Assembly (NCBI GenBank): GCA_046050355.1
Contig: JBJOPW010000008.1
Location: 1 to 45,678 of the forward strand
Direction of reading: 5' to 3'
Source of the DNA: Candidatus Parcubacteria bacterium
Lineage (GTDB): Bacteria > Patescibacteriota > Minisyncoccia > Phycocordibacterales > UBA918
DNA length: 45,678 bases
Shown: piece after piece, positions 1 through 45,678 of the stretch
How the letters are laid out: each line of letters starts with the position of its first letter
Position numbering within the stretch: the stretch's first letter is position 1
The notes under the pieces: generated by a model
What the model saw: only the letters and a program-made list of their open reading frames with translations
Told to the model about the DNA's origin: nothing
Databases searched by the model: none
Translations under genes and position numbers: made by a program

Positions 1-321
1 GCTTGTACGTCCAAACCCACATGTGCCAGACTTGTCCATTACACACATCCAGGCAGACTCCCAGTACATGTCTTCAATCAGTTCTAGTCCACCTTCAAGT
101 CCCACAAAGTAATCACCCTCAGGAAACGCATCTTTACAAGCTTTGGCACGGTTAGTGGCACCGAGCTTCGTTTCTGTCTGACCAATTGGTTGGTCAGGTA
201 CCAGTGAAGGAGCAGCGAATGTATCAAATACAAATTCTTCGGCGGGGAAGATCGCACCAAAGGCATCCTTGACGGTCTCAAGCTTAATCGGGTTAGTTGA
301 TCCCACAATTACTTTTTTCAT
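1..321 (-). CDS. yjjX: Inosine/xanthosine triphosphatase (YjjX family), runs off the left edge
   Basis: Not in ORF track. Manual translation from ATG 321 gives MKKVIVGSTNPIKLETVKDAF...VPDQPIGQTETKLGATNRA...YFVGLEGG; GSTNPxK, DQP, GAxNRA and GLEGG are YjjX motifs. Confidence 0.9.
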   Translation of the reverse strand, partial: MKKVIVGSTNPIKLETVKDAFGAIFPAEEFVFDTFAAPSLVPDQPIGQTETKLGATNRAKACKDAFPEGDYFVGLEGGLELIEDMYWESAWMCVMDKSGTCGFGRTS

Positions 322-369
322 ATACGGTAAAGTATATCAAATTTGCCTATCTGGTATACTGTCGGGGTT

Positions 370-1623
370 ATGCGAAAAATCTTCATTGCGGCTTGGCTAT
401 TACTCGGTGTGCTCTCGGTGGCGACGCTGATACCGACCATCACGCCAACACCGGCGGTTGCGAGTACTGAATCAATTGCCGTTGGTGAGCCTATAGGACC
501 AGGAACTGTCTATCTCTTTGGGCGGGACACCTGTGGCTTCTGTAAGGCGGAAAAGGAGTTTTTGACTGAATCGAAAATACCCTATACTTATTTAAATATT
601 GTCGAAGATGAGGAAGCCAAAGCGCTCTATGATCAAGTGACAGAGAAACATGGCCTGAGCAAAGTAACACCAGTTACGGTGATCGGTGAGCGAGTGTTTC
701 TTGGCTTTAATAGTCCTGGTACCACAGGTCGGGAAATGAAGGCGGCTATCGAAGCGGCGCAGTCGAGCGACATCATTACGGTCGAAGACCATATCGCACG
801 CGCACCGGTACAAGAGGTGGCTTTTGGCGGCGGTTGTTCTGATATGGGGTGTACACCAGCGACTGCTTCCTACGTGTTTGATTTGCCACTTATTGGTACG
901 GTTGATTTGAAGTCGTTTTCACTATTTACGCTCTCGCTTCTTCTTGGCACCATCGACGGCTTTAATCCATGTGCGATGTGGGTACTTATTACCTTCCTCA
1001 TGCTCTTGGCGCAGGCAGGCAGTCGCCAGAAGATGCTCTTCCTCGCCGGGCTCTTCATCGTGGCGGAGGCCATCATGTACAACCTTATTCTCAATGTCTG
1101 GTACAAGACCTGGGACTTTGTCGCGCTTGATGAGATTGTGACGCCGCTTGTTGGCATCCTCGCTCTTTCGGGTGGAACCTTTTTCCTCTACCGTTGGTAT
1201 CGCAGTTCCGCCACCGCTCTTGTGTGTGATATCACCGACATCGATTCACAGACCAAGACTATTGGTAAATTGAAGGCGGTCATTAACCAGCCACTCACGA
1301 TCACGACCGTCCTTGCGATCATTGTGATTGCGTTCTCGGTCAACATTATTGAGTTCGCCTGTTCGATTGGTATCCCGCAGGCATACACCAAGATTCTTGA
1401 GCTTAATATGCTCACCTTTGTGGAGCGGCAGTGGTATATCCTCGTTTATACCTTCGGCTACATGATTGACGACTTCGTCGTTTTTGGACTGGCTATCTGG
1501 GGCTTCACCCGGCTTGAGGCTCATGGTGCAAAATATTCACGACTGTCACTCTTGATTGGTGGGGTTCTTATGATCCTCCTGGGGCTCATGCTCGTGTTTA
1601 ACCCTGACTTACTCGTTTTGTAA
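370..1623 (+). CDS. Exported glutaredoxin-like domain fused to a CcdA/DsbD-like membrane domain
   Basis: N-terminal TM, CGFC motif, TP..IG; C-terminal multi-TM region with DGFNPCA and EFAC cysteine pair. Confidence 0.75.
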   Translation: MRKIFIAAWLLLGVLSVATLIPTITPTPAVASTESIAVGEPIGPGTVYLFGRDTCGFCKAEKEFLTESKIPYTYLNIVEDEEAKALYDQVTEKHGLSKVTPVTVIGERVFLGFNSPGTTGREMKAAIEAAQSSDIITVEDHIARAPVQEVAFGGGCSDMGCTPATASYVFDLPLIGTVDLKSFSLFTLSLLLGTIDGFNPCAMWVLITFLMLLAQAGSRQKMLFLAGLFIVAEAIMYNLILNVWYKTWDFVALDEIVTPLVGILALSGGTFFLYRWYRSSATALVCDITDIDSQTKTIGKLKAVINQPLTITTVLAIIVIAFSVNIIEFACSIGIPQAYTKILELNMLTFVERQWYILVYTFGYMIDDFVVFGLAIWGFTRLEAHGAKYSRLSLLIGGVLMILLGLMLVFNPDLLVL

Positions 1624-1633
1624 TATAAGTTCT

Positions 1634-2575
1634 ATGGAATGGATGCAATTAGCAATGTGGGGAGTGATGCTTGGTGTGTCAATCTATGTATTGGTAAAGG
1701 GAGCTGATTTGTTTCTGGATGGAGCCAAACTAGTCGGACGATCACTGGGGATGAGTTCGTTTGCAATTGGTATTTTGATTGTCGGATTTGGCACATCACT
1801 ACCAGAACTCGCATCATCGATTGCGGCGGTACTCCAAGGTACAACGGAATTAGTGGCTGCAAATGTAGTTGGTTCAAATATCACGAACATCCTCCTCATT
1901 GTCGGTCTCATGGCGGTGGTGGCGGGACGTCTCGCTTTTAATCAAGATATCCTTAAGACCGAGTTGCCGCTGTTTGTGATCTCGCAAGCGATACTCGTGG
2001 CCGTGATTGCTGATGGTATGGTTGACCGAGTTGATGCCGGATTTGTCCTGGCTATCTTTGGAGCGTATTTATGGTATATCATTGCCGAGGCCAAACAAGG
2101 AACAAAGGGGCAGGAGTCACGACCAAAACTCAAAATAAAAACCCTCCTCATGATGTTCTTGGGGCTCGGTGCAGTGCTTGTGGGCGCGCACTATACGGTT
2201 GAGATGGCGGTCAATATTGCTACATCGCTCGCCGTACCGATTGCGCTGGTGTCGATCACCGCAATCGCAATTGGTACATCACTCCCAGAACTGATGGTTG
2301 GTATTCAATCAGCACGTAAGAAAGAAATGGAAATGGCTGTCGGGAATATCTTTGGTTCAAATACCTTTAATGCGCTTGTCGTGCTCGGTATTCCGGCACT
2401 AATTACGCCGTTAGTGGTAGATACTGTCGTGCTCGGTTTTGGTATCTGGTTTATGCTCGCAGCGTCACTGATGATTTTTGTGATCGGGCTTTCGCGCCAG
2501 GTGATGCGGTGGGAAGGGCTTATGATGCTCATATTCTTCGCGTACTTCTTGACGAAACTGGCGGTATTTCTGTAG
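1634..2575 (+). CDS. Ca2+/Na+ antiporter (YrbG/CaCA family)
   Basis: Two alpha repeats GTSLPEL...N(V/I)xGSN. Confidence 0.92.
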   Translation: MEWMQLAMWGVMLGVSIYVLVKGADLFLDGAKLVGRSLGMSSFAIGILIVGFGTSLPELASSIAAVLQGTTELVAANVVGSNITNILLIVGLMAVVAGRLAFNQDILKTELPLFVISQAILVAVIADGMVDRVDAGFVLAIFGAYLWYIIAEAKQGTKGQESRPKLKIKTLLMMFLGLGAVLVGAHYTVEMAVNIATSLAVPIALVSITAIAIGTSLPELMVGIQSARKKEMEMAVGNIFGSNTFNALVVLGIPALITPLVVDTVVLGFGIWFMLAASLMIFVIGLSRQVMRWEGLMMLIFFAYFLTKLAVFL

Positions 2576-2584
2576 GATGCGGTC

Positions 2585-3370
2585 ATGAATCCAGAAGAGA
2601 CGATACTCCTTGTCGACAAGCCCAAGGGTTTGACGTCTTTTGGCGTAGTAGCGCGTGTGCGGCGGATCCTTGGGGTAAAAAAAGCTGGCCATGCGGGGAC
2701 ACTTGATCCACTCGCCACTGGGCTCATGGTCGTAGGGGTAGGACCAGGTACCAAAACTCTCACGAGACTCGTGAAGCTTGATAAAGAGTATGTGGCGGAA
2801 ATACTCATAGGCCAGCGTCGCAGTACTGGTGATATGGAAGGGGAAGTACTGGAAGAAAAGGAGGTGTCAGCAATGATTTCTAGAGAAACTATCGCCATAA
2901 CGCTGAATACGCTTCTTGGCGACATCATGCTACCGGTATCGGCCTATAGCGCGATTAAAGTTGATGGCGTGCCGATGTACAAACGTGCCCGTGCCGCTGA
3001 GAAAAAAGGGGGGCAAGCCGAGGGTGTGCCAGAGCGAGCGATGCGGGTCAATGCCGCTGAGCTACTCATAGAAAATACTATTATATATAGTAGTGATAAA
3101 AATCAGTTTTTTTCTGATACTGCATGGGAAAAATTTGTCACAGAAGAAAATACTACGATATATGATAGTAAAAAGTTTCAATTGGTGACTGTACGGTTTG
3201 CGGTGGGGAGTGGTACCTATATTCGCTCACTCGCCGAAGAGTTGGGGCGACGACTCGGGTATCCTGCGACACTCTATAATCTCAGGCGAACAAAAGTAGG
3301 GGAATTTTTGATTGAGGATGCGGTCACCCTTGAGAGTTTGGCCGCACAGCACGGTAAAGAATTATTTTAG
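2585..3370 (+). CDS. truB: tRNA pseudouridine(55) synthase
   Basis: DKPKGLTS, KAGHAGTLDPLATG, YSAIKVDG, GTYIRSLA, LRRT motifs. Confidence 0.96.
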   Translation: MNPEETILLVDKPKGLTSFGVVARVRRILGVKKAGHAGTLDPLATGLMVVGVGPGTKTLTRLVKLDKEYVAEILIGQRRSTGDMEGEVLEEKEVSAMISRETIAITLNTLLGDIMLPVSAYSAIKVDGVPMYKRARAAEKKGGQAEGVPERAMRVNAAELLIENTIIYSSDKNQFFSDTAWEKFVTEENTTIYDSKKFQLVTVRFAVGSGTYIRSLAEELGRRLGYPATLYNLRRTKVGEFLIEDAVTLESLAAQHGKELF

Positions 3371-3378
3371 ATATACGA

Positions 3379-3426
3379 AGACGAGGTCTTTCTTTACAAG
3401 AACAGTAGACGAGGTCTTGCCTCGTC
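3379..3426. repeat. REP-like element: AGACGAGGTCTT twice, second copy completing hairpin GACGAGG-TCTTG-CCTCGTC
   Basis: 12-bp direct repeat at 3379 and 3407; 7-bp stem. Confidence 0.45.
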
Positions 3427-3459
3427 CTTGAGAAAAATGTGGTGTAATGTGCAAATAAT

Positions 3460-3500
3460 AAAAAATAGAGCCGGACGCACAGGGTGTGCGTCCGGTCTCT
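3460..3500 (-). terminator. Intrinsic terminator
   Basis: CCGGACGCACA-GGG-TGTGCGTCCGG stem, T-run follows on the minus strand. Confidence 0.8.
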
Positions 3501-3519
3501 TGCTTGATGTCCACCTGCC

Positions 3520-3819
3520 TCAGGTGAAGAGAGGTTCGTCTTTATCGACGATTTCTAATAGTTCAATCCGCGTTCGAATCGGATCGACTCGCTGCTCGCG
3601 AAACTCGGTAAAAAAGGGGAGCAACCTCGTTAACTTTTGATGGCTAAGGGCGTCCGAGCTGTAGAGGATGAAATCGCCATTGTTGCCAATCCCAGCCTTC
3701 AGTTGGGTGCCGATGACTTGCCGAAGACGATAGAGGTCTGCCTTCAGCAGATTTCGCTTCTTGATTTTGACCATAGGAGCGACCAAAGCCATGAAGTCTG
3801 TTTTTTGTAGTGTCTGCAC
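3520..3819 (-). CDS. Hypothetical protein (orphan)
   Basis: GTG start preceded by AAGGAGG; upstream TTGCCA-17-TTTAAT; terminator downstream. Confidence 0.65.
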   Translation of the reverse strand: MQTLQKTDFMALVAPMVKIKKRNLLKADLYRLRQVIGTQLKAGIGNNGDFILYSSDALSHQKLTRLLPFFTEFREQRVDPIRTRIELLEIVDKDEPLFT

Positions 3820-3895
3820 TTCTGCCTCCTTGATGATTACTCATCCCCCAGGTGGCATTCGTATTAAACTATAAAAAATTGACCTTGGCAAGGAA

Positions 3896-4135
3896 CTAGT
3901 CCTCGCCAAGGTCGTTGTCAATTGGATCTCCCCCTCGCTCATCAATCACCCGAAGAGCGTCAGCTTCGAGGTTCGGCATTCGCTGTAACCATTCTGTACG
4001 TTCTTTTTCAATAGCTACAGCGCGTCGCCGGCTCATAATTGCTCTTTCTGCTCCAGCTAAGGCTTCAGCAAAAGCAGCTTTTTCTGCAGTATTGGGTGAT
4101 GGTAGGAGTGGATGATGAATCTTTAAAAAGCCCAT
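3896..4135 (-). CDS. Hypothetical protein (orphan)
   Basis: AGGAGGT before ATG 4135; upstream TTGCCA...TAAACT promoter-like. Confidence 0.6.
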   Translation of the reverse strand: MGFLKIHHPLLPSPNTAEKAAFAEALAGAERAIMSRRRAVAIEKERTEWLQRMPNLEADALRVIDERGGDPIDNDLGED

Positions 4136-4213
4136 ATTCAACACCTCCTAACTTGTAGTTTAACCAAAAAAACTTCATTTTGGCAAGAGTCCTTTATGTT
4201 ATATACTATTAGT

Positions 4214-4447
4214 ATGAATCCTGAAAAAATTGATCCATTAATTAACCCTGCAGAACGACAGAGTTATCTCGAAAAGTTAACTGAATTTTTGGGTGCTGTG
4301 ATGCCAGCTGGTGCAATAAGTGACGAAACTGAAGCTCAGCGACTCCATAGACAATTGTTGCAGAATGAACCCGTAAAAAAGTCTTACGTTGAAAAAATCA
4401 TTGGACAGTTAGGTCAGGCTGATGATCGAGGTTCGCTCTATCATTAG
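4214..4447 (+). CDS. Small hypothetical protein
   Basis: AT-rich ORF MNPEKIDP..., -10-like box just upstream of ATG. Confidence 0.55.
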   Translation: MNPEKIDPLINPAERQSYLEKLTEFLGAVMPAGAISDETEAQRLHRQLLQNEPVKKSYVEKIIGQLGQADDRGSLYH

Positions 4448-4450
4448 AAT

Positions 4451-4903
4451 CTAAAAAAGTGATTCAACTACTGCCTTAACGTCGCCACCATCGGCCTGGC
4501 CGGCGAGGTCGCGCATGAGGGCGCCGACAAGCATACCCATCTTGGCTTTGTCTGTAATACCGAGTTCGGCCATCTTGGCCTCGGCCAAAGGACGAATCGC
4601 TTCCTGGCTCATGAGGGTAGGGAGGTAGGCTTCAAGTACGACGAGCTCCTCCTTCTCCGGTTCAGAGAGGTCGGTGCGACCGGCCGCATCGTACTGAACG
4701 ATTGATTCTTTGCGCTGCTTGGCGAGACGCTTGATAACCGCCAGTACGCCTTCGTCATTAAGCTCACTCTGCGGAGTCTGGCCGGTTGCAACGAGTTCGT
4801 TGGTGACTGCAGTCATGATACTACGAATAGTACGGAGTTTGGCTGCATCTTTGGCTTTAAGCGCTTCTTTTAGTGAGTCTCGTAGGGAAGTATGTAGTGA
4901 CAT
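4451..4903 (-). CDS. yqeY: GatB/YqeY domain protein
   Basis: LKEALKAKD, KQRKESIVQY..AGRTDL, E..VL..YLP, MG..MG-like, ADG. Confidence 0.92.
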   Translation of the reverse strand: MSLHTSLRDSLKEALKAKDAAKLRTIRSIMTAVTNELVATGQTPQSELNDEGVLAVIKRLAKQRKESIVQYDAAGRTDLSEPEKEELVVLEAYLPTLMSQEAIRPLAEAKMAELGITDKAKMGMLVGALMRDLAGQADGGDVKAVVESLF

Positions 4904-4997
4904 AAAATTTTCGATTTAGTACGGTGATTGTAGCATATAAAAGGAAATCCCGGCAGGCCGGGAATTTCAGAGTTGCTCGATGCGACGAGATGGCGGC

Positions 4998-5384
4998 TTA
5001 TTTTTTCTTTTGCCGCTTTGCCAAGATTTCCTGCAGGATTTCGTCTGCATGCTTGCCGACTTCCATCCGGGCATCCGCCAGGTGCTTGTTCTTTTTGATG
5101 GAGATGCGTACGGTCAGATTATTGCCATTTGATCCCCAGCAAGCACAGCCGAACCACTCTCGGTGTCTCGTGTACATAAGATGGCCGAATAGACCTTTCT
5201 CTGCCTCAGAGAGTACTTCGTTAAGATGAAGTCGAACTCGGTCGAGAATTGTCCCATCAGCTTCATCAACCAACGAAATATGCCGAAGTGCTCCGGGTGG
5301 TCTTTGCTTGAAGACCTTGCGGTAGTCCTTTGGAGGCTCAAAATCCTTCCGTAGGAGCACTCTCGTTGGGGTCCTGTCGAACAT
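4998..5384 (-). CDS. Hypothetical basic protein (orphan)
   Basis: AAGGAGG before ATG; hairpin 4944-4968 downstream. Confidence 0.6.
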   Translation of the reverse strand: MFDRTPTRVLLRKDFEPPKDYRKVFKQRPPGALRHISLVDEADGTILDRVRLHLNEVLSEAEKGLFGHLMYTRHREWFGCACWGSNGNNLTVRISIKKNKHLADARMEVGKHADEILQEILAKRQKKK

Positions 5385-5512
5385 GCTGTCCCTCCTTGCT
5401 GTACTGTTTTTACTCGCATGCTGACCATGCGCACATATAATTATGAACCTCTCATTTTGAGCGTAAAGGTGACAACTGTGCGTATCTCGTGTTGTGGTAC
5501 AATGTCGCCATT

Positions 5513-6625
5513 ATGGAAATGCTTTTGCTTGCGGTCATAGGGCTGCTTATTGTCTTGATTGGTCTCGTCGTCTATGTCTTTTTTGTAAAGGGTGATAAGC
5601 CGGCGCAGACACCGGAATCACTCCTTCTTATGCAGCAGCAGATGCAAGACCTGTCTCGAACCGTGCGGGAGCAGATGAGCGAAAGTTCGAAGCTGGCGCA
5701 ACAGGGCAGTCAGACGCAGTTTCGTGAGAGTCGCGAACTGATGCAGCAGATTAATCGTGACGTGAATGAACAGATTCGCGCGATCCAAGAGAGTGTCGGT
5801 GCGAAGCTTCTTCATGTAGAGAAGAGTGTTGCGACCGTCGGTGAGAGTAGTAAGCAGGTGTTTGCAGTGGCGGACCAGCTCAAGGAACTCCAGAATATTT
5901 TGAAGAATCCGAAGCAACGAGGGATTCTCGGTGAATACTACCTTGAGACGGTCCTTCAGAATGTGCTCCCGCCCGAGAGCTTTGCCATGCAGTACGCCTT
6001 CAAGGACGGAGAGATTGTTGACGCGGCAGTATTCGTAAAAGGAAAGGTGATACCGGTAGACTCCAAGTTCTCACTTGAGAACTACAACCGCTTTGCTGAA
6101 GCGGCTGATGGAGCAGATAAGGTGCAATACGAAAAGTATTTCCTCAATGACCTCAAACTCCGTATCACTGAAACCGCTAAGTATATCCGTCCAACCGAAG
6201 GGACGATGGATTTTGCGTTTATGTTTATTCCGCACGAGGGCATCTACTACGACCTACTTTCAAATCGTGTCGGAGCCGGGGAGGATAATCTCATCCAGCG
6301 CGCCGCTGGTAAGTATAAGGTGATTATTGTCTCACCGACCTCGTTCCTTGCGTACCTGCAGACTGTGCTTCAGGGCCTCAAGGCACTCGAGATCGAAGAG
6401 AAGGCGCAGGATATCATCAAAAATGTCGAAAAACTCTCGGGACATATTGCCAAGTACGAAGACTACTACAACAAGCTCGGCACCACGTTGGCTACCACGG
6501 TTAATCACTACAATGCTGGCTACAAAGAACTCGGCAAGCTCGACAAAGACATCCTCAAAATTACTGGCGAAGCGGCCGGGGTGGAAGTCCTCTCAATTGA
6601 TAAGCCAGCACGCGAAGACATGTAG
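5513..6625 (+). CDS. rmuC: DNA recombination protein RmuC
   Basis: N-terminal TM, coiled coil, RGILGE..LE, VDSKF, DFAFMFIPHE, VSPTS. Confidence 0.93.
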   Translation: MEMLLLAVIGLLIVLIGLVVYVFFVKGDKPAQTPESLLLMQQQMQDLSRTVREQMSESSKLAQQGSQTQFRESRELMQQINRDVNEQIRAIQESVGAKLLHVEKSVATVGESSKQVFAVADQLKELQNILKNPKQRGILGEYYLETVLQNVLPPESFAMQYAFKDGEIVDAAVFVKGKVIPVDSKFSLENYNRFAEAADGADKVQYEKYFLNDLKLRITETAKYIRPTEGTMDFAFMFIPHEGIYYDLLSNRVGAGEDNLIQRAAGKYKVIIVSPTSFLAYLQTVLQGLKALEIEEKAQDIIKNVEKLSGHIAKYEDYYNKLGTTLATTVNHYNAGYKELGKLDKDILKITGEAAGVEVLSIDKPAREDM

Positions 6626-6627
6626 CG

Positions 6628-7245
6628 TTACTGTGCCAAGAGACTGGTTCGCACCTCTGACATTTTTTGGGCTAAGAGCGTTTCGCGAATGCTCACTTCC
6701 ATATACGCAAATTCATCCCGCTCCGATTCAGGAAGTTCATTATAATAGTTTGTGACGAGCTCATCAGTAATATAGGGCCGAGCAATTTTTTCGAGGTGGG
6801 CGTTAACGAGGAGGTTTTTTTCCAGTTGAACCCGATAGGCTGCCTCATCGACACCAAGCTCAGCGATATAGGTACGAAGACCAACTTCACCACCGCGGTT
6901 ATACAACTCCCGCTGCCAGGCTAGCTGTTTGTCTGTCTCACTAATAACGGTACCAGCGGCAGTGGCGAGAGTATAAAGTTTATCCGTATCAGCTAGTTGG
7001 CGATCGAGTGTGCGGAGAACGGCTGATGTGGTAGCGGTCGGTGTTTGTCCATCTAGTCCCAGATCTGCCACCAGGATCTTTTTCTCTAGACTGGGTGGTT
7101 TCTCGGAATTGGTTTCAAGACTCTGATCAGTCGTGGCAGCCTGATTGTCACTTTGGTGTTGCCAATAAATCAAAAGACCAATCACACAGTTAGCAATCAG
7201 GGCGAACAGGATAGCGACGGTGATACCAATTCTCATAGTACTCAT
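6628..7245 (-). CDS. Membrane-anchored SurA N-terminal/PrsA-like chaperone domain protein
   Basis: N-terminal TM then helical domain; ITDELVTNYY and E.SIRE.L pattern. Confidence 0.5.
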   Translation of the reverse strand: MSTMRIGITVAILFALIANCVIGLLIYWQHQSDNQAATTDQSLETNSEKPPSLEKKILVADLGLDGQTPTATTSAVLRTLDRQLADTDKLYTLATAAGTVISETDKQLAWQRELYNRGGEVGLRTYIAELGVDEAAYRVQLEKNLLVNAHLEKIARPYITDELVTNYYNELPESERDEFAYMEVSIRETLLAQKMSEVRTSLLAQ

Positions 7246-7328
7246 TATGACACCAGTGACCAGCTTAATGTAAACAATATGTGTATTACTACGTATTTGG
7301 CTGGTCAAGTGTACTATGCTATAGATAC

Positions 7329-9092
7329 ATGCGGGTGCTTAAGATAGTTGCTCTCGTACTCGTTATTGGCTATGCGAGTACGGTTTATGCTTTGCCGAAT
7401 CTCAGGCCTTCACCACAAGCGCCCTATGGGCCATTCTACGTCGGTCAGGCACCACTATTTTATTTTAATCTTGCCAACACTGGTCCTGACAACGCAGGCA
7501 CCGCTCCACCAGCCATGAATTCTAATTGGGTGGTGGTTGATACCTATGCAGACGACAATTACCCGGTAGGAATAGGGAGTGACGGTGCTTGGCTATGGTC
7601 GGGAGATACATTTGGTCCAGTATCAGCCGGAAGTACTATTACCGTACGTAATGGAGCTCTCACCATGGTGCGCTGGCCAGAGAATGATTGGTGTGCCCCT
7701 TTAGGGACTCACCAAGTCAAGTATGAAGCTGATTATAGTAACGGTGTCGCAGAGACGAGTGAGGGTGATAATACCACTGCTTGGAACAGCTTTAGTGTAG
7801 TGACAAGACCAACTGGCGTGCCAGACTTGACCGCCGCTACTACCTCGAGTGCTCTCGGCCCCTTTATTCTGGGACAACCAATTATGTTGCCGTTTGTGAT
7901 TGCAAATAGTGGTGACACTATTTCCACCGCACTGACTCGGGCGCAGGCCCAAGTGGATCTGTACGCTGATACCGCTGAGCCACATGTGGATTTATTTAAA
8001 AAAGATTATCCGGCAGTACCAGTCGGGTCAAGTACTATTTTTGCTTTCAACTGGACTTCGGCTGTAGCGGGGGTGCATCGTGTACGCGTCAAGTATGTCG
8101 ATGACCGCTATACTATCGATGAAGAAAACGAATGTAACAACACGAGTCCATGGGTAACATTTACGGTCATTGCAGCCAATATCGAGGCTAGTACTACACC
8201 ACAATCCGTGGCTTCAGGTTATGATATGGCAACCACGACGTATTATATCCGCAACACGAGTAACATTGATGTGTCACCCTATCCATATCGCATCACTATC
8301 GGGGGACAGGTAGTCGCCTCGGGTACATCAACTGCGGGGGTGGCTGCTAACACTGCCTGGACGCCAATTACCGTGCCGGTGACCTGGACAGCGCCAATCA
8401 ATGCCGCTACCCAGACTCTCGCCATGGTAGTTGAGGTGACCGACCCCACGAATGGTGTGGAATCAGCCAGTTCTACCTTGACAGTGGCGCCTGCCAGTGG
8501 ACCTTTGCCACGATTGATTGTCTGTAAGGCAGCAAATTCATTATTATCCGGAGGCACTACTTCAGTGTCAGCCCGATATTGGATCAACTCGCCAACACCA
8601 CCAGTTTGTAGTTGGGGTGGTTTTATAAATGTTTCAGGAGGAGCGGTCTGGTCAAGTGTAAATACTTCAGTCGCAACGGTCACCTACAACGGAGCGAGGA
8701 CGGTTATTACCGGACTTGATCTTGGCGAGACCGAAGTAGTCGCTTTATACAGTGGATTGTATGCGACAACTGCTGTTGAAGTGGTTGACCAGCCGCTCCT
8801 CCTCACTATCACGCCGACTACCAATTTCGTTCGGTATGGTTCAACGGTCAATTTTTCAGTGACCGTTGAATCAGGGGTAGATATGGATTGTACTATTAGT
8901 GGGGGGATTGCAGCGCCGATCTTCATCACGCACCCTGCCAGTCCACTTAGTTCGACCTACGGCCCTTATACATCAATCAACCTCACGTCAACTCAACAAA
9001 TCAAAATTGATTGTATTGACCCCGTTGACCCGACAAATAGCGCTTCCGAAAAAGCCACGATTGAGATTGTACCAATTGCTCGGGAAGTGTAA
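7329..9092 (+). CDS. Secreted/surface protein with CARDB and Ig-like (Big_2) domains
   Basis: Signal peptide; PNL..NTG..VAETSEGDN and PDL..NSG..IDEENECNN repeats; WSSVNTSVATV. Confidence 0.75.
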   Translation: MRVLKIVALVLVIGYASTVYALPNLRPSPQAPYGPFYVGQAPLFYFNLANTGPDNAGTAPPAMNSNWVVVDTYADDNYPVGIGSDGAWLWSGDTFGPVSAGSTITVRNGALTMVRWPENDWCAPLGTHQVKYEADYSNGVAETSEGDNTTAWNSFSVVTRPTGVPDLTAATTSSALGPFILGQPIMLPFVIANSGDTISTALTRAQAQVDLYADTAEPHVDLFKKDYPAVPVGSSTIFAFNWTSAVAGVHRVRVKYVDDRYTIDEENECNNTSPWVTFTVIAANIEASTTPQSVASGYDMATTTYYIRNTSNIDVSPYPYRITIGGQVVASGTSTAGVAANTAWTPITVPVTWTAPINAATQTLAMVVEVTDPTNGVESASSTLTVAPASGPLPRLIVCKAANSLLSGGTTSVSARYWINSPTPPVCSWGGFINVSGGAVWSSVNTSVATVTYNGARTVITGLDLGETEVVALYSGLYATTAVEVVDQPLLLTITPTTNFVRYGSTVNFSVTVESGVDMDCTISGGIAAPIFITHPASPLSSTYGPYTSINLTSTQQIKIDCIDPVDPTNSASEKATIEIVPIAREV

Positions 9093-9152
9093 TGGGGTAA
9101 TAGCAAAGAGACCTTGCGTTTTTTGGTCAGATCTGGTACAATCGGCCCCACT

Positions 9153-9485
9153 ATGGCAACAACTGCAACAAAAACTGATGCTTTCGCTGTTATTTTAACT
9201 GGCGGTAAGCAGTATATCGTTTCTGCTGGCGACACCCTCGAAGTAGAGCTTCTGGGAGACCACAAGGAAGGCGATACCATTACTTTTGATACTGTCCTTA
9301 TGGCCGATGATGGTGCCAAGACTAACGTTGGCACGCCGTACACTGGTGGGAAAGTTACCGCAACGTACCTCGGTGAGACCAAAGGTCCAAAGCTCTCAAT
9401 TATCCGTTTCAAGGCTAAGAGTAACCGTGACCGTAAGATTGGTCACCGTCAGCACTACGCTTTGATCAAGATTGAGACGATTTAA
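9153..9485 (+). CDS. rplU: 50S ribosomal protein L21
   Basis: FAVILTGGKQY, GHRQ motifs. Confidence 0.97.
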   Translation: MATTATKTDAFAVILTGGKQYIVSAGDTLEVELLGDHKEGDTITFDTVLMADDGAKTNVGTPYTGGKVTATYLGETKGPKLSIIRFKAKSNRDRKIGHRQHYALIKIETI

Positions 9486-9530
9486 AAAAAAGATTCCCTA
9501 TTTGGGGATTCTTTGTTATGTTTCTCGTAT

Positions 9531-9836
9531 ATGGAAGCTGTAGAATCTCTACCTGATAATCTCGTGCAAGAGATCTATAAGATCAGAGAAAAAATTACAG
9601 ACTTAGAACGATTTGATTTACAAGATTCCATTGTCTATTTTGACAAAGTTTTAAAGAAAAAATTGGTTGAAAAATTTGGTAGCACACGACTTTTACAACA
9701 AGTTGATGTATGGCAAGCCTTGGTCGGTGGAACTATTGAGGAAAGAACTGATATAACAGATGACCAATATCTCTTTGTGCGCGAAGAAGTTGCAGGTTTT
9801 GTAAAAAAACTTGAGACAGGGGTTCAGCCGATATAA
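9531..9836 (+). CDS. Hypothetical protein
   Basis: AT-rich 101-aa ORF filling the gap. Confidence 0.6.
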   Translation: MEAVESLPDNLVQEIYKIREKITDLERFDLQDSIVYFDKVLKKKLVEKFGSTRLLQQVDVWQALVGGTIEERTDITDDQYLFVREEVAGFVKKLETGVQPI

Positions 9837-9843
9837 ACAAGGG

Positions 9844-10467
9844 CTAACCACGATTCATTAAAGCATTCCTGATTGTGTCTGGATCGGCGTATTCGAGTTC
9901 GCTGCCGGTAGAAAGGCCGCGGCCGAGTTGTGATACACGCGGTTTATTTGGCGTATCAATACTGGCAATAATTGATTCAACAAAGCGGGCGGTGTTTTCG
10001 CCATCGGGATTGACCGCAAAGGCGAGGATGATTTCGGAGAGGCCGGTATGGAGGCGGGCTTCGGCCGTTGCCTTAAGCGCACCGCCACGGAGCTTCTTTT
10101 GGTCTTCGCTATGGAGGAGGGGAACGAGACCACCAAGCACGAAGTAGAGCCCATTGTACTGGCCACTTTTTTCAATCGCGAGAATATCGCTATCGCTAGC
10201 GACCACCATCAGCTTCGTCTGGTCACGGTTGGGGTAACTACAGATCGGACAAAGTGGGGACGTGGTGGTCGTCTGACTATGGGCAAAAAACCGGTGGCAG
10301 GACGCGCACTCGACTACCGTCGCATCGATAGTAGCAATGAGATCAGCGAGGTTTTGCGCCTCGGCTTTACCCATGGTGAGGACATGAAAGGCAAAGCGCT
10401 TGGCTTGGCGGCCGCCAATCCCAGGGAACTTTTCAAAGTGAGCGATGAGTTGGTCGAGTGCAGTCAT
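9844..10467 (-). CDS. recR: Recombination mediator RecR
   Basis: FPGIG HhH, C4 zinc finger, Toprim region, GSELEYAD. Confidence 0.96.
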   Translation of the reverse strand: MTALDQLIAHFEKFPGIGGRQAKRFAFHVLTMGKAEAQNLADLIATIDATVVECASCHRFFAHSQTTTTSPLCPICSYPNRDQTKLMVVASDSDILAIEKSGQYNGLYFVLGGLVPLLHSEDQKKLRGGALKATAEARLHTGLSEIILAFAVNPDGENTARFVESIIASIDTPNKPRVSQLGRGLSTGSELEYADPDTIRNALMNRG

Positions 10468-10570
10468 GGAATATAGAAAATAAGAAGATTGAATATAGAA
10501 ATTCAAGACAAAATAATTGTATCATAAAGCCGATTCGACGTCTGAGACAAATAACGAAATAGCGAAATGC

Positions 10571-10606
10571 AGGGGTCCAACCCCGCGCTTTCGGGGTTGG
10601 ACCCCT
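10571..10606. repeat. Inverted doublet of GGGGT-CCA-ACCCC mini-palindromes (REP/REPIN-like; may terminate dnaB)
   Basis: 15-bp perfect stem, each arm itself palindromic. Confidence 0.55.
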
Positions 10607-10616
10607 AAACCTAATC

Positions 10617-12008
10617 CTAAAAATCATCACTGTTACCAGCGTATGCGCTTGTATGGTGTGTATCGAGGTTGAGGAAGCGGACATGCTTGCCGTCAAAGTA
10701 AAGCTCGGCACTACCAACTGCACCGTGGCGGTGCTTTTCGACGAGAACCTCGGCAATGTTCGGGCGTTCGGCCGGTTGATCTTTGTTCTGTTTGTCTTCG
10801 CGGTGGATGAACATCACGACGTCGGCGTCCTGCTCGATCGAACCAGAGTCACGAAGGTCAGACAGGCGCGGCTTACCGCCACGCTGCTCCACTGCGCGCG
10901 AGAGCTGGGAGAGGGCAATCACCGGTACGTTGAGCTCACGGGCGAGGATCTTGAGTGAGCGGGAGATTTCGGTCACCTGCTGCACCATTGAATCGCTCGC
11001 CTTGGTGGCCGTTGGGGACATGAGCTGGAGGTAGTCGACAATAATCATATCAAGGCCATGTTCGTTCTTTAAGCGACGAGCGGCCGATCGCATTTTCACG
11101 ATGTTAAGCGCTGGCTCGTCGACAATATACAGCGGCGCGGCATCAAGCTTGGCCATCGCGTCTTGGAGGGCCGCGTACTCACTGTCGTCCTTAAGCCGTC
11201 CATTACGAAGATTCCATGAATCAACCCCAGACTCAGAGGCGAGCATACGCTCAACGAGCTGTTGCGAACTCATTTCCAGTGAGAAGACCCCCACGTGCGC
11301 GTCGTGCAACAAGGCTGCATTACGGGCGATATCAAGCGCCATGGTGGTCTTACCCATACCTGGACGCGCCGCGAGGATAATGAGGTCGGACTTTTGGAAA
11401 CCACCAAGGAGGTTATCAAGGCCGGTAAAGCCAGAGGGAACACCACGCCGTTCATCGTGGTGGGCACTGAGGTACTCAAACTTCTCCCAAGCGTCTTTGA
11501 GGGGACGACCAATTTGCTCGAACTTTTGGGTGGTGGGGGCGTTCGTCACCTGGTAGATAGTCTTTTCGGCGCGGTCGATGGCTTCTTCGGTATTTTCGGG
11601 ATTCTGGTACGCCATCTCAGCAATCTCTTCAGACGCATGGATGAGGCCACGCAAGGTCGCTTTGGCTTGTACCAAGTCTGCATAATACTGGGCGTTGCCA
11701 GCTGCCGGCACCGTCTCGATGAGTTCAGCGATGTAGGCGGCACCACCAATGCGCTCAAGCGCATTCATCGTGGTGAGCTTGTTGGTGATGGAGACTATAT
11801 CAATCGGGTCACCCTTAAGAAAGATCTGGTAGATAGCATCATAAATGACTCGGTGTTTGTCCGCATAAAAACTCTCGGGAAAGACCGTCACCGAGATGTC
11901 GTGCATGACGTCGGGCTTTAAGAGGGTGGCGCCAAGGAGGGCGCGTTCGGCGTCGATGTTGTGTGGGGCGGTACGGAGGGTTTTATTGAGTGTTGGGGTG
12001 TCGGCCAT
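10617..12008 (-). CDS. dnaB: Replicative DNA helicase
   Basis: AARPGMGKT Walker A, IVDYLQLM, SQLSR, DLRDSGSIEQDAD; no intein. Confidence 0.98.
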   Translation of the reverse strand: MADTPTLNKTLRTAPHNIDAERALLGATLLKPDVMHDISVTVFPESFYADKHRVIYDAIYQIFLKGDPIDIVSITNKLTTMNALERIGGAAYIAELIETVPAAGNAQYYADLVQAKATLRGLIHASEEIAEMAYQNPENTEEAIDRAEKTIYQVTNAPTTQKFEQIGRPLKDAWEKFEYLSAHHDERRGVPSGFTGLDNLLGGFQKSDLIILAARPGMGKTTMALDIARNAALLHDAHVGVFSLEMSSQQLVERMLASESGVDSWNLRNGRLKDDSEYAALQDAMAKLDAAPLYIVDEPALNIVKMRSAARRLKNEHGLDMIIVDYLQLMSPTATKASDSMVQQVTEISRSLKILARELNVPVIALSQLSRAVEQRGGKPRLSDLRDSGSIEQDADVVMFIHREDKQNKDQPAERPNIAEVLVEKHRHGAVGSAELYFDGKHVRFLNLDTHHTSAYAGNSDDF

Positions 12009-12195
12009 AGGTGGAAACAGTATACTCTTAATTTAGAAAGAGGACGAGTGTTGGGGAAAGTGGGGATTCTGTGTATAGGAAACGTGAAGCAAAATTAAGG
12101 CGGAACATAGCCCTTGGCGTACTCGTCCTTGGCGGGTTAGGGTATGGAGCAAGCACATCATCCGAGGATTTTCGTTCCCCGGACTAAATGAGACG

Positions 12196-12222
12196 TAAGG
12201 CCTCGTGTGACACGAGGCCTTA
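12196..12222. terminator. Hairpin/terminator after cysS
   Basis: TAAGGCCTCGTG-TGA-CACGAGGCCTTA. Confidence 0.7.
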
Positions 12223-12227
12223 TCACA

Positions 12228-13679
12228 TTATAATTTTGATACTTTAGTGCCTTGGGACGAATCTTCAACCGCGTACCCAGCTTCATTGATGAGGATGCGG
12301 AGGCGATCGCTCTCGGACCAATCTTTGCTTGCGCGAGCGCTATCGCGTGCGGTCATGAGATCTTGTACGGTCGCGGGAATATCACTCACACTCACAACAC
12401 CAATAGAAGCGAGTCCATCTGTTTGCTTCTGCCGTAGCCCGATATCCAGTACCACATCCACGGCTTGCATGGTGGCGCATTTTTCGCCCGGAGTTAGACG
12501 GTCGTCTTTGGTGATCTCAAACAGTAGCGCAAGCGCCTGAGGCGTATCGAGGTCGTGATTGAGGTACTCGTGGAAGCGCTGTAGGTAGTCAGGGTGAGGG
12601 GTTGTCGGTTTGTTTTTATAATCCTCGTAGACGTAGCGCTTGAGACGAAAGAGAGCTTGCTTTGCGGCCTTCAGCGCCTCAAAGGTGAAATTGAGCGGTG
12701 AACGGTAGTGGGCCCCGAGGAGGAAATAGCGGTAATCATCGCCCGAGAAGCTGGCGTTTTCGAGTTGGCGCATGGTGATAGCATTGCCGAGGGACTTGCC
12801 GATTTTGCCATGGTCAATGGTAATGAACTCATTGTGCATCCAGTAACGGACGTACTGCTTGCCGGTAGCACACTCACTCTGGGCGATTTCGGCGTTGTGG
12901 TGGGTATGGATATGGTCGATACCGCCAGTATGGATATCAATCTCTTTGCCCAGAGTGGCCATGGCCATCGCCGAACACTCGATATGCCAGCCCGGGAAAC
13001 CTTTGCCCCAACGACTATCCCAACCGAGTCCACCCTTTTTCCAGACAGCAAAGTCAGCGGGGTGATGCTTCTCGCTGTTCTCTTCGACCCGGGCACCGGA
13101 TTTCAATTTGGCGATATCGATTTGACCGAGGCGGCCATAAGCGGGGAACTTGGCGATATCAAAGTACACCCCGTCACCTGTCTCGTAGGTATAACCTTTT
13201 TCTTCGAGGGTCTTTATGAGGTCGATTTGTTCGCGCAGGTAATCACTGGCGCGTGAAAAGGTGGTAGGCTCTTTGATGCGAAGTTTTTTGATGTCGGCCT
13301 TAAACGCGTCGATGTAGATATCGGTCAGTTCGCGCATGGCCTCAAGGGTGATTGGTTTGCCTTCACGCCGGAGGCCTTTCATGATTTTGTCTTCACCAGC
13401 GTCACCGTCGTCGGTGAGGTGGCCAAAGTCGGTGAGGTTGATGGTGTGGCGAACTTCGTAGCCGTTGTATTCAAGCGTCTTTTTGAGAATATCGGCAAAG
13501 ACGTACGAGCGAAGATTGCCAATGTGAGCATAATCGTAGACGGTTGGACCACAGGTGTACAACGTTACTACCGGGGCTTGGCGGGGGACAAAAAAGGCAA
13601 TTTCGCGGGTTTCGGTCGAATAGAGGCGGAGTGGTGACTGTGTGGAAATGGGGTCTGATTTTTTGAAGAGTGAACGCAT
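12228..13679 (-). CDS. cysS: Cysteine--tRNA ligase
   Basis: YTCGPTVY..HIGN, PGWHIECSAM, KIGKSLGN. Confidence 0.98.
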   Translation of the reverse strand: MRSLFKKSDPISTQSPLRLYSTETREIAFFVPRQAPVVTLYTCGPTVYDYAHIGNLRSYVFADILKKTLEYNGYEVRHTINLTDFGHLTDDGDAGEDKIMKGLRREGKPITLEAMRELTDIYIDAFKADIKKLRIKEPTTFSRASDYLREQIDLIKTLEEKGYTYETGDGVYFDIAKFPAYGRLGQIDIAKLKSGARVEENSEKHHPADFAVWKKGGLGWDSRWGKGFPGWHIECSAMAMATLGKEIDIHTGGIDHIHTHHNAEIAQSECATGKQYVRYWMHNEFITIDHGKIGKSLGNAITMRQLENASFSGDDYRYFLLGAHYRSPLNFTFEALKAAKQALFRLKRYVYEDYKNKPTTPHPDYLQRFHEYLNHDLDTPQALALLFEITKDDRLTPGEKCATMQAVDVVLDIGLRQKQTDGLASIGVVSVSDIPATVQDLMTARDSARASKDWSESDRLRILINEAGYAVEDSSQGTKVSKL

Positions 13680-13782
13680 AGTAGAGAATAGCTAGACAAC
13701 AGTAATAAGGAGTGGGAGGGTATGTTTATGAACAGCAACAACTCATTGGCGTGGATGATTTGTCGTGCGATAATAGGCGCAT

Positions 13783-15093
13783 ATGTATCACGATACCACA
13801 CGAATACCGGAAGAAAAAGTAATCACGCGACGCCAAGGCGGAAAAACCCTTCTGGCGTGTGTGCTTGCACTTTTGTTAGCCGCAGGGGCCTTTTTTTCTG
13901 GTTTGCATATCGGTGGGCAACCCGAGGGTGGGGTAACGAGTCTAGGGACACTATTGGCTGGAGAAGCACAACCAGACCCCAATGCTGACCTCCGTGAATT
14001 TTGGCGAGTTTGGGATCTCCTTGATCAGAAGTTTGCTACCGCCAGTGGTACCGACCTATTAACTCCAGAGGCAAAAGTAGCTGGCGCAATTGAGGGTTTG
14101 GTACGCGCCTATGGCGATCCATACACTACCTATTTTCCACCGCAAGAAGCCGAAGCGTTTAATGAAGACATCTCAGGAAATTTTAGTGGGGTAGGCATGG
14201 AGGTAGGGATGCGTGACAATGTGCTCACTATTATTGCGCCGCTTGCAGGTACACCAGCAGAGAAGGCCGGCCTCCTGGCGGGGGATGCACTTGTGTCTAT
14301 CAACGGATCTTCGACTGATGGCATGGGGGTGGACGAAGCGGTGCGACTTATTCGTGGCGAAGAGGGAACTGTGGTGACATTGGCTATCTACCGTCCCGGT
14401 ATGACTGAACCAAAAGAGTATCAAGTCACTCGTGCTCAGATAGAGATTCCAACCGTGAAGACGGAGAAGCGCGGTGATATATTCATTATTACTCTTTACA
14501 GCTTTAATGCGCTGGCTGAAATGAAGATGCAACAAGCACTACGAGATTACACCAAGAGTGGCGCCACCAAGCTCGTGCTTGATCTCCGCGGTAACCCGGG
14601 AGGCTATTTAGAAGGGGCTGTAGACATTGCAAGTTACTTTATGCCGGCCGGCAAAGTAGTCTTACGCGAGAGTTTTGGTGATGAACGAGAAGAAGAGGTA
14701 TACCGTAGTCGGGGAGCAACCTTAAAGCAATTTGCACCCAAAGAGATGGTGGTATTGATCGATGGTGGTTCAGCTTCTGCGTCTGAAATTCTCGCTGGCG
14801 CGCTTCAAGAGCAAGGGTATGCCACGCTCATTGGTACGCCGTCATTTGGTAAAGGTTCCGTACAGGAACTGGTAAACCTCCCAAGTGGTTCGTCTCTGAA
14901 AGTCACCATTGCCCGTTGGCTCACCCCAAATGGTCGTTCGATTTCAAATGGTGGATTGACCCCTGATATTGTGGTCGAGCGCACCATCGAAGACCGCGAA
15001 GCGAGCCGTGATCCACAGCTTGATGCTGCGATTAAGGTTCTCCACGGTACTTACATCGCTCCAGTAGCATCCTCAACCCCAAAGAGTGAATAA
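13783..15093 (+). CDS. ctpA: C-terminal processing protease (S41, PDZ)
   Basis: DPYT, PDZ, LDLRGNPGG, SASASEI, GKGSVQ. Confidence 0.95.
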   Translation: MYHDTTRIPEEKVITRRQGGKTLLACVLALLLAAGAFFSGLHIGGQPEGGVTSLGTLLAGEAQPDPNADLREFWRVWDLLDQKFATASGTDLLTPEAKVAGAIEGLVRAYGDPYTTYFPPQEAEAFNEDISGNFSGVGMEVGMRDNVLTIIAPLAGTPAEKAGLLAGDALVSINGSSTDGMGVDEAVRLIRGEEGTVVTLAIYRPGMTEPKEYQVTRAQIEIPTVKTEKRGDIFIITLYSFNALAEMKMQQALRDYTKSGATKLVLDLRGNPGGYLEGAVDIASYFMPAGKVVLRESFGDEREEEVYRSRGATLKQFAPKEMVVLIDGGSASASEILAGALQEQGYATLIGTPSFGKGSVQELVNLPSGSSLKVTIARWLTPNGRSISNGGLTPDIVVERTIEDREASRDPQLDAAIKVLHGTYIAPVASSTPKSE

Positions 15094-15169
15094 TCTCCCT
15101 GTTGGTTGCCGAGACTGACGCTTTTCGGTATGATGGCAACACTTTATAAGATATAAGCAATACTCTCTC

Positions 15170-15610
15170 ATGAAAGTAATTTTACTGCGTGATGTGGCCC
15201 GTCTCGGCAAACGCTTCAGTGTCGTAGAAGTCCCCGACGGTTTTGCCCTCAACAAACTCATTCCGCAAGGTCAGGCCCAGCCGGCTACCCCCGAAAATCT
15301 GAAGCGAGTACAAGCGCGTAACAAAGAAGTCGCTGCCCACCAGGCGGCTGACGAAGCGGGTCTTAAGACGGCTCTCAAGGCTCTCGCCGAATCTCCGCTT
15401 TCGATTAAAGTCGAAGCCAATGCCCAGGGGCATCTTTTCCAGGCGGTCAAAACCGCTGACATTGCTCTAGCTGCTGCGGCCGCCGGGCACCCTATTGAAG
15501 TCGCTGTCCTTCATATTGAGACGCCGATTAAATCCCTTGGTGAGCATGCAGTTGGGGTGAACGGGGGCGGGGTCAGTGGCACAATTACAATTAATGTGGT
15601 GACAAAATAA
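15170..15610 (+). CDS. rplI: 50S ribosomal protein L9
   Basis: MKVILLRDV..LG..VEV.DGFALN.LIP, PIKSLGEH. Confidence 0.95.
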   Translation: MKVILLRDVARLGKRFSVVEVPDGFALNKLIPQGQAQPATPENLKRVQARNKEVAAHQAADEAGLKTALKALAESPLSIKVEANAQGHLFQAVKTADIALAAAAAGHPIEVAVLHIETPIKSLGEHAVGVNGGGVSGTITINVVTK

Positions 15611-15613
15611 CGT

Positions 15614-16312
15614 ATGGCAAAATATCTGCAGGTAGTATCAATTATCGGTGTCTCATTACTCCTCATCTTTGGTCTCGCCTACTGGGCGTCAGTAGACCAG
15701 GCGCCAGAGCTTGAGCTCGTGACCGAGCCAGATACACCGCCAATTACCGCACCCTTGGCCCCCGAAGAACAAGCCGTTACTAATCCAGATAACATCAATA
15801 CTATGAATCCAGTAGCCGTATTAGAAACCAATAAAGGGACGATCGAAATTGAACTTTACAAAGACACGATGCCAATTACCGCTGGCAACTTTGAGAAGCT
15901 TGTGAAGGAAGGGTACTACGACGGCATCAAGTTCCACCGTGTGATTGACGGCTTTATGATCCAGGGAGGAGACCCACTCACGAAGGATGACAGTCAGGTA
16001 GCGCGTTGGGGTACTGGTGGTCCAGGCTACGCGATACCAGACGAACACATTGCCGGTCCACTGCTGACGAACGTTCGCGGTACCATCTCAATGGCGAACG
16101 CCGGTCCAAACTCAGGTGGCAGTCAGTTCTTTATCAACCTTGTTGATAACACTGGTCTCGATTTTGATAAGCCACCACATTCTTCGAAGCACCCTGTCTT
16201 TGGTCGGGTAGTGGCCGGTATGGAGGTAGTAGATGCGATTGGAAAGGTAGAGGTAGGGGCAGGGGACCGACCAACTGAAGCTGTGATCATCACAAAGGCC
16301 ACCATCCGCTAA
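15614..16312 (+). CDS. Cyclophilin-type peptidyl-prolyl isomerase with N-terminal anchor
   Basis: FHRVIDGFMIQGGDP, SMANAGPNSGGSQFFI, HPVFGRV. Confidence 0.95.
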   Translation: MAKYLQVVSIIGVSLLLIFGLAYWASVDQAPELELVTEPDTPPITAPLAPEEQAVTNPDNINTMNPVAVLETNKGTIEIELYKDTMPITAGNFEKLVKEGYYDGIKFHRVIDGFMIQGGDPLTKDDSQVARWGTGGPGYAIPDEHIAGPLLTNVRGTISMANAGPNSGGSQFFINLVDNTGLDFDKPPHSSKHPVFGRVVAGMEVVDAIGKVEVGAGDRPTEAVIITKATIR

Positions 16313-16422
16313 GGCTTCCAAAACCTACCAGCTACTTTGTTGTCATCGTCGCTCAAGTAGTTAATGTATCTCGGAGAAAGCCAGGATTCGTTACGTATAA
16401 AAATACTTAGTACTATATATAA

Positions 16423-16553
16423 AGAGAGTGTGAGGTAGCTGCGAGGCGTGGACAAAGGCATTAGGAATAGCCTTTGCTCACGGAAATTCGCCATAGTCGG
16501 CTTGTAGCCTCGTTGTCTCATTTCAAAACCGGCGCCCATGGGCGCCGGTTTTG
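16423..16553 (+). ncRNA. Candidate small structured RNA, family unknown
   Basis: TACTAT at 16411; nested stems TGAGGTAGC/GTTGTCTCA and CGTG..CAAAGGC/GCCTTTG..CACG; ends in 30-bp palindrome with T-run. Confidence 0.4.
16524..16553. terminator. Bidirectional terminator (perfect 30-bp palindrome)
   Basis: CAAAACCGGCGCCCA|TGGGCGCCGGTTTTG. Confidence 0.8.
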
Positions 16554-16568
16554 TGTGTGGAGAGTGAA

Positions 16569-16847
16569 TTATGCAGCGACTACATCAACCGCCTTCTTCT
16601 GGACGAGCTGTCCATCAAAACGAGTCTTGCGCATGTTGCGGAAAGACACAACACCATCAATCATCGCGAAGATAGTGTGGTCTTTGCCCATCTTTACATT
16701 CTTGCCCGCTTCGATTTTACTACCACGCTGACGAAGAATAATCTGACCAATCTTAACGATTTGTCCGTCTGCTCGCTTGACCCCCAGATATTTTGGCTGA
16801 GAGTCCTTCAGGTTTTTGGCCGAACCGGCCGATTTCTTTGTTGCCAT
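16569..16847 (-). CDS. rpmA: 50S ribosomal protein L27
   Basis: [24 protein letters not shown]. Confidence 0.97.
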
Positions 16848-16898
16848 AGGTTATACTAAATATGCTGCAAAATTCGTAACCCGTGGAGTATACGACAT

Positions 16899-17279
16899 AT
16901 GTTAGAAAAACTCAAGCGTTTCCTCGCTGATGACACTATATTTACAGGCACGCTTTTGTGTGTCATAGCGGTGACGGCTTTCTTTTTGGGCCGTTTTTCG
17001 TTACCAGCGCCTGCTCCGGCCGGGCCGGTGGTGGCACAGGTAATCAGTGCCCCTGTACCCCTGATGGCGACTACCAGTTCAAGCACCGTTGAGGTGCTGG
17101 AGGTCGTCCTGACCGAAGCCAACGCGAAGTATGTGGGTTCAAAGTCAGGGACCAAGTATCACCTTATGACCTGCTCGAGTGGTCAGCGTATCAAGCCAGA
17201 GAATAGGGTGTTTTTTGCTACGAAGGAAGCGGCGGAAGCGGCGGGGTATGCACCAGCATCAAATTGTCCAGGCCTGTAG
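16899..17279 (+). CDS. Membrane-anchored protein with Ada-like metal-binding domain
   Basis: YVGSKSGTKYH..C..I..ENRVFF...A.AAGY.P...C. Confidence 0.75.
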   Translation: MLEKLKRFLADDTIFTGTLLCVIAVTAFFLGRFSLPAPAPAGPVVAQVISAPVPLMATTSSSTVEVLEVVLTEANAKYVGSKSGTKYHLMTCSSGQRIKPENRVFFATKEAAEAAGYAPASNCPGL

Positions 17280-17495
17280 AGTGCGGACAAAATACCCTTA
17301 TGCTTTGTTGTGCTTCGCTCGAAAACACTCAACGTACAAAAAGTACGTCTCGTATTTTCTCGCTCGCTCCTTACAGGAGCAGTACACCTTGTCGCTACTT
17401 TCTCGTTAACACTCAAAAGATAGCAGGCAAGGTCTTGCGATATGGGTCCAATCCCATTTCTCTCGCCTCGCTTAAGTGCATTTTGACCACACTCT
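17278..17495. mobile_element. Putative MITE (218 bp) with imperfect terminal inverted repeats
   Basis: Left AGAGTGCGGACAAAATAC vs reverse complement of right end AGAGTGTGGTCAAAATGC (15/18); internal hairpin ACGTAC-AAAAA-GTACGT. Confidence 0.6.
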
Positions 17496-17589
17496 TTGTA
17501 TTAATAAATACTTACTCAAGATTATTCTGCCCACACCATTGCTAGTTTGCGACACTTTATTTGAGATCGGTCTAGTATAATACTCCTAC

Positions 17590-18402
17590 ATGTACTTTTT
17601 ACGGTTACTTGGTCGGGCGTTAGTCTTATGGTTTAGACAAGGCGCTGATGAATCAGCGGCGGCCCTCGCATATTTCATGCCGTTTGCGCTCACGCCACTC
17701 ATTATTCTTTCGATTTCGATTGTTGGGCTCATGTATGGTGCAGAGCGTATCACTAACATGCTGATTCGGTGGGGGAACGCCATCGATCCGGGCGTCACCG
17801 ATCTGGTCTATAATGCGGTTACAAATTTTGATAGTGTTGCCACCCATTATTACTGGCCTGTCGTCGGTCTCGTGTTCTTGTCTATAATGATTTTTATCAC
17901 TCTTAATAGTCTCATTACTGGTTTTCACAAACTGTGGGGTATCGAGATATATGGATGGCGCAGTTACTTTTCGCGAATTTGGCGAATGACACTCTTTATC
18001 GGAGTGATGCAGTGTTACCTCGTAACTATTATGATATTCGAAGATACGTTTACGTTCGCAGATTCGCTCATTGGTTCAAGTCTCTGGTCTCTTTTAAGCT
18101 TTTTTGCTACGTTCCTATTGACCATGTTACTGCTGACGATTGCATATGGTCTGTTAGCACACCGAGCACCATCATTTTCTGGGCGTTTTCTCGGAGCTGC
18201 TGTCGCTGGACTGTTTCTCTTATTTAGTCGCGAACTGGTTGCGTTTCATTTTGCTACGGCACCCGTGCAAACGCTTTTTGGAGCGGCCGGACTCCTTATT
18301 ACACTCCTGGTGTGGGTATATGTGGCAGCGAGTATCATTCTCTATGGCGCTGCCTTTGCGCGTGTGTATGATGAAGCGCGGGGTAAGTGGTTTACCACCT
18401 GA
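17590..18402 (+). CDS. YihY/BrkB family membrane protein
   Basis: AAALAYF..F.L.P, FGAAG...LLVWVY....ILYGA. Confidence 0.88.
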   Translation: MYFLRLLGRALVLWFRQGADESAAALAYFMPFALTPLIILSISIVGLMYGAERITNMLIRWGNAIDPGVTDLVYNAVTNFDSVATHYYWPVVGLVFLSIMIFITLNSLITGFHKLWGIEIYGWRSYFSRIWRMTLFIGVMQCYLVTIMIFEDTFTFADSLIGSSLWSLLSFFATFLLTMLLLTIAYGLLAHRAPSFSGRFLGAAVAGLFLLFSRELVAFHFATAPVQTLFGAAGLLITLLVWVYVAASIILYGAAFARVYDEARGKWFTT

Positions 18403-19051
18403 TCGGTGTGCGACCCATCTCTTCCAAATAGGTATTAGTTTTTGAAAAATGTTTACACCCGAAGAAACCGCGGTGTGCCGAGAGGGGAGAGGGATGTGGG
18501 GCAGTGAGTACGTGGTGTTTTGATTCATCAATCAGGCGGCGCTTCGCGATGGCAAAGGCTCCCCAAAGGAGGAAGACTACCCCGGTGCGTTCACGCGAGA
18601 CGGTGGCAATGACCTCGTCAGTGAAGGTCTCCCAGCCAAAAGTCTGGTGGGCTCCTGCCTCTCCCGCGCGAACAGTGAGGGTGCTGTTAAGGAGCAGGAC
18701 TCCCTGTGTGGCCCAATCAGAGAGGTCGCCAGTCGAGCGCTCAACACCGAGATCAGATTTGAGTTCCTTGTAGATATTTATAAGCGATGGGGGCAAGGTA
18801 ATACCAGTTTCCACCGAGAAGGCGAGTCCATGCGCCTGGTGTGGTCCGTGGTAGGGGTCTTGGCCGAGAATCACCACTTTAACTTGTGGTAAGGGGGTAA
18901 GGTCAAAGGCCCGAAAGACGTTTTTTGGGTGAGGGTAGATGGTTTCAGTCTCATACGCAAAGCGCACCGATTCAGTCAGTCGTTTGAAATATGGCTTTTC
19001 AAATTCACCGGTGAGTGCCGCTCGCCACGAATCTTCGATACGTACGACCAT
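18392..19051 (-). CDS. ung: Uracil-DNA glycosylase family 1
   Basis: GQDPYH, PPSL, GVLLLN, HPSPLS. Confidence 0.97.
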   Translation of the reverse strand: MVVRIEDSWRAALTGEFEKPYFKRLTESVRFAYETETIYPHPKNVFRAFDLTPLPQVKVVILGQDPYHGPHQAHGLAFSVETGITLPPSLINIYKELKSDLGVERSTGDLSDWATQGVLLLNSTLTVRAGEAGAHQTFGWETFTDEVIATVSRERTGVVFLLWGAFAIAKRRLIDESKHHVLTAPHPSPLSAHRGFFGCKHFSKTNTYLEEMGRTPIRW

Positions 19052-19113
19052 ATACAAATAGTATACGCCTCAAAATCACAACCGCCACCAGAGCAGCGAT
19101 TGCTTGGTGGCGT

Positions 19114-19521
19114 TTAGGGGTGGATGGAGTAGAGATAGTGCTTTGCCCACCGTTCTGCACTGAGATGGAGTGCTTCATTGATGGTGCTCCAGTGGTACTC
19201 TGCCGTTGGTGATTCCAGTCGTATGACACTACGGCCATCGTACATCCCGGTGAACATGTAATACTCGACGAAGGGATGAGGAGGTTTGGGAACGGCCTGC
19301 TTACGATAGCGTACCAGCTTTAGGTCGGCAGTTAGTCCAGTTGCCACTTTGAGCTCACGAGTAGCGGCTTGTCTGATGGTTTCGTGTGGCTGCACTGTAC
19401 CGCTTGGCATCTCCCAGCTGAAGCCACGGTGGCGTTCGGTGTCGATGAGCAAGATCTTTTGGTTTTCGGGATGGTGGAGAGCAATCCATACCATCCGTCG
19501 TTCGATGCGACAAGTTGGCAT
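19114..19521 (-). CDS. Nudix-fold protein with degenerate Nudix box
   Basis: WEMPSG-x5-E-x7-RELKVATGL; AAAGGAG SD. Confidence 0.75.
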   Translation of the reverse strand: MPTCRIERRMVWIALHHPENQKILLIDTERHRGFSWEMPSGTVQPHETIRQAATRELKVATGLTADLKLVRYRKQAVPKPPHPFVEYYMFTGMYDGRSVIRLESPTAEYHWSTINEALHLSAERWAKHYLYSIHP

Positions 19522-19592
19522 AGTTCGGTCTCCTTTCTATGTATACTGTAGCACAAGAGTGATGGTATAGAATAGTATGGCATAATACTCTT

Positions 19593-20186
19593 ATGATAGT
19601 CATCGATATCGAAGGGTCTGGTACTGAATACGCGTTACATTCAATTGTCTCACTCGGGGCAATTGATATGAGTAACCCAGAGCGGCAGTTTTATGCGGAG
19701 TGTCGCATCTGGGATGGTGCGCATATTATGGCGGAGGCGCTCGCGGTCAACGGCTTTACTGAAGCGCAAATCACTGACGTTACCAAGATGAGTGAAGCCG
19801 AGCTCGTCCTCCAGTTTATGGAGTGGACGCAGATGTGTAGTGACCGCACACTGGTCGGACAAAATGTGTCGTTTGACCGCGATATGCTCAAGGCAGCAGT
19901 GATGAGAGCGGGGGAGAATTGGACGTTACCATACCGGACGCTTGATACCCATACCATGTGCTACATGCATATGGTTAAGGCGGGTCTCACCCCACCGTTT
20001 GATGCCGAGCATAAGCGTACCGCCCTTAATCTTGATGCGGTACTCAACTACTGTGGTATTCCTGCCGAGCCAGATCCACACAATGCACTCACCGGAGCGA
20101 AGTGTCATGCAGAAGTAGCGTCACGACTCTTATACAATCGTCCACTTCTCCCCGAGTTTAGCGACTATCCACTGCCGTGGGCCTAA
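19593..20186 (+). CDS. DEDDh-family 3'-5' exonuclease
   Basis: IDIE, GQNVSFD, LDT, HNAL. Confidence 0.85.
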   Translation: MIVIDIEGSGTEYALHSIVSLGAIDMSNPERQFYAECRIWDGAHIMAEALAVNGFTEAQITDVTKMSEAELVLQFMEWTQMCSDRTLVGQNVSFDRDMLKAAVMRAGENWTLPYRTLDTHTMCYMHMVKAGLTPPFDAEHKRTALNLDAVLNYCGIPAEPDPHNALTGAKCHAEVASRLLYNRPLLPEFSDYPLPWA

Positions 20187-20210
20187 ACCTGCGTGGTACA
20201 ATACACGCAT

Positions 20211-20966
20211 ATGGTTCGAAAAGTTCTTGGTCTAACTCGCAAGAAGCGGGATGCTAAAGTGTCGAAAAATTTGCCACATTGCCGGGTCGTTACCGATTTA
20301 TTAGATCCAAAAGGTACCGATGGAGACGCTATTCAGTCGTGGCGAGTCTTTCGTATTATGTCCGAATTTGTATCGGGCTTTGAACTCTTGCGCAATCACG
20401 GACTGGCAGTTACCTTTTGGGGGAGTGCGAGGCTTTCACCAAACGACCCATACTACAAAATGGCCGAGGAACTCGCTGCTCGTCTCGCGAAGAAAGGCTT
20501 TTCGATTATTTCTGGCGGTGGACCGGGTATCATGGAGGCGTCAAACGTTGGTGCCTTCAAAGTCGGCGGTAAATCGGTTGGTCTCAATATTCAGTTGCCA
20601 TTTGAGCAAAAGCTCAATCCGTATATTACTGAATCACTCAACTTTGATTTCTTTTTCTCCCGTAAGGTGATGTTGACCTTTGCCTCTGAGGCCTATATCT
20701 ACTTCCCGGGTGGCTACGGCACGCTCGATGAGTTTTTTGAAATCATCACGCTCATTCAAACCAAGAAAATAGAGCGCATCCCAGTCGTCATGATTGGTAG
20801 TGAATTCTGGAACCCACTCATTGCCTGGTTTGAAAAAGAACTTCTCAAGAAGTTCAAAACTATTAGTAAAGAAGACCTTGATCTCTTTAAGGTATTTGAT
20901 GATATCAAAGAAGCTGAGAAGTACATTCTCAAGAACGTTGACTGTAACAACGTGAACCAACTCTAA
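20211..20966 (+). CDS. LOG family Rossmann-fold protein (TIGR00730-like)
   Basis: GSAR, SGGGPGIMEA, PGGYGTLDE. Confidence 0.93.
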   Translation: MVRKVLGLTRKKRDAKVSKNLPHCRVVTDLLDPKGTDGDAIQSWRVFRIMSEFVSGFELLRNHGLAVTFWGSARLSPNDPYYKMAEELAARLAKKGFSIISGGGPGIMEASNVGAFKVGGKSVGLNIQLPFEQKLNPYITESLNFDFFFSRKVMLTFASEAYIYFPGGYGTLDEFFEIITLIQTKKIERIPVVMIGSEFWNPLIAWFEKELLKKFKTISKEDLDLFKVFDDIKEAEKYILKNVDCNNVNQL

Positions 20967-20969
20967 GGT

Positions 20970-21809
20970 ATGACCTTTGTAGTTTTTGACATTGGCGGCA
21001 CCAAAACACGCATTGGCTTTTCGGCTGATGGCAAGAAGCTTGATACTGTAAAGTCATTCAAAACTGATGCAAAACCCGAACAAGGGCTAGCTGAGGTGGT
21101 AGCCGTGATTAAAGAGAATGCCAAAGACGTAACCGCCATTGCTGGTGGTGTTCGTGGTGTACTCCGGGAAGACCGTCTGGGTATCGACCATGACGGGATT
21201 TTGACCAAGTGGGCAAATATCTCGATCGTGGATTTCCTTGCTGGCGAGTTTACGGTGCCGGTATTCCTCGAGAACGATACGGCGCTCGCCGGACTTGGTG
21301 AGGCGATATACGGCGCTGGGAAAGGGGTGGGACTAGTCGTCTACCACACAGTCAGTACGGGGGTAGGGGGTGTCCGCATTGAGAACGGTGTCATTGATAT
21401 GGCGAGTGTTGGCTTTGAGCCTGGGCACCAGGTGCTTGATATCGACCGGACCATCCTCGGCGAGGACGTACCGCCGACCTTGGAGAATCTGGTCTCTGGT
21501 CGGGCCGTAGAGGGCCGTATGGGCGTAAAACCGTATGATATCGACCAAGAGGACGTCATTTGGGACGAATTGGCTGGCTACCTGGCTCAGGGTCTTCGTA
21601 ATACCGTACTCTACTGGTCGCCTGAAGCCATTATCCTCGGGGGCTCCATGATGGTAGGGGACCCAAAAATCCCTATTGATTCGGTCCGTCGGGCGACGGT
21701 GGCCGTCCTTGATGGGGTAATGCCGTGTCCGTTCATCACCACTGCCGAATTGGGAGATGAGGCTGGTGTCCACGGTGCCTTGGCCTTTTTGCAACAAAAA
21801 ATGAAATAG
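20970..21809 (+). CDS. ROK family sugar kinase
   Basis: DIGGTK, ENDT..A..GE, STGVGG, EPGH. Confidence 0.9.
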   Translation: MTFVVFDIGGTKTRIGFSADGKKLDTVKSFKTDAKPEQGLAEVVAVIKENAKDVTAIAGGVRGVLREDRLGIDHDGILTKWANISIVDFLAGEFTVPVFLENDTALAGLGEAIYGAGKGVGLVVYHTVSTGVGGVRIENGVIDMASVGFEPGHQVLDIDRTILGEDVPPTLENLVSGRAVEGRMGVKPYDIDQEDVIWDELAGYLAQGLRNTVLYWSPEAIILGGSMMVGDPKIPIDSVRRATVAVLDGVMPCPFITTAELGDEAGVHGALAFLQQKMK

Positions 21810-21955
21810 CGACCTCTTTTGGGTCGCTTGGGAGCATGTGAGCTGCCCCACCTATATGCGCCATGATATCCGTACACCCGTACGAGGGAGTGCCTAGGAC
21901 CCATTTAGCTTCAACTGTCGTTTCGCATACCAAACGACAAGCTAATTGGAACTGA
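21800..21955 (-). ncRNA. Candidate small structured RNA, family unknown
   Basis: TTGACA-16-TAAAGT promoter (21987-21960); hairpin TTAGCTT-GTCGTTT/AAACGAC-AAGCTAA; terminator AGCGACC/GGTCGCT. Confidence 0.45.
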
Positions 21956-22009
21956 CAATACTTTACTACAATAGATGAATTTGTCAAATAATACTGAGAA
22001 TAGTGGTAT

Positions 22010-22047
22010 GGCACAAAAAATGGCTCTATTGAGCCATTTTTTGTGCC
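22010..22047. repeat. Perfect 17-bp inverted repeat between divergent promoters
   Basis: GGCACAAAAAATGGCTC-TATT-GAGCCATTTTTTGTGCC. Confidence 0.85.
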
Positions 22048-22076
22048 TCAAACCAGCAAAAAACCACCCCATTTCA

Positions 22077-22105
22077 TTGACAGTAAGTCCAAAATGTGCT
22101 ACTAT
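22077..22105 (+). promoter_or_regulatory. Sigma70-type promoter
   Basis: TTGACA-17-TACTAT with TG extension. Confidence 0.8.
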
Positions 22106-22186
22106 AGGGGAAATCCGCAAAAGTCTGCTACGATAGTGCGGTTACCGGATTTGGGCGGTCCCCACCGGTATTACCAGTTAAGACAA

Positions 22187-22685
22187 ATGGCTTATTATAT
22201 CGACTATCGTCCTCGCCGTCGTTGCCGCTTCTACCGCATTTTCGGTACCGGAAACCATGGCCTACGGACAAATCACGACCACTGAAAGTGAAGTAAGTAC
22301 CTTGACCGTTGAGGCAAAATCAACTGCAGGATCAGCCAAAAAGGTGGCGTACGCCCCTGAAGCTGCTGCGGTCGGTGACACCGAAGCCGTCGTTCGTGCA
22401 TACTTTGCCGACGTACCGGTTATGATTCAGATAGCCCGCTGTGAGTCACATTTCCGTCACTATCTAGCTGACGGAACCGTCCTCCATGGACGCGTAGACA
22501 ATGCCGACACTGGGGTAATGCAAATCAACAAGCGTTACCACCAGAAGGCTGCGACTGCGATGGGTCTTAATCTCGATGATATTCACGGTAACATGGCGTA
22601 TGCCCGTCATCTCTATGAGACACAGGGTACACGACCATGGAATGCGTCAGCTCCTTGTTGGGCTAAGACGCTTGCCATGAACTAA
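22187..22685 (+). CDS. Secreted lysozyme-like/lytic transglycosylase domain protein, start uncertain
   Basis: IARCES, DTGVMQIN, PW..S..CW; in-frame signal-like LIISTIVLAVVAASTAF upstream of ATG 22257, while ATG 22187 is 1 nt out of frame. Confidence 0.75.
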
Positions 22686-22713
22686 TCTCCACCATCGAGC
22701 ACAAGCGAAAGCA

Positions 22714-22747
22714 AAAACAAAACACCCCGTACGGGGTGTTTTGTTTT
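22714..22747. terminator. Bidirectional terminator (perfect 34-bp palindrome)
   Basis: AAAACAAAACACCCCGT|ACGGGGTGTTTTGTTTT between convergent genes. Confidence 0.85.
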
Positions 22748-22764
22748 GTTAATCAATCTGTTGA

Positions 22765-23166
22765 TTATTTGATCTTCCAACCGTTACCAGCACCAAATGC
22801 CATAACATAGAGAAGTCCACCAACAATCGCGAGGTTCTTGAGGGTCGCTATATCGTTCATAGGCTGACTCCAGTCACGGTGTCCGAAGTAGGTCGCTCCC
22901 AGGGTAAAGAGGATAAGGGCTAGGGCAGCGTGTTCTACTTTGTAGCCAAGGACGAGGGCGAGACCGCCACCAAGCTTAACAGCGAGTACTACCCAGTAGG
23001 CCAGGGCTGCCATCGGGACACCAACTGATGCGTAAAATGCCGTTGTGCCTTCAGCTCCACCGGTAAGCATACCGTAACCGGCGTAGAGGAAGAGGAGACC
23101 AATAAGGGTGCGTCCGAGCAGAATGCCGTTACTCTGTAACGTCTTTCGTTGTGATTCGTTTATCAT
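22765..23166 (-). CDS. DoxX family membrane protein
   Basis: LLGR..IG..F, 4 TM, H, KNLAI.GGLL. Confidence 0.88.
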   Translation of the reverse strand: MINESQRKTLQSNGILLGRTLIGLLFLYAGYGMLTGGAEGTTAFYASVGVPMAALAYWVVLAVKLGGGLALVLGYKVEHAALALILFTLGATYFGHRDWSQPMNDIATLKNLAIVGGLLYVMAFGAGNGWKIK

Positions 23167-23276
23167 ATAAATATATGAAATAAATTAAATGTAAAATATT
23201 TTTCGTCTATCGTCATTGTGGTCACTTTGACTAAAGGGCAATAGACAGCAACTCATTCCACTTATATTATACATCA

Positions 23277-23735
23277 ATGGCAAAACGCTATTGGCTCATG
23301 AAGAGCGAACCGAGTGAATTCGGTATTACTGACCTCGAAAGGAAGGCTGAGTCGCTTTGGGACGGAATCCGGAACTACCAGGTTCGAAACCTGATTCGAG
23401 ACGACATGAAAGTGGGGGACAAAGCCCTCTTTTACCACTCGTCGTGCAAAGAGGTTGGGGTAGTAGGGGAGATGGAGATAGCAGGTGTGCCGGTACCAGA
23501 TCCCACTCAGTTTGACCCGAAGAGTCACTACTACGACCCTAAGTCCCCACGCGAGAACCCGCGCTGGCTCGCTATCCCGGTGCGGCATGTCAGTACCTGG
23601 GGCAGGGTAGTGTCCCTCGCCGAACTCCGTGCCACCCCAGCACTCAAGGACATGACCATCCTCAAAACGGGTAATCGGCTTTCGATTACTGAGATTACGA
23701 AAGAGGAGTATAATAGTATAAAGCAATTGCAATAA
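23277..23735 (+). CDS. EVE domain protein
   Basis: YWLMKSEP, WDGIRNYQ.RN, FYHS, NRLSI. Confidence 0.95.
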   Translation: MAKRYWLMKSEPSEFGITDLERKAESLWDGIRNYQVRNLIRDDMKVGDKALFYHSSCKEVGVVGEMEIAGVPVPDPTQFDPKSHYYDPKSPRENPRWLAIPVRHVSTWGRVVSLAELRATPALKDMTILKTGNRLSITEITKEEYNSIKQLQ

Positions 23736-23739
23736 CCGT

Positions 23740-24183
23740 ATGGCCGAAATAAAAACTAAAGCCACTAAAGCGAGTGTGCCAGCGTATATCAAGCAACTAG
23801 CGAACCCTGAGGTACGCCAAGATTGTGTCGAGCTCGTGAAGCTGTTCAGGGATGTTACTGGAGAAAAACCAGTGTTGTGGGGAACAAGTATCATTGGTTT
23901 TGGTAGTTATCACTATGAATCTACTCGGAGTGATCAGAAAGGGGACTGGCCACTGACTGCCTTTGCGCCACGAGCGACCAATATCACGCTCTATATCATG
24001 CCAGGCTTCACCGAGTATGAAGTACTAATGAAAAAATTAGGCAAACACAAAACCGGGAAATCGTGCCTCTACATAAAGCGACTGGCTGATATTGATATGG
24101 CGGTACTGCGAACCCTGATTACCAAATCGGTAGCGGACATGAAAAAGCGGTATGCAGTGTCTAAGGTAGTAAATAAAAAGTGA
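23740..24183 (+). CDS. DUF1801 (YdhG-like) protein
   Basis: WGTSIIGFGSYHY, FAPR, LGKHKTGKSCLYIKRL. Confidence 0.9.
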   Translation: MAEIKTKATKASVPAYIKQLANPEVRQDCVELVKLFRDVTGEKPVLWGTSIIGFGSYHYESTRSDQKGDWPLTAFAPRATNITLYIMPGFTEYEVLMKKLGKHKTGKSCLYIKRLADIDMAVLRTLITKSVADMKKRYAVSKVVNKK

Positions 24184-24206
24184 TTGCAAAAGATTGTTGA
24201 TTAGTT

Positions 24207-24530
24207 ATGACAAAAAGTTACAAAATTGTTGTGTTTGCACCCGAAACTCATGCCGCTATATTGCGTGAAGCCATGGGCAAAGCGGGGGCAGGGAAGATAG
24301 GGGACTATGAGCACTGCACCTTCTCAATTAAGGGGGTAGGGCGGTTCCGTCCAGTTGTGGGAGCCAATCCTACCATTGGCGAAGTCGGGACACTCGAAGC
24401 GGTTAATGAAGAGCGAATTGAAACTGTATGCGCCCCTGAGCTACTTGAAACTGTACTCGCAGCCATCCGTGTCGTTCACCCGTACGAAGAACCGGCGACT
24501 GAGGTGTATGAAATTTTAGTTGCAAAGTAA
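24207..24530 (+). CDS. YqfO/NIF3 PII-like domain protein
   Basis: KIVVF.P, AGAGKIGDY..C.F, HPYEEPA. Confidence 0.9.
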   Translation: MTKSYKIVVFAPETHAAILREAMGKAGAGKIGDYEHCTFSIKGVGRFRPVVGANPTIGEVGTLEAVNEERIETVCAPELLETVLAAIRVVHPYEEPATEVYEILVAK

Positions 24531-24595
24531 CCAAAACCAGAGTATTTTTAGGGCAAAGTTCACCTTAAGTTCCATGACCAGAGGAGGTCTACCAC

Positions 24596-25154
24596 ATGCC
24601 TGAAATCGAACACGTGCAGGGTCGCTTTCTTGAAATGCGGCGGTTGCAGTTGTACGCTTGCTATGAAGTGATGATTCGCAAAGATGCCCTCGTGTCACTC
24701 GTGCAGTTTCCTGAGGATACAGAGATTCTCAAGCTCTGGCAGGAGATCAATCAGAGCAGACTCAGCGCGTTGCGCCAACCCCCCGAGTCGGCCGTACGCG
24801 AAGTACTTTCTTTTGGCTCCGATTGCCGAGGAGGTACGGCACCCGGCATACTTCCTCACGAGGCTAGAAGCACGGTGCGTCTGCATCACGCCGGCGTTCA
24901 CACCTACAGACTTGGCGACGGCGCGGATCAACCTCTCGCACTCTCCGCTCTTTTTGGTCAGTTACGACCAAAACGGCGAGCTCTGCGAAGCTTTCGTCAC
25001 AGCAGAGCAGGCAGCCAACATCCTCAATCCGGAGTTCTCGAGACACCGCCTGATGGGCGACGTCATCGAACTCCAGGGTTCGAGAATTGTCCGCCGAACC
25101 GTGACAGTCGAAGAGCGGAAGATGATTAACGATATGGCTTGGAGAAACGGGTAG
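24596..25154 (+). pseudogene. Orphan gene apparently split by a +1 frameshift near the C6 tract at 24779-24784
   Basis: GAGGAGGT SD at ATG 24596; protein-like sequence continues in the +1 frame (ORF 24684..25154); hairpin 25209-25234 follows. Confidence 0.5.
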
Positions 25155-25329
25155 GGGAGAGACCAGAGTCAGCAATCCGGCGTAAGTCGAGAACAATTAG
25201 CTACTGCGGAAAGCCACTTTCTACGGTGGCTTTCGTCTTTTAACGAGGGCAGGGGATGATTATATTGACAATACTGTGTTTAATGTCATTATTGCTGGTA
25301 AATCTGAACAAAAATATACGAGGTCTTTG

Positions 25330-25857
25330 ATGCCGAAGTTGTATCACTTGAAACCGGCCAAGCTGGCTGGGAATACGCTGTTGCCGCTCGCGGGGCTTCG
25401 AGACAAGTATCCGGAAGTCTACGTCAAGGCCCTGGAGAAGTACAAGGGTAGGGGAGAGGTACCGCTTAAGTTCATCCCCTTGCTTGATTGCTCGTGGGAA
25501 GACGTCATCTTCCTTAGTCCGGTGCATCCGCAGGTGCTCCATATGGAGCTCTCAGCCTGTGGCTACGACGGACTCATCGGGGCAGAGGCTTACGTCATCG
25601 ATGCGGAGAGCCTCATGCAACAGACTCCCGGCCGACTGCGTCTTGTGGTTTATGAATTCGCTGAAGATGGTCGGGATAGCTATTATCAAGCTGACGAGCA
25701 TCTGCGCTACGCGCGCATGAGTAATGTCACCCGCAGCCACTACCGGGACGCCGTCAGGGAGGGGCAGCGACCGTTTCTCTTCCATGGCGTCACCCACGTC
25801 ATGTACCACGGTGAAATCTGCGTCGATGGTCTACCCGTCGTCCGTGTGGCAGCATGA
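25330..25857 (+). CDS. Hypothetical protein
   Basis: TTGACA promoter, GAGG SD; LYH..P, L.PL..L, IP.LDC.W.DVIFLSP.HP, PFLF....HV. Confidence 0.75.
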   Translation: MPKLYHLKPAKLAGNTLLPLAGLRDKYPEVYVKALEKYKGRGEVPLKFIPLLDCSWEDVIFLSPVHPQVLHMELSACGYDGLIGAEAYVIDAESLMQQTPGRLRLVVYEFAEDGRDSYYQADEHLRYARMSNVTRSHYRDAVREGQRPFLFHGVTHVMYHGEICVDGLPVVRVAA

Positions 25858-25906
25858 AAGTAGCAAGAAAAACCCACCCCGGCCACTGACATGGCCGGGT
25901 TTGTCG

Positions 25907-26863
25907 TTATTTCTTGAGCGGATGGAACTCGCGGTGGGTGGTTTCGGCGTAACGATCGCTTGCATGCACATAGCGGGTGGTGGTCTCGAGTGACTCGTGG
26001 CCGAGGAGGACCTGGATAGCGGCGGGGTTTGCGCCTTGTTCAGCGAGGTAGGTGGCAAAGCCGTGACGGAGACTGTGTGCACTCGTTTTTATCGCCATCC
26101 CGAGGTATTCGCGATACCACTTTATCTTCATCTGCACGTAGTTGGGGGAGATGTGTTTCTTTTTGTTCGCAGCATTGAGACCACGTTCGGCCACAAAGAT
26201 AAACGGATTTTCGTCATCGCGAAGCTTCAGATACTCACGGATATAGCCCTCAGCGCGGGGAGTGAGGTAGATAAAGCGGCGCTTCCGACCTTTACCTTCA
26301 ACAAATATCTTGCCGGTGTGATCGAGCTGATTGATACGCAGCGAAATGAGTTCAGAGATACGCATGCCACTCGCAAACAGGGTCTCGAGCATGGCGCGGT
26401 TGCGCTTTTGCACAAACTCATCTTTTTCAATCGTAGTCGGACACTCAATCAGTTTGATCATCTCTTCGAACTCAGCAATCTGACCATGCTGTTTGCCCAT
26501 ACGCAGCAGCTTGATAGCCGTCGGGGGGACGGGGACTGGTTCGTCCATATCCATGAGGAAACTGAGGTAGCGGCGGAGTGACGTCAGGTGACGATTAATA
26601 GAGCCACTTTTGAGCTTCGTGTCTGATTCCTCACCCTGGGCTGTCTTGCGAGTGGGGGAGTTGAGGTAGGCCTTGTACTGCTCGATGGTCTTTTTCGTGA
26701 CTTTGTCAAAAGAGAGCCCCCCGAGCTCTTCCTCTAGAAAATGCGCAAAGGTATCAAGATCCCGCTCGTAGTTGTAGAGAGTCTCGTGTGAATAGTTGTT
26801 CGCTTGGATGTGCAGCAAAAAATCATCGATACTCGGCAGGTGATTGCTTTGTGGTCTAATCAT
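25907..26863 (-). CDS. Xer-family tyrosine recombinase
   Basis: SAM-like N-domain (T..NY..DL..F), SGMRISE, GKG.K.R, HSLRHGFAT, LLGH..L.TT.RY. Confidence 0.95.
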   Translation of the reverse strand: MIRPQSNHLPSIDDFLLHIQANNYSHETLYNYERDLDTFAHFLEEELGGLSFDKVTKKTIEQYKAYLNSPTRKTAQGEESDTKLKSGSINRHLTSLRRYLSFLMDMDEPVPVPPTAIKLLRMGKQHGQIAEFEEMIKLIECPTTIEKDEFVQKRNRAMLETLFASGMRISELISLRINQLDHTGKIFVEGKGRKRRFIYLTPRAEGYIREYLKLRDDENPFIFVAERGLNAANKKKHISPNYVQMKIKWYREYLGMAIKTSAHSLRHGFATYLAEQGANPAAIQVLLGHESLETTTRYVHASDRYAETTHREFHPLKK

Positions 26864-26913
26864 AAAACCATTATACAACGGCAGTGGGGCACCTCCCTTT
26901 AGGGCTGTTGATA

Positions 26914-26941
26914 ACTGAGTATAATAACTCTAATACTCAGT
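26914..26941. other. Candidate dif site (11-6-11)
   Basis: ACTGAGTATAA-TAACTC-TAATACTCAGT; arms 10/11 inverted; 50 bp upstream of the xer ATG at a gene-orientation switch. Confidence 0.6.
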
Positions 26942-27504
26942 ATTATATCTAAAATAAAGCTTATTTCGCCATAGGGCTGCTATTGCCCAATTCGGCCTTA
27001 ATTACCATTGTCTCTCTATACCCCTTCTCTTCCCTCATGTCTACAACATTTATCTTCTTTCCTTTTAATTTTGCCTTGGTTTATTTTTCTCTCGTTTTTT
27101 CTGTCCCAGGATTTTGGCAAATTTTCCACGTGATACTTGTATCACGTCAAAATGCCTCCGGAGCTCATTTTTGCCCTGGGCTCTCGCTCTGGTACATTTT
27201 TGACCTGATGTCTGTATCGTCTCAAATGTCCTGCGAAGCTCCTAGAGGCGTATACGCCCTCGTATGCGAGGCATTTAGGAGTCAATATATGCGGTCTATC
27301 ACCATAATCTTTTATTGGATTTATCCCAACTTGATCACCGTACTTTTTTGCGGTTTCAGCAAAATTGCAAAATCTGATTTTTAATCAAAATTATTACTCG
27401 CCGTGTTGAGCCGGTACGTGCCCTTGGCCACACAAAGCTTCTGAGCTGTGGCGGCGTACTATAAAAACTGCTCTGACTCCCCTGTTATCCTAATTATAAC
27501 ATAA

Positions 27505-28146
27505 TTACAAAATGTCAAGTAAGGCAGGGAAGTCACGAATGTCATCAATGATGTGGCGAGCAGCAGCTTGTACCTCTGGCTTGCACCACGAGAAGGTCAC
27601 CCCATTCCCTGTCAGTTGGAAAAGGGTAATGTCATTGGTGCTGTCTCCTATAGCGACGCAGTCTGTCAGGTCAATATTCCTTTTCTTGCAGTAGTCACGG
27701 AGGATGTTTGCCTTGGCTTCTCCTTCTTCCCCGCTACTGATGAAGTGATGAAAGTAACCGGCGTCGTCAAAAGCGATGTCAGATGTTGCAAACACCGCAT
27801 CAGCCTGCGTCATGCTACCTACGGCTTCGACCATCTCTCGAAAGCCGCCACTAATCAGTAAAATCACATGACCATGTGCCTTAAGTGTTTGTGTGGTTTC
27901 CAAAACGCCAGTACGTAACTCAAAATCAAGCAGTGTCTTTGTCGCGATGTCACGAGTGAGTAGATGTCGTTCTCGGTAGAGGTCTTCAAGCTGTTTGGTC
28001 CAGGTGTGGTAGTCATAGTCGCCCTGCATAAAGCCACTGTAGAGGGCAAAATCCTCGTCTGCGGTGATGCCGGCAGCAGCATTAAGTCGTTCCCAGCTGC
28101 CAGAGGTGGTGAGAGTGTCGTCGACATCGAAGATGATGGTTTTCAT
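27505..28146 (-). CDS. HAD-IB hydrolase (phosphoserine phosphatase-like)
   Basis: FDVDDTL, ISGG, K, GDSTND. Confidence 0.9.
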   Translation of the reverse strand: MKTIIFDVDDTLTTSGSWERLNAAAGITADEDFALYSGFMQGDYDYHTWTKQLEDLYRERHLLTRDIATKTLLDFELRTGVLETTQTLKAHGHVILLISGGFREMVEAVGSMTQADAVFATSDIAFDDAGYFHHFISSGEEGEAKANILRDYCKKRNIDLTDCVAIGDSTNDITLFQLTGNGVTFSWCKPEVQAAARHIIDDIRDFPALLDIL

Positions 28147-28176
28147 ACTGTGTCAGTATACGCAAAATCTATTTTC

Positions 28177-28401
28177 TTGACAAAAATCAACCTCGTGATT
28201 AGATAGATTTATGAAAGACATATTCCGTCAGTCATATACCTGGAAGCAACTCGCCGATTATGGGCGTAAGGCTTTTCCTATGGTCATTTGTGATCATAAG
28301 AACCTGGTATATAGCCGCGGAATTTGTATGTTTGTATAGATAACTCTTTATCTCACTATAGAAACCCCTCGGCTGTGATACCAGAGCCTGAAGGGGTTTT
28401 T
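28177..28401 (+). promoter_or_regulatory. Promoter, structured leader with 42-aa uORF (28211-28339) and attenuator-like terminator (28362-28401)
   Basis: TTGACA-17-TAGATA; nested stems; AAACCCCT/AGGGGTTT followed by T-run before the MFS gene. Confidence 0.6.
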
Positions 28402-28472
28402 GTATCACTGCACACATTACAAGTCTAAAACCTGTGCGTATGCACACACAAGCAGAAGAAGGAGTTCTTCCC

Positions 28473-29669
28473 ATGACGCTACAACAGCGCAGAACAGTTC
28501 TTTTATATCAGCTCTATATGGTGGTAAGTGAGCCGCTCTTTTGGGGTCCCATAGTGATCTACTCACTGTTGACCTTGGCCCATATGTCGCTGCCTGAAAT
28601 CTTTTTCATGGAGGCGATAGTGATGATGGTCTTGGTGCTGAGTAACGTACCTGCCGGAGCTCTGGCCGACGTCATTGGTAAAAAGCGTGCAGTGCTGATA
28701 GGGCGTTTTCTTCTCCTTGTCAGTATTATCTGCTTTGCTACGATGACCAGCCCGCTACTCGCCTGGATTGGTAACTTGGCTTGGGCGTTTGGTTTTGCTC
28801 TGACGTCCGGATCCGAAAGCTCGCTCCTCTTTGAGACGCTCAGGAACGGGAGTGGGACAAGGAGGTTCAAAGAAGTGCAAGGCAAAGCTATCGGCTACCG
28901 ATTTCTGGTAATGGCACTCTCTTGTCTACTCGTTGGTGTGCTAGCAGCAGTGCATCCACGACTTCCCCTTTACCTGTCGATACCGGGTCAAGTGCTGGCG
29001 TTTCTCCTAGTCATAGGAATGACCGAACCTGGAACGACAACAACCTTCTCCGGGAAGGCACAATGGCGAGCAATGAAAGATGGACTACGTTTTGTCAGAA
29101 AGACACCTGTAGTCCTCTGGATGGTTCTCTTTGCGGCACTGGTTGGGGTGATCTCAAAAGTATGGTTCTTCACTTACAATCCATACTTCGAGCTCGTCGG
29201 TATGCCTGTCTCTCAGTACGGATTTGTCTTCTTCTTGCTCAATATCGTGGCTTGGTTATCCAGTCACTATGCATACAAGATTGAGACGGTCATGAGTGAG
29301 TTTGGACTCGTAGTCTTTTCGATTGCTTGTCTCTCAGTACCGATACTACTCATGGCACTATTTCCCGTCTACTGGGCGGCGTATCTGGTCTTGGCACAAA
29401 ACATCGTGCGAGGCTTCATCAGACCCTTTACCGAGGATTTTGTACACCACCATATCAGGGATGCAGAAGCAGAGGCGGCGCGAGCGACTATTATGTCTGT
29501 AAAGAGTGCGGTGTCGCAGTTTGCGATGGTGTGTGGACTCTTCGGAGCAAGCTTTGCTCTTGAGTACTTCCCACTCATCTCGGTGTTACTTGGCCTCGGT
29601 GTTATTGCGAGCACCCTCGGAGTTGTAGCAATCCTTAGTTATAAGCGTGTAGTGAGAGTTACTCTCTAG
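28473..29669 (+). CDS. MFS transporter
   Basis: About 12 TM; VPAGALADVIGKK motif A; SGSESSLLFETL. Confidence 0.92.
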   Translation: MTLQQRRTVLLYQLYMVVSEPLFWGPIVIYSLLTLAHMSLPEIFFMEAIVMMVLVLSNVPAGALADVIGKKRAVLIGRFLLLVSIICFATMTSPLLAWIGNLAWAFGFALTSGSESSLLFETLRNGSGTRRFKEVQGKAIGYRFLVMALSCLLVGVLAAVHPRLPLYLSIPGQVLAFLLVIGMTEPGTTTTFSGKAQWRAMKDGLRFVRKTPVVLWMVLFAALVGVISKVWFFTYNPYFELVGMPVSQYGFVFFLLNIVAWLSSHYAYKIETVMSEFGLVVFSIACLSVPILLMALFPVYWAAYLVLAQNIVRGFIRPFTEDFVHHHIRDAEAEAARATIMSVKSAVSQFAMVCGLFGASFALEYFPLISVLLGLGVIASTLGVVAILSYKRVVRVTL

Positions 29670-29707
29670 TCTCACAATTCCACTACCTATGGCCAAAGAA
29701 ATACTAT

Positions 29708-29738
29708 AAACCCCGATCATCACTGATGGTCGGGGTTT
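29708..29738. terminator. Bidirectional terminator
   Basis: AAACCCCGATCATC-ACT-GATGGTCGGGGTTT between convergent genes. Confidence 0.8.
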
Positions 29739-29757
29739 GCTCTTGTTTGCTGAAAAA

Positions 29758-31074
29758 TTAATACGGCGGGAGGTAGTTCATTGGGTCGAGGTAGGCTTCG
29801 GTGGCGGCGACTGGTGTGGTGGCGGCGCCACAACTAGTCACTGTTTTGATTTCATTAAATTGTCGGACACTCACACCGTCTTTGGCGTAGACCGTGAAGT
29901 GGAGATGTGGACCAGTTGAGTAGCCAGTGTTACCCGAGTAGCCAATGATGTCTCCGGTTGAGACGCGCTGGCCTGGCGTCACCGCAATCGTATCCTGGTG
30001 GGCATAGAGGGTGGAGAGACCGTTGGCATGGTCAATAAGCGTCCACTTCCCCCATGAGTAACAGCCAGGGACGGCATCCGTGTTCCCGGTCGCGCGGACG
30101 GTGCCTGAGAGTGGTGCATGAATAGCTGTACCGCGTGGTACCCCAAAGTCCACGCCAGGGTGGTACGCTCGACCGCCGTAGACGCCAGCATTACGTTTTG
30201 CAAACTCGGTACCACCAAAGTATTGCGTGATGACAACGTTTTTGAGCGGCCAGGCAAAAACGGCGGTACCAGCCGTTGGGATAGTGGTTGGGTCGAGAAT
30301 AAATTGGAGTTTTGCTTCAAAACTACGCATCTCCGCCGTAATTTGTTCACGGGCGGCTTGTTTGGCTTTGATCAGTTTTTGGTACTCCGTTTCTTTATTT
30401 TTAGTGGCGGCCAAAAGCTCACTTCGCTCGGCTTTGTTATTGGCAAGGACAGTACTTTGATCCCCGTATTGATTTTTGAGATTGACGAGGGCGCCACGAC
30501 GATCTTCTGTAGCACCTCGCTTCTCATCGAGTGCGAGTTTCAGTGAATCGAGACTGGCTACCTTATCGGCCATACTACTCTGTACTTGAAGCATCGTATC
30601 GAGCTGTGACCAAAATTCAGACAGGTGTTTGTGCTGGAGCATGACCTCAACCATACTTTGTTGTTCCGTTTTATAGCTCCTTCGAATTATCTCACTGATC
30701 GCTGCCTTATGTTCTTCTATATCAGCTTCTGTAGCGGTTATCTCGAGAATTAATTGTGACAGTTCCAAATCAGTAGCAGCGATTTTATTTTCAGTGTAGC
30801 GGATATCAGCCTGCACCTTTTTTCGTTCGAGCTCAAGCTGGTTAATGGCTTTCTGAAGTGTATTTTTCTCAGCCCCGACTTTTTTGAGATCTTGTTCGAA
30901 CTGAGCTATTTCCTTTTCGATATCAAGGAGGCGCTGGCTGCGCTCGTTTATTTCTTGCTTGAGTTTATCTACCTCTGAAGTTTGGGCTGATACTGAAAAT
31001 GCGCCCGCAAACAAAAGGGGTAGCAACATGAGACCAATGGTGAAGGAAAGACCGTATCGAACTATATTAGCCAT
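29758..31074 (-). CDS. Coiled-coil M23 peptidoglycan endopeptidase (EnvC/MepM-like)
   Basis: Signal, long coiled coil, HPGVD, TLYAH, STGPHLHF. Confidence 0.92.
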   Translation of the reverse strand: MANIVRYGLSFTIGLMLLPLLFAGAFSVSAQTSEVDKLKQEINERSQRLLDIEKEIAQFEQDLKKVGAEKNTLQKAINQLELERKKVQADIRYTENKIAATDLELSQLILEITATEADIEEHKAAISEIIRRSYKTEQQSMVEVMLQHKHLSEFWSQLDTMLQVQSSMADKVASLDSLKLALDEKRGATEDRRGALVNLKNQYGDQSTVLANNKAERSELLAATKNKETEYQKLIKAKQAAREQITAEMRSFEAKLQFILDPTTIPTAGTAVFAWPLKNVVITQYFGGTEFAKRNAGVYGGRAYHPGVDFGVPRGTAIHAPLSGTVRATGNTDAVPGCYSWGKWTLIDHANGLSTLYAHQDTIAVTPGQRVSTGDIIGYSGNTGYSTGPHLHFTVYAKDGVSVRQFNEIKTVTSCGAATTPVAATEAYLDPMNYLPPY

Positions 31075-32419
31075 TACGGATTATTTTATCACAAGCAATT
31101 ACAATTCTTGCGAGTGTTTCCTGTTGACCAATGGTATAGGCAATGGTGAAAGGGTCTGGTGACTGCGCACGGCCAGATAATGCAACCCGTAATGGCCACA
31201 AAACAAGTGCCTTCCCGGTTGTTTCGGCGTATGGCCAAAGCGCTGCTTTGATAGTGTCTTTGTCTGAAAAATCAGCATTGGTAAGTATATGGAGAGATGT
31301 TTGTAAGTGTGGGACAATCTCCTTGGTTTCAGTGACACCCTTTGGCAAAAGCAAGCTCGTCTCGTACTCTGGTGCTGTAAAGGCAAAGTCATACTCCCCT
31401 GCTTCGGCTGCTTCTACAAACTCTTGGCGAACCGAAATGCGTTCGCGAATCGTTGGTATCAGTTTTGTAAACGTTTCTGCGCTAAAGCCAGGCAGCGCTT
31501 TGAGCTTGTCTGGTAGTGCCACCATGAGGTAGGCAGTGAATTCGTCCGATGACAGTCGATTAAGGTGTTCTCGGTTGAACCAGAGGAACTTGTCTCGATT
31601 AAACACTGCCCCACTCTTTTGGACATGAGTGATATCAAAACGGTTAATAAGTTCGTCGAGAGCAAAGAGTTCTTCGTCGGTCCCAGGATTCCAGCCAAGG
31701 AGAGCGAGGTAGTTAATGATCGCCGCATCAAGAAAACCTTCCTGACGGTAACTTTCGATCGACACTGCGCCGTGACGTTTTGACATCTTGGAACGGTCGG
31801 GCGCCAAGATAAGTGGCAGATGGGCGTAGATTGGACGTTTGAAATCAAGTGCTTCCTGAATCAGGATTTGTCTCGGTGTGTTTGAAATGTGGTCTTCCCC
31901 CCGAATCACATGCGTCACACCCATGAGGGCATCATCGACCACAACCGCAAAGTGATAGAGTGCGTCGTCGAGCGAACGAGCAATCACGAGGTCGCCGAGT
32001 TCAGTCGTATTAAACGTGATATCACCCCGAACAAGGTCATTAAACGTGATGTCTTTGTTTGGGTTACGGAGACGTACTACTTCTACCATGACGGTTTCGT
32101 CAGCTTTGCTCGGCTCGCGTGAAATATAAGCAGCATCATTGGCGATAGCCCGCTCGAGGTGTTCGCGGTAGATGTGAGCGCGCTCTGATTGGCGTATAAT
32201 CTCGTTTTCCCAGGTGATACCAAGACTCCGAAGGCCATCAATGATCTCATGCTCAAATTCCTTGGTGCTTCGAGCTTTGTCGGTGTCTTCACTGCGAAAA
32301 ACCATCTGACCACCATGGTGTTTGGCAAAGAGGTAATTAAATAACGCCGTCCGGACGGTGCCGATATGGAGTTTGCCGGTTGGACTTGGTGGGATGCGCG
32401 TGATAACTGTTTGAGACAT
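31067..32419 (-). CDS. gltX: Glutamate--tRNA ligase
   Basis: PSPTGKLHIG, THVIRGEDH, KMSKR. Confidence 0.97.
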   Translation of the reverse strand: MSQTVITRIPPSPTGKLHIGTVRTALFNYLFAKHHGGQMVFRSEDTDKARSTKEFEHEIIDGLRSLGITWENEIIRQSERAHIYREHLERAIANDAAYISREPSKADETVMVEVVRLRNPNKDITFNDLVRGDITFNTTELGDLVIARSLDDALYHFAVVVDDALMGVTHVIRGEDHISNTPRQILIQEALDFKRPIYAHLPLILAPDRSKMSKRHGAVSIESYRQEGFLDAAIINYLALLGWNPGTDEELFALDELINRFDITHVQKSGAVFNRDKFLWFNREHLNRLSSDEFTAYLMVALPDKLKALPGFSAETFTKLIPTIRERISVRQEFVEAAEAGEYDFAFTAPEYETSLLLPKGVTETKEIVPHLQTSLHILTNADFSDKDTIKAALWPYAETTGKALVLWPLRVALSGRAQSPDPFTIAYTIGQQETLARIVIACDKIIRNG

Positions 32420-32424
32420 AGAAT

Positions 32425-33537
32425 TTATGAGCCGTGCTCTTGGCCGATACCGATCAGTACAGAAGCGATTTGTGCCGCGGCGTGAGGGGTAGCGAAGGTC
32501 CTAGCCGCTTTACTCATGGTTTCGTAGCGAACGGGGTCTTTCATAATAGCCTCTATCTCTGAGGTAAGCAAATAAGGGGTGAGATTGCCTTCTTCCATTA
32601 CGGTGGCCGCCCCTGACCGCGCGTAGGCATAGGCATTACTACGCTGATCGTGGCTAATTTCCTCGGGAATAGGAATAACGATAGCGGGGGTGCCATGGAG
32701 GGCAATCTCAAAGAGGGTTGTGCTGCCGGCGCGAGTAATGATGAGACTAGCCGCCTCAAACAGGGCTGACATAGTTTCGGCGTCCATGGTCCCTTTTACA
32801 AAATAATGCTCTAAGAGGCTTTTGTCACTAACGAGTGCTTGGGAGGTCTGGATGACGACTTTTTCTTCAGTCGGACCGGTTTGGTGAAATACCGTATAGT
32901 GAGGGAGTAATTGTAAGAGGCTGTTGAGAATGAAATTATTAATACGGATGGCGCCGAGTGAACCACCGGTCACAAAGATGATTGGTCGGTTTTTTGGTAC
33001 ACCCAAAAATTCGTGTGGGTTCTGGTGCGGCACTTGAACGCTCTTTCGGATCGGGATACCAACCAATGCTGTTTTCTCTGGCGGGAAGTATGTCGCCGCA
33101 CTCGCATACGCGATACCGATGTAGCGCGCAAACTTCTTAGCGAGGTTACTCGCTCGCCCCGGTTTACTATCTGATTCATGGATTACTACCGGAATGCGAT
33201 AAAATCGTGCCATGAGGAGAATAGGTACGCTCGTGTAGCCACCTTTACTAAACACAACATCAGGGTATATCACAAACAACTTGTACCAGGCAGTAAAAAT
33301 ACCCCCAATGGTACGAAATATATCGATAAAATTCTCTAGTGCGAAGTAGCGACGCACCTTCCCAGCCGGACAGGGGACAAAGTTGATATTAAGACGAGCC
33401 AGCTCTTCCCCATTGTACGGATGTGGGCCGAAGTAGAATAGTTCTATGCCTGGATATTGTTCGCGTAGTGACTCAGCCACTGCTATGAGTGGATAAAAAT
33501 GTCCGCCGGTACCGCCGCCAACAAGTGCAATCTTCAT
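32425..33537 (-). CDS. murG: Lipid II GlcNAc transferase
   Basis: GGGTGGHFYP, GGY.S.P, HES, GGSLGA, RAG.TT..E, DQ..NA. Confidence 0.96.
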   Translation of the reverse strand: MKIALVGGGTGGHFYPLIAVAESLREQYPGIELFYFGPHPYNGEELARLNINFVPCPAGKVRRYFALENFIDIFRTIGGIFTAWYKLFVIYPDVVFSKGGYTSVPILLMARFYRIPVVIHESDSKPGRASNLAKKFARYIGIAYASAATYFPPEKTALVGIPIRKSVQVPHQNPHEFLGVPKNRPIIFVTGGSLGAIRINNFILNSLLQLLPHYTVFHQTGPTEEKVVIQTSQALVSDKSLLEHYFVKGTMDAETMSALFEAASLIITRAGSTTLFEIALHGTPAIVIPIPEEISHDQRSNAYAYARSGAATVMEEGNLTPYLLTSEIEAIMKDPVRYETMSKAARTFATPHAAAQIASVLIGIGQEHGS

Positions 33538-33549
33538 AGTCGTATAGTA

Positions 33550-34668
33550 TCACGAGTATCGCTTCGCTTCGCGATACTTGGACACATTCAGTACAATACC
33601 TACCATGGCAAGAGTGGCAAGGAGCGCCGTGCCGCCATGACTAATAAAGGGTAGTGGCAGACCCGACAACGGTGCTACTCCAAGCATGGCGCCAATATTC
33701 AAAAAGGCTTGACATACAATCAGTGTCATAAAACCAACGACGAGGAGGGTTCCAAAGAGGTCTGGTGCCTGACTCGCAATTTTGTAGCCACGGAAAGTAA
33801 AGCCAAGATACAGGAGGATAAGCAGGCTTGAACCAATAAAACCAAACTCTTCCGCATAGACAGCAAAGATAGAATCACCGATCGGTTCCGGTAGATACTC
33901 AAACTTTTGAATACTTTGGCCAAACCCTCGACCGGTAAGACCACCAGAACCAACGGCGATCAGAGATTGCTGGATCTGATAGCCACTCCCCTGCGGGTCG
34001 CGCTCGGGATGGAGAAAGGTGGTGAGACGGTCCATAATATATGGTCGTACGAGCGCCACGAGTATGAGTAACAGCACTGCTGAGAGGAACATAAGACCAA
34101 CATCACGCCAGCGACCGCCGGCCGTAATAAACATTGCTACCCCGGCCGTTCCCATGATAAGGAATGTGTCGGTGTCTGGTTGGAGGAGCATAATCAGAGC
34201 AACAAAACTCACAATACCAACAAAGGGCAATGTTCCCCGCAGCGGGTCTTTAATAACATCGCGCATACCAGAGAGCCAGGTCGCGATATAAATTATAAAA
34301 CCAATTTTAAGGAGTTCGGCTGGCTGTAAGGTGAAACCCCCAATGGAGATCCAACGAGTGGCGCCTCCGTGGGTCATGCCAAAACCAGGAATAAACACTG
34401 CTAGCGTCAGGAGTACGGTAAGTAAAAAGATATAAAACGCGTAGCGACGGAGGTGGCGGTAGTGGAGTTGTGAGAGCGCAAATAAGGCTATTCCCCCACC
34501 AACGATACCAAACAAGAACTGACTACTGGCGACACTGCCAAAACTCGCACCATTGCGTGCAAGAAGGCCAAGAGACGCCGAAGAAAAAATCAAAAAGCCA
34601 AACCCAACAAGCAAGGCTACGAGGAGCGCCAGTACTTTGTCGATTGATTTGCTGGGTGGGTTTTTCAT
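33550..34668 (-). CDS. ftsW: SEDS peptidoglycan polymerase
   Basis: GATRWI, QPAELLK, LQPD, GYQ..QS, YLPE...DSIF, G.PLPFIS.GG; between mraY and murG. Confidence 0.93.
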   Translation of the reverse strand: MKNPPSKSIDKVLALLVALLVGFGFLIFSSASLGLLARNGASFGSVASSQFLFGIVGGGIALFALSQLHYRHLRRYAFYIFLLTVLLTLAVFIPGFGMTHGGATRWISIGGFTLQPAELLKIGFIIYIATWLSGMRDVIKDPLRGTLPFVGIVSFVALIMLLQPDTDTFLIMGTAGVAMFITAGGRWRDVGLMFLSAVLLLILVALVRPYIMDRLTTFLHPERDPQGSGYQIQQSLIAVGSGGLTGRGFGQSIQKFEYLPEPIGDSIFAVYAEEFGFIGSSLLILLYLGFTFRGYKIASQAPDLFGTLLVVGFMTLIVCQAFLNIGAMLGVAPLSGLPLPFISHGGTALLATLAMVGIVLNVSKYREAKRYS

Positions 34669-34696
34669 TTTATTATTTGTAGTTTTTGGACTGACT

Positions 34697-35755
34697 CTAG
34701 AAGATGGTCGCGAGTACCAGACCAGATACTGCGCACATGATGCTGATAATCCAATACCGCATGGTGACTTTTGTACTTGGCCACCCGATGGCTTCAAAGT
34801 GGTGATGCAGTGGCGCAATACGGAAGAGTTTCTTGCCGGTAGCTTTGCGGTACGAGAGCTGGAGTACATTTGAGACCACGGTGGCAACGAGTGGCAAACC
34901 AATGACTGGCAATAGTGCAATCCCGTGTCCTTCCCCGAGTTCATCGGTCATAAACACAATAACCGCAAGCGAGAGCGTGAGTGCCATCGAGCCAGTCTCG
35001 GTCATCCAAAAACGCGCTGGTGGAATATTGAACCACAAGAAGGCCAAGATACCACCGGCGATAGTGGCACACAGTGCGGCAATATCATACTGCGATTGTA
35101 CAAACGCTACTCCCGCGTATGATAAAAAGACAGCCGTAAACACCCCACCAGAGAGACCATCAATCCCATCGATGACACCACTGGCATAGAGCGCAATGGT
35201 CATAAAGATGAAAAACGGCACAATGAGCCAGCCAACATACAAGGCCCCATCAAATGGGATGCCGATTGCATCAACGCCGAGCTTTGCATAAAACCAATAA
35301 CCAATACCACCGGCTAAGATTGAAATAATGATGAGTCGGATACGGAGTGAGAGACCTTTGCCCCCGTGGACGACGTCGTAGTAGTCATTAAGGAAACCAA
35401 TTCCGGCCCCGATGATGAGCGCTGCTACTGGTATCCAGGTTTGGGTGCGACTGAGGAAGTACACCTGGGCCCACGGGCTACCAGGAAGAAGAGTTTCAAT
35501 GAGACCTAGTATAAAAATGGTTAAAAGGACACTACTCCAGATCACAATCCCACCCATGCGTGGGGTCTTTACTTCCCCGTCGCCTTTTAATCGATTGAAT
35601 TCTGTGGCGACTTGTCCGCCGATAGCGGTTTTGCCACCTTGTTTCTTCCACACTTTGAACTTAAAAAGATAGTGTGTGATGAGTGGTGTGATAATAATAC
35701 CAACCACAAATGCCATGATGGCAGGTACAAAGACTTTGATAATTGGGTATTCCAT
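34697..35755 (-). CDS. mraY: Phospho-N-acetylmuramoyl-pentapeptide transferase
   Basis: TPRMGG, DGIDGL, FN..PA, APLHHHFE. Confidence 0.95.
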   Translation of the reverse strand: MEYPIIKVFVPAIMAFVVGIIITPLITHYLFKFKVWKKQGGKTAIGGQVATEFNRLKGDGEVKTPRMGGIVIWSSVLLTIFILGLIETLLPGSPWAQVYFLSRTQTWIPVAALIIGAGIGFLNDYYDVVHGGKGLSLRIRLIIISILAGGIGYWFYAKLGVDAIGIPFDGALYVGWLIVPFFIFMTIALYASGVIDGIDGLSGGVFTAVFLSYAGVAFVQSQYDIAALCATIAGGILAFLWFNIPPARFWMTETGSMALTLSLAVIVFMTDELGEGHGIALLPVIGLPLVATVVSNVLQLSYRKATGKKLFRIAPLHHHFEAIGWPSTKVTMRYWIISIMCAVSGLVLATIF

Positions 35756-35766
35756 AGTTTGGTTGA

Positions 35767-36777
35767 TTATAACGAGTCATCGGCTTCTCTGAAGGCCTTC
35801 TGCACACTCTTGGTGAGTGCCAGTACGTCACTGAAGCGGTCTTCATAGGTCGAACCGAGGACAGTGATGATGATTGGTCGATTGTACCCGGCATCAAACG
35901 CGATGGTGAGATTGCCTTGCGCCAGATCTGTGTAACCGGTCTTTGAACCGAGGAGATTCGGGATGGCATTGATATCGGGATTGGTATTCTCTGCTTCGTG
36001 ATAGGTGCCGTCGGTGGCGACTATCCGCTCGTAAGCCATTGTCGTTGGCGCTAGGATGTCTGGATAGTTTTTGAGAATATAACTCATCAAGAACGATACA
36101 TCGCGAGCACTCCCATAGGCACCGGCTTTGGTTGGTGACATATCGAGACCGGTAGCGTTGTAAAAGCGGAGGGTAGCCAGATCGAGTTCCTCAGCAGTGA
36201 TATTCATTGCTTCCACAAATGCTTGTCCACCAGCATCTTCGACGAGCATGTTCCCGACACTATTGGCGATGGTGTAAGCTGCGTCATTTGATGAAGCGAG
36301 CATCGCGTAGTCCCGTAGCTCGCTTGCGAGTAACGTCTCACCCACCTTAAGTCCACTAGCACTCGCCTGCGTGGTTGCACCCGAGGGCACACGGATTTTG
36401 GTGTCATCAGCTACTAGTTCGCGGGCCACGAGCGCAGTCATAAGCTTCGTGATAGACGCAAGCGGCAGACTCTCATCAGCATTTTTGCTGTAGAGCACCC
36501 GATTTGTAGCAACGTCATAGACAAAGACCGCGTTCGCCTGAAGCGGTGGCGGATTAATTTCGGTTACTATAGCGAGCGCATCTTGGTCGTCGGTGGTGAC
36601 AGCCAGCGGTTGGTTCTTTGGAGTAGAACCTGGTTTTAGGATGTATGGCACGACGACTCCGCCAAGGAGACCACCGAGTACTGCCATCAGTACCAAAAAC
36701 TGTGCCAAGGCTGGGAAGCGTGGTGATTTTTGAACCACTACAGGAGCGTCGTTGTCGATGAATTCTCCGTCACTCAT
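35767..36777 (-). CDS. D-Ala-D-Ala carboxypeptidase (S11)
   Basis: ASITK, SSN, NATGL, KTG motifs. Confidence 0.92.
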   Translation of the reverse strand: MSDGEFIDNDAPVVVQKSPRFPALAQFLVLMAVLGGLLGGVVVPYILKPGSTPKNQPLAVTTDDQDALAIVTEINPPPLQANAVFVYDVATNRVLYSKNADESLPLASITKLMTALVARELVADDTKIRVPSGATTQASASGLKVGETLLASELRDYAMLASSNDAAYTIANSVGNMLVEDAGGQAFVEAMNITAEELDLATLRFYNATGLDMSPTKAGAYGSARDVSFLMSYILKNYPDILAPTTMAYERIVATDGTYHEAENTNPDINAIPNLLGSKTGYTDLAQGNLTIAFDAGYNRPIIITVLGSTYEDRFSDVLALTKSVQKAFREADDSL

Positions 36778-37367
36778 ACTCGGCTAGTCGTAGTCTGATC
36801 TGCGTCATCCGTAAGATCTTCTGTGTCAGGAGCAGTTTCTTCTGTGGCATGCTCTTGTGTAAAGCTCTCAAGTGCATCAGTAATTCGCGCAAAGTCAGTG
36901 AGTGCTGCCTGGCGGTCAACACCAAGGTGCGCGAGGAGACTCGGGGTCGCTTTGAAGAGGTAGCCACTTCCCTGCTTTTCGCCTCGTTCGATGAGGCCAC
37001 GGATAAGGAGGTTGCGAAGGATGAACGATGAGTTCACACCACGGATCTTGTCGATGTCACTACGTGAAATCGGACCACGGTAGAGAATAATGGCGAGGGT
37101 CTCAGCGCCAGCCTTGCCGATATCACTTTTGATATCTTGTTTGCGCAATTCTTCGATGAATGGTGCAAGGACTGGTGCGGTCACGAGCTCAATGTCCGTA
37201 TCAGTTTCAAGGAGACGAGTGGCTCCAGCTTCGAGGCGGGCGCGGAGTGTATCGAGTGTAGTGCGGAGGTCGCTGTCGGACACAGCAAATTGCTTCGCGA
37301 GCAGCGCTTTCTTCAGTGGCTGGGACTTATAGAAAAGCAGTCCTTCAATGAGGATGTCTAGTGGCAT
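36774..37367 (-). CDS. scpB: Segregation/condensation protein B
   Basis: IEGLLF, ETLAIILYRGPISRSDIDKIRGVNS. Confidence 0.95.
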   Translation of the reverse strand: MPLDILIEGLLFYKSQPLKKALLAKQFAVSDSDLRTTLDTLRARLEAGATRLLETDTDIELVTAPVLAPFIEELRKQDIKSDIGKAGAETLAIILYRGPISRSDIDKIRGVNSSFILRNLLIRGLIERGEKQGSGYLFKATPSLLAHLGVDRQAALTDFARITDALESFTQEHATEETAPDTEDLTDDADQTTTSRV

Positions 37368-37387
37368 CTTCCCTACAGTGTAGCACA

Positions 37388-37426
37388 AAACTGCCTCGAA
37401 AAAACCTTGTTTTTTCGAGGCAGTTT
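37388..37426. repeat. Perfect 18-bp inverted repeat between divergent promoters
   Basis: AAACTGCCTCGAAAAAAC-CTT-GTTTTTTCGAGGCAGTTT. Confidence 0.85.
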
Positions 37427-37491
37427 GTTGACAACTCCCAACTTTCACGGTATCGCTTGACTTTAGCTACTAAGTATGCTATTGTATTCGG

Positions 37492-37914
37492 TACCTGCGG
37501 CCTCGAAAGAGCAACCCCGCAGAAAGGAGGCTGAATGAAGACCACGTTCCTTGCCGAGATTGAAATGGATTCGACGAACATGGCCTCGACCGGCGCGCTG
37601 GATGCGAGCTCGGGCGAAGACGCTGCCGGCCATCAGCCGGCCTGACCCTCGGCCGGCCGACGTCTGAATTCCGCGGCCCTACGGGGCGATACGGATCGGG
37701 ACGTCTGTCGTGTCGTGACCCGAAGCGAGTAACTACCCTCGAGTGCTTGCGAAGCTTCGGGTCAACCGAAATCCACCGGCCGTTTGAATTGAGTCTGCTG
37801 CGGTGGGCAGCAAGGGAGGATCTGACGGATGTTTAAGTACTTTCGTCCGCCGATTCGCGCGGACACCTAACTCGGCGGCCCCTCGGTGAATAACCAGGGG
37901 CCCCATTCTTTTTT
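37492..37914 (+). ncRNA. Candidate large structured RNA, family unknown
   Basis: TTGACT-17-TATTGT promoter (37457-37485); successive GC-rich stems with GAAA and UACG tetraloops; terminal hairpin then T-run. Confidence 0.6.
37535..37645 (+). CDS. 36-aa acidic sORF MKTTFLAEIEMDSTNMASTGALDASSGEDAAGHQPA
   Basis: AAAGGAGG ends 4 nt before ATG; below ORF-track cutoff. Confidence 0.5.
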   Translation: MKTTFLAEIEMDSTNMASTGALDASSGEDAAGHQPA

Positions 37915-37920
37915 ATGAAT

Positions 37921-38661
37921 TTAGTAATACCGCGGCGTTCCCTCTTTCTCGAGTTCAATTTCAATATCATCAAAGCGCCCATGCTGCTTCACGAGGACAT
38001 TCCCCTGCTTGACGAGTTCTAGAATCGCCAAAAAGCCCACAATCACCGTCTTGTGTTCAGTGGCTTCTTTGCGAATGTCTGAAAACTTGGCCCGGAGCTG
38101 CGTTTCGATGCGACGTTTGAGACTATCCATCATTTGCTCAAGACTGATTGACGCTTTGACCTGTACCTTTGGCTTCACTTCCTTTTTGGGGAGGTTCTGC
38201 AACACACTCCACATCGCTTCGTGGAGCTGGGGGATGGTGCACCAACTATCGGTGATAAAGAGCGGATTTTTGGGCGCCACAAACCGTCGGCTGTACATGA
38301 TCTGTTTGCCAAACTGTGTGGCGAGTACCTGCCCTGCATCACGGTAGATCTGGTATTGCCGGAGACGCTCTTCGAGATCATCGATGGTCGCCTCTTCTTC
38401 TTTGGTGAGTTCAAGGACTGGAAGGAGTGACTTTGATTTGATGAGGAGGAGGGTGGCCGCCAGCCCGATGAACTGAGCGGTATTGGGGAGCGATTTCTCC
38501 TGCATCTCGCTAACACGACGAATATACTCGTCGGTTACTTCCGCGAGTGATATATCATTGATGAGGAGTTTCCGTTTTTCACACAGCTCAATGAGGAGTT
38601 CGAGTGGTCCCTCGAACACGTGTGTCTTGATAGAAAAATCGAGTGTACCACCAATTGCCAT
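37921..38661 (-). CDS. scpA: Segregation/condensation protein A (kleisin)
   Basis: FEGPLELL, AATLLLIKSKSLLP, FLAILEL.K. Confidence 0.95.
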   Translation of the reverse strand: MAIGGTLDFSIKTHVFEGPLELLIELCEKRKLLINDISLAEVTDEYIRRVSEMQEKSLPNTAQFIGLAATLLLIKSKSLLPVLELTKEEEATIDDLEERLRQYQIYRDAGQVLATQFGKQIMYSRRFVAPKNPLFITDSWCTIPQLHEAMWSVLQNLPKKEVKPKVQVKASISLEQMMDSLKRRIETQLRAKFSDIRKEATEHKTVIVGFLAILELVKQGNVLVKQHGRFDDIEIELEKEGTPRYY

Positions 38662-38686
38662 AGCATTAGTCTAGCACACACAATAA

Positions 38687-39322
38687 CTATTTTTCAGGAT
38701 GATAGTTTTTATTTCTTTCGTACAAAATATCATCGAAGCGTTTAATTATTGGAAACTCTGATACAAACGGATGTCGATGTGCCCGATACTCATCCGCAGT
38801 CCAGCCAAGATTGAAATACTTCGTGTAATCTTTCTCTTTTTTAGATAAAAAACTGAGATGGAAATTTGGTTCAATTTTATCCAAAGCCTTTACAAATTTT
38901 GATTCTACGCTTTCTCGCTTATCAAATTCAGCATATATCTCCACCAACATCGCAGTCATATGACTAGGGCTATTTTTCACAATATTAGCCTCGGCTATTT
39001 TTTCGTTTTCTTCGTGTTCTTTAGTTTTGGTTCGGGTGGTCATGTCCCCTACAAAAGCTTCAGCCATATCATGCCAGGTAGCCATGTGACGAATTTTATC
39101 CAAATCCATGTTCCCTTTATCTACCAACGGGAAAAAATAATCAATCAAGACATGCAATGCATAGACGTGTTCAGCTACTGACTCAGTCTCGTCCTCCTGA
39201 GTACGCTTATGAGCCCAGCGGATTGTGTGTTTGAGTTGGTAATACGAAACGAGCGTGTCAATTTCATTTTGAACAAAAGCATTATCAGTAAGTATCTTGT
39301 TTTTAATTTCTTCTATTGTCAT
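38687..39322 (-). CDS. HD-domain phosphohydrolase (YfbR-like)
   Basis: LK...R, ESVAEH, HDMAEAFVGD, KALDK; AT-rich. Confidence 0.88.
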   Translation of the reverse strand: MTIEEIKNKILTDNAFVQNEIDTLVSYYQLKHTIRWAHKRTQEDETESVAEHVYALHVLIDYFFPLVDKGNMDLDKIRHMATWHDMAEAFVGDMTTRTKTKEHEENEKIAEANIVKNSPSHMTAMLVEIYAEFDKRESVESKFVKALDKIEPNFHLSFLSKKEKDYTKYFNLGWTADEYRAHRHPFVSEFPIIKRFDDILYERNKNYHPEK

Positions 39323-39324
39323 AA

Positions 39325-40554
39325 CTAGATAGTGAACTGCCCGTTTTTGTAGATGACTTTCGTCTTTCCATTCTCCAGTGTCGCGGTAACTGTCCGGTCA
39401 GTGGTTGAGACAATGTCGTGATGCACGACTGAGTCATTATAGCCAAGCTTGTCCCAGTCCTTGTCTGATTTTGGGGCGACACCGAGAAGACATTCGCGAT
39501 AGGCCGAACCAAGTGCCACGTGCGTGTTGCCGTACTTGCCACCGACGTTTTCATCGTAGAGCGTATCAGCCATGAACTTGGTGATACGGGAAATCCGCGC
39601 ATCAGTAAGTGATACTTCTCCGAGTCGGTTGCCACCTTTGGTTTCGATGATTTGCTTAAGGAGATTTTGATTCTTTTTAGCACTGTACTGTACTACTTCC
39701 CCGTTTTTGAAATGGAGTTCAATCCCTTCAACCATTGATCCAAAGACATATAAAGGTTGATTAAAGCGAATCCAACCATCGACCTCGCGCCAGTTCGGTG
39801 AGGTGAAGATTTCAAATGATGGGATGTTATTCCCGCCACCAGCGAGCCACTGACGATTGGCGCCAATACTGACACGCAAGTCCACATCCTTCCCGAGCAT
39901 ATGGATAGACTTGATAGCCAGCTTCGTGAGCTTCGCGGCAGTACTTTGTACAGTCTTATTGATACGGAACCATTCTTTGGTTGGATTCTTTTCATCAAGA
40001 TAACAGGCTTTGATAATTTGTTGCCAGTACTGTTTTAAGGTTAGCCCAGCTTCTTTAGCCATGGCATCGGTGCCATAGAGTGCGAGAGTCCAATTGAGTT
40101 TGCCTGATTCTATCTTATTCCACTTGTAGTCGATGTTTTTCTTTTGGGCACGACGTTGTTCGAGAAGATATTCGGCCGGGATGCCTTTGAGGGCATGCGG
40201 CATGGTGTCCGCAAAGATGCGAATGACACAATCAATCTGATCTACCTGACCTTTCTTGTATGTATCCGGGGCAAAGGTGCGTTGGGTCGGTGTTGCGGTC
40301 TTAAAAAACATAGCATCAAAATTGTACGTTTCGTCATTACTCGGCAGATATTCACCAAGTGGGTGGTAGCCATGCTCGAGAATCGATTTCTGCAAGTGGT
40401 AGTACAGTGGTCGTGCGGCTTCGGGCACAATGAAGTGCACCACGGCACCTGCCTTTGGCTTTGAGCCATCACGGTTCTGGAGGCCAAATTCAACAATCAA
40501 ATTGGCGTACTTTTCAAGCATGGCCGCTGGCGGGGTGTAGGTTGGTGTGGTCAT
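39325..40554 (-). CDS. Aminopeptidase, M29 (AmpS/PepS) family
   Basis: NIPSFEIFTSP, LGEVSL, LYDEN, HVALGSAY, NDSVVHHD. Confidence 0.92.
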   Translation of the reverse strand: MTTPTYTPPAAMLEKYANLIVEFGLQNRDGSKPKAGAVVHFIVPEAARPLYYHLQKSILEHGYHPLGEYLPSNDETYNFDAMFFKTATPTQRTFAPDTYKKGQVDQIDCVIRIFADTMPHALKGIPAEYLLEQRRAQKKNIDYKWNKIESGKLNWTLALYGTDAMAKEAGLTLKQYWQQIIKACYLDEKNPTKEWFRINKTVQSTAAKLTKLAIKSIHMLGKDVDLRVSIGANRQWLAGGGNNIPSFEIFTSPNWREVDGWIRFNQPLYVFGSMVEGIELHFKNGEVVQYSAKKNQNLLKQIIETKGGNRLGEVSLTDARISRITKFMADTLYDENVGGKYGNTHVALGSAYRECLLGVAPKSDKDWDKLGYNDSVVHHDIVSTTDRTVTATLENGKTKVIYKNGQFTI

Positions 40555-40638
40555 ATTGAGTTCAAGTATAACAGAGATTTTGTTTGACTATTATAGAGTT
40601 CGTTGTAAAGTAGTACAAAGCTCTTGAGGAGGAGGAGT

Positions 40639-41040
40639 ATGCTTATTCGCACTGTTCCTACACAATATGTGTGCGTACATGTACGCGAGCGTGTTGAGTC
40701 TTTGGTACCCATGTTTGTTTCTTTTGATCTCAATTTGAGTCAAAGTAAACGAGTTCCACTCTATTTTCTTCTTGATTGGTGGAATCAGTATCAGACTTAT
40801 ATCGCGCGCCAAGTACTACCGGACAAAGATAAGAATGGTAAAGATACTTACCGGTTCGTTTCCCCATTGTACAATGTGTCGATGCGGCGCTTGATCAAAC
40901 GTCGGTTGCGAGAGATCTATGGGGTTAGGCACGTGGCCTATATCCAAAATCAAGCTAGTGACAAGGAGATGCTGATACAACTGGGTGGTCATATGCTGCC
41001 CCCACCTATCTTACTGCTCACAGGAAACCGCTCCGTGTGA
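40639..41040 (+). CDS. Hypothetical protein (orphan)
   Basis: GAGGAGGAGGAG before ATG; TTGACT upstream; terminator 41024-41053. Confidence 0.6.
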   Translation: MLIRTVPTQYVCVHVRERVESLVPMFVSFDLNLSQSKRVPLYFLLDWWNQYQTYIARQVLPDKDKNGKDTYRFVSPLYNVSMRRLIKRRLREIYGVRHVAYIQNQASDKEMLIQLGGHMLPPPILLLTGNRSV

Positions 41041-41082
41041 GCGGTTTCTTTTTGGCAGCTAATTTAACTATGGTGATGGAGT

Positions 41083-41118
41083 AAACAAAATACTTCATTT
41101 AAATGAAGTATTTTGTTT
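41083..41118. terminator. Perfect 36-bp palindrome after aspS
   Basis: AAACAAAATACTTCATTT|AAATGAAGTATTTTGTTT. Confidence 0.7.
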
Positions 41119-41135
41119 CAATCAGTTGATTGATT

Positions 41136-42497
41136 CTAGATATCAGCTTCGTCACTCTGGTTAGTACTCGTAAACACGTCGATACGGTTGATGTCTCGTG
41201 GGAAGAGGGTGGCTTCCTTCACGTTATCTAGTCCACAGAACTTCTGGGTGAGACGTTCGAGTCCCATCCCCCACCCTCCGTGTGGCGGAATACCAAAGCG
41301 GAAGGCTTGGAGATAGAAGTGGAACTTGTCAGGATCAAGTCCTTTCATCTTGATACGCTCAATGAGGTTCTCGTAGTTGTGGACACGCTGCCCACCGGTC
41401 GTGATCTCTACCCCTCGGAAGAGGAGGTCAAAACTCTTTGTAAAGCCAAGGTCAGCCTCGTCTTCGTACGTATAGAACGGACGTTTTGAAACTGGGTAGT
41501 GCGTGATAAAGATGTAATCACTGCCGAGCTCCTTGTTCGCGTATTCACAGAGCCACCGTTCATCTTCTGGCTCTAGGTCTGGTTCTATGGTCTTATCAAC
41601 CCCGGTCTTCTCTTTGATGAGTGCCTGCGCTTCACGAAGCTTCATAAATGGGAAGGTGTCTCCTTCGACTGGTACCTTCGGCAGTTCAATACCGAGGGTC
41701 GTGAATTCGGGTGTGCAGGTTGCTTCGAGGTGAGCCCGGAGGTGACGCATGAGGCCGGTAAGAATCTTCATGAGATCGTGGTGGTCTTCGATAAAGCCGA
41801 CCTCGGCATCGAGTGAAGTGTATTCACTGAGGTGACGAGTAGTAGCACTCTTTTCAGCGCGGAAAGCGGTAGCAAAAGTAAAGACTCGCTCGAGTGAGCC
41901 AACGAGAATCTGCTTGTAGAACTGCGGACTTGAGGCCAGATAGGCTGTGGTCTCACGGAAGTACGGCACCTTAAAGACCGCGGCTCCCCCTTCAGCATCG
42001 CCCCCGACGAGCTTTGGCGCTTGGAACTCAGTAAAGCCCTGACTACGGAGAAACTCAGCGTAACCACGAGTGATTTCACTCTGAATCTTAAAGATGGCGC
42101 GGTCGCGCTTACTCTTGAGGGTGAGCGGACGGTTATCAAGGCGGACTTCGATACCATACTCGCTATCAAGCTCGAGCGGTAGTGACTCGGCCTTGTTGAG
42201 GATAGTGATGTTGGTGATCTCAAGTTCGATATCACCGTTTTGTACTTTCTCGTTCACCATCTTTTCAGGTCGCTTATTCACGATACCCGTGATGGCAACG
42301 GCTGATTCGTTCCCGGCCTCTTTCGCGACTTCGAGTACCTCAGGCTTCCCAAAGACGACACCTTGGACTATGCCACTGCGGTCACGAAAATCAAAGAAAG
42401 CCATCTTCCCCTGGTCGCGACGGACGTCGACAATCGCTTTGATAATAACCGTCTCACCGATGTGAGTATTGAGTTCGTTGATTAATGTTCGAGTCAT
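41136..42497 (-). CDS. aspS: Aspartate--tRNA(Asp/Asn) ligase, short archaeal-type, probably non-discriminating
   Basis: OB fold, AEGGAAVF, SPQFYKQ, FRAEKS.T.RHLSEY, GGQR, PPHGG.G.GLERL; no GAD insert. Confidence 0.92.
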   Translation of the reverse strand: MTRTLINELNTHIGETVIIKAIVDVRRDQGKMAFFDFRDRSGIVQGVVFGKPEVLEVAKEAGNESAVAITGIVNKRPEKMVNEKVQNGDIELEITNITILNKAESLPLELDSEYGIEVRLDNRPLTLKSKRDRAIFKIQSEITRGYAEFLRSQGFTEFQAPKLVGGDAEGGAAVFKVPYFRETTAYLASSPQFYKQILVGSLERVFTFATAFRAEKSATTRHLSEYTSLDAEVGFIEDHHDLMKILTGLMRHLRAHLEATCTPEFTTLGIELPKVPVEGDTFPFMKLREAQALIKEKTGVDKTIEPDLEPEDERWLCEYANKELGSDYIFITHYPVSKRPFYTYEDEADLGFTKSFDLLFRGVEITTGGQRVHNYENLIERIKMKGLDPDKFHFYLQAFRFGIPPHGGWGMGLERLTQKFCGLDNVKEATLFPRDINRIDVFTSTNQSDEADI

Positions 42498-42519
42498 ATA
42501 GTTTTTGAGTTACGGAGAA

Positions 42520-42670
42520 ACGAAAAATCGTCCCTCCACAAATATTAGTTACTTAATACTTGTGCAGGGGCGATTACAATAGTGAGTATTGCGTATTCGC
42601 GGTGCCACCCTACTTTGGTCTCTTTCTTCCCTCTTCTACCTCGGCGGTTGTCAGCCGCGTCATTGGTTCA
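42520..42670 (-). promoter_or_regulatory. T-box riboswitch (Asp) with ultrashort Stem I
   Basis: AAAGTAGGGTGGCACCGCG (42616-42598), antiterminator partner CGCCCCT, terminator plus T-run, GCGG-CTGACAA-CCGC loop. Confidence 0.88.
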
Positions 42671-42698
42671 TTTCATTCTGCCAGACCTGGCCAAAATG

Positions 42699-42977
42699 TC
42701 AATTTCTCACCGGAGCCACTACAATAACTTGTCTGTCTTCATCAAAACTTATCTTTACCCCCGGTTGGGCAAAATCATCCTGCAATTCGCTAAACACGTT
42801 TGGGGTCATCTGGGTGTCTTCGGTAAAGCTAATGATTTTTGTGTTATTTTCAGTTTCGGCTTCACAATCATAGCTCAGCCCGCCAAGGAAAAACGCAATC
42901 TTGGCAGCTGTATCAGCCACTACCTTTGGCACCCCTTCTTCTTCGTATTGGTTAAACTGCGAATCTGGTCCTTTCAT
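42699..42977 (-). CDS. Small acidic hypothetical protein
   Basis: ATG 1 nt after trpS stop; 92 aa. Confidence 0.55.
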   Translation of the reverse strand: MKGPDSQFNQYEEEGVPKVVADTAAKIAFFLGGLSYDCEAETENNTKIISFTEDTQMTPNVFSELQDDFAQPGVKISFDEDRQVIVVAPVRN

Positions 42978-42978
42978 G

Positions 42979-43920
42979 CTAGAGACTAATACCAATCGCC
43001 TTTCGAACACGTTCCAGCACTGGCCCTGATATCTCTTTGGCGCGGGTGACCCCATCAGCGAGGACTGCTCGCACATCAGCGTCAGTGATTTGGTTGCGGC
43101 GTTTACGCATTGGGGCGAGGTGCGTATCTATATCTTCGACCAGCGCGTCCTTGAGGTTCTTATACTTACCTTGATTGGCTTCGTAGAGAGGTGCGAGCTC
43201 TGCTTCGGTCTTGAAGAGTTTGTGAATGGCGTACACGTGTTCTGGTCGCTCGCCACTACTATCGGTCACAATACTCATGACGGCTTTCTGAAGCTCTTCC
43301 CGACTACCAAACAGTGGAATGGTGTTCTTGTAGCTCTTTGACATCTTGGTGCCATCGGTACCAGGTACAATCCCTACCGCATCGAGAATCAGTGTCTCTG
43401 GTTCTTTGAGGATTTCGGTGCTGTATGACTGATTCACCTTTCGTACCGCCTCACGAGTGTATTCGAGGTGCTGGCGTTGATCCTCCCCGACTGGTACGAC
43501 ATCAGTATCATAAAGGGTGATATCCGCTGCCTGGAGCATCGGATAGGTGAAGAGGCCGGCGTTTGGTTCAATCCCCTTCGCCACCTTATCCTTGTACGCG
43601 TGTCCTTGCATGAGGAACGGTACCGTCACCATACAATCAAACACCCACCCGAGTTCCATATGGTCTTGGTTGTCTGACTGACGGAAGATAACCGCCTTCT
43701 TCGGATCCACACCGGCAGCCAGGTAGTCCCGTACGACATTGTAGATATTCTGGCGCATGACCTCTGGCTCACGCACTGAGGTAAGCGCGTGGTAGTCCGC
43801 TACCATGAGGAAGCTTTCATAGTCTTCGTACATATCGACAAAGGGTTTCAATGCACCGAAGTAGTTGCCAATGTGTAAGTCTCCCGAAGACTGTAGTCCG
43901 GTCAAAAGTCGCTTTTTCAT
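42979..43920 (-). CDS. trpS: Tryptophan--tRNA ligase
   Basis: HIGNY, ADYHALT, YPMLQAADI, VPVGEDQ, KMSKS. Confidence 0.97.
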   Translation of the reverse strand: MKKRLLTGLQSSGDLHIGNYFGALKPFVDMYEDYESFLMVADYHALTSVREPEVMRQNIYNVVRDYLAAGVDPKKAVIFRQSDNQDHMELGWVFDCMVTVPFLMQGHAYKDKVAKGIEPNAGLFTYPMLQAADITLYDTDVVPVGEDQRQHLEYTREAVRKVNQSYSTEILKEPETLILDAVGIVPGTDGTKMSKSYKNTIPLFGSREELQKAVMSIVTDSSGERPEHVYAIHKLFKTEAELAPLYEANQGKYKNLKDALVEDIDTHLAPMRKRRNQITDADVRAVLADGVTRAKEISGPVLERVRKAIGISL

Positions 43921-43979
43921 ATAAGTATAGTAGCAGAATTAAGTCTCGCTGCCAAAGCTAGATTTAAATCAATTAACCA

Positions 43980-44965
43980 CTAGTGTTTCAGTATTTTTAA
44001 ACTAATGCTGTCGACAGTTGCATGTAACTCAACCTCGCCACCAATAGGAAAAGTGAATATTGGATCAGTATGTCCAAAATCTAGATTGGTCACCACTGGA
44101 ATTGATTTGATATGTTTTTTTGCTTGTAGGGATTTCTTCAGCAGATTTCCATCTACTTCACTTTTATTTTGGAACCTTCCAATGATAATAGCTTTTACAG
44201 AATCAAAATCTGGCATATGTGTCAGAGATTCCAAATCACGATCAAAATGACCTAGTGCTGATTCGCTGTCGTCTTCAAGAAAAAGAATCGAATCCTTTAT
44301 ATTAGGAAAATATTCAGTGCCTTGTAATAAATTAAAAGTCGAAAGATTACCACCAAGACAGACACCCTTTGCATATCCTTCATTGACCACTTCCCAACCG
44401 CTATTTTTTTGTAAAATGCGACTCGTTTGATCTTTTAACCACCAGTCATCACTCCAATTATCACTTGGTAATATGTCGATACTATCATCAGCAAAAATAC
44501 ATCTTTTAAAATACTCCATTGTGTACTCAAAATAGAGTTCTTGTCCGAAGCGAGAAAATGACGGTCCAGAATACGTAACCAGTCCAGTTTTTGTAAAAAT
44601 GGCGTTACTTAAAGCAGTTGTATCTGAAAATCCAATGAGAACCTTAGGATTTTTTTTATGATATCCCAATCGAGATATGGCAAAAGTTGATTGCAGTTGT
44701 AACCACCAAAAGCAGTGAAAACGCCACGAATATCAGGATTTGAAAAAGCTTCATGAAGGTCAGCTACTCTTGAGGTAATGCTCGATGAGTCGAGTTCATC
44801 AATTTCTCTAACATTCTTTGCATACGTCACTTCAAGTCCAAGTTCAGCAAATCTTTCCAGTGCCTTCTGGTGTACCGAATCAGAAATATTGGCAAGAGAA
44901 TCAGACGGTGCAACGACCATTATTCTGTCGCCCCGCTTTAACTTATTAGGAAAAATACTAAGCAT
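43980..44965 (-). pseudogene. S66 peptidase (LD-carboxypeptidase/MccF-like), frameshifted at an A8 run
   Basis: N-part VVAPS, GGY; C-part NPK.LIGFSDTT, GGNL, FLED, FGHTDP; one extra A at 44650-44657 fuses the two ORFs. Confidence 0.85.
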
Positions 44966-45001
44966 GTAACAACAATAGCACCTTATGACTGTTAATTAAA
45001 T

Positions 45002-45028
45002 ACCGCCGGGAGTGGTGCTCCCGGCGGT
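45002..45028 (-). terminator. Intrinsic terminator
   Basis: ACCGCCGGGAG-TGGTG-CTCCCGGCGGT. Confidence 0.75.
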
Positions 45029-45046
45029 GCCGATCTTGGCTTGGTG

Positions 45047-45571
45047 TCAGATAAGGACGTGGCAGGCCTCGACACGGACGCCGTTCTCGTCGACGCTTTC
45101 GACGTAGAACAGGCAGTACTTGCCGGCCCTCGACATCGCGGCGTAGACATGACCTGCGAGCAAGGCAACAGACGTCTTCTGATCGAGGCAGGCGTCGCTG
45201 ACGATCCGAGCGAGTGCGGCCTCGTCTTTCCGCGAGCGAAGGCCATAGAACCGTTCGGCCGAGATGTTCGCCGGTGCGACCCAGGTCTCGTCGAGCAGGC
45301 TCGCCTTGCTGCTGTCGAGCAGGTCCACGGCGGCCGTCGCCTGGATCGACAGGATCTCCGCGTTCGCGAACGAGAAGAGAAGGTTGCATTCCTGCGGGTA
45401 CTCGCTCGCGAAGGCGCGCGTCCGCTGTTTGTTCGACTTGCACTTCATGAAGACGTAAAGCGGTTCCTTCGGCGTGAAGACGGCGGCGTAGCCGTAGAAT
45501 TCACCCCGGACGGCCGGAATGACAGCGTCGCTGGTGGTCGGCAAGCCTTTCGTATCAACCTTTGGGAGCAA
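45047..45571 (-). CDS. GC-rich hypothetical protein, probably 5'-truncated by the IS
   Basis: 174-aa ORF with GC3-rich codons and its own terminator; 5' end (TTG) abuts the IS end. Confidence 0.55.
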   Translation of the reverse strand: MLPKVDTKGLPTTSDAVIPAVRGEFYGYAAVFTPKEPLYVFMKCKSNKQRTRAFASEYPQECNLLFSFANAEILSIQATAAVDLLDSSKASLLDETWVAPANISAERFYGLRSRKDEAALARIVSDACLDQKTSVALLAGHVYAAMSRAGKYCLFYVESVDENGVRVEACHVLI

Positions 45572-45678
45572 ACCCCTCGCCTTCAGGCGATTCTTTTAAG
45601 GTGGTACACTACACTCCATGCAACTCTACCGCAAGACCAGCCATACCGTCTTTGATTGCAAATACCACCTCGTCTGGA
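45569..45678 (+). mobile_element. IS200/IS605 family element, left end
   Basis: AAACCCC-TCGCC-TTCA-GGCGA subterminal hairpin followed by tnpA. Confidence 0.8.
45618..45678 (+). CDS. tnpA: IS200/IS605 Y1 transposase, partial
   Basis: MQLYRKTSHTVFDCKYHLVW matches the TnpA N-terminal SH.V....YH.VW pattern. Confidence 0.88.
   Translation, partial: MQLYRKTSHTVFDCKYHLVW

What the first reader, a model, noticed from the sequence alone, without database searches (positions are those of the whole stretch)
25907..26941. Xer recombinase with adjacent near-symmetric dif-like site at the apparent replication terminus
Seen: 28-bp ACTGAGTATAA-TAACTC-TAATACTCAGT 50 bp upstream of the xer ATG. Most genes to the left are + and nearly all to the right are -. 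By eye the + strand turns from G-rich to C/T-rich here. Known: dif is 11-6-11, and single-recombinase systems exist (XerS with difSL just upstream of the gene, XerH, XerA). Inference: a one-protein Xer/dif module with an atypical dif sequence, possibly autoregulatory.
Basis: partly seen in the sequence, partly recalled or inferred. Interest (0 to 1): 0.7.

Follow-up and report, generated by a model that had tools for sequence, protein, structure and literature searches.

The report
Single Xer recombinase with adjacent dif
A tiny candidate-phyla bacterium carries one Xer recombinase gene with a conserved, once-per-genome 28-base site just upstream, at the point where gene direction converges, so it is most likely a self-contained unit that separates joined daughter chromosomes.

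Summary
The motif is real. ACTGAGTATAA-TAACTC-TAATACTCAGT lies at 26914-26941, 50 nt upstream of the ATG (26863) of a minus-strand tyrosine recombinase gene, and chance expects 0.03 such matches per window. The genome is 0.94 Mb and 99.97% complete. Homologues are named Parcubacteria/Paceibacteria. It has one Xer-like gene plus one P4-type integrase, RecA, and an FtsK with alpha, beta and gamma domains. The protein scores below the NCBIfam cut-offs for XerC, XerD, XerA and XerS. The 28-mer occurs once per genome in 29 of 101 genomes of the genus. It lies directly upstream of the orthologous xer in 28 of 28 assessable loci, while the flanks diverge. Related sites accompany 52-62%-identical xer genes in other families of the class. 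In 16 of 16 genomes examined the locus sits where gene orientation converges, and in 12 of 16 GC skew changes sign there, within 2 kb in a single-contig genome. In this genome (scaffolded on a relative) and its closest relative the cumulative skew peak lies 90-120 kb further on. Verdict: a single-recombinase Xer/dif module of a distinct lineage. Module supported, terminus claim partly, autoregulation untested.

The parts
25907..26863 (-). xer: single Xer-family tyrosine recombinase gene (318 aa from ATG 26863; the ORF list extends it to TTG 26878)
   Evidence: ORF. Pfam Phage_integrase 2.2e-31 and Phage_int_SAM_1 1.5e-10. NCBIfam XerC 185.9, XerD 180.8, XerA 165.1 and XerS 95.8 bits, all below cut-off. 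Catalytic R173, K199, H268, R271, H294, Y303 (numbered from the TTG) align with XerA 4a8e and are invariant in 22 homologues.
26914..26941 (.). dif-like 28-bp site. Arms 26914-26924 and 26931-26941, central 6 bp 26925-26930; alternatively 9-10-9 with perfect arms.
   Evidence: One copy per genome in 29 of 101 genus genomes. Directly upstream of xer in 28 of 28 assessable loci. Columns not fixed by the search pattern (1, 10-12, 17-19, 28, 29) are invariant in 29 of 29; variation is concentrated at central position 15 and outer positions 2 and 27.
26870..26875 (-). TATAAT box 6 nt upstream of the xer ATG: likely -10 element, which would give a leaderless xer mRNA (inference)
   Evidence: Read. 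A TATAAT-like box between site and start codon recurs in many orthologous loci. The consensus scan did not list it because there is no -35.
26942..26947 (-). second TATAAT (xer sense) abutting the distal arm of the site; a further TATAAT lies inside the site on the + strand (26920-26925)
   Evidence: Read. The flank is ATATAAT in most close relatives but not all; flank columns are conserved in at most 24 of 29.
25878..25899 (.). G+C-rich hairpin between the converging ends of xer and the + strand ORF 25276-25857: terminator-like on both strands
26948..27504 (.). about 560 bp with no convincing gene between the site and the HAD hydrolase gene. It holds inverted repeats and blocks shared with the closest relatives only. 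Its relation to the module is unknown.
   Evidence: ORF 26983-27384 has no Pfam hit; blocks shared by G000, G007, G041, G047; no Rfam family.

Best explanation
The 28-bp element is the dif site of a single-recombinase chromosome-dimer resolution module, and the gene beside it encodes its recombinase. Shown: the element's anatomy, its copy number, its linkage to xer and its position. Inferred, by analogy with XerS/difSL, XerH/difH and XerA/dif: the recombinase binds both near-identical 11-bp arms and four subunits synapse the two copies present on a RecA-generated chromosome dimer. They then exchange strands at the borders of the 6-bp centre through Tyr303. The genome also encodes FtsK with a gamma domain, and skewed G-rich octamers and gene orientation converge on the site. 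Resolution is therefore probably directed, and perhaps activated, by FtsK at the septum. TATAAT boxes abut the site, so bound Xer may also damp its own promoter; that is speculative.
For: (1) Recombinase: it has both domains and all six catalytic residues. It is the only Xer-like gene in a 99.97%-complete genome; the second PF00589 hit is a 403-aa P4-type integrase on contig C4. (2) Site: 11-6-11 geometry with arms matching 10 of 11. There is no second copy or half-site in the genome. (3) Conservation: 8 of 8 loci found by protein search alone carry the site upstream while the flanks are unalignable. There is one copy in each of 29 of 101 genus genomes, against 1 of 101 for the reversed control. 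28 of 28 assessable loci have xer adjacent in the same orientation. Variation falls in the central 6 bp and the outermost arm positions. (4) Spread: related sites lie beside xer genes 52-59% identical in six other families. 30 of 400 other class genomes have this Xer type at 56-62% identity, mostly as the only Xer hit. (5) Position: gene orientation converges at the locus in 16 of 16 genomes. Skew is higher on the left than on the right in 16 of 16, and it changes sign in 12 of 16. In single-contig G427 the sign change is within 2 kb of the site, 44% of the genome from dnaA. In G007, octamers chosen outside the 250-450 kb zone reach their cumulative maximum at 277,756 (top 30) and 279,428 (top 100); the site is at 276,867. 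(6) Both flanks are syntenic core genes (M23 peptidase, gltX, murG, ftsW) in four relatives. (7) The partners exist: RecA, and FtsK with alpha, beta and gamma domains. (8) Another Xer lineage in the same genus has its own single-copy 11-6-11 site beside its gene, with exact arms in 13 of 101 genomes (12 also share the spacer CATATA) and none of these carrying the first site. In G016 it lies at the same locus and at the skew switch.
Against: No recombination, binding or cleavage has been observed; everything is comparative. The cumulative GC-skew peak is not at the site in this genome or its closest relative. It is about 90 kb away (9.6% of the genome) in G000 scaffolded on G007 and about 115 kb away in G007. 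There, a 120-kb zone to the right of the site has near-zero skew and intermediate word polarity. In 4 of 16 genomes the skew does not change sign at the locus. The position evidence applies equally to the xer gene, so it cannot by itself separate 'dif' from 'xer operator'. The word-polarity switch is confounded with gene orientation. In some other families the second arm is weak (4-6 of 9 pairs), and in 2 of 16 genomes my scan found no convincing site. The protein fails every named Xer equivalog cut-off.
Confidence: 0.75

Rival explanations
1. The palindrome is only an operator or promoter element through which the recombinase or another regulator controls xer transcription. The true recombination site, if any, lies elsewhere, for example near the skew peak.
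For: The site sits 50 nt from the ATG and is flanked by TATAAT boxes. The skew peak is 90-115 kb away in G000 and G007. Near-palindromes are typical operators.
Against: This does not explain why xer itself is held at the convergence point in 16 of 16 genomes from many families, nor the 11-6-11 geometry with variation confined to the 6-bp centre. No other copy or related site exists in the genome. The site is inverted relative to xer between lineages: 6 versus 8 of the 14 genomes with a recognisable site. That fits a self-contained site better than a promoter part.
Confidence: 0.1
2. The element acts as RNA: a 9-bp hairpin in the 5' leader of xer, or of a divergent transcript.
For: The predicted hairpin is -11.6 kcal/mol with z -2.9 (xer sense) and -10.9 kcal/mol with z -3.3 (other strand). 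One locus (L124) changed both partners of pair 2-27, and five changed one side to a G-U-compatible base.
Against: The 10-nt 'loop' is as conserved as the stem. There is no run of T after the hairpin, and the terminator scan does not list it. The orientation relative to xer differs between lineages, and the pairing decays to 4-6 of 9 in other families while one arm plus the centre stay conserved. No Rfam family matches. The proximal TATAAT at 26870-26875 would leave the site outside the xer transcript.
Confidence: 0.04
3. The gene and site are an integrase and an attachment-site remnant of an integrated mobile element.
For: The genes next to the site on the non-xer side (HAD hydrolase, MFS transporter, 27505-29669) are absent from the same place in four relatives. 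The Xer type is patchy within the genus, in 29-30 of 101 genomes.
Against: There is no second copy or half-site anywhere and no phage or plasmid genes nearby. Both flanks are syntenic core genes. There is one copy per genome at the same chromosomal landmark across families.
Confidence: 0.04

Closest known systems
XerS/difSL of streptococci and lactococci
   Same: One recombinase. The gene lies immediately beside its site 'as a single module' at the terminus, and the system depends on FtsK (review PMC5357621 and PMC2958812, passages read). Here: a single Xer, the site 50 nt upstream, and FtsK with a gamma domain present.
   Different: The protein scores 95.8 bits against a 267-bit cut-off on the XerS model. 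The site is 28 bp with a 6-bp centre and near-identical arms, not 31 bp with an 11-bp centre and unequal arms (for difSL).
XerA/dif of archaea
   Same: A single recombinase acting on a 28-bp 11-6-11 site whose arms show few or no mismatches; in Crenarchaeota the site lies close to xerA (PMC2958812). The best solved relative by sequence is P. abyssi XerA, 4a8e, E 1.8e-21.
   Different: It scores 165.1 bits against a cut-off of 220 on the XerA model, whereas the other Xer type of this genus passes it (242-246 bits). Archaea lack FtsK; this genome has it.
XerC/XerD-dif of most bacteria
   Same: The same protein family and catalytic residues, the same 11-6-11 plan, one site per chromosome in the terminus region, and FtsK with a gamma domain.
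   Different: One recombinase, not two. The scores are nearly equal on the XerC and XerD models and far below both cut-offs. The arms are symmetric over all 11 positions but one. The gene is linked to the site.
XerH/difH (Helicobacter, Campylobacter) and XerL/dif (Legionellales)
   Same: Single-recombinase systems with lineage-specific sites near the terminus (passages; abstract of 10.1101/2021.09.12.459815).
   Different: The match to XerH 5jjv (4.8e-13) is weaker than to XerA or XerD. The difH arms and centre differ. No sequence comparison with XerL was made.

Membership tests
Xer-type tyrosine recombinase (superfamily level) | N-terminal SAM-like core-binding domain plus C-terminal catalytic domain with R-K-H-R-H/W-Y | tested here: met
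   Pfam PF02899 and PF00589. R173, K199, H268, R271, H294, Y303 align with XerA 4a8e and are invariant in alignment A1.
XerC (TIGR02224) / XerD (TIGR02225) equivalogs | Score at or above the curated cut-off | tested here: not met
   185.9 against 335.15 and 180.8 against 329.6 bits.
XerC/XerD system | Two paralogous recombinases in the genome | tested here: not met
   There are two PF00589 hits; one is a 403-aa P4-type integrase. The protein search finds one Xer in G000.
XerS (NF003462) | Score at or above the cut-off | tested here: not met
   95.8 against 267 bits.
XerS/difSL | The recombinase gene lies immediately beside its site | tested here: met
   50 nt apart here; adjacent in 28 of 28 assessable loci.
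XerS/difSL | 31-bp site with an 11-bp central region and unequal arms | tested here: not met
   28 bp, 11-6-11 or 9-10-9. The difSL description comes from PMC5357621.
XerA, archaeal (NF040815) | Score at or above the cut-off | tested here: not met
   165.1 against 220 bits. Five Xer genes of the other type from this genus and order score 236.5-246.2.
dif site | Two 11-bp inverted arms around a spacer of about 6 bp | tested here: met
   Arms match 10 of 11 with a 6-bp spacer.
dif site | One copy per chromosome | tested here: met
   One copy in G000 and one in each of 29 genus genomes.
dif site | Located at the replication terminus (GC-skew shift point, convergence of polarity) | tested here: inconclusive
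   Orientation converges in 16 of 16 genomes and skew changes sign in 12 of 16, within 2 kb in G427. The cumulative skew peak is 90 kb away in scaffolded G000 and about 115 kb away in G007.
dif site | Bound, cleaved and recombined by the cognate Xer; dimer resolution | not testable with these tools
   Needs EMSA, suicide-substrate cleavage and plasmid-resolution assays.
FtsK-dependent Xer systems | FtsK with a gamma domain present, and polar words converging on the site | tested here: met
   FtsK_alpha, FtsK_SpoIIIE and FtsK_gamma domains. In G007 the cumulative maximum of skewed octamers is 0.9-2.6 kb from the site for the top 30 and top 100 words, and 12.9 kb for the top 10. This is confounded with gene orientation. 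Activation of Xer by FtsK itself was not tested.
Integrase with att site of a mobile element / IMEX | A second (partial) site bounding the inserted DNA, and mobile-element genes | tested here: not met
   No half-site matching at least 9 of 11 in 26942-29757, and the next best 28-mer in the genome matches 20 of 28. The neighbours are core or metabolic genes.

The most novel reading that the evidence does not exclude
Paceibacteria resolve chromosome dimers with portable xer-dif cassettes. At least two Xer lineages, only 30-35% identical, each have their own single-copy 28-bp 11-6-11 site abutting the gene's promoter region. They occupy the same terminus locus (beside M23 peptidase-gltX-murG) in species of one genus. 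This implies that the recombinase and its site are exchanged as a unit, and that the site doubles as an autoregulatory operator which makes the cassette self-sufficient. In the G000/G007 subclade the site also marks the edge of a roughly 120-kb zone replicated from either side, rather than the fork-meeting point.
Probability: 0.3. Interest if true: 0.7.

Novelty: new variant of a known kind. Interest (0 to 1): 0.55.

Why it matters
Single-recombinase Xer/dif systems are known from streptococci (XerS), epsilon-proteobacteria (XerH), archaea (XerA) and Legionellales (XerL). Three searches of the held library listed no paper that describes a Xer/dif system in Patescibacteria, Parcubacteria or the Candidate Phyla Radiation. 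The one listed paper that holds both a CPR term and xerC/xerD (PMC7159879, seen in the search listing only) is on another subject. These organisms are uncultivated and have minimal genomes. A defined 28-bp site with a single 318-aa recombinase gives a terminus landmark for scaffolding and replication analysis of such genomes. It is also a compact recombination system that can be tested in E. coli. The presence of two different recombinase/site pairs at the same locus in one genus offers a natural case of co-replacement of a recombinase and its target. If the reading is wrong, the element is still a strongly conserved regulatory site of xer.

Tried and rejected
Chance palindrome: rejected.

Rfam families: none at gathering score over the window. 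Over 26850-27550 there was only a meaningless miRNA hit with E 0.73. No tRNA or tmRNA in the window.

Intrinsic terminator at the site: not listed by the scan.

IMEX or second site: none. The weak second matches (G000:C16, G046, G022, G096:C15 and many 1-mismatch hits in the class) are at the level of the reversed-pattern controls, so I treated them as chance.

Site orientation relative to the chromosome: I first thought the asymmetry of the site's centre might be fixed relative to the chromosome axis. I dropped this because a convergence point is symmetric under reverse complement. Only the orientation relative to xer is defined, and it differs between lineages.

Complex prediction of the Xer catalytic domain (residues 125-323, alignment A1) with the FtsK gamma region (residues 695-785): no verdict (score 0.00). 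It counts neither for nor against binding.

Comparison with E. coli dif: I fetched NC_000913.3 1588000-1593000, using an accession and coordinates recalled from memory. No dif feature is annotated there, and no convincing 11-6-11 site lies in the intergenic stretch I scanned. No scored comparison with canonical dif was therefore made, and the word 'atypical' rests on recall.

A canonical dif elsewhere in G000 was not searched for, because I had no tool-derived consensus.

The motif TTGTGCGAC beside the other Xer type is at chance level in G000 and G007 (11 and 6 copies; reversed controls 5-6), so it is not a general promoter motif of these genomes.

Supplementary files of papers were not opened. 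Figures S3-S7 of PMC2958812 and the additional files of PMC3025954 may hold site alignments that bear on how atypical this site is.

Full report
**What is there.** The window is the whole contig C8 of a 939,894-base, 17-contig genome that is 99.97% complete. Sources name homologues of the gene as Candidatus Parcubacteria/Paceibacteria proteins.

A minus-strand ORF at 25907-26878 encodes a tyrosine recombinase with the SAM-like and catalytic domains. The likely start is the ATG at 26863 (318 aa), because the protein atlas record begins at that residue.

The 28-mer ACTGAGTATAA-TAACTC-TAATACTCAGT lies at 26914-26941, with 50 nt between it and that ATG. It has perfect 9-nt arms 10 nt apart. Read as 11-6-11, the arms match 10 of 11. 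A pattern search with up to 3 mismatches finds one match in the window against 0.03 expected. The genome holds no second copy; the next best 28-mer matches 20 of 28.

**The protein.** It scores 185.9 bits on the XerC model, 180.8 on XerD, 165.1 on archaeal XerA and 95.8 on XerS. All are below the curated cut-offs of 335, 330, 220 and 267. The best solved relatives by sequence are XerA of P. abyssi (1.8e-21) and XerD.

R173, K199, H268, R271, H294 and Y303 (numbered from the TTG) align with the catalytic residues and are invariant in 22 homologues. The genome has only one other PF00589 hit, a 403-aa P4-type integrase on contig C4. RecA is present, and so is an FtsK with alpha, motor and gamma domains.

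**Conservation of the site.**
- A protein search of 41 genomes found orthologues 64-91% identical in 7 genomes of the genus. All 8 loci, including the window's own, carry the site upstream while the surrounding DNA cannot be aligned.
- An exact 7-10-7 core pattern occurs once in each of 29 of 101 genus genomes. The reversed control occurs in 1 of 101.
- One more genome, G103, carries the site with one change in the core.
- In 28 of the 29 loci xer lies directly downstream in the same orientation. The 29th is cut by a contig end.
- Columns not fixed by the pattern are invariant (positions 1, 10-12, 17-19, 28, 29). Variation sits at central position 15 (A or T) and at outer positions 2 and 27. 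Flank columns are conserved in at most 24 of 29.

**Beyond the genus.**
- Related sites lie beside xer genes 52-59% identical in families f71, f92, f72, f27, f78 and f106. In G139 the site is 1.4 kb from xer, with another recombinase-like ORF between them.
- Of 401 genomes of the class that are at least 90% complete, 384 have a Xer-like hit, mostly a single one. Thirty besides G000 have this type at 56-62% identity.

**Position.**
- Both flanks are core genes. On the right are M23 peptidase, gltX, murG and ftsW, all on the minus strand. The arrangement is syntenic in G007, G018, G062 and, in part, G069.
- In 16 genomes from several families the locus lies where plus-strand genes on the left (63-97% of coding bases) meet minus-strand genes on the right (2-42% plus). 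This holds in 16 of 16. GC skew is higher on the left in 16 of 16 and changes sign in 12 of 16.
- In the single-contig genome G427 (923,469 bases, dnaA at 484,676) the site is at 891,238. Skew goes from +0.069 to -0.071 between the 2-kb bins on either side.

**Where the terminus claim fails for this genome.**
- Inside the window the skew stays positive.
- In G007 (two contigs, fetched whole) the origin is at C2 near 155 kb and the site at C1:276,867, which is 40.5% of the way round. The cumulative skew peak is at about 390-400 kb. The zone 280-400 kb has minus-strand genes but near-zero skew. Separating codon-position effects gives a replication term there about half that of the left arm.
- G000 is collinear with G007. 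In that inferred order the skew minimum is next to dnaA, the site is at 40.7% and the peak at 50.3%, about 90 kb from the site on contig C1.
- Octamers chosen for strand bias outside the 250-450 kb zone of G007 reach their cumulative maximum at 277,756 (top 30) and 279,428 (top 100). The top 10 peak at 289,771. Much of this follows gene orientation, and the zone to the right of the site is intermediate.
- In this subclade, then, the site marks the switch of gene and word polarity and the start of a broad weak-skew zone, not the skew peak.

**A second module in the same genus.** Most other genomes of the genus and order have a Xer only 30-35% identical, and these pass the XerA model cut-off.
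- In G016 and G004 this gene lies about 4 kb from murG, which is the same locus. In G016 that is where gene orientation and skew switch; in G004 orientation switches but the skew is irregular. In three other genomes (G006, G019, G021) it is on another contig or far from murG.
- A different 11-6-11 site, TTCGTTTTA-CATATA-TTGTGCGAA, lies beside it. Its arms occur exactly once in 13 of 101 genus genomes, 12 of them with the spacer CATATA, and one more genome carries it with two changes. None of these carries the first site.
- Each Xer lineage thus travels with its own site.

**Rivals.**
- Operator only. This is not excluded, but it does not explain why xer is held at the convergence point or why the site has dif geometry.
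- RNA hairpin. This is unlikely. The loop is as conserved as the stem. The site is inverted relative to xer in 8 of the 14 genomes with a recognisable site, compared with the other 6. The pairing decays in other families.
- Mobile-element remnant. This is unlikely.

**Literature.**
- Passages read: the review PMC5357621, PMC2958812 and PMC3025954.
- Outline and abstract read: the XerL preprint 10.1101/2021.09.12.459815.
- Three searches listed no paper describing Xer/dif in Patescibacteria, Parcubacteria or the Candidate Phyla Radiation.

**Verdict.** This is a single-recombinase Xer/dif module of a distinct Xer lineage. It is organised like XerS/difSL, with the gene next to the site, and its site is built like classical or archaeal dif. 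The module is well supported computationally. The terminus claim is partly supported. Autoregulation and FtsK dependence are inferred only.

Noticed in passing
window 26948-27504: About 560 bp without a convincing gene, holding inverted repeats (for example 27132-27152 / 27198-27218). Blocks and a TTGACA...TATAAT-like motif are shared only with the closest relatives (G007, G041, G047). No Rfam family matches. It could be an unknown RNA or a protein-binding array next to the site.
   Followed up: partly
window 27505-29669: A HAD hydrolase gene (minus strand) and an MFS-like transporter gene (plus strand) lie between the site and the M23 peptidase gene. They are missing at this place in G007, G018, G062 and G069, so the DNA next to the site on the non-xer side is variable. 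No repeat of the site bounds them.
   Followed up: partly
L030, L031, G016:C1:168699-168722 and other loci of the second Xer type: The other Xer lineage of the genus has its own single-copy site, TTCGTTTTA-CATATA-TTGTGCGAA, with exact arms in 13 of 101 genomes. Further loci of the order carry a shared ATATTGTGCGACA-like motif in either orientation at or just before the xer start.
   Followed up: partly
G007:C1:280000-440000; G000 contig C1: A zone of 120-150 kb to the right of the site has minus-strand genes but near-zero GC skew and intermediate word polarity. The replichores measured from the skew minimum to the site are 40.5% / 59.5% in G007 and 40.7% / 59.3% in scaffolded G000. It could be a broad or shifted fork-meeting zone.
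   Followed up: partly
L002:769-1980 (G000:C4:33549-34760): A 403-aa P4-type integrase gene on contig C4, in a stretch of higher G+C. It may mark an integrated element and is the only other tyrosine recombinase in the genome.
   Followed up: no
G139:C6:10769-11446: In one genome of another family a second recombinase-like ORF (27% identical, 277 aa) sits between xer and the site, which are 1.4 kb apart there.
   Followed up: no
family f43 genomes (e.g. G175:C1:74513-75148): A third Xer form matches residues 8-220 at 41-48% identity, in ORFs of 352-380 aa, with two matches per genome.
   Followed up: no
G000:C2:103797-106307: recA and ftsK are neighbours on contig C2.
   Followed up: no

What the first reader, a model, noticed from the sequence alone, without database searches (positions are those of the whole stretch)
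37457..37914. Unassigned ~420-nt structured RNA with an SD-led 36-aa peptide, lying between scpA and scpB on the opposite strand
Seen: promoter TTGACT-17-TATTGT; 5' stem CTGCGG/CCGCAG enclosing CTC-GAAA-GAG; AAAGGAGG and sORF 37535-37645; then ~270 nt of consecutive stems (GACGTC/GACGTC around GCCC-TACG-GGGC, perfect 11-bp TGACCCGAAGC/GCTTCGGGTCA at 37716-37764, TGCTGC/GCAGCA, GACGGA/TTCGTC, CGCCGA/TCGGCG) and a terminator. It is visibly GC-richer than its flanks. Known: scpA and scpB are usually adjacent. I could not match it to tmRNA, RNase P, SRP or an intron. Inference: an undescribed dual-function RNA, or a small RNA-based mobile unit. Best candidate for a new system here.
Basis: partly seen in the sequence, partly recalled or inferred. 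Interest (0 to 1): 0.85.

Follow-up and report, generated by a model that had tools for sequence, protein, structure and literature searches.

The report
Two-peptide structured RNA between scpA and scpB
A small self-contained gene with its own promoter and terminator, carrying two tiny protein-coding frames inside a folded GC-rich RNA, sits backwards between two chromosome-packaging genes of a tiny-genome freshwater bacterium; it matches no described RNA or protein family, and what it does is unknown.

Summary
Window 37457-37914 (+) has an extended -10 promoter, a 5' stem-loop, an SD-led 36-aa sORF, GC-rich hairpins and an intrinsic terminator. It lies between ScpA and ScpB (Pfam-confirmed) on the opposite strand. 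Nothing in Rfam, ARAGORN, Pfam or NCBIfam matches. tmRNA and RNase P RNA lie elsewhere in the genome.

New here:
- There is a second SD-led sORF, 37829-37870 (MFKYFRPPIRADT). Its last 7 codons vary only synonymously in 4 sequences, and it ends 6 nt before the terminator stem.
- A noncoding core, 37707-37828, is better conserved (78% to a relative) than sORF1 (48%).
- The unit belongs to a genus-restricted, modular family in the same spacer: 27 of 74 complete congener spacers carry the promoter, against 0 of 28 in other families.
- 20 of 25 first sORFs end in UGA, 16 as C-UGA-Y, yet UGA ends only 12% of this genome's long ORFs.
- The unit is single-copy with no visible target duplication, so mobility is unsupported.

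Best reading (about 0.5): a stable bicistronic micropeptide mRNA with a functional RNA core, i.e. a candidate dual-function RNA. Covariation is mixed, no transcript data could be obtained, and the function is unknown.

The parts
37384..37431 (.). Boundary element, not part of the unit: a roughly 20-bp hairpin with T-rich tails on both strands, next to the scpB start. Most likely a bidirectional terminator.
   Evidence: Sequence. It is the only thing Rfam models touched, as chance miRNA hits far below gathering score. It is also kept in spacers that lack the unit (L008, L015, L103, L105). L104 shows a U-A to C-G compensatory change.
37457..37485 (+). Sigma-70-type promoter: TTGACT, 17 nt, TG-n-TATTGT (extended -10). 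The predicted start is near 37492-37493.
   Evidence: Consensus scan. The same promoter type occurs at the same place in 27 of 33 long spacers of congeners. It is the only part of the unit that BLAST finds in relatives. The start site is predicted, not measured.
37493..37534 (+). 5' UTR: a 5'-terminal stem-loop (CUGCGG 37495-500 / CCGCAG 37517-22, inner CUC/GAG), then the SD AAAGGAGG at 37523-37530.
   Evidence: In 20 of 24 curated family members the MFE fold of the predicted 5' UTR pairs within the first 3 nt, against 10.8 expected from shuffles. In the window's own MFE an alternative pairing with the SD wins.
37535..37645 (+). sORF1, 36 aa (MKTTFLAEIEMDSTNMASTGALDASSGEDAAGHQPA), ending in UGA in the context C-UGA-C.
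   Evidence: SD-led first ORFs occur in 25 of 27 promoter-bearing spacers (shuffles: mean 9.5, max 17). Their stops are TGA 20, TAG 4, TAA 1, and 16 are C-TGA-Y (shuffles: mean 0.4, max 3). The peptide evolves fast: 2 synonymous against 8 nonsynonymous codon changes versus L104.
37636..37657 (+). Hairpin GCCGGCC/GGCCGGC with the sORF1 stop codon in its loop, and a GC box (GGCCGG-like) just downstream.
   Evidence: A box of this kind lies within 45 nt after the stop in 15 of 24 curated members. One pair is broken in L104.
37659..37705 (+). Hairpin H2: outer GACGUC/GACGUC, middle UCCG/CGGA, inner GCCC-UACG-GGGC.
   Evidence: Against L104 there is one compensatory pair (U-A to A-U) and two compatible single changes. 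L108 has a different sequence here that I read by eye as a similar nested hairpin.
37707..37828 (+). Conserved noncoding core. It comprises the linker UGUCGUGUCGUG, H3 (37716-26/37754-64), the junction AACCGAAAU, H4' (UCCACCG 37772-78 / CGGUGGG 37801-07) and SD2, GGGAGG at 37814-37819.
   Evidence: Identity between the window and L108 is 0.78 here, against 0.48 in sORF1 and 0.43 in the 5' UTR. The RNAalifold consensus of three sequences gives H3, H4' and a closing helix between the linker and the SD2-AUG region. A covariance model of it (R1) finds only G000 among 128 genus genomes.
37829..37870 (+). sORF2, 13 aa (MFKYFRPPIRADT), with stop UAA. Its AUG is partly inside the hairpin GACGGA/UUCGUC (37824-29/37842-47).
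   Evidence: Translation. In four sequences (window, L104, L102, L107), 5 of the last 7 sense codons vary, all synonymously, including CGC/CGG/AGG for Arg; there are no nonsynonymous changes. This motif occurs in 1 of 128 genus genomes, G000 only.
37877..37914 (+). Intrinsic terminator: stem GGCCCCU/AGGGGCC, a 12-nt loop, then CCAUUCUUUUUU. The stem starts 6 nt after the sORF2 stop and the T-run ends 6 nt before the scpA stop codon.
   Evidence: Sequence. It is identical in L104 and L102. By eye, L107 reads GGCCCCG...CGGGGCC, which would be U-A to G-C; the automatic alignment of L107 did not place this cleanly.

Best explanation
The interval is a self-contained plus-strand transcription unit. 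It sits between the stop codon of scpA and the terminator hairpin and own promoter that precede scpB.

I read it as a stable, strongly expressed bicistronic micropeptide mRNA whose RNA body also carries a sequence-specific element, which makes it a candidate dual-function RNA.

Proposed working, step by step:
1. An extended -10 promoter fires. Shown only as a conserved consensus.
2. A stem-loop at the very 5' end protects the transcript. Inferred from known 5'-stem stabilisers.
3. Ribosomes load at AAAGGAGG and read sORF1 to an unusual, conserved C-UGA-Y stop that sits in a GC hairpin. The comparative signal says the frame is read; the peptide itself is poorly conserved, so the act of translation may matter more than the product.
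4. The conserved core folds into H3 and H4' and can pair its linker with the SD2-AUG region, gating sORF2. Inferred; support is mixed.
5. sORF2 yields a conserved 13-aa peptide.
6. The terminator ends the RNA just before scpA.

Because scpA has no terminator of its own before the unit, the RNA is also antisense to the scpA 3' tail. What the peptides or the core act on is unknown.
For: Unit signals and lack of matches:
- Promoter, two SD-led ORFs and a terminator, all on the plus strand.
- No match to any Rfam, Pfam or NCBIfam family.

The same kind of unit in the same spacer of congeners:
- Of 74 complete spacers, 33 are at least 170 nt long.
- 27 of those 33 carry the promoter.
- 25 of the 27 have an SD-led ATG ORF of at least 10 aa within 260 nt of the predicted start (shuffles: mean 9.5, max 17 of 27).
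- The predicted start-to-ATG distance is 40-46 nt in 12 of these 25.

Evidence that the frames are read:
- Stops are TGA in 20 of 25 first ORFs, and 16 are C-TGA-Y (shuffles: 33% TGA; C-TGA-Y mean 0.4). In this genome TGA ends 43 of 366 long ORFs and CTGAY ends 2 of 366.
- 16 of 25 first ORFs run in frame to that motif. If the ATG and the motif were unlinked, at most about a third would be expected to.
- sORF2: 5 of its last 7 codons vary synonymously and none nonsynonymously, n=4.
- There are no indels in either sORF between the window and L104, while the noncoding parts have five indels of 1-2 nt.

Evidence for an RNA-level element:
- The core is 0.78 identical to L108 against 0.48 for sORF1.
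- A 5'-terminal stem is predicted in 20 of 24 members against 10.8 expected.
- Two compensatory pairs and three compatible single changes are seen against L104.
- By eye, H3 is kept with other sequences in L019, L007 and L102.
Against: - No transcript, 5'/3' end, ribosome footprint or peptide was seen. The only RNA-library contigs laid came from relatives and ran across scpB, the promoter and the RNA 5' end, so they show nothing about expression.
- sORF1 shows no third-position bias against L104: differences by codon position are 4/6/6, with 2 synonymous and 8 nonsynonymous codon changes. Against that, L017 versus L020 gives only a weak bias, 15/18/24.
- An open frame of 36 codons is near the chance length at this GC content (my estimate, not a tool result).
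- Helix support is mixed. Against L104 there are four disruptive changes (stop hairpin, H3, H6, end of the long-range box) beside the two compensatory ones.
- The closing helix that would gate sORF2 is broken at 5 of 12 pairs in L108.
- The sORF2 evidence rests on four related sequences, and it overlaps a hairpin that could itself constrain the bases.
- Family members are kin, so the counts overstate independence.
- My set of 24 was picked partly by the UGA feature. I therefore rely on the unselected count of 25.
Confidence: 0.5

Rival explanations
1. It is a riboregulator in which the short frames are incidental or merely regulatory. The conserved core, or the whole RNA as an antisense partner of the scpA 3' tail, is the active part. 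It would act by base pairing on scpA or other mRNAs, or by binding a protein.
For: - The noncoding core is the best-conserved part: 0.78 identity to L108 against 0.48 for sORF1.
- The sORF1 peptide is poorly conserved.
- The RNA is fully complementary to whatever scpA transcript runs on to the hairpin at 37384-37431. On the minus strand the unit's terminator hairpin is not followed by a T-run (sequence).
- Other spacers of the genus hold promoter-to-terminator units without a clear sORF, such as L034, L056 and L097.
Against: - Strong SD sites sit in front of both frames.
- sORF2 varies synonymously only.
- The first ORF runs in frame to the conserved C-TGA-Y in 16 of 25.
- A simple search for complements of the conserved unpaired stretches in the genome gave only 1-mismatch hits of chance quality, and none for the 17-nt H4' loop.
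Confidence: 0.22
2. It is a ribosome-operated attenuator. Translation of sORF2, which holds Pro-Pro and ends 6 nt before the terminator stem, decides whether the terminator forms. That in turn decides how much antisense transcription runs into scpA. sORF1 and the core set how often sORF2 is read.
For: - Geometry in the window: the sORF2 stop is at 37868-70 and the terminator stem starts at 37877.
- Similar closeness is seen by eye in the other sORF2 type, where the L007 and L108 stop lies 3-4 nt before the terminator stem.
- The conserved odd stop context of sORF1.
- The SD2-AUG region can be paired by the linker and by H5.
- It resembles ribosome-coupled attenuators such as pyrBI and the proline-rich leader ORFs of mgtA and mgtCBR (recalled, not checked here).
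Against: - There is no structural gene downstream on this strand.
- No alternative antiterminator pairing was found.
- In L107 the stop lies 18 nt from the terminator stem. In L016, L018, L019 and L061 the second mini-ORF lies far from any terminator.
- Several relatives have further hairpins between the unit and scpA that would block read-through, for example L009.
Confidence: 0.1
3. It is a small mobile or horizontally acquired element, or the decayed remnant of an accessory gene, without a function of its own.
For: - Presence or absence among close relatives. G030/L008 (95% ScpA identity), L103 (95%) and L105 (89%) have 83-nt spacers. G007/L009 (95%) and L104 (93%) carry a unit.
- The modules are mosaic. 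L102 shares only the 3' module, and L108 shares the middle but has a different 3' end.
- The GC content is higher than the genome's.
- The same spacer holds unrelated small ORFs of about 100-130 aa in L010, L061, L067 and L080.
Against: - The unit is single-copy in the genome.
- It is always at the same locus.
- I saw no target duplication or terminal repeats by eye.
- There is no recombinase nearby.
- It has no match in phage, plasmid, viral or other genome collections.
- Promoter, SD sites, stop context and terminator are kept across the genus, which decay would not do.
Confidence: 0.06
4. It is a diverged copy of a known housekeeping RNA (tmRNA, RNase P RNA, SRP RNA, 6S RNA) or a selenoprotein gene with a SECIS hairpin after the UGA.
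For: - Small SRP RNA and 6S RNA were not found in the genome by their Rfam models.
- The UGA is followed by a hairpin.
- GGAUUCGACG inside sORF1 recalls the tmRNA 5' end (recalled).
Against: - tmRNA (104.6 bits) and RNase P RNA (109 bits) are on other contigs.
- ARAGORN found nothing here.
- No Rfam family reaches E<=10 in the unit itself.
- The unit is missing from close relatives, which a housekeeping RNA would not be.
- SelA was not found, and RF2 is present.
- Frames after the UGA are not conserved (read by eye).
Confidence: 0.03

Closest known systems
Dual-function (coding plus regulatory) bacterial RNAs: RNAIII/hld, Pel/sagA, SgrS/SgrT, SR1/SR1P, AzuCR
   Same: An own promoter and terminator, a few hundred nucleotides with many stem-loops, and a short SD-led ORF in the 5' part followed by a conserved noncoding part. 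For comparison, from passages read in PMC12612679: RNAIII is 514 nt with 14 stem-loops and a 26-aa ORF in its 5' region; Pel is 469 nt with a 53-aa ORF; SgrS is 227 nt with a 43-aa ORF; AzuCR is 164 nt with a 28-aa ORF. That review also notes that the ORF and the base-pairing part need not be equally conserved, as is seen here.
   Different: There is no sequence or model match to any of them. This unit has two SD-led ORFs, not one. No base-pairing target is known. The first ORF ends in an invariant-looking C-UGA-Y stop inside a hairpin. The unit lies convergent to, and antisense of, the scpA 3' tail. It is hypervariable and modular within one genus.
Leader-peptide attenuators and the small RNAs released from them (trp attenuator rnTrpL/peTrpL; pyrBI; mgtA and mgtCBR leaders)
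   Same: A very short ORF (13 aa here) that ends next to an intrinsic terminator. Proline codons in the short ORF. Structured RNA in front of it that can hide its start. rnTrpL is listed among dual-function RNAs in PMC12612679. The details of pyrBI and the mgt leaders are recalled, not checked.
   Different: There is no downstream structural gene on the same strand, so there is nothing obvious to attenuate except antisense transcription into scpA. No antiterminator alternative was found. The closeness of stop and terminator is not kept in all relatives.
Type I toxin-antitoxin loci
   Same: Small ORFs in long, highly folded, stable mRNAs in intergenic spots, variable between strains (recalled).
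   Different: Both peptides here are hydrophilic or charged, not hydrophobic membrane peptides. No antisense promoter was found on the minus strand in 36700-38700.
5'-terminal stem-loop mRNA stabilisers (ompA, ermC type)
   Same: A stem that begins within 1-3 nt of the predicted 5' end, seen in 20 of 24 members. The known role in protection from 5'-end-dependent RNases is recalled.
   Different: Only one feature of the unit is covered, and the start site is predicted, not mapped.

Membership tests
tmRNA | A tRNA-like acceptor and T-arm ending in CCA, a tag frame without SD or AUG, and detection by ARAGORN or RF00023 | tested here: not met
   ARAGORN found nothing in the window. No RF00023 hit in the unit. 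The genome's tmRNA is at C14:21563-21991, 104.6 bits.
RNase P RNA (bacterial type A) | A match to RF00010 and universal presence as a single essential gene | tested here: not met
   No hit in the unit. The genome's copy is at C2:71704-72102, 109 bits. The unit is absent from close relatives.
SRP RNA / 6S RNA | A match to RF00169 or RF00013, and presence in all relatives | tested here: not met
   No hit in the unit at E<=10. Neither family was found anywhere in the genome by these two models, so where they are stays open. The large SRP model RF01854 was not searched genome-wide. A unit missing from 41 of 74 congener spacers cannot be a housekeeping RNA.
Dual-function RNA | A discrete transcript with its own promoter and terminator | tested here: inconclusive
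   The sequence signals are present and conserved. No transcript data could be obtained.
Dual-function RNA | The short ORF is translated | tested here: inconclusive
   Only comparative signs: sORF2 varies synonymously only, n=4, and SD-led ORFs run in frame to C-TGA-Y in 16 of 25. The sORF1 protein sequence is weakly constrained. There are no ribosome or peptide data.
Dual-function RNA | The same RNA regulates targets by base pairing or protein binding | not testable with these tools
   Only a conserved noncoding core. A crude complement search gave nothing usable.
Leader-peptide transcription attenuator | A short ORF, alternative terminator and antiterminator folds, and a regulated gene downstream on the same strand | tested here: not met
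   The short ORF and terminator are adjacent. The next feature downstream is the 3' end of scpA on the other strand. No antiterminator alternative appeared in the folds.
Selenoprotein gene with bacterial SECIS | An in-frame UGA followed by a hairpin, a conserved frame beyond it, and selA/selB/selC/selD in the genome | tested here: not met
   SelA (PF03841) was not found in a genome 99.97% complete. ARAGORN found no tRNA in the window; the rest of the genome was not scanned for tRNA-Sec. Frames after the UGA differ in length and sequence (by eye). RF2 is present.
Type I toxin-antitoxin | A hydrophobic toxin peptide and an overlapping antisense small RNA | tested here: not met
   The peptides are hydrophilic. 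There is no minus-strand promoter-like site in 36700-38700.
Mobile element (IS, MITE, integron cassette) | Multiple copies or other loci, terminal repeats or target duplication, and a recombinase or attC-type site | tested here: not met
   One copy in the genome. The locus is the same in all relatives. No duplication was seen by eye at the junctions against empty spacers. The neighbours are ScpA, ScpB, a carboxypeptidase, an HD protein and a peptidase.
RiPP precursor peptide | A conserved leader and variable core, and a maturase encoded nearby | tested here: inconclusive
   In the nearer relatives the N-terminus is more alike (MKxNFSPxGH) than the rest. None of the six neighbouring proteins is a known maturase. 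The rest of the genome was not searched.

The most novel reading that the evidence does not exclude
The unit is a ribosome-operated RNA switch that couples the state of translation to chromosome packaging in a minimal-genome bacterium. Termination at the conserved, weak-looking C-UGA-Y stop of sORF1 lies inside a GC hairpin and is read only by RF2, in a genome where UGA is the rarest stop. That termination would remodel the conserved core, open the hidden start of sORF2, and so let ribosomes run up to the terminator stem. This would set how much antisense RNA reads into scpA (the kleisin of the SMC complex). The two peptides would be by-products or co-effectors.
Probability: 0.07. Interest if true: 0.8.

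Novelty: new member of a known kind. Interest (0 to 1): 0.45.

Why it matters
Very little is known about RNA-level regulation or micropeptides in the tiny-genome bacteria of the Patescibacteria; my four searches of the paper library found nothing on this locus.

This work gives a concrete, conserved and fast-evolving candidate with clear parts to test:
- a strong promoter;
- two short reading frames;
- a conserved RNA core;
- an odd stop-codon context.

It also shows that in this genus scpA and scpB are split into two transcription units. The spacer between them is a hot spot for small genes and RNAs. If the unit does act on scpA or through its peptides, it would link translation to chromosome organisation in an organism with very few regulators. 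If it does not, it is one more orphan small gene.

Tried and rejected
Searches and tests that led nowhere:
- Rfam, at gathering score on the window, at E<=10 on 37300-38000 and at E<=0.01 on 11 relatives' loci. Nothing but chance miRNA-model hits to the hairpin 37384-37431.
- ARAGORN: nothing.
- Pfam and NCBIfam on 10 sORF1 peptides: nothing at E<=1.
- ESM Atlas on sORF1: no usable hit.
- The search for homologous proteins with a 12-peptide profile: 5 hits, all of them my own query peptides. One carries the source name 'MAG: hypothetical protein [Candidatus Paceibacteria bacterium]'.
- The full HMMER search of 1.84 billion representatives: 5 hits at E<=0.001. Three were my own peptides. One was the L017 peptide read through two TGA codons as W by some gene caller. 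One was an unrelated 607-aa repeat protein.
- BLAST of the unit against 60 relatives: only the promoter region matched, in 4 congeners at E 0.002-0.009.
- Phages, plasmids, viral contigs and the species genome collection: no match.
- Covariance model R1 of the core: only G000 among 128 genus genomes. Two other hits, at E 0.04 and 0.1, are taken as chance.
- Pattern searches in 128 genus genomes: the sORF2 tail occurs only in G000, and the other sORF2 type only in G025.

RNA evidence:
- The look-up of sequencing runs listed 22 runs. Three DNA runs hold the stretch and may be its source. RNA runs held at most 5% of the words.
- Of the four runs laid, X17, X18 and X19 gave short contigs of relatives, about 87-95% alike. 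These cover the scpB 5' end, the promoter and the first bases of a relative's RNA, or the terminator and scpA end. X21 gave nothing. This shows neither expression nor silence.

Ideas rejected:
- +1 frameshifting or read-through at the UGA. Frames after the UGA are not conserved (by eye), and RF2 here has no frameshift site.
- The tmRNA idea from GGAUUCGACG, for the reasons given under the rivals.
- A complement search for trans targets, which gave only chance-level hits.
- A GC-rich-island scan of the genome, which found no second unit of this kind.
- MAFFT alignment of the core with L007 and L102. It misaligned them, so I built the model from three sequences only.

Full report
WHAT IS THERE

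The sequence shows, on the plus strand:
- a promoter, TTGACT-17-TATTGT with TG before the -10 hexamer, at 37457-37485. The consensus scan found it;
- a stem, CTGCGG/CCGCAG, at 37495-37522 that encloses CTC-GAAA-GAG;
- AAAGGAGG at 37523-37530;
- an ATG ORF of 36 codons at 37535-37645;
- a run of hairpins whose arms I located exactly;
- a terminator: stem 37877-83/37896-902, then a T-run to 37914.

GC content is 0.64 at 37500-37800, against about 0.5 beside it and 0.48 for the genome. The flanking minus-strand genes are ScpA (PF02616) and ScpB (PF04079).

The RNA folds better than its shuffles (z -2.9), but so does the opposite strand (z -4.8). The strand is therefore assigned from the promoter, the SD sites and the terminator, not from folding.

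NOT A KNOWN RNA OR PROTEIN

- Rfam gives nothing at gathering score in the window.
- At E<=10 in 37300-38000 it gives only chance miRNA-model hits to the hairpin 37384-37431.
- It gives nothing at E<=0.01 in 11 relatives' loci.
- ARAGORN finds nothing.
- The genome's tmRNA and RNase P RNA lie on other contigs. Small SRP and 6S models find nothing anywhere in the genome.
- The sORF1 peptides hit no Pfam or NCBIfam model.
- Two very large protein searches returned only my own query peptides. The exceptions were one gene call that read the L017 peptide through TGA as W, and one unrelated repeat protein.
- Phage, plasmid, viral and species-genome collections hold nothing like it.

A SECOND SHORT FRAME

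- GGGAGG at 37814-37819 is followed by ATG at 37829 and a 13-codon frame, MFKYFRPPIRADT, that stops at 37868-37870.
- Three metagenome contigs of relatives carry the same frame: L104, L102 and L107.
- Across the four sequences, 5 of the last 7 sense codons differ, and every difference is synonymous (CCG/CCC, ATT/ATC, CGC/CGG/AGG, GCG/GCA, GAC/GAT). Codons 2 and 5 change the residue.
- This is the clearest sign that a frame in this RNA is read, though it rests on four kin sequences and overlaps a hairpin.
- The stop lies 6 nt before the terminator stem.

A FAMILY IN ONE SPACER OF ONE GENUS

Sampling:
- ScpA was found in 115 of 121 genus genomes searched.
- I examined the spacer in 90 of them. 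In 74, both genes were found on the stretch fetched (25 of 30 loci; 49 of 60).

Counts in those 74 spacers:
- 41 spacers are shorter than 170 nt and 33 are longer.
- 27 of the 33 long spacers carry a TTGAC-N16-19-TAnnnT promoter on the strand opposite to scp.
- 25 of those 27 have an SD-led ATG frame of at least 10 codons within 260 nt of the predicted start. Shuffles of the same tails give a mean of 9.5 and a maximum of 17.

Outside the genus, in 28 genomes of 28 other families of the order, the gap is 0-205 nt (25 of them at most 108 nt) and none has such a promoter.

The unit comes and goes among close relatives:
- G030/L008 (95% ScpA identity), L103 (95%) and L105 (89%) have 83-nt spacers.
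- G007/L009 (95%) and L104 (93%) carry a unit.

It is also mosaic:
- L104 is collinear with the window (471 of 558 aligned columns identical).
- L102 shares only the 3' module.
- L108 shares the middle but has another sORF1 and another sORF2 type, QRDVSDVVC, which it shares with G025/L007.

The genome holds one copy.

THE ODD STOP

- In this genome TGA ends 43 of 366 long open frames (12%), and CTGAC or CTGAT ends 2 of them.
- In the unselected set of 25 first frames, 20 end in TGA and 16 in C-TGA-Y. Shuffles give 33% TGA and 0.4 C-TGA-Y.
- In my hand-picked set of 24 members, all end in TGA, with C before it in 21 and C or T after it in 23. That set was chosen partly by this feature, so it proves nothing on its own.
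- By eye, the stop sits in or beside a small GC hairpin or palindrome in most members. A GGCCGG-like box follows within 45 nt in 15 of 24.
- SelA is not in the genome. RF2 is present, without a frameshift site. Frames beyond the UGA are not kept. Selenocysteine and RF2-type frameshifting are therefore set aside.

That 16 of 25 SD-led frames run in frame to this motif argues that the frame is read. Yet the sORF1 protein is weakly constrained: 2 synonymous against 8 nonsynonymous codon changes versus L104, and 10 against 22 for L017 versus L020. The act of translating may matter more than the product, or the peptide may be evolving fast.

THE RNA BODY

Between the window and L108, a relative with 85% ScpA identity, identity is:
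- 0.78 in 37707-37828;
- 0.48 in sORF1;
- 0.43 in the 5' UTR;
- 0.51 in the post-stop and H2 part;
- 0.39 in the terminator.

The RNAalifold consensus of the window, L104 and L108 gives three helices:
- H3, the 11-bp helix;
- H4' (UCCACCGG/CCGGUGGG);
- a closing helix between the linker GUCGUGUC and the SD2-AUG region.

The closing helix would hide the sORF2 start, but 5 of its 12 pairs are broken in L108.

Against L104 the helices show:
- two compensatory pairs, in the H2 outer stem and in a possible long-range box;
- three compatible single changes;
- four disruptive changes.

At family level, the predicted 5' UTR pairs within its first 3 nt in 20 of 24 members, against 10.8 expected from shuffles. 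Overall the structure is plausible and partly supported, not proven.

CONTEXT

- In 73 of 74 genus spacers, a TGnTAnnnT motif ends 6-21 nt (68 of the 73 at 6-12 nt) before the scpB ATG on the minus strand. In the other-family spacers of at least 25 nt, 2 of 11 have it.
- scpB therefore seems to have its own promoter and a very short or absent leader.
- The hairpin 37384-37431 then reads as a bidirectional terminator between two units.
- The plus-strand unit sits between the scpA stop and that terminator, so it is antisense to whatever scpA transcript runs on.

READING

I commit, at about 0.5, to a stable bicistronic micropeptide mRNA with a functional RNA core, which makes it a candidate dual-function RNA. 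Its closest known relatives in kind are RNAIII, Pel, SgrS and AzuCR (passages of PMC12612679).

Rivals:
- a riboregulator or cis-antisense RNA with incidental frames (0.22);
- a ribosome-operated attenuator of antisense transcription into scpA (0.10);
- a mobile or decaying insert (0.06);
- a missed known RNA or a selenoprotein gene (0.03).

No expression data could be had. The RNA-library contigs laid were from relatives and are uninformative.

Four searches of the paper library found nothing on this locus or on such RNAs in these bacteria:
- Patescibacteria / small RNA / noncoding RNA;
- Saccharibacteria / small proteins / sORF;
- Candidate Phyla Radiation / structured RNA / small ORF / Paceibacteria / dual-function;
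- scpA / scpB / antisense RNA.

For these I saw listings and abstracts only, except for the passages of the one review named above. Supplementary files were not consulted and do not bear on any claim here.

VERDICT

This is a real, conserved, undescribed small gene of unknown function. It is a new family within the known kind of short-ORF-bearing structured RNAs. Interest is moderate.

Noticed in passing
window 37369-37431 (minus strand) and 74 congener spacers: scpB seems to have its own extended -10 promoter. In 73 of 74 genus spacers, TGnTAnnnT ends 6-21 nt before the ATG (68 of the 73 at 6-12 nt), which suggests a leaderless or near-leaderless scpB mRNA. In other families of the order it is present in 2 of 11 spacers of at least 25 nt. 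In this genus scpA and scpB therefore look like two transcription units.
   Followed up: partly
window 37384-37431: A roughly 20-bp hairpin with T-rich tails on both strands sits between the unit and scpB. It is kept, with compensatory changes, in spacers that lack the unit. It is most likely a bidirectional terminator.
   Followed up: partly
L034, L056, L097; L046, L048, L075; L042, L046, L075 (scpB-scpA spacers of congeners): By eye, at least three other promoter-to-terminator units without a clear sORF recur in the same spacer of other species. One contains GGTCACC...CCCGCTAAGTT...AGAATCGCGAG, one GGTGAGCCGAG...GGCCGGAGTC, and one GTCCAGCGACCC. Rfam found nothing in L034.
   Followed up: no
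L010, L061, L067, L080 (same spacer): Some congeners carry an extra SD-led ORF of about 100-130 aa with its own promoter in the spacer, on the same strand as the small unit. The spacer is a hot spot for accessory small genes.
   Followed up: no
G000 whole genome: TGA is the rarest stop codon: 43 of 366 long open frames, against TAA 208 and TAG 115. The RF2 gene (C3:84016-84738, minus strand) is a single open frame of 314 aa with a short N-terminus and no CTTTGA frameshift site.
   Followed up: partly
G000 C15:17035-17749 (minus strand) and C6:33103-33255 (minus strand): Two other GC-rich stretches outside long ORFs, each with a consensus promoter and a terminator. By eye, the C15 one holds an SD-led frame of about 70 codons. 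The C6 one looks like a small structured RNA. Neither was identified.
   Followed up: no
protein P0006 (from the representative library): A 120-aa database protein is the L017 sORF1 read through two TGA codons as W. A gene caller evidently used a TGA=Trp table on that contig.
   Followed up: yes
L016, L018, L061 (second mini-ORFs): By eye, other members carry a very short SD-led second frame beginning MK[IM]F: MKIFRL, MKMFRCMNSPHDTAWRW and MKMFLCI. These lie in the middle of the RNA rather than beside the terminator.
   Followed up: no

What the first reader, a model, noticed from the sequence alone, without database searches (positions are those of the whole stretch)
42520..42702. Transcriptional T-box riboswitch with an ultrashort Stem I controlling aspS
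Seen on the minus strand: TTGACA-16-CAGAAT promoter; within ~20 nt of the predicted start a hairpin GCGG-CTGACAA-CCGC with GAC (Asp) in the terminal loop and AAC (Asn) directly after; T-box AGGGTGGCACCGCG; antiterminator partner CGCCCCT; terminator with T-run. Known: the UGGN bulge pairs with tRNA NCCA, and N=C fits the G73 discriminator of tRNA-Asp/Asn. Canonical Stem I is ~100 nt; ultrashort terminal-loop specifiers are described for translational actinobacterial ileS T-boxes. Inference: a minimal transcriptional T-box in a CPR-like genome, possibly sensing both tRNAs of a non-discriminating AspRS.
Basis: partly seen in the sequence, partly recalled or inferred. Interest (0 to 1): 0.8.

Follow-up and report, generated by a model that had tools for sequence, protein, structure and literature searches.

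The report
Stripped-down tRNA-sensing switch before aspS
The leader of the only aspartyl-tRNA synthetase gene of this tiny candidate-phyla bacterium is a T-box tRNA-sensing RNA switch that has lost nearly every accessory domain thought to be needed, so it may show the smallest form in which such a switch can exist.

Summary
On the minus strand, 42514-42702 holds a promoter, a short hairpin with GAC in its terminal loop, a T-box antiterminator with a UGGC bulge, a competing terminator with a U-run, and then aspS. Rfam does not call it (15.2 bits against a gathering score of 93). A covariance model built from relatives scores it 97.4 bits. In Patescibacteria relatives the same leader precedes aspS in 17 of 28 and 40 of 78 loci. 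Stem I, antiterminator and terminator all covary. The hairpin is a K-turn plus 4-5 pairs plus the specifier loop. The -10 box ends 6-10 nt before it in 29 of 37 distinct leaders, so a canonical Stem I has no room. The genome's tRNA-Asp (GUC) and tRNA-Asn (GUU) both have G73, matching UGGC. No AsnRS was found and gatB is present, so this AspRS must be non-discriminating. Only a 25-29 nt purine-rich linker remains. The tRNA-contacting motifs stay invariant in these five species. The AAC after GAC is not conserved. Verdict: a real T-box and a new, extremely reduced transcriptional variant. Function is inferred, not shown.

The parts
42697..42702 (-). -35 box TTGACA; overlaps the TGA stop (42701-42699) of the upstream small ORF
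   Evidence: A -35/-10 pair scoring at least 9 of 12 is the best site in 27 of 37 distinct leaders, against 9.4% of shuffles.
42675..42683 (-). Extended -10 (TG-n-CAGAAT). The transcription start is inferred near 42668, 0-2 nt before Stem I.
   Evidence: The -10 box ends 6-10 nt before the first paired base of Stem I in 29 of 37 leaders. There is no RNA-end evidence.
42638..42667 (-). Ultrashort Stem I. C-stem ACC/GGU (42667-42665 with 42640-42638); 3-nt bulge AAU; tandem G-A/A-G (42661-42660 with 42642-42641); helix GCGG/CCGC (42658-42655 with 42647-42644); 7-nt terminal loop CUGACAA (42654-42648).
   Evidence: Alignment A2 of 39 distinct sequences: 87.5% of cells paired against 78.8% in shuffles; 6 of 8 pairs change on both sides; slid controls give 21-54%. 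RNAalifold finds the hairpin unaided. The K-turn reading rests on the recalled K-turn consensus and on the review PMC7583486.
42650..42652 (-). Specifier GAC (Asp), followed by the conserved purine A at 42649
   Evidence: It pairs with anticodon GUC of the genome's tRNA-Asp.
42626..42637 (-). Purine-rich single-stranded linker. It looks like the remnant of the 5' strand of Stem II. It varies in sequence and length among the five sister leaders.
   Evidence: 2 of 12 columns invariant. The fold energy of the whole 25-29 nt middle region is -1.0 kcal/mol or weaker.
42611..42625 (-). Discriminator purine string AAAGAG, then ACC, then AAAGUA. [quoted passage not shown]
   Evidence: purine string 5 of 6 invariant; AAAGUA 6 of 6 invariant; the three nt at the Stem III site 0 of 3 invariant. 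The motif definition is from PMC7583486.
42566..42611 (-). Antiterminator. Helix A1 is AGGG/CCCU. The 7-nt T-box bulge UGGCACC lies at 42607-42601. Helix A2 is GCGA/UCGC with an apical hairpin.
   Evidence: RF00230 local match. In A3, 97.7% of cells are paired and A1 and A2 pairs covary. Energy is -8.3 kcal/mol.
42523..42572 (-). Intrinsic terminator: hairpin 42572-42529 (18 positions, two of them mismatches) plus U-run 42527-42523. Its 5' strand is the 3' strand of the antiterminator.
   Evidence: -20.9 kcal/mol; 88.6% paired; 13 of 18 pairs change on both sides. 44 of 50 distinct relatives have a U-run.
42514..42537 (-). Third hairpin. The 3' strand of the terminator pairs with the pyrimidine tract just after the U-run. 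Role unknown.
   Evidence: Mean duplex energy is -10.1 kcal/mol for a leader's own pair, -7.8 for cross-leader pairs and -6.6 for shuffles, over 48 leaders. Covariation was seen by eye.
41136..42497 (-). aspS: archaeal-type non-discriminating aspartyl-tRNA synthetase, the regulated gene. No SD-like motif precedes the ATG.
   Evidence: It is the only AspRS, no AsnRS was found and gatB is present. 0 of 42 relatives have an SD-like motif at -20..-4.
42699..42977 (-). Small ORF (92 aa from the ATG at 42977) between trpS and the leader. It matches no family. Its presence excludes a long Stem I upstream.
   Evidence: It is kept as an ORF in sister genomes at only 36% identity.

Best explanation
This is a T-box riboswitch that controls the genome's only aspartyl-tRNA synthetase gene by transcription attenuation. 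It is in an extremely reduced form.

**Proposed mechanism (inferred).** Transcription starts about 7 nt after the -10 box, directly at Stem I. Stem I is only a K-turn, a 4-5 bp helix and a 7-nt terminal loop. The loop presents GAC plus A to the GUC anticodon of tRNA-Asp. A purine-rich single strand of about 25 nt leads to the discriminator. That strand contains the conserved purines that normally flank Stem III.

In the discriminator, the UGGC of the T-box bulge pairs with the free G73-C-C-A end of uncharged tRNA-Asp. This stabilises the weak antiterminator, so RNA polymerase reads into aspS. Charged tRNA cannot do this. The much stronger terminator then forms and transcription stops at the U-run.

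**Shown here:**
- the sequence elements and their mutual exclusivity;
- their conservation and covariation;
- the match to the genome's tRNAs;
- the absence of Stem I distal parts, Stem II, the pseudoknot and the Stem III hairpin.

**Inferred:** the transcription start, tRNA binding and tRNA-dependent readthrough.

**On the confidence figure.** I put about 0.95 on this being a T-box-derived leader with the anatomy described. The 0.72 given is for the whole statement, including that it still works as a tRNA-Asp-responsive transcription switch.
For: **The switch itself**
- T-box antiterminator with a 7-nt bulge, and an overlapping terminator with a U-run.
- Model R1 scores the site 97.4 bits, E 4.9e-28.
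- In A3, the antiterminator is 97.7% paired and the terminator 88.6% paired. Both-side changes occur at 3 of 8 and 13 of 18 pairs. Slid controls give 37-53%.

**Stem I and the promoter**
- The K-turn hairpin covaries: 6 of 8 pairs, 0 of 500 shuffles reach the observed covariation score.
- The promoter abuts Stem I in 29 of 37 distinct leaders.

**Distribution**
- The same leader precedes aspS in 17 of 28 loci from the relatives search and 40 of 78 from the genome collection.

**Match to the tRNAs and the pathway**
- Specifier GAC is followed by A, and the downstream gene is AspRS.
- tRNA-Asp GUC and tRNA-Asn GUU of this genome both have G73.
- It is the sole AspRS, no AsnRS was found and gatB is present.

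**Selection after the reduction** (five minimal leaders)
- Invariant columns: GA/GA 100%, specifier loop 71%, purine string 83%, AAAGUA plus A1 plus bulge 100%.
- By contrast, the promoter spacer has 12%, the linker 17% and the A2 apical part 22%.
- The Stem I helix changes by compensation: GCGG/CCGC, GUGG/CCAC, ACGA/UCGU.
- On a FastTree of AspRS the five form one clade with support 99, sister to a full-type leader. The reduced form has therefore persisted through speciation.

**Transcriptional rather than translational**
- 44 of 50 distinct 3' domains have a U-run. 0 of 42 aspS genes have an SD-like motif near the ATG.
Against: - No experiment or RNA-end data exist. The RNA runs held only short contigs of relatives.
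- RF00230 reaches only 15.2 bits, against a gathering score of 93.
- Work on studied T-boxes argues against function of such a reduced form. It reports that the elbow-binding platform is essential in transcriptional T-boxes. [quoted passage not shown] It reports that the antiterminator without Stem III does not bind tRNA appreciably (passages of PMC7583486). The window lacks all three.
- No L7Ae-family K-turn protein was found in the genome (PF01248, 0 matches).
- The window's terminator has two mismatches. One sister (L035) has a degenerate U-run, and another (L033) has an insertion between hairpin and U-run.
- The Stem I sequences were picked with a pattern that required GA, GAC or AAC, and GA-GG. 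The invariance of those letters across the 39 is therefore partly by construction. 9 of 53 T-box rows did not fit the pattern, and 6 loci with a short 3' flank were dropped.
- Relatives are not independent samples.
Confidence: 0.72

Rival explanations
1. Relic T-box. After the deletion of Stem II, the pseudoknot and Stem III, the leader no longer senses tRNA. It acts as a leaky constitutive attenuator of aspS, and as the terminator of the trpS-ORF transcript.
For: Published work says these domains are needed for tRNA binding in the T-boxes studied (PMC7583486). The linker is not conserved. The terminator carries mismatches in the window, and the U-run is weak in L035.
Against: tRNA-contacting motifs stay invariant in five species while neutral parts have diverged. 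Stem I and the A2 apical hairpin change by compensation. A -20.9 kcal/mol terminator in front of the only AspRS gene needs a way to be overcome. Loss of Stem II and the pseudoknot recurs on the tree: the Stem III-only state needs 12 changes, 9 of them forced by well-supported branches.
Confidence: 0.15
2. Dual sensor. The leader responds to both substrates of the non-discriminating AspRS. tRNA-Asp pairs with GAC by three Watson-Crick pairs. tRNA-Asn (GUU) pairs with a G-U wobble at the first codon position. Both offer G73-CCA to UGGC. The missing Stem II, which inspects codon-anticodon geometry in other T-boxes, would make the wobble tolerable.
For: Both tRNAs have G73. The enzyme must charge both. 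Other Patescibacteria carry AAC instead of GAC in the same loop before the same gene: L020, L067, L104, L109 and L155, read by eye. The role of Stem II is taken from PMC7583486.
Against: There is no direct evidence. Known T-boxes use three Watson-Crick pairs (PMC7583486). Full-type relatives with Stem II also use GAC.
Confidence: 0.2
3. The minimal RNA works only with a trans-acting helper that replaces the lost RNA scaffolds. This could be a protein that binds the K-turn or the tRNA, or another RNA.
For: The domains lost are scaffolds rather than base-pairing partners. The K-turn is strictly kept. K-turn-binding proteins are known to bind T-box K-turns in Bacillus (PMC7583486).
Against: No L7Ae-family protein was found in a genome rated 99.97% complete. 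The neighbouring small ORF evolves fast and matches no family. No candidate was identified.
Confidence: 0.15
4. Translational control, as in the actinobacterial ileS T-boxes: the hairpin sequesters a ribosome-binding site rather than stopping transcription.
For: All ultrashort T-boxes described so far are translational (passage of bioRxiv 10.1101/2023.02.28.530422). The 3' strand of the hairpin contains GGAGG.
Against: That GGAGG lies about 35 nt from the ATG. A U-run follows the hairpin in 44 of 50 relatives. 0 of 42 aspS genes have an SD-like motif at -20..-4.
Confidence: 0.03
5. A normal long Stem I is made from a transcript that starts far upstream.
For: Read-through from trpS and the small ORF is possible, because no terminator lies between them and the leader.
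Against: The upstream 279 nt are an ORF kept in sister genomes. Rfam finds no Stem I there. The promoter sits 6-10 nt before the hairpin in 29 of 37 leaders. In many relatives other genes or unrelated sequence lie upstream.
Confidence: 0.02

Closest known systems
Ultrashort (US) Stem I T-boxes of actinobacterial ileS (Mycobacterium, Nocardia)
   Same: Stem I is reduced to a short helix with the specifier in the terminal loop. There is no elbow-binding platform, and a K-turn sits at the base. The full-type relatives of the window also have a Stem II with an S-turn-like AGUAGA and a IIA/B pseudoknot (PMC7583486; bioRxiv 10.1101/2023.02.28.530422).
   Different: The known class is described as translational and as regulating only ileS. 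The window's leader ends in a terminator with a U-run, regulates aspS with GAC, lies in Patescibacteria, and has no Stem II, pseudoknot or Stem III.
glyQS T-box of Bacillus and Geobacillus
   Same: Transcriptional. It naturally lacks Stem II and the pseudoknot, so that the K-turn is followed by a flexible linker leading to the discriminator (PMC7583486).
   Different: glyQS has a long Stem I with the elbow-binding platform and needs Stem III. Its all-G/C codon-anticodon pairing is the published explanation for doing without Stem II. The window has neither a long Stem I nor Stem III, and its codon GAC includes an A-U pair.
Canonical T-box leader (Rfam RF00230)
   Same: T-box sequence, antiterminator with a UGGN-ACC bulge, competing terminator, specifier plus purine, and a K-turn.
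   Different: It scores 15.2 bits against a gathering score of 93. Ten relatives' loci give 7 hits of 29-49 bits and none at gathering. About 100 nt of Stem I and the whole middle region are missing.
Two-codon T-box of Clostridium acetobutylicum, controlling the tRNA-dependent asparagine pathway
   Same: A T-box in front of genes for the indirect Asn-tRNA pathway that includes a non-discriminating AspRS. The question of sensing more than one tRNA is the same.
   Different: As recalled, that leader has a long Stem I and overlapping codons in an internal specifier loop. Here there is a single GAC in a terminal loop, and the adjacent AAC is not conserved.

Membership tests
T-box riboswitch | Antiterminator with helix A1, a 7-nt bulge UGGN-ACC and helix A2 | tested here: met
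   42611-42566. RF00230 local match to model positions 183-216. 97.7% paired with covariation over 48 sequences.
T-box riboswitch | Mutually exclusive, more stable terminator (or sequestrator) that shares a strand with the antiterminator | tested here: met
   42572-42529 plus U-run. -20.9 against -8.3 kcal/mol. Covariation at 13 of 18 pairs.
T-box riboswitch | Specifier codon for the amino acid of the regulated gene, followed by a purine | tested here: met
   GAC plus A in the loop. The gene is AspRS.
T-box riboswitch | N of UGGN complementary to the discriminator base of the cognate tRNA | tested here: met
   UGGC against G73 of tRNA-Asp, and of tRNA-Asn, in the same genome.
T-box riboswitch | K-turn (GA motif) at the base of Stem I | tested here: met
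   ACC-AAU-GA ... GA-GGU. The GA pairs are invariant and the C-stem covaries (AU, GU, UA, GC). The consensus itself is recalled.
T-box riboswitch | Long Stem I with a distal platform that stacks on the tRNA elbow | tested here: not met
   Stem I is 30 nt. The -10 box ends 7 nt before it.
T-box riboswitch | Stem II with S-turn, and the IIA/B pseudoknot (absent in glycine T-boxes) | tested here: not met
   The middle region is 28 nt with no predicted helix in the window. These domains are present in about 26 of 44 distinct relatives, by a crude motif classification.
T-box riboswitch | Stem III hairpin flanked by 5'-RRRxG and AA-3' | tested here: not met
   The flanking purines are present and invariant. 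The hairpin is replaced by 3 variable nt.
T-box riboswitch | Rfam RF00230 gathering score | tested here: not met
   15.2 bits against 93.
T-box riboswitch | Readthrough that depends on uncharged tRNA | not testable with these tools
   Needs in vitro transcription or reporter assays.
Ultrashort-Stem-I T-box class | Specifier in the terminal loop of a short Stem I, with no platform | tested here: met
Ultrashort-Stem-I T-box class | Regulates ileS and responds to tRNA-Ile (as the class is described in bioRxiv 10.1101/2023.02.28.530422) | tested here: not met
   aspS with GAC.
Ultrashort-Stem-I T-box class | Translational: a sequestrator of the ribosome-binding site | tested here: not met
   A U-run follows the hairpin and no SD lies near the ATG.
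Ultrashort-Stem-I T-box class | Stem II S-turn and pseudoknot that clamp the codon-anticodon duplex | tested here: not met
   Absent in the window, present in relatives.

The most novel reading that the evidence does not exclude
A natural T-box of roughly 100 nt (42667-42566) senses uncharged tRNA with only two Watson-Crick contacts: a K-turn-mounted specifier loop and a Stem III-less UGGC discriminator. The two are tethered by a purine-rich single strand. It lacks the elbow platform, Stem II, the pseudoknot and Stem III, which current models hold to be essential. Because nothing inspects codon geometry, it may read both tRNA-Asp and, through a G-U wobble, tRNA-Asn. That would give the sole non-discriminating AspRS one switch for two amino-acid pools. 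It would be the minimal T-box, one of a so far undescribed set of short-Stem-I, terminator-type T-boxes on aspS, thrS, ileS and glyS in Patescibacteria.
Probability: 0.35. Interest if true: 0.9.

Novelty: new variant of a known kind. Interest (0 to 1): 0.78.

Why it matters
**Conflict with current T-box models.** Models built on Bacillus glyQS and actinobacterial ileS make three claims (PMC7583486, passages seen):
- transcriptional T-boxes need the elbow-binding platform;
- truncated Stem I forms need Stem II and the pseudoknot;
- the discriminator needs Stem III.

This leader lacks all three. Yet it keeps every base-pairing and purine-string motif under apparent purifying selection, in front of an essential gene.

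**If it works,** it defines the minimal tRNA-sensing module. It would be a compact part for structural work and for engineering. It would show how genome-reduced bacteria strip regulatory RNAs down.

**If it does not work,** it is a dated example of how a riboswitch decays.

**Annotation gap.** T-boxes do occur in Patescibacteria. All those scanned with Rfam fall below its threshold, so standard annotation misses them. Four full-text searches for T-box together with names of this phylum found no paper. The TBDB paper says its short-Stem-I model was run only on Actinobacteria and on hits of the Rfam model.

Tried and rejected
**Rfam.** At gathering score it finds nothing in the window. RF00230 on the whole genome found only the aspS antiterminator at 15.2 bits and missed the thrS leader.

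**Terminator scan.** The simple scan did not list the T-box terminator, probably because of its two internal mismatches.

**RNA evidence.** The look-up of sequencing runs returned only runs holding 5-6% of the sampled words. Read laying on X1 and X2 laid four short contigs of relatives over 42382-42704. Contigs show no transcript ends, so nothing follows for the start or the termination site.

**AAC after GAC.** Rejected as a conserved second codon.

**GGU/ACC pairing inside the linker.** Rejected. The ACC is not conserved in L034 and L035, and the GGU belongs to the K-turn C-stem.

**Linker paired with the pyrimidine tract after the terminator.** It appears in the single-sequence MFE and in RNAalifold, but the covariation term is +0.84, so it has no support.

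**Small ORF as a helper protein.** It matches no family in NCBIfam or Pfam and evolves fast, at 36% identity where AspRS is 94% identical. This was not pursued.

**L7Ae-type K-turn protein.** Not found with PF01248.

**Third R1 hit in the genome.** C2:86939-87052 at 21.3 bits is a plain terminator without a T-box sequence. Genome counts from R1 near E 1e-3 are therefore upper bounds.

**Automatic domain classification.** The classification is crude. It mislabels L003 because of a chance AGUAAA. It also scores some Stem III-less leaders, for example L029 and L075, as having Stem III. Only the lengths and the by-eye reading were used.

A first specifier pattern found nothing because of a wrong length, and a first T-box pattern was mistyped. 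Both were corrected. A note of mine said 13 of 20 thrS hits. The count is 12 of 20. This report is the same with that field added.

**Not seen.** Supplements of papers were not opened. The TBDB supplementary figures and tables, which describe its class II model and content, may bear on whether any such leader is already catalogued. TBDB itself could not be queried.
Full report
**1. The observation**

Read on the minus strand, the window holds, in order:
- trpS (43920-42979);
- a 92-aa ORF (42977-42699);
- a 201-nt leader;
- aspS (42497-41136).

- TTGACA (42702-42697), a 16-nt spacer and TG-n-CAGAAT (42683-42675);
- the hairpin GCGG / CUGACAA / CCGC (42658-42644);
- the T-box sequence GGGUGGCACCGCG (42610-42598);
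- its partner UCGCCCCU (42573-42566);
- a long hairpin (42572-42529) followed by UUUUU (42527-42523).

Taken singly these are weak evidence.
- Promoter-like sites are at chance level in the region: 4 found, 3.8 expected.
- The T-box motif with up to one mismatch is expected 0.14 times per window.
- Rfam finds nothing at gathering score. In E-value mode it gives only a local match to the antiterminator, at 15.2 bits and E 0.58.
- The leader folds better than shuffles, z = -3.2.
- The antiterminator computes at -8.3 kcal/mol and the terminator at -20.9. This is the usual T-box asymmetry.

**2. Comparative evidence that it is a T-box**

The genome is 0.94 Mb in 17 contigs and rated 99.97% complete. 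Records of its relatives are titled Candidatus Kaiserbacteria, Paceibacteria, Parcubacteria or Patescibacteria.

I searched with the AspRS protein.
- In 40 related genomes, 17 of 28 loci with at least 200 nt of upstream sequence carry the T-box motif within 1.4 kb upstream of aspS. In 15 of them it lies within 260 nt of the ATG.
- In the species-representative genome collection the figures are 40 of 78 and 35.

On an alignment of 48 distinct 3' domains:
- the antiterminator is 97.7% paired, with both-side changes in A1 and A2;
- the terminator is 88.6% paired, with both-side changes at 13 of 18 pairs, against 37-53% pairing when partners are slid.

A covariance model built from that alignment (R1) scores the window's site at 97.4 bits.

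**3. Stem I is truly ultrashort and begins the transcript**

All GAC leaders share one 30-nt module:
- a three-pair C-stem (ACC/GGU);
- a 3-nt bulge;
- tandem G-A/A-G;
- a 4-5 bp helix;
- a 6-7 nt loop, N-U-GAC-A-(N).

This fits the K-turn consensus as I recall it, and the review's statement that a K-turn sits at the base of Stem I (PMC7583486).

On 39 distinct sequences:
- 87.5% of cells pair, against 78.8% in shuffles;
- 6 of 8 pairs change on both sides;
- slid controls fall to 21-54%.

Caveats on this set:
- The sequences were picked with a pattern that required GA, GAC or AAC, and GA-GG.
- 9 of 53 T-box rows did not fit the pattern.
- 6 loci were dropped for a short 3' flank.

In 27 of 37 distinct leaders, the best -35/-10 pair within 70 nt upstream scores at least 9 of 12 (9.4% of shuffles do). 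In 29 of 37, the -10 box ends 6-10 nt before the C-stem. The space upstream in the window is an ORF that is kept in sister genomes. RNAalifold on the five closest leaders finds the hairpin and the terminator without guidance.

**4. The tRNA partners**

ARAGORN finds no tRNA-Asp in the genome. Using an intron-less tRNA-Asp from a relative as a probe, I found both genes.

| tRNA | Place in the window's genome | Group I intron | RF00028 score (gathering 50) | Discriminator |
|---|---|---|---|---|
| tRNA-Asp (GUC) | contig 11, about 33775-34063 | 215 nt, after U35 | 43.7 bits | G73 |
| tRNA-Asn (GUU) | contig 4, about 68065-68372, minus strand | 236 nt, after U35 | 79.2 bits | G73 |

CCA is not encoded in either gene. 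UGGC therefore matches both acceptor ends, and GAC matches GUC.

No AsnRS was found: the best match to the asnS model is aspS itself, at 246 bits against a cut-off of 342.6. No bacterial-type AspRS was found. gatB is present at 466.7 bits. The regulated enzyme must therefore charge both tRNAs.

**5.

In 44 distinct GAC leaders, the distance from Stem I to the T-box sequence runs from 25 to 204 nt. They fall into four groups.

| Leaders | Middle region |
|---|---|
| Most | A Stem II with an AGUAGA S-turn-like motif, a IIA/B-type pseudoknot and a Stem III, as in actinobacterial ileS leaders |
| Some | A short Stem II plus the pseudoknot |
| About a dozen | Only Stem III |
| The window and four sister species (AspRS 88-94% identical) | 25-29 nt of purine-rich sequence with no predicted helix |

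In the last group, what remains just before the antiterminator is AA-n-GAG, three variable nt, then AAAGUA. This is the published 5'-RRRxG-[Stem III]-AA-3' purine string with the hairpin removed (PMC7583486).

Several full-type relatives also lack the Stem III hairpin but keep these purines: L025, L029, L071, L075, L098 and L099, read by eye.

On a FastTree of 96 AspRS proteins:
- the five minimal leaders form one clade (support 99), sister to a full-type leader (support 100);
- the Stem III-only state needs 12 changes, 9 of them forced by well-supported branches.

Caveats: this is a gene tree, not a species tree, and the states were assigned by a crude rule.

**6. Is the reduced form still under selection?**

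Invariance across the five minimal leaders:

| Element | Invariant columns |
|---|---|
| Both GA dinucleotides | 100% |
| Specifier loop | 71% |
| Purine string | 83% |
| AAAGUA, A1 and the bulge | 100% |
| Promoter spacer | 12% |
| Linker | 17% |
| A2 apical part | 22% |

The Stem I helix changes by compensation: GCGG/CCGC, GUGG/CCAC, ACGA/UCGU. This is the pattern of a working tRNA sensor, not of a relic.

Against this stand published results. The platform is reported essential in transcriptional T-boxes. Stem II is reported essential when Stem I is truncated. Stem III is reported indispensable (PMC7583486). I found no L7Ae-family K-turn protein that might help.

**7. Transcriptional or translational?**

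A U-run follows the hairpin in 44 of 50 distinct relatives. None of 42 aspS genes has an SD-like motif at -20..-4. Transcription attenuation is the natural reading.

**8. Dual sensing**

The AAC after GAC is not conserved (2 of 39 sequences). Two facts keep a weaker form of the idea alive.
- Both tRNAs share G73.
- In other Patescibacteria the same loop before the same gene carries AAC, usually with UGGU: L020, L067, L104, L109 and L155.

GAC could pair with the GUU anticodon through a first-position G-U. This is speculation.

**9. Wider context**

R1 finds a second T-box in this genome, before thrS.
- It scores 63.8 bits. The gene matches the thrS model at 633 bits.
- Its bulge is UGGA. ACC sits in the terminal loop CUACCAA of a short covarying hairpin.
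- The same thrS leader accounts for 12 of 20 second-tier genus hits that I fetched.

In the genus, 115 of 128 genomes have at least one R1 hit at E of 1e-3 or better. This is an upper bound, since plain terminators can score about 21 bits.

In an even draw of the phylum, 29 of 151 genomes have hits at E of 1e-5 or better. I read 11 of those loci. 2 showed no T-box motif by my pattern, and in 1 the contig ended before the gene. In the other 8 the downstream genes are:
- non-discriminating aspS, three times;
- glyS;
- ileS, twice (one confirmed by family search, the second read by eye), with AUC in a terminal loop, a Stem II, a pseudoknot and a terminator;
- proS;
- a TrpD-like gene.

RF00230 gives 29-49 bits on 7 of 10 such loci and never reaches 93.

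A 2023 preprint states that all ultrashort T-boxes regulate ileS and are translational (passage seen). The TBDB paper says its short-Stem-I model was run only on Actinobacteria and on Rfam hits (passage seen). Four full-text searches combining T-box with Patescibacteria, candidate phyla radiation, Saccharibacteria or Parcubacteria returned no paper. A fifth, looser search listed none with both kinds of term among its 15 rows.

**10. Verdict**

It is a member of the T-box family by its defining switch and its tRNA-matching elements. It fails four structural features of the canonical family and three of the four features tested for the known ultrashort class. I rate it a new variant of a known kind. 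It is of high interest to riboswitch specialists, because it either breaks three stated requirements for T-box function or captures a T-box in decay. Function remains to be shown.

Noticed in passing
window's genome, contig 6, 32952-33059 (-), locus L157: A second T-box in the same genome, before thrS (TIGR00418, 633 bits). It has a UGGA bulge, ACC in the terminal loop CUACCAA of a short covarying hairpin, an enclosing helix (CAGAGAUUG with CCUAAUCUG) and a terminator. Rfam missed it. The same leader was found in 12 of 20 second-tier genus hits.
   Followed up: partly
window's genome, contig 11 about 33775-34063 (+) (L123) and contig 4 about 68065-68372 (-) (L124): The tRNA-Asp(GUC) and tRNA-Asn(GUU) genes are each split by a group I intron (215 and 236 nt; RF00028 43.7 and 79.2 bits) at the same place, after U35 of the anticodon. 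ARAGORN misses both. A relative has an intron-less tRNA-Asp. The ligands of this T-box therefore depend on self-splicing.
   Followed up: partly
window's genome, contig 2, 124300-125400 (L112): The 23S-5S spacer holds a row of tRNAs and tRNA-like elements. These are tRNA-Ser(CGA), a tRNA-like RNA whose anticodon loop is 25 nt with an internal GNRA-capped hairpin, a weak tRNA-like match, a tRNA-Pro(GGG), and an odd 'tRNA-Asn(GUU)' with A33 and G37.
   Followed up: partly
window 42514-42537 (-): The 3' strand of the terminator can pair with the pyrimidine tract just after the U-run, with the U-run as the loop. Across 48 leaders a leader's own pair is more stable than cross-leader pairs (-10.1 against -7.8 kcal/mol). 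The two sides change together (GUGGAG/CUCCAC, UGUAGG/CCUACA, UAUAGG/CCUAUA). It cannot affect the termination decision. Its role is unknown.
   Followed up: partly
L020, L067, L104, L109, L155 (aspS leaders of other Patescibacteria): The same terminal loop carries AAC (Asn) instead of GAC, mostly with a UGGU bulge, before the same non-discriminating aspS. L053, L071, L075 and L149 combine GAC with UGGU. L069 and L132 have GAU. The specifier of this gene's T-box has switched between the enzyme's two tRNA substrates.
   Followed up: partly
L151, L152, L153, L154, L156, L126, L135: Terminator-type T-boxes in other Patescibacteria precede glyS, ileS, proS and a TrpD-like gene. The ileS and glyS leaders show a codon in a short terminal loop (AUC in UAAUCA, and GGC). 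All fall below the Rfam gathering score where tested.
   Followed up: partly
window 42699-42977 (-); L004, L023, L050: The small ORF between trpS and aspS matches no family. It is only 36% identical in a sister genome whose AspRS is 94% identical. In L004, L023 and L050 the T-box lies about 390-430 nt before the aspS ATG. In L004 and L023 an ORF of 125-138 aa (not compared with the window's ORF) fills that gap and would be co-regulated.
   Followed up: partly
aspS starts in 42 related loci: None has an SD-like motif at -20..-4. The ATG is preceded by an A-rich, unstructured stretch, which suggests SD-independent initiation for this gene.
   Followed up: no
window 42621-42632 with 42514-42527 (-): The single-sequence fold and RNAalifold both pair the purine linker with the U-run and pyrimidine tract after the terminator. 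This would close the whole discriminator in a long-range helix. It has no covariation support.
   Followed up: partly
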